From Candidatus Spechtbacteria bacterium (GTDB lineage Bacteria > Patescibacteriota > Minisyncoccia > Spechtbacterales > HO2-43-30), in contig JACOUK010000055.1 in the NCBI GenBank assembly GCA_016177905.1, positions 1 through 29,190 on the forward strand: a DNA stretch of 29,190 bases, written 5' to 3'. This document shows, piece after piece, positions 1-29,190 of this stretch (position 1 is its first letter; the number at the start of each line of letters is the position of its first letter). The position numbers and the translations under genes are program-made. The notes beneath the pieces were generated by a model. The model saw nothing but the letters and a program-made list of their open reading frames with translations, did no database searches and had not been told where the DNA came from.

Positions 1-1729
<1,729 letters not shown>

Positions 1730-1859
1730 CAAATTGGCGGCTTTCCCGAGTGATCGGGATTGAAAAAGCTGACTCATATCGGTGAATTCCTAATATACAT
1801 TGCATTTCAACCTGTCATATGTTAGGATAACACCGAGGGAAGCTATAAATTTTTTAGCT

Positions 1860-2366
1860 ATGATGTCTCATATTAGTAAAAGTCTCTGGGCGTATTTAGC
1901 AGGATTTCTGGATGGCGACGGCAGTATCTATGTGAGGGTGAAGCCCAATGATACCTACCGTTACGGGTTTCAAATTTCTCCTTCAGTTGTATTCTTTCAA
2001 TCGATAAAGGAGAAAGTGAAAATCCAAAAAATGCAGAAATCTTACGGAGTTGGATACATAAGGGAACGAAATGATGGGATAATAGAGTGGGTAGTCGGAG
2101 ACGAAAAGTCAATACGTCTGCTTATGAAGAGTGTTACGCCGTTCCTTATTCTAAAAACGGAACAGGCAAAATTGATGTTGGAAGTTTTGAATAGCAGACA
2201 ACAGATAAAGAGCGAAGAAGATTTTGTTAACGTAGTGAAAAACATAGATAGATTTCAGAAGTTAAATTACTCAAAGAAGCGAAGCGTTGGCACGGAAAAA
2301 GTATTGGCATACTTAAAACTAAAATTAGACATCAAACTTAAACGGAAAAATTTATTAGCCCCGTAG
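1860..2366 (+). CDS. Intron-encoded single-motif LAGLIDADG homing endonuclease, I-CreI-like (168 aa from ATG1860; ATG1863 possible)
   Basis: YLAGFLDGDGSI motif; KPNxxY, GVGYIRER, PFLxLK and YSKKR segments align by eye with I-CreI. Start moved from the ORF-track TTG1800, which lies in ribozyme P5. Confidence 0.93.
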   Translation: MMSHISKSLWAYLAGFLDGDGSIYVRVKPNDTYRYGFQISPSVVFFQSIKEKVKIQKMQKSYGVGYIRERNDGIIEWVVGDEKSIRLLMKSVTPFLILKTEQAKLMLEVLNSRQQIKSEEDFVNVVKNIDRFQKLNYSKKRSVGTEKVLAYLKLKLDIKLKRKNLLAP

Positions 2367-2371
2367 AGACT

Positions 2372-2439
2372 TCTCCGACTGTAGTCGGAGAGATGGGCGT
2401 TCGGCCCATAACACGTCGGCCCCCCGACTGCAGTCGGGG
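2372..2439. repeat. Two near-identical palindromic hairpins in the intron (core CCGACTGYAGTCGG at 2375-2388 and 2424-2437)
   Basis: TCTCCGACTGTAGTCGGAGA (2372-2391) and the perfect palindrome CCCCGACTGCAGTCGGGG (2422-2439); cores 13/14 identical; they occupy P7.1 and P8. Confidence 0.85.
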
Positions 2440-2480
2440 TGATGGTATAGTCCATACATTTGGCAACAAGTGAGTATATG

Positions 2481-2770
2481 CGTGAGACAGGTCGGTCTTT
2501 ATCTGCCATAGGCGTAGAACCTTGAGGGGAGTTCTCTATAGTACGAGAGGACCTAGAGGAACGAACCTCTGGTGTACCAGTTGTCCCGCCAGGGGCATTG
2601 CTGGGTAGCTATGTTCGGAAGGGATAAGCGCTGAAAGCATCTAAGCACGAAGCCCACCCCAAGATGAGGGTTCAAAGAGACCTCGAAGATGACGAGGTTG
2701 ATAGGCTCATGGTGTAAGCGCCGCAAGGCGTTCAGCCTATGAGTACTAATTTCTCATACACGAAATTTCC
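2481..2770 (+). rRNA. rrl: 23S rRNA, 3' exon (from E. coli C2594 to the 3' end; end approximate)
   Basis: CGTGAGACAG, sarcin-ricin loop AGTACGAGAGGAC (2540-2552), GCTGAAAGCATCTAAG, GAGGTTGATAGG, TACTAAT near the end. Confidence 0.96.
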
Positions 2771-2791
2771 TGCGGAGTTATAAGACTCTAT

Positions 2792-2940
2792 AAAATCCGA
2801 GATAATCTATGGGGGCTATACTGGCGTTGCTCTACCCGTTCCCATTCCGAACACGGAAGTAAAATACGCCAAGGCCGATGATACTAGGTTCGCCCTGGGA
2901 AAGTAGGTAGCTCCCGTAGATTGCCTCGGATTTTGTTTTT
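2792..2940 (+). terminator. 5S precursor processing stem, possibly doubling as rRNA operon terminator
   Basis: AAAATCCGAG (2792-2801) pairs with CTCGGATTTT (2925-2934), extending helix I; followed by GTTTTT. Confidence 0.55.
2806..2920 (+). rRNA. rrf: 5S rRNA
   Basis: Terminal helix TCTATGGGGGCTA/TAGCTCCCGTAGA; conserved CCCGTTCCCATTCCGAACACGGAAGT and GCCGATGATACT, GGGAAAGTAGGT; about 115 nt. Confidence 0.95.
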
Positions 2941-2961
2941 AGAGTTATGCCGTGGTAGAAT
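2933..2961 (+). promoter_or_regulatory. Candidate sigma70 promoter with extended -10
   Basis: TTGTTT(2933-38)-17 nt-TAGAAT(2956-61) with TG at 2953-54; ATG2969 follows after 7 nt. Confidence 0.55.
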
Positions 2962-2968
2962 GCGAGCG

Positions 2969-3760
2969 ATGGAAGCAAGGACTCAAAAACAGATTATTGT
3001 GGGGCTTGTCAGCTTGATTGTTTTTGCCACATTTTTTTCTGGGGTCGTGTTTTTGTTTCGAGCAAAAACGTCTTCTCCGCCGCGAGAACCAATCGCCACT
3101 CCAACGCCATTCGTCTCTGTTTTGAAAGATATCGAGGTCGAATTCTCGGATGTTTTTGAGATACGAAAGGAAGGGACATTCGACGCGGTCGCGTTGGTGA
3201 AGAATCCAAATCTTGAATACGGCGCGCCGCAATTTCTGTACGAATTTATTTTCACGGGGCAAAACGGCGCGGAACTTGCGCGAGTGGAGGGAAAAGCTTT
3301 TATTTTGCCTAAAACTTCCCGTTATGTGATTGAGCCGGCGCTCAAGCTTCTGGCGAAGCCCGCATCCGTTGCGTTTAAGATTAAGAAAGTCGAATGGCAG
3401 CTTCTTGATCCGTTTTCACCTCTCGGGTTAAGTTTAAAAGACACAAACCTCGGTCGTGATGAGACGCAGGGAGTATCGCGTTTTTCCGGGGTTGTGCAGA
3501 ATCGTTCTTCGTATAATCTCAAGAATGTAGAGGTGCATGTGGTGCTTTCTGATCCGGCAAATGGCGGGAAACCAATTGCCGCGGGAAGAACCGATATGCA
3601 GGATTTTCTCCGCGACACCGATAGATTTTTCACGATTCAGTGGCCGTACATTTTGCCTGCAAATTTGAAGATTGACGCGAGAACTGAAAGCAATTTTTTT
3701 GAAAATTCAAATTTCATCAGAGAATACGGGAAGCCGGAGAAGTTTGAAAAGTACTACTAG
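2969..3760 (+). CDS. Hypothetical membrane-anchored protein, single N-terminal TM helix plus beta-rich extracellular domains (FxLYD-like)
   Basis: Hydrophobic IIVGLVSLIVFATFFSGVVFLF, then a Pro/Thr linker and NPN..Y..F.F..xNG pattern. ORF-track TTG2921 overlaps the 5S stem, so ATG2960 or ATG2969 is preferred. Confidence 0.7.
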   Translation: MEARTQKQIIVGLVSLIVFATFFSGVVFLFRAKTSSPPREPIATPTPFVSVLKDIEVEFSDVFEIRKEGTFDAVALVKNPNLEYGAPQFLYEFIFTGQNGAELARVEGKAFILPKTSRYVIEPALKLLAKPASVAFKIKKVEWQLLDPFSPLGLSLKDTNLGRDETQGVSRFSGVVQNRSSYNLKNVEVHVVLSDPANGGKPIAAGRTDMQDFLRDTDRFFTIQWPYILPANLKIDARTESNFFENSNFIREYGKPEKFEKYY

Positions 3761-3769
3761 GCTTTATCA

Positions 3770-4852
3770 ATGAGTGAGCATTTTAAAAAATTTGACTGGC
3801 CTTTGATTTTCTCCGCTCTCATTCTCATTGCCTTTGGCCTCGTCTCTTTGTACGGCAGGAGCGGCAGTGAAGGGCTTTCGAATTTTAAAAAACAAATCCT
3901 GTGGCTTCTCGTAGGATTTGTTTTCATGCTCGGAATAAGCTTTTTTGATTATCGGATTTTGAAGAATTATCGTTCCGCGATTGTCATTCTGTACGGGGCC
4001 ACTTTGGCATTACTTACAGGAGTTTTGTTTTTTGGAGTTTCCATAAGAGGAGCGGCGAGCTGGTATCGGATAGGCGAGGTTGCGATCCAGCCGGTAGAAT
4101 TCGCAAAGATTGCGATTATTGCTGTGCTTGCGAAATACTTCTCCATGCGTCATATCGAGATGTATCGCGTGCGTCACATCTTGATTTCCGGCGCGTATGT
4201 TTTTCTGCCGGCATTCCTCGTATTTCTTCAGCCTGATATTGGATCGGTTATGATATTATTCGCGATTTGGGTAGGAGTGATGATTCTTGCGGGAATTAAA
4301 ATCAAGCATCTTCTCTTGCTCGCGTTTGCGGGGATGTGCACATTTTTGATCGCGTGGAGTTTTGTGTTCCACGCGTATCAGAAAGACAGGATACTCGCCT
4401 TTTTGAATCCAAAATTTGATCCGCTTGGCGCAGGATACAATGTTTCACAGTCACTCATTGCGATAGGGTCCGGAGGCGTGTGGGGGAAAGGAATTGGCGA
4501 AGGTTCGCAAACTCATCTCGGTTTTTTGCCTGAAGCCCAGACGGATTTCATTTACGCGGCTATCGCGGAAGAAATGGGGCTTATCGGGGTTACATTGCTG
4601 CTCATCACGGCGATATTTTTGTTTTGGAGACTTATGAGTATCGCGCAGAACGCAAAAAATAATTTTTCGAGGCTTGTTGCCGGAGGATTTTCTATTATGA
4701 TACTGGTGCAGATCGCGATCAATATCGGAATGAACCTCGGATTACTGCCGGTGACAGGCGTTCCATTGCCTTTTGTAAGTTACGGAGGAAGCAGTATGAT
4801 CGCGCTTTTTGTCATGCTCGGGTTACTGCAGAGTATCAAAGTAAATCAGTAG
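3770..4852 (+). CDS. rodA: SEDS-family peptidoglycan glycosyltransferase RodA
   Basis: About 10 TM helices; IQPVEFAK, LQPDIGS, SLIAIGSGG..GKG..GSQ..LGFLPEAQTDF, GVPLPFVSYGGSS. Confidence 0.9.
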   Translation: MSEHFKKFDWPLIFSALILIAFGLVSLYGRSGSEGLSNFKKQILWLLVGFVFMLGISFFDYRILKNYRSAIVILYGATLALLTGVLFFGVSIRGAASWYRIGEVAIQPVEFAKIAIIAVLAKYFSMRHIEMYRVRHILISGAYVFLPAFLVFLQPDIGSVMILFAIWVGVMILAGIKIKHLLLLAFAGMCTFLIAWSFVFHAYQKDRILAFLNPKFDPLGAGYNVSQSLIAIGSGGVWGKGIGEGSQTHLGFLPEAQTDFIYAAIAEEMGLIGVTLLLITAIFLFWRLMSIAQNAKNNFSRLVAGGFSIMILVQIAINIGMNLGLLPVTGVPLPFVSYGGSSMIALFVMLGLLQSIKVNQ

Positions 4853-4877
4853 GATATGCAAGACGCGGGTGGTTACG

Positions 4878-4907
4878 TTGACATTCAAGGTGTGAAATTG
4901 GTAGTAT
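4878..4907 (+). promoter_or_regulatory. Candidate sigma70 promoter for neuB-neuC-CBS
   Basis: Perfect TTGACA(4878-83)-18 nt-TAGTAT(4902-07) with TG at 4899-4900. Confidence 0.65.
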
Positions 4908-4908
4908 G

Positions 4909-4937
4909 GGGGATACTTGAGGATGAGTACCCCTTTT
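4909..4937 (+). terminator. Candidate intrinsic terminator downstream of rodA, overlapping the neuB promoter start site
   Basis: GGGG-A-TACTT ... GAGTA-CCCC stem with one bulge, followed by TTTT (4934-37). Confidence 0.45.
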
Positions 4938-4956
4938 GTAATGAGACAAAAATTTT

Positions 4957-6012
4957 ATGAGAGACCTTCAATTTGGAAAATTGAGAATCGGGGGGAATAA
5001 TAAGGTGGCGGTTATCGCGGAGATCGCGGACTCCCATAACGGGAGTGTTGAGACCGCGAAAAAATTGGTGGACGCGGCAAAAGCCGCGGGCGCAGATATC
5101 GCGAAGTTTCAGATTCATTTGCCGGATATCGAGATGGTGCCCGGGTCAATTCACATGTGGGATGGGCCGCTCTACGATATTTTGAAGCGAAATCTTTTTA
5201 CGCCCCTCATGCACAAAGAAATGATGGACTATTGCGAGCGCGCGGGCATTGAGTATCTTTGCACCCCATTTTGCCCGACTAGCGTTGATGTGTTGGAGGA
5301 TATGGGGGTAAAAGCGTTTAAGACCGGTTCCGGAGAGCTTGCGAACCTTCCCCATCACCGGAAAATCGCGCGGATTTCCGCGCGCACCGGCAAGCCAGTG
5401 TTTGTTTCGACAGGTATGAGCACGTGGGAGGAAATCCGCGACACCGTGCGAGTCTATAAAGAAGAAGGGGCGCATGAAAATCTCGCGCTGATGAACTGCA
5501 CGTCCGAGTATCCGCCGAACGATTATTCTCACGCGAACCTCGGACTTATCAAACGGCTAGAGGTGGAGTTTGGCGTTTGGGCTGGCCAATCGGACCATAC
5601 AATGGATAATTACACGGCATACGCGGCTGTAGCACTCGGGGCAAAGATTGTTGAGAAGCACTTCACTCTTTCGCGCAATCAAAAAGGCCCCGACCACTTT
5701 ATTTCTCTTGAGCCTCACATGCTTAAAGATTTGGTTGATGGAATACGGAAAATTGAAGTCGCGCTTGGAAGCGAAAAAGTGATTTCAAAAGAAGAGCAGG
5801 TTGTGCGCGACTGGGCATTTCATAGCGTTATCACCGCGCGTGATATACGAGCGGGCGAGGCGATGACGGTGGAGAATTTAATTCCAAAGCGTCCGGGTTC
5901 CGGAATCAGCGCGAAATATCTTGATCCCATGTATTCTCAAGCATTGCTCGGAAGAAGAGCGAGGAGAGATCTGCCAAAAGACACAATCCTTCAGTGGTCA
6001 GATGCGATATAA
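4957..6012 (+). CDS. neuB: Nonulosonic acid synthase, NeuB family, with C-terminal SAF/AFL domain
   Basis: VIAEIADSHNG, KFQ, CTPF, KTGSGE, STG, SDHT, EKHFTL..GPDH, C-terminal KRPGSGI. Confidence 0.92.
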   Translation: MRDLQFGKLRIGGNNKVAVIAEIADSHNGSVETAKKLVDAAKAAGADIAKFQIHLPDIEMVPGSIHMWDGPLYDILKRNLFTPLMHKEMMDYCERAGIEYLCTPFCPTSVDVLEDMGVKAFKTGSGELANLPHHRKIARISARTGKPVFVSTGMSTWEEIRDTVRVYKEEGAHENLALMNCTSEYPPNDYSHANLGLIKRLEVEFGVWAGQSDHTMDNYTAYAAVALGAKIVEKHFTLSRNQKGPDHFISLEPHMLKDLVDGIRKIEVALGSEKVISKEEQVVRDWAFHSVITARDIRAGEAMTVENLIPKRPGSGISAKYLDPMYSQALLGRRARRDLPKDTILQWSDAI

Positions 6013-6019
6013 ATAGCAA

Positions 6020-7150
6020 ATGAAATTTCGAAAACGGAAAATCGCGATTATCGCGGGTTCGCGGGGCGAGTATGGTTATTTTCGGCCGGTCATTAAAGAG
6101 ATGAAAAACCGGCCGAATTTAGATTATGGAATTATCGCGGCGAATATGCACATGCTCGATACTTTTGGCGAAAGTATCAAGGAAATGAAGCGAGACCGGC
6201 TCAAGATTCACGCGGCAGTTCACAATACGCTGGATGGATACAACCGTATTACGATGGTAAAATCGCTCTCCGTGTTTATGCTCCAGCTTCCCGAACTTTT
6301 GGATCAGATGGGGGCGGATATGGTCTTGGTGTCGGGGGATCGGGGAGAACAGCTTGTCGCGGCAATCGTAGGCGCGCATATGTATATTCCGGTCGCGCAT
6401 ATTCAGGGAGGCGAGGTTTCCGGCAACATTGATGGAGTCTCCCGCCACGCGATAACAAAGTTCGCGCATCTTCATTTTTGCGCGAACAAAGAAGCCGAGG
6501 CGCGAGTGCTAAAGATGGGCGAGGAGAAGCGCCGCGTGTTCAACGTGGGAGCTCCGATGCTCGACGAGTTGGTGAGCGGACGTATCACACCTGCGAGTGA
6601 AATTTATAAAAAATTTTCTATTCAAAAAGGCGAGCCGCTTGTGCTCCTTATGTATCATTCAGTCACCGAGGAATTTGATGAGCTTGAGAAGGCGATGGCG
6701 GCGCTACATCACAAGACGATCGTGATCTTAAATAATTCCGACGCGGGAAGCAAGGTTATCCGAAGAAAAATCATGGAGCACAAAAAGCCATGGATGAGCG
6801 TATATCCCAATCTCAAAAGGGAGGATTACGCGGGGCTGTTGAGTGTCGCGAGCGCTCTTGTCGGGAATTCTTCAAGCGGCATTATTGAAGCTCCGACATT
6901 CAAACTGCCAGCCGTCAATATTGGGAATAGGCAAAAAGGAAGATTGCAGAGTACGAATGCAATAAACGTTGGATGTGCGGCGTCTGAAATCCAACAGGGT
7001 ATTAAAAAAGCGTTAAGCCCCGCGTTTAAAAGAAGAGTCGCAACATGTGTAAACCCTTACGGCGATGGAAAATCCGCGAAGAGAATCGTTGATATTTTGG
7101 AAAACATCAAGATTGATGATACACTGCTTATCAAGAGATTAACGTATTGA
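6020..7150 (+). CDS. neuC: Hydrolysing NDP-GlcNAc-type 2-epimerase (NeuC/LegG family)
   Basis: GSRGEYG, GDRGE, HIQGGEVSGNID..RHAITK..HLHF, GNSSSGIIEAP, NIGNRQKGR, PYGDG. Confidence 0.92.
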   Translation: MKFRKRKIAIIAGSRGEYGYFRPVIKEMKNRPNLDYGIIAANMHMLDTFGESIKEMKRDRLKIHAAVHNTLDGYNRITMVKSLSVFMLQLPELLDQMGADMVLVSGDRGEQLVAAIVGAHMYIPVAHIQGGEVSGNIDGVSRHAITKFAHLHFCANKEAEARVLKMGEEKRRVFNVGAPMLDELVSGRITPASEIYKKFSIQKGEPLVLLMYHSVTEEFDELEKAMAALHHKTIVILNNSDAGSKVIRRKIMEHKKPWMSVYPNLKREDYAGLLSVASALVGNSSSGIIEAPTFKLPAVNIGNRQKGRLQSTNAINVGCAASEIQQGIKKALSPAFKRRVATCVNPYGDGKSAKRIVDILENIKIDDTLLIKRLTY

Positions 7151-7153
7151 GCC

Positions 7154-7525
7154 ATGAAGCCTAAACTGGATATCAAAAATTCAAATTATATCGTCAAAGA
7201 GGACGCTTCTCTTAACGAGGCGATGGAGGCAATCACGTATAATCATCGAGGATGCGTTGTTGTCGTGGACAAAGATTTTTTGGTGTTAGGAGTTTTGAGC
7301 GATGGAGATATACGAAGAGCGCTTGTGAAAGGAGCGACGATGATTACTCCAGTAAGCAAAGTTTTGAATACAAATTTTGTATCCGTGCGCGATGACGCGC
7401 GAGACACTCTCCAAAACCCGGAGCGTTTTTTTGAGGCACACGCAAATCTCAATGTTATTCCAGTGCTTGGAGAGAAAAATAGGCTAGCTGACATTCTTGT
7501 GCGGGGAGGGCCGTACCGAGAGTAG
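7154..7525 (+). CDS. Stand-alone CBS-pair protein resembling the N-terminus of PtmE-type CBS-nucleotidyltransferases
   Basis: SLNEAMEAI, VVVDKD..VLGVLSDGDIRRAL, IPVLGEKNRLADIL; 123 aa with no nucleotidyltransferase domain. Confidence 0.8.
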   Translation: MKPKLDIKNSNYIVKEDASLNEAMEAITYNHRGCVVVVDKDFLVLGVLSDGDIRRALVKGATMITPVSKVLNTNFVSVRDDARDTLQNPERFFEAHANLNVIPVLGEKNRLADILVRGGPYRE

Positions 7526-8872
7526 AGCGACAAATCGTTCAGTGTTCTTTCCGTCAAACATCCCAAATTTTTTACGGTCTTCGTCGCGAGATTTTTTCAT
7601 TTGAGGATCGAGCATGGCGCTCTTTTTGAGATCTAGGGCGATTTCTTCCAGTTGCGCCATGGTGTAAACCGGAATAACCGATGCGTATCTTTTCGTTTCG
7701 GTTTCAAAGACCGTTCTTCCCTCGAGTCTATATGAAAGAATGGGGGCGTCAGTCGCAAGACTTGCGTCAGTAGAAGCTGAGACAAAATTTAAGATTACGT
7801 CAGCGATGCCGACGAGTTCATACATTGTCCAGTCGGCGCTTATGAATGTGAGCATAGCGCCTCTTTCTTTTTGAAAAGTTTCGATCTGTGTTTTTGGCTC
7901 CATGCGCGGATGTGTTTTGAAAACGAAATAAAATTCATCCCTTAAGGTTTCAAGAAGTAGCGCAAGAACTTGATTTACTTGAGAATCAAGAGCCGAAAAT
8001 TGGCGAGGATGAAAATCATCGCTGTAACTTGTGCCGACAATAAGAAAAATTTTTTTGGAACTGTCAATGCCGAGGATTTCACAAAGTTTTTGCTTGCGTT
8101 CGCTTCGCTCTTGAATGAGGGAGTGGAGGCTGTCGTGGGGTGGAAATCCCGTAACTCGCATTTTGACAGAATTCATGCCGAGTTTCACGTTTTCTTCCAT
8201 TTGCATATTGGAGTTTACCGCAACGAGATCAATGGGGTTTGTTCCGCGGATCCAGGGATTTTTGGGGAAGATATGAAGGAGATAAAGCTCGAGAACTTGT
8301 CTTGGCGGGATGAAATAAACATCGCGATTTTGGATGCGCATCACGTTTGAGGGATAGAGAATCTTTGCGAGAGAAAAAGCGATGGTTTTTACGAAAGATC
8401 GAGAAAGAGTTTCAGCCTCCTGCAGTTTCGGGAGAAGCGCGCCTTCGAGTGTTTGGAGTCCTTCGACTGGGTACAGGATGATTGTTGGAATTTTTTGCTT
8501 TGCGGCGGCAATGAGTGCGCATGCTTCATACATACGATCATCGCTTACGATCAAATGAGAGTATGATTTTTTTTGAAAAAACGACGCAAGATAGCGTATC
8601 GCAAAGATTGTTTTGAGAGCAAGTCCGAATATCGGAATTTTACAGAAAAAGCGGATATATGTTTTGCGGTGAAATTCTTCAAAAACAGCAACGAATTTTT
8701 TCCCATGCATTTCTCCATAGTGGGAGAGGAGAGCGCAGTCATGTTCGCTGATATTTTGTTTCAGAAAAATAATCTCGTAATCAATATGTTGCGATTCGAG
8801 CCATGCAATGAAAGGTGAATAATTATCAATGTAATTCCAGTCGTGAGCATAAAGGCAGATTTTTGTATCCAT
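7484..8872 (-). CDS. GT-B-fold surface-carbohydrate protein, candidate CMP-nonulosonate or glycerophosphate transferase
   Basis: 462 aa; VTGFPPHD, FVFKTHPR (KxHP motif seen in sialyltransferase-like and TagF-like GT-B enzymes), ADVILNFVSAS, FDGKNTERFV at the C-terminus. Confidence 0.6.
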   Translation of the reverse strand: MDTKICLYAHDWNYIDNYSPFIAWLESQHIDYEIIFLKQNISEHDCALLSHYGEMHGKKFVAVFEEFHRKTYIRFFCKIPIFGLALKTIFAIRYLASFFQKKSYSHLIVSDDRMYEACALIAAAKQKIPTIILYPVEGLQTLEGALLPKLQEAETLSRSFVKTIAFSLAKILYPSNVMRIQNRDVYFIPPRQVLELYLLHIFPKNPWIRGTNPIDLVAVNSNMQMEENVKLGMNSVKMRVTGFPPHDSLHSLIQERSERKQKLCEILGIDSSKKIFLIVGTSYSDDFHPRQFSALDSQVNQVLALLLETLRDEFYFVFKTHPRMEPKTQIETFQKERGAMLTFISADWTMYELVGIADVILNFVSASTDASLATDAPILSYRLEGRTVFETETKRYASVIPVYTMAQLEEIALDLKKSAMLDPQMKKSRDEDRKKFGMFDGKNTERFVALLSVRPSPHKNVS

Positions 8873-8934
8873 ACGGAATCTTTATAGCATGGTAGACAGT
8901 AAGCAGACAATAATGGTATATATGATGGTAGATT
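8873..8934. promoter_or_regulatory. 62-bp divergent promoter region between the GT-B gene and pseB
   Basis: Plus strand: TAGACA(8893-98)-18-TATATA with TG, and TATGAT(8921-26) 8 nt before ATG8935. Minus strand: TTGTCT-18-TATAAA with TG, 8 nt before ATG8872. ATGGTA occurs three times. Confidence 0.5.
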
Positions 8935-9915
8935 ATGAAACTCAAAGGGAAAACAATTTTAATTACTGGAGGGACCGGGTCTTTCGGACAGGCTTTTGTC
9001 GCGCGCGTTCTTGCGCAAGAAAATCCAAAAGCGATACGCGTGTACAGCCGAGATGAGCTGAAGCAGCAGCAGATGCGGGTCGCTCTAAAGGATGATGAGC
9101 GATTGCGCTTTTTGATTGGGGATGTGCGCGATGGCAAGAGATTAGAGCGGGCGTGCGAAGGGGTGGACATTATTATCCACGCGGCGGCAATGAAGCAGGT
9201 GCCCGCCTGCGAATACAATCCAATCGAAGCAATCCGGACGAACATTGACGGAGCGATAAACGTGATTGAAGCCGCTTTAAATTTGCATACTCCAAAGGTT
9301 ATCGCGTTGAGTTCTGACAAAGCCGTGCATCCGGTGAATTTGTATGGGGCAACAAAATTATGCGCTGAAAAATTGTTTGTCCAGGCGAATAGCTACGCGG
9401 GACTATCTAAGAAGACCAGTTTTTCTGTCGTACGTTACGGAAACGTTGTCGCGTCTCGCGGAAGCGTGATTCCTTTATTTAAGGAACAGATTCTAAGGGG
9501 TGAGCCGCTCACGCTTACGGACGAGCGGATGACAAGATTCTGGATTACGCTTGAACAGGCGGTTGATTTTGTCGTCGCTTCGATAGGGATGATGAAAGGG
9601 GGGGAAATTTTTGTGCCGAAGATTCCAAGCATGAAAATTGTTGATCTCGTTCGGGCATTCAACTACGCAAAAGTCGTGAAGGTTATCGGCATCCGTCCGG
9701 GAGAAAAGATTGACGAGTTTTTGATTACAAAAGAAGAGGGCCCAAGGACGTATGAACTTGCGGATCGGTATGTTATAGAGCCCGAATTTCCATGGTGGAC
9801 GGAAAGGGTAGCAAAGCGGGGGAGCCGCATGAGCGGGGGATTTTCATACGATAGTAGAAATAATAAAAAGTGGCTTACCATAAAAGAGATGAAGAAGTTG
9901 ATTCGCATCGCATGA
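8935..9915 (+). CDS. pseB: UDP-GlcNAc 4,6-dehydratase (inverting)
   Basis: TGGTGSFG, YSRDELKQ, HAAAMKQVPACEYNP, SDKAV.PVNLYGATKL, RYGNV..SRGSVIP, DERMTRFWITL, GIRPGEK. Confidence 0.95.
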   Translation: MKLKGKTILITGGTGSFGQAFVARVLAQENPKAIRVYSRDELKQQQMRVALKDDERLRFLIGDVRDGKRLERACEGVDIIIHAAAMKQVPACEYNPIEAIRTNIDGAINVIEAALNLHTPKVIALSSDKAVHPVNLYGATKLCAEKLFVQANSYAGLSKKTSFSVVRYGNVVASRGSVIPLFKEQILRGEPLTLTDERMTRFWITLEQAVDFVVASIGMMKGGEIFVPKIPSMKIVDLVRAFNYAKVVKVIGIRPGEKIDEFLITKEEGPRTYELADRYVIEPEFPWWTERVAKRGSRMSGGFSYDSRNNKKWLTIKEMKKLIRIA

Positions 9916-11051
9916 AACCAATCTTCTATACAAAGCACACGATTGGGAGAGATGATATAAGGGCGGTGGAGAAGATCCTTGCAGCAGAATGGCTGACCCA
10001 AGGGAAGCGGGTTTTTGAGTTTGAGTCAAAGATTGCAAGATACTGCGGAGCACGGTACGCGGTCGCGGTAAATTCAGGGACATCGGCGCTTCATCTTGCG
10101 ACTTTTGCCGCGGGGATTCAAAGCGGCGATGAGGTTATAACAACACCGCTTTCCTTTGCAGCAACTGCGAATTGTATTTTATATGAAGGAGGATTTCCGA
10201 TTTTCGCGGACGTGGATTATGAAACAGGGTTACTTGATCCGGAAGAAGTTGAAAAAAAGATTACGGACAAAACAAAAGCGGTCATTACCGTTGATTACGC
10301 GGGGCATCCTTCATTTTTTCGCGAGCTCAAGAGAATTTGCAAAGATCGCAAGCTTGTTTTTATTGATGACGCGGTTCATTCGCTTGGGGCTCTCTATCAC
10401 CAAAAATTGGTAGGCACGCAGGCGGATATGACGGTATTTTCTTTTCATCCCGCAAAATTGATTACCACAGGAGAGGGGGGAATGCTTCTGACTGACAATA
10501 AAAGTTTTTATGAACGAGCGTTGCTTTTAAGAAATCACGGCATTACGAAAGAACCGAAGAATTTTGTCTACAAAAGCGAACAACGCAAGCCTTGGTACTT
10601 CGAGATGCAGGAACTTGGGTATAACTACCGAATAACTGATTTTCAGTGCATGCTCGGCCTTACGCAGTTTCAAAAAATTTCCGGGTTTCTTAAAAAAAGG
10701 CGGGAACTCGCGCATGCGTACACGAAATTGTTTGAGGGAGACAAGCGATTCCGTACGCCAAAAGAACTTGCCGGATGCGAAAGCGCGTGGCATCTCTATC
10801 CTATTCGGATCCGCGATAAAAGCATTGATAAAGAGAAGATATTTCAAAAATGCAAAGAGTATAATATTTTCCCCCAAGTGCACTATATTCCAATCCATAC
10901 TCACCCGTATTATCAAAAAAATTTCGGCTATCGATGGGGTGATTTTCCCAAGGCAGAGGCGTTTTACGAGGAGGAAATAAGCATTCCGCTTTATCCGACA
11001 CTCCGGATCAGCGATGTCGAAAAAATAGCGAAAATTGTAAGAAGCGTGTAG
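9912..11051 (+). CDS. pseC: PLP-dependent UDP-4-keto-6-deoxy-sugar aminotransferase (DegT/PseC family)
   Basis: WLTQG, NSGTSALH, TTPLSFAATAN, SFHPAKLITTGEGG (PLP Lys), ELGYNYRITD, QVHYIP. Start ATG9912 overlaps the pseB stop (ATGA). Confidence 0.92.
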   Translation: MKPIFYTKHTIGRDDIRAVEKILAAEWLTQGKRVFEFESKIARYCGARYAVAVNSGTSALHLATFAAGIQSGDEVITTPLSFAATANCILYEGGFPIFADVDYETGLLDPEEVEKKITDKTKAVITVDYAGHPSFFRELKRICKDRKLVFIDDAVHSLGALYHQKLVGTQADMTVFSFHPAKLITTGEGGMLLTDNKSFYERALLLRNHGITKEPKNFVYKSEQRKPWYFEMQELGYNYRITDFQCMLGLTQFQKISGFLKKRRELAHAYTKLFEGDKRFRTPKELAGCESAWHLYPIRIRDKSIDKEKIFQKCKEYNIFPQVHYIPIHTHPYYQKNFGYRWGDFPKAEAFYEEEISIPLYPTLRISDVEKIAKIVRSV

Positions 11052-11055
11052 GAAA

Positions 11056-11796
11056 ATGAATACTCATATTATAATTCAGGCGCGAATGGGTTCGGGCAGG
11101 TTGCCGGGGAAAATTTTGAAGGACTTGTGCGGTTTTCCCATGCTGTATCATGTCATTGAAAGATGTCGAAAATCGAAGCTGGCAGAAAGGGTGATTTTGG
11201 CGACAACAGTGGAGGCGCAAGATAACAGTACGGCAGATTTTTGCAGTAATCATGGGATTGACTACATGCGCGGAAGCGAGAACGATGTGCTCTCTAGGTA
11301 CTACGAAACGGCTCGCAAGTTTCACTCATCCGTCATTGTTCGAGTTACGGCGGATTGCCCGCTTATTGACCCCTTGATCATTGATTCGTGCATTCAAAAG
11401 TTTAAGGAAGAAAAAGACGTGGATTATTTGAGTAACGTTTCTGTGCGAACATTCCCTCGCGGACTTGACGTCGAAGTATTTTCTTTTAATGCTTTACAAA
11501 GAGCATATAAAGAGGCGAAAGAATTATACGAGCGAGAGCATGTGACGCCATATATTTGGGAAAATAAAAAAAGAGAATTTAAGATTGGGGAATCTGTAAG
11601 GGCTTCATCAGAGTACGCAAGAAATTATCGTTTGACTGTTGATTATCCTGAAGACTTTGAACTGATGAAAAAAATTTATGAGGCTTTGTACAAAGAAGGG
11701 ACGATCATTGATGCCCGCGAAGCGTTTGTTTTTTTGAATCATCATCCGGAGATTGCGCGAATAAATGCTCATTGCGAGCAAAGACCCGTACAATAA
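11056..11796 (+). CDS. SpsF/PseF-type acylneuraminate cytidylyltransferase
   Basis: IIQARMGSGRLPGK, GSENDVLSRY, VRVTADCPLIDP, FPRGLDVE, REHVTPYI, RLTVDYPED. Confidence 0.88.
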   Translation: MNTHIIIQARMGSGRLPGKILKDLCGFPMLYHVIERCRKSKLAERVILATTVEAQDNSTADFCSNHGIDYMRGSENDVLSRYYETARKFHSSVIVRVTADCPLIDPLIIDSCIQKFKEEKDVDYLSNVSVRTFPRGLDVEVFSFNALQRAYKEAKELYEREHVTPYIWENKKREFKIGESVRASSEYARNYRLTVDYPEDFELMKKIYEALYKEGTIIDAREAFVFLNHHPEIARINAHCEQRPVQ

Positions 11797-12410
11797 TGAT
11801 TGCGATTATTGATTACAACATGGGCAATGTGGGGTCGGTGAGAAACGCCGTCCTCGCGCTCGGGGCGGAAGTGGCGTTATCTTCAAAGCGCGAAGAGATC
11901 GAAAAGGCAACCCATATCATTCTGCCGGGAGTGGGCACGTTTGGAGACGGAATGGCGAGACTTACAGATTCCGGCGTTATCCCAATACTCGAGACCGAGG
12001 TTTTGGAGAAAAAAAAGCCGTTTTTGGGTATTTGTCTTGGGATGCAGGTTATGGCGGAATTTGGCGAAGAAGGAGGGCGACATAAAGGTCTTGGCTGGAT
12101 AAAAGGGCAAGTGCGGAGACTAGAGATCGACGAGAAGGAATTGTGTCTGCCCCACATTGGCTGGAATGATGTGGTGAAGAAAACCCCCAGTTCACTTTTT
12201 GAAAATGTTATCTCGTGCGTTTTCTATTTTATTCATAGTTATGTGCTGGTTCCGGAGGAAAAAAGCAATATCATAGCGAGTTGCGCGTACGGAGAAAAAT
12301 TCACTGCCGCAGTAGAGAAAGACAATATATTCGGCGTTCAGTTTCATCCTGAAAAAAGTCAGAAAAGCGGACTTACGCTACTGCGTAATTTTTTGGATTA
12401 TCATGCTTAA
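11796..12410 (+). CDS. HisH-like glutaminase subunit (WbuY-type, glycan amidation-associated)
   Basis: IDYNMGN, LPGVG.F, LGICLGMQ (Cys nucleophile), PHIGWN, QFHPEKS. TAATG overlap with the upstream gene. Confidence 0.9.
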   Translation: MIAIIDYNMGNVGSVRNAVLALGAEVALSSKREEIEKATHIILPGVGTFGDGMARLTDSGVIPILETEVLEKKKPFLGICLGMQVMAEFGEEGGRHKGLGWIKGQVRRLEIDEKELCLPHIGWNDVVKKTPSSLFENVISCVFYFIHSYVLVPEEKSNIIASCAYGEKFTAAVEKDNIFGVQFHPEKSQKSGLTLLRNFLDYHA

Positions 12411-13152
12411 AACAAGAGTTATCCCATGCCTTACAATCAAAGATGGGAGGCTTGTGAAAAGCGTTAAATTTCGCGAGCATCGGAATATCGGAAGTTACAT
12501 ATCAAGCGTTCGGGTATTTAACGCGCGAGATGTGGATGAGATGATTTTTCTCGACCTAGATGCTTATGAAAAAGGGATGCCAGTGCGGCTTTTAGAAGAA
12601 GTCGCAAAAGAATGTTTCATGCCTCTGACTCTTGGCGGAGGAGTGAAGACATGCAAAGACATAGAAAGGATTTTAAAGATTGGAGCGGATAAAGTGGCAA
12701 TAAATACTGCGGCGCTTGAGAAACCGCGATTTATTCAAGAAGCGTCGCGTATGTTTGGAAATCAATGCGTCGTTGTTTCCGTTGATGTGCAAATAAAGGA
12801 AGGCGGATATGAAGTGTTCGGACGCGGAGGGACATGGGCGACGGGGCGTTCGCCTGTTGAATGGGTGAAAGAAGCGGAAGATTTGGGAGCGGGGGAGATT
12901 CTTCTTACCTCCATTGATCGCGATGGGACGATGGAAGGGTATGACACTGCGCTTGTAAAAAGCGTATCAGAGGCGGTGAATGTTCCTGTGATTGCTTGCG
13001 GGGGCGCGGGGACCCTGGATCATTTTGTGGAAGTGATGAAAGACGGCGGCGCATCGGCGGTTGCTTGCGCGAGTATTTTTCAGTACACTCAAGTTACCCC
13101 CCAGAATGTAAAGGAATATCTTTTGAAAGCAGGCATAGAAACAAGAATATGA
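12403..13152 (+). CDS. HisF-like TIM barrel (WbuZ/AglZ-type), probably cyclase-inactive
   Basis: [55 protein letters not shown]. Catalytic Asp11 position is Thr. Confidence 0.9.
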
Positions 13153-13796
13153 ACATAAAACCAGAGACAATTCAAGCTGTTTCATGGGCTGGAAAAATGG
13201 GGAAGAAGTACACGGATCGCAATCCCCAGTCCACCAAGGAATTAAATGAACTGTACCGGAAACAGTACGGCATTTCTCGGGTAAAACTAAATCGAGATTT
13301 TTTGGGCGCTCTTGATCGAAATTTTAAAATTCTGGAAGTTGGCGCGAATATCGGTCTTCAGTTGGAGACGTTGCGGAAAATGGGCTTTTCAAATCTGCTC
13401 GGAGTGGAAATTAATGAATACGCGGTGCGGCAGGCAAAAGAAATTCACCCAAAAGTTGATATCATCAGGGGTTCTGCTCTCAACCTCCCATTTCGCGAGG
13501 GATACTTTGATCTCGTGTTTACTTCGGGGGTGCTGATTCATATCTCCCCGAAGGATATCAATAAAGCGCTTGATGAAATTTGGCGAACAAGCTCTCGGTA
13601 CGTGTGGGGTTTTGAATATTTTGCTCCGGAGCTTAGTGAAATTACGTACCGCGGTAAAAAAGATTTATTATGGAAAAGAGATTTTTGCGCATTGTATCTT
13701 CAAAGATTTCCAGATTTCAAGATCGTAAAAGAGCAAAAGTTTTCTTTGAAGGGAAGCGAAAACCAAAGTCAGATGTTTTTGTTAAAAAAAGTATAA
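13149..13796 (+). CDS. Pseudaminic-acid-biosynthesis-associated class I SAM methyltransferase
   Basis: WAGKMGKKYTDRN, LEVGANIG, DLVFTSGVLIHISP, EYF, LLWKRDF. Start ATG13149 overlaps the hisF-like stop (ATGA). Confidence 0.85.
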   Translation: MNIKPETIQAVSWAGKMGKKYTDRNPQSTKELNELYRKQYGISRVKLNRDFLGALDRNFKILEVGANIGLQLETLRKMGFSNLLGVEINEYAVRQAKEIHPKVDIIRGSALNLPFREGYFDLVFTSGVLIHISPKDINKALDEIWRTSSRYVWGFEYFAPELSEITYRGKKDLLWKRDFCALYLQRFPDFKIVKEQKFSLKGSENQSQMFLLKKV

Positions 13797-13797
13797 T

Positions 13798-14937
13798 ATG
13801 TTTCAATACTGTAAAAAATGCGTGATGCCAAACACGAAGCCCGACCTTTTTTTTGACGAAGGGGGAGTGTGCGACGCGTGCAGATCCGCGGAGCTCAAAG
13901 ATACGATTGATTGGACTGCGCGCGAGAAGGAATTTTTGGAATTGGTTGACGCGCATAGGGGGAAAAATGGCGCAAATTACGACTGCGTGATTCCCGTGAG
14001 CGGCGGGAAGGATAGTCATTACCAAGCATACATCGCGAGAAAATACGGATTGAACCCGTTGTTAGTTAATTTTGAAGCAACGAAACGAAACGCGCTTGGC
14101 CAAAAGAATCTTGAAAATATTCGGCAATTCGGAGACCTTTTGGAATTTAAGAAAAATCCGAGCGTGTATAAAAAAATGTGCTTGGAAGGATTCCGAAGGG
14201 TTGGGGACCATGAATGGCCTAATCACCTCGGCATTTTTACTATCCCCATTCGCGTCGCGGTTCAATTTGGGATTCCACTCGTTATTTGGGGAGAAAACTC
14301 ACAACTTGAATACGGGGGACCAAAGGCGGCGCGAATGAAAGGCGTATTGGATCGCCGATGGCTTGAAGAATTTGGCGGCCTTCTTGGGCTTCGCGTAGAA
14401 GATATGATTGGCGTTTCCGGGATTATGAGAGAAGACCTTGTTTCGTATTTTTATCCAACAGATCGGGAACTAGAAGAAGTTGGATTGAAGGGAATTTTTC
14501 TCGGATATTACTTTAAATGGGACGCGCGCGAGCAAGTTGAGCTTATGAAGCAGTATGGGTTTTCCGTGAAAGAAGACGGGCCTGTGGAGGGGACATACAC
14601 AAATTACGAAAATTTAGACGATAGTTTAGTGTCTATCCATGATTATTTGAAATACGTAAAATTTGGATTCTGCCGCGCGACCGATCACGCGTGCCTCGAC
14701 ATCCGCAACGCCCGTATGACGCGCGGTGAAGCAATTGAGCTTGTAAAAAAATACGACGGCAGACTGTACCGGCACGTGGTGGAAGATTTTGTGAAATTTT
14801 TTGAAATTACCAAGGAAGAGTTTTTTCGCATTGTTGATTCGTTTACGAATAAAGCGTTGTTCTTGACAGATGAGAATGGGAGGGTTATAAGAGACGGAGA
14901 AGGAGACCTTATCAAGCGCTATCAAGATTATAATTGA
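13798..14937 (+). CDS. N-acetyl sugar amidotransferase (PseA/WbuX/WbpG-like, PP-loop)
   Basis: CKKC..P.TKP..GVCDAC N-terminus, YDCVIPVSGGKDS PP-loop, WGEN..LEYGG, KYVKFGFCRATD.AC.DIR. Confidence 0.9.
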   Translation: MFQYCKKCVMPNTKPDLFFDEGGVCDACRSAELKDTIDWTAREKEFLELVDAHRGKNGANYDCVIPVSGGKDSHYQAYIARKYGLNPLLVNFEATKRNALGQKNLENIRQFGDLLEFKKNPSVYKKMCLEGFRRVGDHEWPNHLGIFTIPIRVAVQFGIPLVIWGENSQLEYGGPKAARMKGVLDRRWLEEFGGLLGLRVEDMIGVSGIMREDLVSYFYPTDRELEEVGLKGIFLGYYFKWDAREQVELMKQYGFSVKEDGPVEGTYTNYENLDDSLVSIHDYLKYVKFGFCRATDHACLDIRNARMTRGEAIELVKKYDGRLYRHVVEDFVKFFEITKEEFFRIVDSFTNKALFLTDENGRVIRDGEGDLIKRYQDYN

Positions 14938-14950
14938 AGAAGAAATCTTT

Positions 14951-15400
14951 ATGTTGCGGCCAGCTCTGGAAAATGACCTCAAATTTATTTTAGGCATCAG
15001 AAATCTTCCTGAAGTGGTGCAAGTTTCAAACCGCAAGCGCTCCCTGGCTCTCGAGGAATTGCCGTGCGTCAGTGATTCGTCATATGTGATGTGGATTGTG
15101 CATGAAGAGGGGCAAGATTACGGGTATGTAATGGCGCATCGAGAAGATAGCGCTCAAGCAACTATCAGCATTGCGTTGAGCAAGAATGCGCGAGGCAAGG
15201 GGCTTGGCACGCGATCAATTCAAGATGCCTGTTCTTTGCTGTTTGTAGATCAAGGAGTTTGTGAAGTGCTCGCGGAGATATACAAAGGAAATAGCGTGTC
15301 TGAAAGGGCATTTGAAAAATCTGGGTTTACGTTGCGCGAGGTAATTACCACACAAGACGGCCGAGAAAAGCAAATTTTTGCATTAAGACGCTCAAGCTAG
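14951..15400 (+). CDS. GNAT N-acetyltransferase, PseH-like
   Basis: LRPALENDLKFILGIRNLPEV, ARGKGLG motif A, GNSVSERAFEKSGF; located between the modification cassette and pseI. Confidence 0.75.
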   Translation: MLRPALENDLKFILGIRNLPEVVQVSNRKRSLALEELPCVSDSSYVMWIVHEEGQDYGYVMAHREDSAQATISIALSKNARGKGLGTRSIQDACSLLFVDQGVCEVLAEIYKGNSVSERAFEKSGFTLREVITTQDGREKQIFALRRSS

Positions 15401-15404
15401 CATC

Positions 15405-16058
15405 ATGCAAAAAACCTCATGGCTTTTTGTTGATTTAGACGGGACGCTCATTGATACTCTTCCGTATCTTACGAGCGTTTTTTTTGAGTTTGGGAAAAAG
15501 GCGGGGATAACGCTCACAAAAGAAGATTTCGCTTTGTGCAATGGTCCTTCGATACGCGAAGTGGTTATGTATCTCAAAGAAAAGTTTCATCTCCCGGATT
15601 CTGTGGAGGAACTCGAGAATCTGTACCACGAAAAATTGCGAAACATTCGGGGAAAGTTTAGGCCGCGGCCTTACGCAAAAGCGGCATTGAAAAAACTTCG
15701 AGCGCAAGGATGGAAATGCGCGTTGGTAACGAGCGCGCGAAAGAGTTACGCGGTTGATTTTTTGCGAAGAAATGGAATGAGCGACCTTTTTGATTTTTTG
15801 GCATGCGGAGATGAAGTGCAAAACGCAAAACCTGATCCCGAAATTTATGAGCTTGCAAAAAAGCGGGCGGGGAACGGTTATTTTATCGCGCTTGAAGATT
15901 CGGAAAATGGAATCCAGGCCGCAAAAAATGCCGGGTGCGTAGCCCTTCGGTTTGAGGCAGGCAATACGGAAAGTTTTTTTTCTGTCTCCTCTTTTCGCGA
16001 TTTATGCGATCGGCAAAAAAGAAAAATCCTTTTTTATACGATGGGCAGGTTTTTGTGA
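15405..16058 (+). CDS. HAD-superfamily phosphatase (beta-phosphoglucomutase-like subfamily IA)
   Basis: FVDLDGTLIDT (motif I), VTSA (II), KPDPEIY (III), LEDSENG (IV). Confidence 0.88.
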   Translation: MQKTSWLFVDLDGTLIDTLPYLTSVFFEFGKKAGITLTKEDFALCNGPSIREVVMYLKEKFHLPDSVEELENLYHEKLRNIRGKFRPRPYAKAALKKLRAQGWKCALVTSARKSYAVDFLRRNGMSDLFDFLACGDEVQNAKPDPEIYELAKKRAGNGYFIALEDSENGIQAAKNAGCVALRFEAGNTESFFSVSSFRDLCDRQKRKILFYTMGRFL

Positions 16059-16597
16059 TTGAAGGGGAACGAACGCCATACGCGTTTTCCGGTTTTTTTT
16101 CTCCGTATCGGTATGTGTATTATCAGCTTACAAAAAAGCAATGCATGGGATTTATTCCTTGCGGGGTGACCGGAGTTGTTTCTTTACGGGGGAAGATTAT
16201 ACTCGCAAGGCGCAGTAAGCAAGTGATTGGAAATGCCGGTTTGTTTGAATTTGCGCCTTCAGGGACTCTTGAAAAAGGTTTGGAGGGCGAAGAGAAAGCG
16301 GCTGTAGATTGTGAGGGTATCCTTCTGAAAGAGCTTAAAGAGGAGCTTGGGGTTCCGCAAGATGCTGTTGTTTCATCAAGGCCTCTCTGCCTCGCGTTGG
16401 ATCTTGCGGACAATGTGCTCGATGTGATATATTGGGTTGTGCTCAAAGATAGCGTGGAATTACGCATAGGTAGTGAGCATACCGAGTGTCTTATGATTTC
16501 ATTAAAGGAACTTGGAAAGTTGATTGTTCAAAGGCCGAATCAATTCACTTCCCAAGTCAAATTTATCGTAAGGAGGAATGTATGGTCAGTTCAATAA
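16004..16597 (+). CDS. NUDIX-family hydrolase (start uncertain; possibly the frameshifted C-terminal domain of the HAD gene)
   Basis: GVTGVV, IILARRS, FEFAPSGTLE..(insertion)..LLKELKEELGV Nudix-box half, SEHTE. Overlaps the HAD gene by 55 nt and pseI by 16 nt. Confidence 0.72.
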   Translation: MRSAKKKNPFLYDGQVFVIEGERTPYAFSGFFSPYRYVYYQLTKKQCMGFIPCGVTGVVSLRGKIILARRSKQVIGNAGLFEFAPSGTLEKGLEGEEKAAVDCEGILLKELKEELGVPQDAVVSSRPLCLALDLADNVLDVIYWVVLKDSVELRIGSEHTECLMISLKELGKLIVQRPNQFTSQVKFIVRRNVWSVQ

Positions 16598-17652
16598 AAA
16601 TCGGCAATAAGCTTGTGGGAGATGACGAACCTTGTTTTGTGGTTGCAGAAGTTTCCGCAAATCACATGCAGAGCTTCAAGATGGCGGCAGAGATTGTGAG
16701 GGCCGCCGCGCGGGCCGGCGCGGACGCGGTGAAGCTCCAGACGTATACGCCCGACACGCTTACGATTGACTCAAGAAAAGAATGGTTTTTGGTGGGCGGC
16801 AAAGACAACCCCGATTCTTGGCAGGGCAAAACTTTTTACGATCTTTACAAAACCGCATATACTCCATGGGATTGGCATCCGAAGCTGAAGGAAATCGCCG
16901 AAAGTCTTGGTTTGATATTTTTTTCCACTCCGTTTGATGAAACCGCGGTTGATTTTCTTTCGAGCCTCAACGTGCCTTGCTTTAAGGTAGCTTCGTACGA
17001 ATGCACGGATGTTTTGCTTTTAAAAAAAATCGCGCGCACTGGAAAGCCGGTGATTATGTCCATTGGGTTTGCGACCCTTCAAGAAGTGGAGCTTTCGCTC
17101 CAGACGTTGCAAAAGTACGGCGCTTGCGAAATCGCGGTGCTCCACTGTGTGACATCATATTCCGATACGCCGGATCCCTACAGCATAAATTTGCGCACCA
17201 TTTTGGATATTCGCGAACGCTTTGGAGTGGTCAGCGGTTTTTCGGATAATAACGCCGGAATCGAAGCGCCGTGTTTGGCCGCGGCGATGGGAGCGTCCAT
17301 CGTCGAAAAGCATGTTGTGTCGAGCCACGCGGATCCAACATACGATGCGCGCTTTTCTATAGATCCGCAAGAACTTACGCAGATGGTTGAGACGATTCGG
17401 AGGCAGGAAGCCTTGAAAGGGCAGGTGAATTACGGCCCGAACAATCTTGCCGAGGAGCATAACAGAGGGTTTCGGCGTTCGCTTTTTGCGGTGGCGGATA
17501 TTAAGAGAGGACAGCAATTCACTTCAGAAAATATTCGTTCAATCCGCCCGGCGAACGGTCTTCCCACGCGATTTTTCGATGAAATTATCGGAAAAGCGGC
17601 AAATCAGGATATTGAGCGCGGAACCCCGCTTTCCTGGAATTTGATTTCTTAA
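16582..17652 (+). CDS. pseI: Pseudaminic acid synthase (NeuB family, PseI-type)
   Basis: AEVSANH, KLQTYTPDTLTID, LYKTAYTPWDWH, STPFD, KVASYE, LHCVTSY, EKH, RRSLF, IRPANGL. SD AAGGAGG at 16570-76 supports ATG16582. Confidence 0.88.
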   Translation: MVSSIKIGNKLVGDDEPCFVVAEVSANHMQSFKMAAEIVRAAARAGADAVKLQTYTPDTLTIDSRKEWFLVGGKDNPDSWQGKTFYDLYKTAYTPWDWHPKLKEIAESLGLIFFSTPFDETAVDFLSSLNVPCFKVASYECTDVLLLKKIARTGKPVIMSIGFATLQEVELSLQTLQKYGACEIAVLHCVTSYSDTPDPYSINLRTILDIRERFGVVSGFSDNNAGIEAPCLAAAMGASIVEKHVVSSHADPTYDARFSIDPQELTQMVETIRRQEALKGQVNYGPNNLAEEHNRGFRRSLFAVADIKRGQQFTSENIRSIRPANGLPTRFFDEIIGKAANQDIERGTPLSWNLIS

Positions 17653-17669
17653 ACAGAAAAAGCTATGAT
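17641..17669 (+). promoter_or_regulatory. Candidate sigma70 promoter for the KpsS-like gene
   Basis: TTGATT(17641-46)-17 nt-TATGAT(17664-69). Confidence 0.5.
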
Positions 17670-17700
17670 AAACTCCACTACTCGATGGAGTTTTGTTTTT
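17670..17700 (+). terminator. Intrinsic terminator of the pse operon
   Basis: AAACTCCA(17670-77)/TGGAGTTT(17686-93) perfect 8-bp stem, followed by TGTTTTT. Confidence 0.6.
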
Positions 17701-17702
17701 CT

Positions 17703-19220
17703 ATGACAAAAATTTTTTTAATTGAATGGCCGGAAAATCTCGCGGGAATCGCGCGAGAACTGCAAAAACGTTCCTGCGAGATTCTCTATTGGACTGGTGT
17801 TGGATTGCATGGATCTTCGAACCCGCTTGAGAAAGAATTTCCTCAAACTATTTTTCAGAATAGCTATGATTCGTTGCAGGGTCTTGATCCCTCTCGCGTG
17901 GACTCGGCGAGTTTTGAGCCCCTTTCGCGCGATGTGATAAGAAGATTTTTCGAATGCGAAGCGGCGACGTTGGCAATGATGGATCGCATTGATTATTCAG
18001 ACGTTCCGGTGCGGAGAAGAAAACGTCTCTATTATAAACTTTTGAAGTATTGGTTTGGAGTTTTGAAAAATCACACGCCCGATGCGATTGTTTTTTCCGT
18101 GACACCCCATCTTGTCTACGATTTTGTTCTGTACTGGGTCGCAAAAGATCTTGGGATATGCACACTCATGTTTATCCCGACAAGAATTCCGGAGAGATTA
18201 TTGCTGATTGACGATATCGAAGGCGGATCTTTGAGACTTACTCGGGAGTTGGAGGGGACCCGAAATGTCCGGTTCGAGGATTTAAGCAAAGATCTTCAGG
18301 ATTATTATATTTCTCAAACAACGCCAAAAAATAGCTCGCGTTTTCCATTCTATACTCACGCGGACTTGTATAAAGGGCGGATTAAAGTTGTGTACGTTCC
18401 ATCGCTCGCAAGAGTTTTTGCGAGCATTGTGAGGGGAGATTTCTTGTCCAGAGCAAGGGAGTATAGCAATCGAATTTTTTTTACAAAATCGCGCCTTCTT
18501 AGTTTCGATGCGCAGTACACAGGACTTGGTTATCAGATGAAGCTCTTGGAGTGGGAGAAGGCAAAACGAGAGTTTGAAAAAGAATACCGTTCGCTTGTCT
18601 CGCCGATTGATTGGAATAAAAAGTTTATCTATGCTCCGCTTCAGTTTCAACCCGAACGGTCAACTTCTCCGGAAGGAGGAATTTTTGCCGATCAATTTTT
18701 GATGATTGATATTTTGTCTCATTCTGTTCCTTCCGACTGGGTGGTCTACGTAAAAGAGCATCTATCTCAATGGACAAAAGGGGGCACTCACGCGCATCAG
18801 GGGAGATACCGCGGGTATTACAAAGAGTTGGCCGCATTTCCCAACGTGCGTTTGATTGCGCCGGAAATTTTATCGAATGAGCTTATCGCAAAGTGCGAAG
18901 TAGTTTCTTCGGTCGCGGGGACCGGTTCGTGGGAAGGAATATTGAACGGCAAGCCGTCTTTGATGTTTGGCTATCCGTCCTACAAGGATTGTAGCGAGGT
19001 TTTGAAAGTTTCCGATGTTCAATCCTGTAAAGCCGCGATCCAAAAAATTGCGAGCGGTTGGAAGCCGGATAAACAAAAAGTTTTAAATTATCTTGGCGCT
19101 TTCGATAAAGCGAGCATCAAGGGGCGGATAGAGCAGGGCGTTGAAAAGACATCTCTTGCCTCCCCGGAGGAAAATAATAAAGCCATTGCTGAAGGAATAT
19201 ATGGCGCATTGCGCAGCTAG
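17703..19220 (+). CDS. Capsule polysaccharide synthesis protein (KpsS-like), candidate CMP-ulosonate transferase
   Basis: FIYAPLQFQPERST, VYVKEH, SSVAGTGSWEGILNGKP..FG pattern typical of this family. ATG17703 preferred over ATG17685, which lies in the terminator. Confidence 0.65.
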   Translation: MTKIFLIEWPENLAGIARELQKRSCEILYWTGVGLHGSSNPLEKEFPQTIFQNSYDSLQGLDPSRVDSASFEPLSRDVIRRFFECEAATLAMMDRIDYSDVPVRRRKRLYYKLLKYWFGVLKNHTPDAIVFSVTPHLVYDFVLYWVAKDLGICTLMFIPTRIPERLLLIDDIEGGSLRLTRELEGTRNVRFEDLSKDLQDYYISQTTPKNSSRFPFYTHADLYKGRIKVVYVPSLARVFASIVRGDFLSRAREYSNRIFFTKSRLLSFDAQYTGLGYQMKLLEWEKAKREFEKEYRSLVSPIDWNKKFIYAPLQFQPERSTSPEGGIFADQFLMIDILSHSVPSDWVVYVKEHLSQWTKGGTHAHQGRYRGYYKELAAFPNVRLIAPEILSNELIAKCEVVSSVAGTGSWEGILNGKPSLMFGYPSYKDCSEVLKVSDVQSCKAAIQKIASGWKPDKQKVLNYLGAFDKASIKGRIEQGVEKTSLASPEENNKAIAEGIYGALRS

Positions 19221-19232
19221 TCTGCAGCCCCT

Positions 19233-20024
19233 TCACCACGCGGTCCAGCCTCCGTCTATGATGAGGTTTGCTCCGGTCATGTATCTTGATGCGCCGGATG
19301 CAAGAAAAAGTATAGCGCCATTGAAATCAGTCTTATCTGCCATTCTTCCGAGCACAGTTTTTTCGTTGTAGGCTTTTACAAAATTTTGATCTTGATTGGC
19401 AAATACTCCCCCAAGCGTGAGAGTATTAACCCGTATATTTGTCCCGCGAAGATATGTCGCCCACGCGCGCGTGAAATTGAGAACCGCGCCTTTCGTGGTC
19501 GCGTACCCTATAGATTTATATTTTCCATTTTCGTATAGGCGGTTATCAGGTCCTGCGTTCCCGTAGATAGAGGAAATGTTGATGATCGAGCCGCTTTTTT
19601 GTTTCTTCATAAATGGCACAACCGCTTGCGTAACAAACAGTGCTCCGCTTAGATTTACCGAAAGCTCGTTTTCCCAGAGTTCTTGCGGGTAGTCTTCATA
19701 GGGAGCAAACTGTCCCTTCGATACTTCGCTGCCCGGCACCGGATTCAAGGCGGCGTTATTTACCAATACGTCGATTTCCCCATATTTTTTGCTGATTTTA
19801 CGAACAGCATCGAAAACCAGCTTTTTGTTCACGATATCAACTTTGAAATAGCGGAGCGTTTCTTTTTGTTTGAATTTGGGACTTTCAACAATATCAAAAA
19901 GGATCACGGTTGCTCCGGCATCCAGAAATACTTTTGCGTATTCCCGGCCGAGCAGTCCCGCGCCGCCGGTGATGAGGGCAATCCTTCCTTGAAGCGAAAA
20001 AAGATTTGATGCGCGATTTCTCAT
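19233..20024 (-). CDS. Short-chain dehydrogenase/reductase (PtmA-like)
   Basis: TGGAGLLG, LVNNA, NISSIYG, YATTKGAV (YxxxK), GANLIIDGGWTAW. Confidence 0.88.
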   Translation of the reverse strand: MRNRASNLFSLQGRIALITGGAGLLGREYAKVFLDAGATVILFDIVESPKFKQKETLRYFKVDIVNKKLVFDAVRKISKKYGEIDVLVNNAALNPVPGSEVSKGQFAPYEDYPQELWENELSVNLSGALFVTQAVVPFMKKQKSGSIINISSIYGNAGPDNRLYENGKYKSIGYATTKGAVLNFTRAWATYLRGTNIRVNTLTLGGVFANQDQNFVKAYNEKTVLGRMADKTDFNGAILFLASGASRYMTGANLIIDGGWTAW

Positions 20025-20025
20025 A

Positions 20026-21036
20026 TTATACTGAAAGATGGACTATCGCGTTATGTGCGATCGAAGACAGCATAGCCTCGCAAATTTTCAGCACATTGAA
20101 TCCATCTTCGAAACTTACTTCTGGACGCGCCTTTCCCTCAACACAGTCAACAAAGTGAGCAAGCTCCGCAAGGAACATGCTGTTTCTGTCGAATCTTTCC
20201 GGGTCGCCCGTGATTGTCGGGGGAATTTCTTTTTTGTGAGGAGTAAGTGTGAGAGTTTTTGCGTAGTAATCCCATCTCAATGTTCCGTCGCGCCCCATTA
20301 TTTCAAAAATTCTTCGCGGGGGCCGTTGATAGAAATCCATATGCAAAGATACGGTTTTCCCATCCTCATATTCGAAGATACTTTTTACCGAATCTTCGAC
20401 ATCAACCTCGAGGCCCGTTTGCGTTCCTCCAAAAGCCGCGATTTTTTTGGGCATACCGAAAAACCAGTAGAGATAGTCAATATCGTGGCTTTGGGTAAGC
20501 ACCACACCGCCCCCCAGCTCTTTTTTAGCGGGATAGGTCGTCCGATAATCTTCCCATGGATGCCAGTCCGGCAAGTATTCGCCCATATCAACCGAAGCTG
20601 AAATTACTTTTCCTATTACCCCCTGATCTACAAGCTCTTTCATTCTTTGAAGGAGGGGATGAAATCGGAAGTTGTATCCGGTATAGCCGACTACATTATT
20701 TTTTCGCGCTGTTTCGACGAGTGCGCGAAGTGATTCTGCTGTATGTGAAATCGGTTTTTCTACAAAAATTCCTTTTACCCCATGTTCGAGTCCTTCGCGA
20801 ATAAAATCCGCGTGAAATACGGTCGGGTTTGCGATTAAAATCGCGTCGGGTTTTTCATTGAACGCGCTTGTTAGATCAAGAAAGATTTTTGGCGAATGTT
20901 CTTTTTCAAATTCCGAAACAAAGTTCTGACTGCCTTTTCCTGTACGATAAACAATAAGATCTGGAAAGCCGAGAGTTTGCAAGTTTTTATAATGCCTTTG
21001 GCCGATAGAGCCAAGGCCGGCGATTAAAAATTTCAT
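20026..21036 (-). CDS. Gfo/Idh/MocA NAD-dependent oxidoreductase (PtmF-like)
   Basis: GLGSIGQRH, FVEKPISH, GYNFRFHP, YLPDWHPWEDYR, GGGVVLTQSHDIDY. Confidence 0.88.
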   Translation of the reverse strand: MKFLIAGLGSIGQRHYKNLQTLGFPDLIVYRTGKGSQNFVSEFEKEHSPKIFLDLTSAFNEKPDAILIANPTVFHADFIREGLEHGVKGIFVEKPISHTAESLRALVETARKNNVVGYTGYNFRFHPLLQRMKELVDQGVIGKVISASVDMGEYLPDWHPWEDYRTTYPAKKELGGGVVLTQSHDIDYLYWFFGMPKKIAAFGGTQTGLEVDVEDSVKSIFEYEDGKTVSLHMDFYQRPPRRIFEIMGRDGTLRWDYYAKTLTLTPHKKEIPPTITGDPERFDRNSMFLAELAHFVDCVEGKARPEVSFEDGFNVLKICEAMLSSIAHNAIVHLSV

Positions 21037-21770
21037 TGAAGATTCAACTTTTTTATAAGCTCTTTCGCTATGTTTAAATCGTTCGGTTCATCAATATCCA
21101 TTGATCGCTCTTCGTCGATCACAATGCCTCGAATATCCGGACCGTAGACAATTCCTTGTTTGATAAATTTTACTCTGGTCGCGTCTACTAATCCATTTTG
21201 CCAATACGCGGTCGGGAGGAGTTGCCGAGGAACGTCGGTGCCCAATCTTTGATAATGTTTTGTCGGAAGAAGCGGTTTGATTTTCGAAGATTTTGCATGA
21301 TGAAAGCGCCACATCTTAAAAGGATTATGGGGGTAAGGAGTGCAAAGAGTCCGCACGGAATCGCACTTTGTTTTTACCATGAGCGCTACGACATCGTCTA
21401 TATCTTTCGCGGTTCGAAGAGGCGAGGTGGGGCGAAGGTTTAAGATGATTTCAGGGCGCCACCCGCGATGCTTTTCGAGCCAAAGCACGGCGTGCTTCAG
21501 AAAGTCAATATCCGGCGAGTTATCCCGCGCGAATTTTTTTGGCCGAAGAAAAGGCACGTCAGCGCCGTACGATTTCGCAACCTCCGCGATTTTTGGATCG
21601 TCGGTAGAAACAATAAAAGCATCCAGAAGCGCGGATTTTTTTGCCGCATCTATGGTGTAATAAATCAGCGGTTTTCCCGCGACAAGAGCGATATTTTTAT
21701 AGGGGATGCTTTTTGATCCGCCGCGGGCCGGAATAATGCCGAGCACTTTAATGTTTGATTTTTGGTCCAT
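21033..21770 (-). CDS. neuA: Acylneuraminate cytidylyltransferase (NeuA/PtmB family)
   Basis: IIPARGGSKSIPYKNI, GKPLI, VSTDD, PFLRP, LRPTSPLR, PRQ.LP..YWQNG, SMDID. Confidence 0.9.
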   Translation of the reverse strand: MDQKSNIKVLGIIPARGGSKSIPYKNIALVAGKPLIYYTIDAAKKSALLDAFIVSTDDPKIAEVAKSYGADVPFLRPKKFARDNSPDIDFLKHAVLWLEKHRGWRPEIILNLRPTSPLRTAKDIDDVVALMVKTKCDSVRTLCTPYPHNPFKMWRFHHAKSSKIKPLLPTKHYQRLGTDVPRQLLPTAYWQNGLVDATRVKFIKQGIVYGPDIRGIVIDEERSMDIDEPNDLNIAKELIKKLNLQ

Positions 21771-21778
21771 AAGGAATA

Positions 21779-22225
21779 TCAGTTTTTTCCCAAAGGAATT
21801 TTAATGATTATGAGCCGCGCGGTTTTTGCGCATAGATGCTGGTGGGGTTGGCCCGAAGGAATCCATAGCCAGTCGCCTTGTTTGAGAATTGTCCTCGTTC
21901 CGTTGTTGATTTTTTTTCCTTTTAACTCCCGACGGTCAGAAGTTCCATCCGCCTTTTTGCCAGTCCGTGCATGGGTAAGCGTTCCGCCATATACAAATAT
22001 CACTTCGCCTTCTAAACAATGCCAGAGGTCGCCCGTTTGTGTGTGCACTTCCGCGTCATTTTCCGTTACTTCATGATCTTCAAGGATGTTGAAAGGAAGG
22101 TTGTGCGCGGCCGCAAATGACAGAAGAGGTTCGAGAAGTTTTTTGCCTGGCGCGGGGGGACTGGCGAGTGTTCTTTCGATCATCTTTTTTGGCACGAGAG
22201 CGCACTTTGGTAAATCACTTTTCAT
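21779..22225 (-). CDS. Cupin-fold protein
   Basis: AEVHTQTGDLWHCLEG (motif 1-like) and GDWLWIPSGQPHQ (motif 2); first gene of the cupin-neuA-Gfo-SDR unit. Confidence 0.7.
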   Translation of the reverse strand: MKSDLPKCALVPKKMIERTLASPPAPGKKLLEPLLSFAAAHNLPFNILEDHEVTENDAEVHTQTGDLWHCLEGEVIFVYGGTLTHARTGKKADGTSDRRELKGKKINNGTRTILKQGDWLWIPSGQPHQHLCAKTARLIIIKIPLGKN

Positions 22226-22235
22226 ACTTCATAGC

Positions 22236-22264
22236 ATGGTAGCATATAAAGACGCTACGGTCAA
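22236..22264 (-). promoter_or_regulatory. Candidate sigma70 promoter for the cupin-neuA-Gfo-SDR unit
   Basis: Minus strand TTGACC(22264-59)-17 nt-TACCAT(22241-36) with TG extension; ATG follows 10 nt later. Confidence 0.6.
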
Positions 22265-22291
22265 TTTTGATCTTATGCGAGCGCCTTGTCG

Positions 22292-22319
22292 AAAAAAAGC
22301 AGACTATTTCAGTCTGCTT
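22292..22319 (-). terminator. Intrinsic terminator of the EamA gene
   Basis: Minus strand AAGCAGACT-GAAAT-AGTCTGCTT-TTTTT: perfect 9-bp stem running into a T tract. Confidence 0.8.
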
Positions 22320-22355
22320 GTGTATCGATTTTATGCGTCGAGAGATTATCTCGTT

Positions 22356-23234
22356 CTATTGTTGACTTATGATTATTATCGCGAGGCCGAAACCTCCGAG
22401 AATAAACGCGGCTTTTTCCTGCGCGGTTAGTCCTTTCCTTTCTTTAAATACCCACCAACCGACAAGGATTGTAAGTGCCGCTCCTCCAAAGCTTGAAATA
22501 GGAACGGCAAGTCCGAGGGGCACTAGTTGGAGCGCCCAATATTGAGTGAGAAGCGAAAGAAAAATTAAGAGACTCGCGATCGGTACTTTCCATACCGTTG
22601 GTTGGAAGAGTTCCCCCTGTTCTTTTCTTCTAATGAAGGCGATCAACAGCGAGCCAAGGAATGCACCGGCATACCAATATCCCAGGAAATTAGCGCGAGG
22701 AACTTCTAGCGCAAATGCAAAATATTTCATTATAAATATCACTATTCCAACGATGCCTATCATGACACCTGCCCAAAAGAGCCATTTGAGGGACGCATTT
22801 CCTTCTGCCTTACCCCTCTTCTTTTTCACAATGAGAAAAATTGAAAAGAAGAGAAGGAGAATTCCTCCAAGAAACCAGAAATTTTGATAGAGTTTTGCCT
22901 CGTCAAGAAAAATAGCGGCAAGTAGTGCGGCAAGAACTCCGCCAAGCGGGGTTACGAGAGCAGTTTTACTCAAGCTCAATGCCAGAGCTTGCCATTGCGC
23001 ATACGCGCCAAAGGCGTTGACTGCGCCTACGGCAAGGATTGGCAAAAGCCTTAATTCAAAGCGGATTTGCCCGAAGGCGAGTATCGCAAGCCACGCAATC
23101 GCCGCGGCGATTGCAAACTGAAGACAGAGCGCTTTTGCCTTCGGAAGTGTATTTGCGATTGATTTGAGTACGCCCGAGACTATTGCTACTATCGCAATTT
23201 GAGAAGCAATGACGAGAAAAACTAGACTTTCCAT
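22356..23234 (-). CDS. EamA/DMT-superfamily transporter (about 10 TM)
   Basis: Two hydrophobic 5-TM halves ending in AAIFLDE and GWWVFKE. Confidence 0.8.
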   Translation of the reverse strand: MESLVFLVIASQIAIVAIVSGVLKSIANTLPKAKALCLQFAIAAAIAWLAILAFGQIRFELRLLPILAVGAVNAFGAYAQWQALALSLSKTALVTPLGGVLAALLAAIFLDEAKLYQNFWFLGGILLLFFSIFLIVKKKRGKAEGNASLKWLFWAGVMIGIVGIVIFIMKYFAFALEVPRANFLGYWYAGAFLGSLLIAFIRRKEQGELFQPTVWKVPIASLLIFLSLLTQYWALQLVPLGLAVPISSFGGAALTILVGWWVFKERKGLTAQEKAAFILGGFGLAIIIISQQ

Positions 23235-23240
23235 TATTGT

Positions 23241-23301
23241 CTCCTTGATTTTATTTTTAAGTTCCTAGACATATTAAAGCAAAGTTATTACTTATTGTCA
23301 A
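23241..23301 (-). promoter_or_regulatory. Candidate promoter and Shine-Dalgarno site of the EamA gene
   Basis: Minus strand TTGACA(23301-296)-17 nt-TTTAAT(23278-73); AAGGAG(23246-41) lies 6 nt before ATG. Confidence 0.55.
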
Positions 23302-23328
23302 GTGCAAGCGAGGCGGATTTCGGGCGAT

Positions 23329-24585
23329 TTATTTTTTTAAGAAAAGGAAAACTCCCAGGGTATTCGTGGCGACGGAGTTGATGAGGCGGGTGAGAACGAC
23401 GCCCCAAAGGCCGAAAATCGGAGTGAGTATGATAAGTAGAGTGATGCGGATAAGCGGAGAGAAAACGCTTGTGAGAAAAATATTTTTTTCCTGCATTTTC
23501 GCGTCAAATGTCTGACCAACAAAAGAAAGAGGGAAGAGAAAAATAAAAAACGAAAACGCCTGCGCGTAGAGGATGGTATCTTGGTATCTCGGAAAAAACG
23601 TATGGAAGACAAATGGAATAAGGAGGAGATACAATATAGTAAGAGGTATGACAAAGGCGTAGAGCCGTAAAACTTTCTTGGGGAGTTTTTGGCGAAGTTC
23701 CTCCTTGGAGAGCGCGCTCATTTTCGGGAACGCGATCTGATTTAAGACGCTTAGATTGTCGCTTATTTGGTTTGGTATTTTTTGCGCGAACGCATATATT
23801 GCGACTTGGGCCGGGCCTAAAAAATGCCAGATCAGCACCTGATCCAGTTCGCGCGCTATTGTGGGAATTATTTTGATAAAACTTACGCGGGTGCCAAACG
23901 GAATGGTTTTCTCATCCCTCGCTTTATTTGGAGGAAATTTTTTCGTTACAATCCGGAAAAAGAAAGCGCTTACCGCAATTTGAATCGCGAAATCTCCAAA
24001 GATGATGAGAGGAACGTTCTTTGTAAGATATACAATAAGTATTATCGCGGCAATCGAAATAACGGTTGAAGCGATTGCGTATATGCTTAAAAGCTTGAAG
24101 GATTTTTTCCCTTCGAGGTACGAGGCGTAGAGGGAGAAGGGGTTCAGAAGTGGCAGGAGGAGCGCCACGACGAGAAACGCGTATCCTAACGTTGGATTGC
24201 TTCTGAAAAAATAAAAAGCCGCCATGCCCAAACTTGCAAGACTGCCAATCAGACTCCATTTGATTTTAGTCCAAAATGCTGGATACAGCGACCCTTCGTA
24301 GCCCCTTGCGACCGCCTGTGTAATTGCGGCTTTCATGCTTTGGAGAGTGGGGATGGCAAGGATTGCTGCTATTGAAAGCACATATTGATACGTGCCGTAT
24401 ACTTCTTTTGAGAGGAGATTCGCGAAGGCGATCGCGGAAAGGATGCTTAAAAACGAAGCGAGTTTTTGGAGAGTAAGCCAAAATCCGCCGTGCGCCAAAT
24501 ACACATTGTCAGTCCCCGTGTATTTTTGCGTATAGCGCAGGATTTGGTAAATTTTTCCGTTAGTACTCAATAGATTCTTTGCCAC
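23329..24585 (-). CDS. wzx: Wzx-type oligosaccharide flippase (MOP/PST family)
   Basis: About 12 TM; AFANLLSKEVYGTYQY, LDQVLIWHFLGPAQVAIYAFA, LTPIFGLWGVV; GTG start. Confidence 0.82.
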   Translation of the reverse strand: MAKNLLSTNGKIYQILRYTQKYTGTDNVYLAHGGFWLTLQKLASFLSILSAIAFANLLSKEVYGTYQYVLSIAAILAIPTLQSMKAAITQAVARGYEGSLYPAFWTKIKWSLIGSLASLGMAAFYFFRSNPTLGYAFLVVALLLPLLNPFSLYASYLEGKKSFKLLSIYAIASTVISIAAIILIVYLTKNVPLIIFGDFAIQIAVSAFFFRIVTKKFPPNKARDEKTIPFGTRVSFIKIIPTIARELDQVLIWHFLGPAQVAIYAFAQKIPNQISDNLSVLNQIAFPKMSALSKEELRQKLPKKVLRLYAFVIPLTILYLLLIPFVFHTFFPRYQDTILYAQAFSFFIFLFPLSFVGQTFDAKMQEKNIFLTSVFSPLIRITLLIILTPIFGLWGVVLTRLINSVATNTLGVFLFLKK

Positions 24586-25231
24586 TTATGATGTCGAATT
24601 CCTTAATGGAGTAAAGAGAAGAAATTTCATTGATAGTATCATGGAGAAGTGTTACATCTTTGCCGGTGACGCGAAATGTGTACTCAAACATCTGATCCTG
24701 GCGTTTTTTGGAATTTAAAAGCATGACTGATATTTTGTTTTCGCGAAGACGATTGGTGAAAGCGTCTTGTTCTATGGGGGAAGTTGAATTGAGAAGTAGA
24801 ATATAGTTATTTTGGGTAAAATATCCAAGATTGAATCGAAAAAGCAGATAGGCGACAAGCGAAATCGCCGCCGTGGAAAGAAGCGCCACTGCGTATTGGT
24901 TTAATCCAACTGCTACACCTTCCGCGAGGGAGAGGAACAAAAACGCGATATCGCGAGTTTCTTTGATAATTGTACGGAAGCGGATAAACGCGAATGCTCC
25001 GAGGAGTCCGAGCGCCCCGTAAATGTTATTCTGGACAACCATGAGCACGACCGAAGCGATGATCCCTATGAGGACGAGCGTTGTGAAAAACGAGTAAGAA
25101 TAAGAAAGTCCTGTATGAGTTTTCTTATGGACATAGGCAATCGCAAGAGAAAGGAAAGTCGCGAACACAAGGTTGAAGATAACAACCGCGATGCTTACTT
25201 CCTGCTGTGAAAAGGAAAAAAAGTTTGGCAT
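24560..25231 (-). CDS. DUF4956 family membrane protein (4-5 TM plus small soluble C-terminal domain)
   Basis: GALGLLGAFAFIRFRTIIKETRDIAFLFLSLAEGVAVG matches the family signature (..IRFRT.IK..RD..F.F....G...G). Confidence 0.85.
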   Translation of the reverse strand: MPNFFSFSQQEVSIAVVIFNLVFATFLSLAIAYVHKKTHTGLSYSYSFFTTLVLIGIIASVVLMVVQNNIYGALGLLGAFAFIRFRTIIKETRDIAFLFLSLAEGVAVGLNQYAVALLSTAAISLVAYLLFRFNLGYFTQNNYILLLNSTSPIEQDAFTNRLRENKISVMLLNSKKRQDQMFEYTFRVTGKDVTLLHDTINEISSLYSIKEFDIISGKESIEY

Positions 25232-25262
25232 ACGTATTATAGCTTGTTCTCCGACAAGCAGA

Positions 25263-26009
25263 TTAACGGCTTATAGGATAAAATTTTTTCACCGCGTCTA
25301 CACTCGCGGCGTACTTGGAATACGCGTCACGTTTCAGATTATATTTTGTCAGAAGAAATTTGACTTGCCAAGGGAGGCGATCTTTGAACTTCAGTTCCAT
25401 GACCGCCTTTTTTCTGCTGACGGCTACGTTTGGATGCGGAGAGAATAGGTGAGTCTTTTTCGCAAAAATATCGAAATCAAGGGTAATGCGTATGGGGTTG
25501 TCTGATGCGCCAAGTTCAAATGCCTTTCTTTCATACTGTACGAGTAGAAAGGGTTTTCTTTGTTGAGAGGCAAGTAAAAAGATAAAATCATCCGCCACGT
25601 GCCGTTCCTTGCCCACTCTGCGAGATGAAATTTTGCGGTATGCCGCATGAGGAGACTCAAGGAGCGTTTCCCATTCCTCCGGCGTTATCCATATTCTTCT
25701 TTTGCAGATCATCATATCATACTTTTCTTTTATTTCAAGGGACACCGAAGGGCGAGAGCGATCAGTGTTGTTTACTTCTTTTCCGTAGATGCGGGCGCGG
25801 ACTTTGCGCCTTCCAAGAATTCCTCCGATTTTGTCAAAAAAATCCGAGAGATGCGGGGTTTCAAAGTATACGCTTGAAACAGTATATTGCCCGGAGGAAA
25901 ATTTTACGTCCCTTTTGAATCCAAGAAGAAGCAGATCGTCCTCGATGCGGCTGATCAAGTGATCTTGGATTGGATATTTGAATTCAAATCGCGAAAAAGT
26001 ATTTTGCAT
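25263..26009 (-). CDS. VTC-domain (polyphosphate polymerase-like, CYTH/TTM fold) protein
   Basis: RFEFKY, SVYFET, RKVRARIY, LEIKEK..KRR, YERKAF, RITLD, MELKF, YSKY: the full set of tunnel motifs. Confidence 0.88.
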   Translation of the reverse strand: MQNTFSRFEFKYPIQDHLISRIEDDLLLLGFKRDVKFSSGQYTVSSVYFETPHLSDFFDKIGGILGRRKVRARIYGKEVNNTDRSRPSVSLEIKEKYDMMICKRRIWITPEEWETLLESPHAAYRKISSRRVGKERHVADDFIFLLASQQRKPFLLVQYERKAFELGASDNPIRITLDFDIFAKKTHLFSPHPNVAVSRKKAVMELKFKDRLPWQVKFLLTKYNLKRDAYSKYAASVDAVKKFYPISR

Positions 26010-26018
26010 TGTTCGATG

Positions 26019-26040
26019 AAGTCAGCTTGCAGGCTGACTT
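26019..26040. repeat. Inverted repeat between cotH and the VTC gene
   Basis: AAGTCAGC(26019-26)/GCTGACTT(26033-40) perfect 8-bp arms; no T tract on the coding (minus) strand. Confidence 0.7.
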
Positions 26041-26043
26041 GCT

Positions 26044-28374
26044 TCATTTTTCAGGAATAATCACTGTCGAATTTTCGCTTTTGTTTATTTCAACGTTCAC
26101 GCGGATAAAAATGTTTCCTTCAAGCGTTGCTTCTCCGCCGCCGAAAATCGGTTTCTTTTGGTAGAGGCCAATTCCTTCCTCTGTATCTTCGATGGTATTA
26201 TTTTGTATCAGCGCTTTTGAGAGATCCTTTATCGCAACTCCAATAGTGCAATGGGACATTGTGTTGTCTCTAATATCTACGATTGAGTTTTCGCCTACGC
26301 TTATGCATTTATCTCCTGCATCGGTAATTTTATTTTCTGAAATCGTTGTGTCGCGAGTCATGGAAATATCAACGCCATCGCCTCCGATTGTTTTATCGAG
26401 CCCTATCTGTGAGAATGTATTTCCTTCGATCAAAAAATGATTTGGCGCGTCGAGATCAATCGCGTCGCCAGCGCCTCGGGCAAAGCTGGAGTTTACGATA
26501 CTGCCGTCTACGCCATATTTTATATTTACGATATCGTCGTCAGAGTCGTCATAAAATTGAGAATCCACGATGTGAATTTCGGTATTGTGCGCGGAGAGCG
26601 ATCCGGTAAATACGACCCCATTGATGCGGTCTGAAGATGAACCTCCAATCGTCACGACATTGGAAATGTCGCTTCTTTCTTTTGTATTGATTATAGCGAT
26701 CGAACCCCAATTTTTCCCAGGCTCAAGGCGCGCAAAAAGAATAGGATTTTGAGGAGTTCCAAGCGCTTGTATCGGACTATACGAGACAAAGGAAATTTTC
26801 GGCCCAAGATATATTTTAGTTCCCGCCTGTACAGTAAGCTCCGATCCTTGAGGAATAATAATGTTTTTTCGGAACACGTATTCTCCAGAAGGAAGGGTAA
26901 GGTTTCGTCCAAGGAGTCGGAATTGGGGATGGGTTTTGACAAATTCGCTTGGCGAAAGAGAAATATCCGAAAGATGTTCAAATGGCGGAGGGAATGAAAA
27001 ATTTTTGAGCTCTTCTTCATCTTGAGCTTCAGCAGTTTCCCCAGCGGGAGGATTTTTTACATTGAGAAGATTTTGCGCGACTCCATAGTTCTCTTGCATC
27101 CATGTTCGTATTTCCTTGATTCTGCGGTCTACTTCAAAGTCGTTTCGATATTTTGTCTGATCTTTATAAAATTCTGGTTTCAAGCGAGCGTACAAAGAAT
27201 CATACAATGCCAAATCTTCTTTCAGATTCTCCGCGCTTGCGATACCTGCGAGCGTTTGTAAGTATTCTTTGTAGAAATTTTGCGAGGAAAGGAGTCTTCT
27301 TGTAATGGGATCAGAATCATCGTAGGGAGTTTCTGTGTTTTTATAATGGGAGTCGTATGCGTGGATATCCTCAAGAAGAGGTTCAAATTTTCCTGTCGCG
27401 CTGTTGAAGAAAAGATTGAGGCTGGTTTTGAGCGAGTGGGAATCCCCCGCAAGGATGTTGATTGCGATTGCCTTATACCAGAGATCTACATCAAGAATAT
27501 TTCCGATGTGTTTGCGAAAGAACGCATCGTCGGGATTTTTAAGGATTTTAAATAAAGTTTCAAGTTCGCTGAACGCGGTATTTTTTTTGTCGATATCTCT
27601 TTCCCAGAGATTGTAAAAATCAATGCCGGAGTTAAAAGCGGGAGTATCCGGAGAGGGACTTGCGCTTTGGGAAAAAATTTCGCTCTCTGGTTGTCTCCCC
27701 TCCTTTTCAATCCAGCCCGCAGAAAAACGTTCTTTTACAAGGTAGACGCCGGCACTTTGCTGATCGATTTTTACCCACGCGAAAAACATATGCGGCGTAA
27801 GCAATCCCGCGCGCGTAAGGCGCAGGTTGTTTACGATTTCAGCGAGGTACGCGCGATCATTTGGGATGATAAGATCTATTCCTCCCATTGTTTGGAAGAG
27901 TTTTTTCTGCGGGAACTGGACAAGCAATGAGCGCTGGGCATGGATCCAGTGGTCGTTGACCGCGCCTCGATAGCGGACGTTCACTTTTTCTTTATAGTCT
28001 TCAGATTCAAAAAGCGCTGGAACGAATATTTTATTTTCAGCTTCGAGGTTATCACTAAAAAGATTTTTCGGAAGACTGCGATCCATAATCGCGAGATCCT
28101 TTGGATTGATAGTGATTTGAAATACGGGAAGTTTTGACTTGTAAAACCAGTAGGGGAAGTGGACAATATTCAGGGATTTTTGGAATGAAACGCGGGCATG
28201 CCAGAGATTGAGCGCAACATCCTTGAAAGAGGACTCTTCTAAGAACCCCATGATTTTTAGGACGTCGTTATATGACGGGCGATAAAACGTGAGCGGTATG
28301 CCGATGAGAACACAAATAATTGTTATGCCAGCGTATTTCCATTTTTTCTTGAGAAATTGAAAGACGAGGTTCAT
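26044..28374 (-). CDS. Membrane-anchored CotH-family kinase fused to a C-terminal right-handed beta-helix
   Basis: N-terminal TM (AGITIICVLIGIPLTF); VRYRG, AEIV..L..AGLLTP, AGVYLVKE, AINILAGD..SLNLFFN..GKFEPLLED; then repeats GDAIDLD, GDGVDIS, GDKCISVGE, GVAIKD. Confidence 0.78.
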   Translation of the reverse strand: MNLVFQFLKKKWKYAGITIICVLIGIPLTFYRPSYNDVLKIMGFLEESSFKDVALNLWHARVSFQKSLNIVHFPYWFYKSKLPVFQITINPKDLAIMDRSLPKNLFSDNLEAENKIFVPALFESEDYKEKVNVRYRGAVNDHWIHAQRSLLVQFPQKKLFQTMGGIDLIIPNDRAYLAEIVNNLRLTRAGLLTPHMFFAWVKIDQQSAGVYLVKERFSAGWIEKEGRQPESEIFSQSASPSPDTPAFNSGIDFYNLWERDIDKKNTAFSELETLFKILKNPDDAFFRKHIGNILDVDLWYKAIAINILAGDSHSLKTSLNLFFNSATGKFEPLLEDIHAYDSHYKNTETPYDDSDPITRRLLSSQNFYKEYLQTLAGIASAENLKEDLALYDSLYARLKPEFYKDQTKYRNDFEVDRRIKEIRTWMQENYGVAQNLLNVKNPPAGETAEAQDEEELKNFSFPPPFEHLSDISLSPSEFVKTHPQFRLLGRNLTLPSGEYVFRKNIIIPQGSELTVQAGTKIYLGPKISFVSYSPIQALGTPQNPILFARLEPGKNWGSIAIINTKERSDISNVVTIGGSSSDRINGVVFTGSLSAHNTEIHIVDSQFYDDSDDDIVNIKYGVDGSIVNSSFARGAGDAIDLDAPNHFLIEGNTFSQIGLDKTIGGDGVDISMTRDTTISENKITDAGDKCISVGENSIVDIRDNTMSHCTIGVAIKDLSKALIQNNTIEDTEEGIGLYQKKPIFGGGEATLEGNIFIRVNVEINKSENSTVIIPEK

Positions 28375-28382
28375 GAATGCAG

Positions 28383-29189
28383 TTAGTGAGCTTTAAGTTC
28401 TTCTTTTACCATAAGCTTTACGAGTTGCGCGAATGTTGTTTTCGGGCTCCAGTGAAGTTCTTTTTTTGCTTTTGAATAATCTCCGACAAGTGAATCAACT
28501 TCGGTTGGCCGGAAGTAGTAAGGGTCAATCACAATAATTGTCTTGCCATTTTGCTGGTTCACACCCTTTTCGTTGATGCCTTTTCCGCGCCATGCAATGT
28601 GTATACCTAACTCCTTGAATGCAAGTTCCGCAAATTCTTTTACAGTGTGGGTTTCGCCGGTCGCGATAACATAATCCTTCGGGGTTTTCTGCTGAAGCAT
28701 GCGCCACATGGCTTCGACGTATTCTTTCGCGTACCCCCAATCTCTTTTTGCGTGGAGATTCCCCAAGTATATGCGATCTCTTTTTCCCGCGGCAATTTCG
28801 ATTGCTCCCTGGACTATCTTTCTTGTGACAAAACTCTCTCCGCGTCTGGGAGATTCATGATTGAACAATATTCCAGAACAGGCAAACATATTGTATGCTT
28901 CCCGGTAATTTCGCGTCATCAAGTGCGCGTATAATTTTGCGACGCCATAAGGGCTCCGAGGGGAGAAAGGAGTCTCTTCGGTTTGGGGAAAGTGGGGCGG
29001 GTTGCCAAACAATTCGCTTGTGGAGGCTTGATAGAATTTTGTTTTTCCGCTCAATCCGGCAATCCGAATAGCTTCAAGGATTCTCAAGACTCCAAGCGCA
29101 TCGGTATTGGCGGTGTATTCTGGCGCTTCAAAAGAGAGGCGTACATGACTTTGTGCGGCAAGATTGTATATCTCGTCAGGCCTTACTTT
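28383..29189 (-). CDS. gmd: GDP-mannose 4,6-dehydratase (5'-partial; gene continues past the window)
   Basis: Frame open to the window edge: [77 protein letters not shown]. Confidence 0.96.
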
Positions 29190-29190
29190 G

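What the first reader, a model, noticed from the sequence alone, without database searches (positions are those of the whole stretch)
24560..28374. CotH kinase/beta-helix + VTC polyphosphate-polymerase-like + DUF4956 module built into a surface-glycan operon
Seen: cotH-VTC-DUF4956 are co-oriented and packed between gmd (8 nt gap) and wzx (26 nt overlap), with 34 and 31 nt internal gaps. The VTC protein keeps all tunnel motifs and has no TM segment. DUF4956 is a multi-TM protein. CotH has an N-terminal anchor and a beta-helix. Established: eukaryotic Vtc4 makes polyP and threads it through an attached TM channel; CotH proteins are secreted Fam20C-like kinases; extracellular ATP is scarce. Inference: this is a split bacterial analogue of the VTC complex that exports polyP (or another phosphoryl donor) to an outside kinase, which phosphorylates or polyphosphorylates the flippase-exported glycan or surface proteins. 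The trio is annotated in other bacteria, but I know of no functional characterisation, and here it is tied to a nonulosonate glycan in a probable CPR cell.
Basis: partly seen in the sequence, partly recalled or inferred. Interest (0 to 1): 0.82.

Follow-up and report, generated by a model that had tools for sequence, protein, structure and literature searches.

The report
CotH–VTC–DUF4956 cassette in glycan operon
Three tightly linked genes in a tiny CPR bacterium's sugar-coat operon encode a polyphosphate-polymerase-like enzyme inside the cell, a membrane partner and an outward-facing kinase-like sugar-binding enzyme. The set is widespread, already noticed in print and has no biochemical characterisation, and it probably modifies the surface sugar, though the proposed polyphosphate export is unproven.

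Summary
In detail: gene order, gaps, domains and topology are all as described. The genes lie in one minus-strand unit, gmd–CotH/β-helix–VTC–DUF4956–wzx–DMT transporter, inside a nonulosonate glycan locus of a ~0.7 Mb Parcubacteria-like genome.

The trio is the known, biochemically uncharacterised cotH/"polyphosphate polymerase"/DUF4956 accessory cassette of Gram-positive Pel loci. This scan has noted it many times before on other DNA, including in a Parcubacteria glycan operon.

Supporting a functional unit:
- In 251 Patescibacteria genomes the three families are nested: CotH 11 ⊂ DUF4956 13 ⊂ VTC 16.
- They are adjacent in varying orders and enriched in glycan loci.
- PPK1 and PPK2 are essentially not found.
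- All Vtc4-type tunnel residues are invariant in 77 linked VTC proteins.

- DUF4956 is MgtC/YhiD-like (five helices plus a cytoplasmic ACT-like domain), not like the Vtc channel.
- The CotH catalytic Asp is an invariant His (H313), and the Asn is Ser here.
- Some VTC–DUF4956 loci lack CotH.
- Deleting VTC in Streptococcus intermedius gave no reported phenotype.

Best reading: an accessory envelope module acting on the flipped glycan. PolyP export to the CotH-like enzyme remains a minority hypothesis. Interest is moderate; this is a new member of a known kind.

The parts
28383..29189 (-). GDP-mannose 4,6-dehydratase (gmd). Its 5' end is cut by the contig end. First visible gene of the unit.
   Evidence: Pfam GDP_Man_Dehyd 1.3e-119. 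8-nt gap to CotH.
26044..28374 (-). Membrane-anchored CotH-like protein fused to a right-handed beta-helix (776 aa). Signal anchor aa 14-30, kinase-like fold aa ~80-440, beta-helix aa ~485-772.
   Evidence: Pfam CotH, Beta_helix and NosD. AF2 model pLDDT 82.5. Foldseek: B. cereus CotH 5jda, TM 0.80 by target; beta-helix resembles AlgE4/AlgE6 epimerases and PL6 alginate lyases.
27436..27438 (-). Codon of His313, at the position of the CotH catalytic Asp (B. subtilis D228).
   Evidence: Profile alignment to 5jd9. Invariant in 12 close homologues. His in 47 of 61 module-linked CotH ORFs. Independent MAFFT alignment agrees.
27367..27369 (-). Codon of Asp336, equivalent to the metal-binding Asp (B. 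subtilis D251). Retained.
   Evidence: Asp in 52 of 61. Same 23-residue spacing from position 313 as D228-D251.
25263..26009 (-). Stand-alone VTC (triphosphate-tunnel) domain protein, 248 aa, soluble and cytoplasmic.
   Evidence: Pfam VTC 4.7e-30. Profile hit to the Vtc4 catalytic domain 3g3q, 9.3e-11. Tunnel residues invariant in 77 of 77 linked VTCs. No TM segment.
24560..25231 (-). DUF4956 membrane protein, 223 aa. Five helices (aa 14-132) plus a cytoplasmic ACT-like beta-alpha-beta-beta-alpha-beta domain (aa ~139-221). Invariant basic loop IRFRTxxKETRD (aa 83-94).
   Evidence: Pfam DUF4956 1e-12. AF2 pLDDT 79.6. Nearest folds are YhiD, SapB and HI_0647, and the ACT and MgtC C-domains at Z 8.4-9.9. 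Positive-inside loop charges.
23329..24585 (-). Wzx-type flippase (Polysacc_synt family). Overlaps the DUF4956 stop.
   Evidence: Pfam Polysacc_synt and Polysacc_synt_3, ~7e-18. Start-codon choice discussed.
22356..23234 (-). 10-TM DMT/EamA-like transporter, the last gene of the unit.
   Evidence: No Pfam hit. Hydropathy. ESM Atlas features 0.98 and structure TM 0.84 to EamA/GRP sugar-transporter clusters.
22297..22319 (-). Terminator-like hairpin (10-bp stem followed by a T run), directly after the DMT transporter gene. Probable end of the transcription unit.
   Evidence: Consensus scan only. No comparable site lies in the 8, 34 or 31-nt gaps.

Best explanation
This is the CPR version of the conserved VTC-DUF4956-CotH envelope cassette, built into a Wzx-dependent nonulosonate glycan operon as an accessory glycan-modification module.

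Shown:
- A cytoplasmic VTC enzyme with a complete, strictly conserved Vtc4-type triphosphate tunnel.
- An MgtC-like five-helix membrane protein. Its invariant basic loop and ACT-like domain face the cytoplasm.
- A type-II-anchored, outward-facing protein that joins a CotH kinase fold to a beta-helix resembling enzymes that act on acidic polysaccharides. In the kinase fold the catalytic Asp is His and the metal-binding Asp is kept.

Inferred:
- VTC docks on DUF4956 and uses ATP to make a phosphoanhydride product, polyP or a short oligophosphate.
- DUF4956 passes that product, or a signal derived from it, across the single membrane.
- The CotH-like/beta-helix enzyme binds the flipped acidic glycan and uses that supply for phosphoryl-transfer chemistry where no ATP is available. 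The His may act as base or as a phospho-acceptor.

My odds:
- The trio is one glycan-associated envelope module: about 0.85.
- VTC makes a phosphate chain: about 0.5.
- DUF4956 passes it outward: about 0.3.
- The CotH-like enzyme uses it as donor on the glycan: about 0.12.

The confidence given below is for the whole chain in its loose form, meaning VTC and DUF4956 supply the outward-facing enzyme that acts on the glycan.
For: - Tight co-oriented packing with gmd, wzx and a DMT transporter, with a terminator-like site only after the last gene.
- Nested phyletic pattern in 251 Patescibacteria: DUF4956 in 13, VTC in 16 (all 13 plus 3 fragments), CotH in 11 (all within the 13). None of these occurs in the remaining genomes.
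- VTC lies on the same strand within 4.5 kb of DUF4956 in 57 of 58 loci. Orders vary: CVD 25, VD 15, DCV 6, CCVD 5, VDC 4.
- 9 of 9 Pfam-annotated CPR neighbourhoods are glycan loci.
- Neighbours of the trio in 12 evenly sampled genomes: Epimerase 10, GT4 9 and GT2 7 of 100 ORFs. Control regions of the same genomes: GT4 2, Epimerase and GT2 at most 1 each, of 117 ORFs.
- VTC tunnel residues are 77 of 77 conserved and align with identical residues of Vtc4.
- No PPK1 and no convincing PPK2 in the own genome or in 251 Patescibacteria. VTC is therefore the only recognisable polyP-forming enzyme, and it occurs only together with the module.
- Topology: basic loops and the ACT domain of DUF4956 face inward. 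The CotH N-side carries 3-6 Lys/Arg in most homologues.
- The CotH model matches 5jda, and its beta-helix matches alginate epimerases and lyases.
- Deleting the DUF4956 and CotH homologues in S. intermedius changed Pel levels and cut aggregation by more than 50% in sputum medium.
Against: - No bacterial VTC, DUF4956 or His-type CotH has been assayed. Literature searches found none.
- DUF4956 resembles MgtC/YhiD/SapB, a family with no demonstrated channel function. Its membrane part matches no solved transporter or the Vtc channel.
- No VTC-DUF4956 or VTC-TM fusion was seen: the top 150 of 11,423 VTC representatives are all ~235-280 aa, and Atlas clusters show none.
- The S. intermedius VTC deletion had no reported phenotype. 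The DUF4956 and CotH deletions changed Pel in opposite directions.
- Two of nine CPR loci have VTC-DUF4956 without CotH. One locus has a CotH-DUF4956 pair without VTC.
- To my knowledge, no kinase-fold enzyme is known to use polyP.
- An invariant Glu9 stands where yeast Vtc4 has Thr, so the chemistry may differ from polymerisation.
- This protein also has Ser at the conserved Asn position.
Confidence: 0.35

Rival explanations
1. Regulatory or checkpoint module. DUF4956, like MgtC, is a small membrane regulator. Its ACT-like domain and bound VTC enzyme sense cytoplasmic nucleotide or phosphate status and tune the glycan assembly or export machinery. The CotH-like/beta-helix protein is a separate extracytoplasmic glycan-binding or glycan-processing factor. 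Nothing phosphate-derived crosses the membrane.
For: - MgtC-like fold with an ACT-like domain. MgtC is described as a regulator of the F-ATPase and PhoR (as cited in PMC12345266).
- The DUF4956 deletion raised Pel while the CotH deletion lowered it.
- DUF4956 is also found fused to STAS, another small regulatory domain.
- CotH is dispensable in some loci.
Against: - A sensor would not need every catalytic tunnel residue of a polymerase to be kept in 77 of 77 proteins.
- Strict co-occurrence of CotH with the pair, and never without it, in 251 genomes suggests more than loose co-regulation.
Confidence: 0.25
2. PolyP itself is the exported product, forming a surface or capsule-like polyanion layer or a cation store. 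The CotH-like/beta-helix protein anchors, trims or couples it to the acidic glycan rather than using it as a phosphoryl donor for a kinase reaction.
For: - VTC-DUF4956 is the invariant core and occurs without CotH.
- Earlier scan notes report the pair with HlyD/TolC ducts in diderms (not checked here).
- No other polyP metabolism is present in CPR.
Against: - No evidence for a DUF4956 pore.
- The consistent embedding in glycan-synthesis operons fits modification of a glycan better than an independent polymer.
- It is costly for a ~0.7 Mb symbiont-type genome.
Confidence: 0.15
3. The CotH-like domain is a pseudokinase or has non-kinase chemistry such as nucleotidylation or lyase support. VTC is a tri- or polyphosphate hydrolase. 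The genes share an operon only because all serve envelope biogenesis.
For: - Catalytic Asp replaced by His, and Asn by Ser, in this protein.
- D228Q inactivates B. subtilis CotH.
- The extra invariant Glu9 recalls hydrolytic TTM enzymes (the comparison is from my own knowledge).
Against: - His313, Asp336 and most other CotH signature residues are under strong conservation, which argues for an active site.
- Nested co-occurrence and varying gene order argue for direct functional dependence.
Confidence: 0.15
4. The adjacency is fortuitous or an annotation artefact.
For: None found.
Against: All three ORFs have significant family hits, conserved homologues and confident models. Adjacency recurs in dozens of genomes.
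Confidence: 0.01

Closest known systems
cotH / 'poly-phosphate polymerase' / DUF4956 accessory genes of Gram-positive pel loci (Whitfield et al., bioRxiv 10.1101/768473; S. intermedius SIR_1594/1593/1592, PMC12345266)
   Same: The same three families, contiguous and attached to a polysaccharide biosynthesis operon. CotH is predicted to be exported. DUF4956 is described there as an MgtC-like TM domain plus an ACT domain. No biochemical function is known.
   Different: - Here the host locus is a Wzx-dependent nonulosonate glycan operon in a CPR genome, not pelDEADAFG.
- No DUF4832 hydrolase is present.
- CotH carries a beta-helix instead of an FN3 domain.
- The 2025 paper states that the syntenic trio was not found outside Pel loci. 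This window and 9 of 9 CPR neighbourhoods contradict that.
Eukaryotic VTC complex (Vtc4/Vtc3 or Vtc2/Vtc1; PDB 3g3q catalytic domain, 9umg complex)
   Same: A VTC/TTM tunnel domain with identical residues at the aligned catalytic positions. A cytoplasmic catalytic domain that is obligatorily paired with a membrane protein.
   Different: - No SPX domain.
- No C-terminal Vtc-type transmembrane domain.
- The membrane partner is a separate, unrelated MgtC-like protein.
- Glu9 stands where Vtc4 has Thr.
- Activity is untested.
Bacillus spore-coat kinase CotH (PDB 5jd9/5jda; B. subtilis CotH)
   Same: Same fold (Foldseek E 2e-13, TM 0.80 by target) and Pfam family. The metal-binding Asp and several signature residues (YRG, GVY..E, D295, E331) are conserved.
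   Different: - Catalytic Asp replaced by His, and Asn by Ser.
- Membrane-anchored and outward-facing rather than acting in the mother-cell cytoplasm.
- Fused to a carbohydrate-type beta-helix.
- Linked to VTC and DUF4956, which B. subtilis lacks (controls).
MgtC/YhiD/SapB family
   Same: DUF4956 shares the architecture (about 5 TM helices plus a C-terminal ACT-like domain), has a weak Pfam MgtC hit, and its nearest predicted and solved folds are from this family.
   Different: It is a separate Pfam family (PF16316) with its own invariant IRFRTxxKETRD loop and C-terminal EY. It is always paired with VTC, which MgtC is not.

Membership tests
Eukaryotic VTC polyphosphate polymerase complex | TTM tunnel catalytic domain with the conserved basic and acidic tunnel residues | tested here: met
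   Pfam VTC 4.7e-30. Profile hit to 3g3q at 9.3e-11, with R7, K11, R71, R73, E92, K94, K103, Y159, R161, R174, D178, E205, K207, S231 and K232 aligned to identical Vtc4 residues. These are invariant in 77 of 77 proteins.
Eukaryotic VTC polyphosphate polymerase complex | N-terminal SPX regulatory domain | tested here: not met
   The protein is 248 aa. The VTC profile covers residues 7-239 and no other Pfam domain is found.
Eukaryotic VTC polyphosphate polymerase complex | Vtc-type transmembrane domain forming the polyP channel, on the catalytic subunit and on Vtc1 | tested here: not met
   VTC has no hydrophobic segment. The DUF4956 membrane part matches no Vtc chain in Foldseek/PDB or in the wide VIA-align search.
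Eukaryotic VTC polyphosphate polymerase complex | ATP-dependent polyP synthesis coupled to translocation | not testable with these tools
   Needs biochemistry. No bacterial VTC assay was found in the literature held.
CotH protein kinases (PF08757) | CotH fold and family signature | tested here: met
   Pfam 3.6e-11. Profile hit to 5jd9 at 2.5e-18. Foldseek 5jda at 2e-13, TM 0.80.
CotH protein kinases (PF08757) | Catalytic Asp (B. subtilis D228; D228Q is inactive) | tested here: not met
   His313 at this position. Invariant in 12 close homologues. His in 47 of 61 module-linked CotH ORFs.
CotH protein kinases (PF08757) | Metal-binding Asp (B. subtilis D251) and the Asn five residues after the catalytic position | tested here: inconclusive
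   Asp336 is present (Asp in 52 of 61). The Asn position is Ser318 in this protein, although it is Asn in 56 of 61 relatives.
CotH protein kinases (PF08757) | ATP-dependent Ser/Thr protein kinase activity | not testable with these tools
The outward-facing topology and the Asp-to-His change make it doubtful.
DUF4956 (PF16316), MgtC-like | Family profile match above the curated cut-off | tested here: met
   48.6 bits against a cut-off of 30.6. 153 homologues, all carrying PF16316.
DUF4956 (PF16316), MgtC-like | Multi-helix membrane domain plus a C-terminal ACT-like domain | tested here: met
   AF2 model. YhiD, SapB and HI_0647 are the nearest Swiss-Prot models. ACT and MgtC C-domains at Z 8.4-9.9.
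Pel-locus cotH/PPP/DUF4956 accessory cluster | Three genes contiguous and co-oriented | tested here: met
Pel-locus cotH/PPP/DUF4956 accessory cluster | Contiguous with pelDEADAFG, and usually with a DUF4832 hydrolase | tested here: not met
   Pfam scans of the main window ORFs (at least 120 aa) show no Pel or DUF4832 genes. The neighbours are gmd, wzx, a DMT transporter and nonulosonate genes.
Right-handed beta-helix (CASH/NosD, PF13229/PF05048) | Parallel beta-helix repeats | tested here: met
   Pfam 5.2e-13 and 7e-09. The model shows about 25 short strands across aa 486-772. Foldseek matches AlgE4, AlgE6 and PL6 lyases.

The most novel reading that the evidence does not exclude
VTC and DUF4956 form a bacterial polyphosphate synthase-translocase that is unrelated in its membrane part to the eukaryotic VTC channel. 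It feeds phosphoanhydride energy across the membrane to a His-dependent CotH-fold phosphotransferase. That enzyme phosphorylates or polyphosphorylates a nonulosonate surface glycan outside the cell. This would be an ATP-independent route for extracytoplasmic phosphorylation. In CPR bacteria it would be the only polyP metabolism present.
Probability: 0.12. Interest if true: 0.85.

Novelty: new member of a known kind. Interest (0 to 1): 0.45.

Why it matters
How bacteria carry out phosphoryl chemistry outside the cytoplasmic membrane, where there is no ATP, is only partly understood. A widespread cassette, with about 11,000 VTC cluster representatives, pairs a polymerase-like cytoplasmic enzyme with a membrane protein and an outward-facing kinase-fold enzyme. 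That makes it a concrete and testable candidate.

CPR genomes offer an unusually clean setting. They have one membrane and a minimal genome. The cassette sits inside a defined glycan operon, and no PPK1 or PPK2 is present to confound a polyP assay.

The result also corrects a published statement that the trio occurs only at Pel loci. It further shows that the 'CotH kinase' annotation is misleading for this subfamily, because the catalytic Asp is His.

As an observation it is not new. The cassette is in print, and this scan has reported it many times.

Tried and rejected
- **Sequence search against PDB with single proteins.** Too weak. Profiles were needed.
- **Rosetta-stone fusions of VTC with DUF4956, a TM domain or CotH.** Long VTC ORFs in L071, L081, L075 and L079 contain only the one domain and are probably over-extended starts. 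Atlas clusters show only DUF4956-STAS and DUF4956-3keto-disac_hyd fusions. The top 150 VTC representatives are all stand-alone. This gives no support for, and no evidence against, physical coupling.
- **DUF4956 as a Vtc1-like or other known channel.** Foldseek/PDB and a wide VIA-align search matched only the ACT-like C-domain.
- **Nguyen et al. 2016 (CotH structure paper).** Not held. Catalytic residues were taken from PMC7821199 instead.
- **BLAST of window glycan genes against CPR loci.** This under-counts glycan context because the window has no GT2, GT4 or PMT_2 queries. It was replaced by Pfam tallies with a control.
- **Promoter scan.** Consensus hits only, and not informative for CPR.
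- **Conventional polyP enzymes as a confounder.** None found.
- **Multimer modelling of VTC with DUF4956.** The tools do not offer it.

Full report
**1. Observation**

All genes are on the minus strand:
- gmd 28383-29189, cut by the contig end
- CotH plus Beta_helix/NosD, 26044-28374 (776 aa)
- VTC 25263-26009 (248 aa)
- DUF4956 24560-25231 (223 aa, with a sub-threshold MgtC hit)
- a Polysacc_synt flippase, 23329-24585

The gaps are 8, 34 and 31 nt. The 26-nt overlap with wzx assumes the GTG at 24585; a TTG at 24570 would give 11 nt.

The next gene, 22356-23234, has no Pfam hit. It is a 10-TM DMT/EamA-like transporter by hydropathy and by ESM Atlas features and structure. A terminator-like hairpin follows it at 22319-22297. 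The visible unit is therefore gmd-CotH-VTC-DUF4956-wzx-DMT.

The rest of the window is a nonulosonate locus:
- two NeuB synthases
- PseB/PseC-like enzymes
- two CTP_transf_3 cytidylyltransferases
- an Epimerase_2
- a GNAT and a HAD protein
- a Glyphos_transf-like protein
- 23S and 5S rRNA at the left end

All close homologues of the three proteins come from Parcubacteria/Patescibacteria MAGs. The assembly is 0.70 Mb at 82.6% completeness. A CPR origin is well supported.

**2. The three proteins**

*VTC.*
- It has no hydrophobic segment.
- A profile of 25 homologues hits the yeast Vtc4 catalytic domain 3g3q at 9.3e-11. R7, K11, R71, R73, E92, K94, K103, Y159, R161, R174, D178, E205, K207, S231 and K232 align to identical residues.
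- From my recollection of the Vtc4 structure paper, these include the catalytic Lys and the tunnel Arg and Lys residues.
- In 77 VTC proteins encoded next to DUF4956 across several phyla, these positions are 77 of 77 conserved.
- One difference from Vtc4 is an invariant Glu9 where Vtc4 has Thr.
- There is no SPX domain and no transmembrane domain.

*DUF4956.*
- The AF2 model (pLDDT 79.6) has helices at 14-38, 46-66, 70-82, 85-109 and 113-132, then a beta-alpha-beta-beta-alpha-beta domain.
- Loop charges across 37 homologues follow the positive-inside rule. This places the N-terminus outside and the ACT-like domain inside, together with the invariant loop IRFRTxxKETRD (4 basic residues).
- The nearest Swiss-Prot models are YhiD, HI_0647 and SapB, all MgtC family.
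- The nearest solved folds are ACT domains and the MgtC C-domains 2lqj and 7qa5, at Z 8.4-9.9.
- The membrane part matched no solved structure. That includes the yeast VTC complex, which is in the library (9umg was found by sequence).
- DUF4956 is thus not a counterpart of the Vtc channel by descent or by fold.

*CotH.*
- There is one N-terminal hydrophobic helix (aa 14-30) preceded by KKKWK. Most homologues have 3-6 basic residues on the N side, so the bulk is predicted to lie outside.
- In the AF2 model (pLDDT 82.5) the kinase-like part superposes on B. cereus CotH 5jda (E 2e-13, TM 0.80 by target).
- The beta-helix is closest to the mannuronan C5-epimerases AlgE4 and AlgE6, PL6 alginate lyases and polygalacturonases. 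These are enzymes of acidic polysaccharides.
- The profile alignment to 5jd9 puts His313 at the position of the catalytic Asp and Asp336 at the metal-binding Asp, with the same 23-residue spacing as B. subtilis D228 and D251. D228Q and D251A are catalytically inactive (PMC7821199).
- His313 is invariant in the 12 closest homologues. It is His in 47 of 61 CotH ORFs found beside DUF4956, and in 37 of 44 of those that carry a beta-helix.
- An independent MAFFT alignment gives the same column, with Asp in the canonical-looking CotH genes of L005, L006, L073 and L077.
- The Asn five residues downstream is kept in 56 of 61 but is Ser318 in this protein.
- This is therefore not a canonical CotH kinase. 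Strong conservation of His313, Asp336 and the other signature residues suggests an active site with altered chemistry.

**3. Is the trio a unit, and is it tied to glycans?**

In an even sample of 251 Patescibacteria genomes:
- DUF4956 occurs in 13.
- VTC occurs in 16: all of those 13, plus three fragmentary or contig-end hits.
- CotH occurs in 11, all within the 13.
- None of the 12 same-class genomes sampled has any of them, so the module is sporadic and accessory.

Across 58 loci with enough flank, VTC lies on the same strand within 4.5 kb of DUF4956 in 57. A CotH/beta-helix gene lies within 4.5 kb in 41. That count uses a CPR-trained HMM and is an underestimate for other phyla. Gene order varies: CotH-VTC-DUF 25, VTC-DUF 15, DUF-CotH-VTC 6, two CotH 5, VTC-DUF-CotH 4.

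All nine CPR neighbourhoods with precomputed Pfam annotation are glycan loci. They carry GT2, GT4, GT-C/PMT_2, Polysacc_synt flippases and sugar-nucleotide enzymes, and three carry NeuB.

For the 12 genomes from the even sample I compared two sets of ORFs.

| Pfam family | 100 ORFs within 6 kb of the module | 117 ORFs from arbitrary regions of the same genomes |
|---|---|---|
| Epimerase | 10 | at most 1 |
| GT4 | 9 | 2 |
| GT2 | 7 | at most 1 |
| Methyltransferases | 6 | not among the families shown |

The control regions were dominated by housekeeping families. Related genomes are not independent, so I give no P-value, but the enrichment is plain.

The statement in PMC12345266 that the syntenic trio is not found outside Pel loci does not hold.

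**4. PolyP context**

- PPK1 and PPK2 were not found in the own genome. Ppx-GppA scored below cut-off.
- In 251 Patescibacteria, PPK1 reached the cut-off in none. PPK2 reached it in two, and only as short P-loop matches.
- VTC is therefore the only recognisable polyP-forming enzyme in these organisms, and it occurs only with DUF4956.
- Whatever VTC makes, it is made for this module and not for general polyP storage.

**5. What is known**

- The trio is described as an accessory gene group of Gram-positive pel operons (10.1101/768473).
- It appears in C. perfringens NELoc-2 next to a chitin-synthase-like GT (PMC2879425).
- In S. intermedius, deleting the DUF4956 gene raised Pel and deleting the CotH gene lowered it. 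Both cut aggregation by more than 50% in sputum medium. The VTC deletion aggregated like wild type (PMC12345266).
- No biochemical study of a bacterial VTC, of DUF4956 or of a His-type CotH was found.
- This scan has recorded the cassette in hundreds of genomes. That includes a groundwater Parcubacteria glycan operon with the same Asp-to-His change (e1-799317). A later check priced the polyP-translocation reading at 5 in 100 (e1-1371586). My own tests reproduce those observations independently on this DNA.

**6. Mechanism**

*Shown:*
- a cytoplasmic enzyme with an intact polymerase-type tunnel
- a membrane protein whose conserved basic loop and ACT-like domain face that enzyme
- an outward-facing kinase-fold/beta-helix protein
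- strict co-inheritance of the three
- embedding in glycan operons
- absence of other polyP enzymes

*Inferred:*
- VTC docks on DUF4956.
- A phosphoanhydride product, or a signal, is passed outward.
- The CotH-like enzyme, held on the acidic glycan by its beta-helix, uses it.

I rate the loose form of this chain at about 0.35.

The main rival is a regulatory reading of the MgtC-like protein, at 0.25. It is favoured by the opposite Pel phenotypes and the silent VTC deletion. It is disfavoured by the perfect conservation of the catalytic tunnel.

Two further rivals stand at 0.15 each. In one, exported polyP is itself the product. In the other, the CotH-like domain is a non-kinase and VTC is a hydrolase.

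**7. Verdict**

The unit, its topology and its glycan linkage hold. The analogy to the Vtc channel and the canonical kinase do not.
- This is a new member of a known, uncharacterised cassette, in a context (CPR, Wzx/nonulosonate) that the literature has not described but the scan has.
- Interest is moderate.

Noticed in passing
window 22356-23234 (-): The last gene of the unit has no Pfam hit but is a 10-TM DMT/EamA-like (GRP/nucleotide-sugar-transporter-like) protein. DMT relatives supply nucleotides and nucleotide sugars to eukaryotic secretory compartments, so it could matter for substrate supply. Homologues lie near the module in only 1 of 52 CPR loci.
   Followed up: partly
window 1-2919 (+): The 23S rRNA match ends at 1861 and 5S is at 2808-2919. 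A LAGLIDADG ORF (1800-2366) lies at or after the 3' end of the 23S match.
   Followed up: no
L092:164-2208 (+): A Ryanbacteria-like contig carries a second CotH-DUF4956 pair without VTC, 5 kb upstream of a complete CotH/beta-helix-VTC-DUF4956 trio. DUF4956 can therefore pair with CotH alone.
   Followed up: no
L091:7672-10684 and L093:8374-10684: VTC-DUF4956 pairs in CPR glycan loci without any CotH. In L091 the upstream gene is a 534-aa protein with no Pfam family; in L093 it is a GT2. The invariant core of the module is the VTC-DUF4956 pair.
   Followed up: partly
L001, L019, L091, L092, L093, L094: GT-C/PMT_2 glycosyltransferases recur within a few kb of the VTC-DUF4956 pair in CPR loci. 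These enzymes work outside the membrane with lipid-linked donors.
   Followed up: no
window 24560-24568 (-) (DUF4956 C-terminus): The last two residues, Glu-Tyr, are invariant in all 37 aligned DUF4956 proteins. This may be a docking motif.
   Followed up: no
ESM Atlas clusters: DUF4956 occurs fused to STAS domains (234-member cluster, Acidobacteriota) and to a 3-keto-disaccharide-hydrolase-like domain (Chloroflexota). No fusion to VTC was seen.
   Followed up: no
251 Patescibacteria genomes: PPK1 was not found over cut-off in any sampled Patescibacteria genome. PPK2 was found only as two short P-loop matches. Conventional polyphosphate kinases seem to be essentially missing from the phylum sample.
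   Followed up: partly
window 17685-19220 (+): A 511-aa protein with only a weak Capsule_synth (KpsS/KpsC-like) hit (E 0.0012). It is a candidate nonulosonate or Kdo-type transferase.
   Followed up: no
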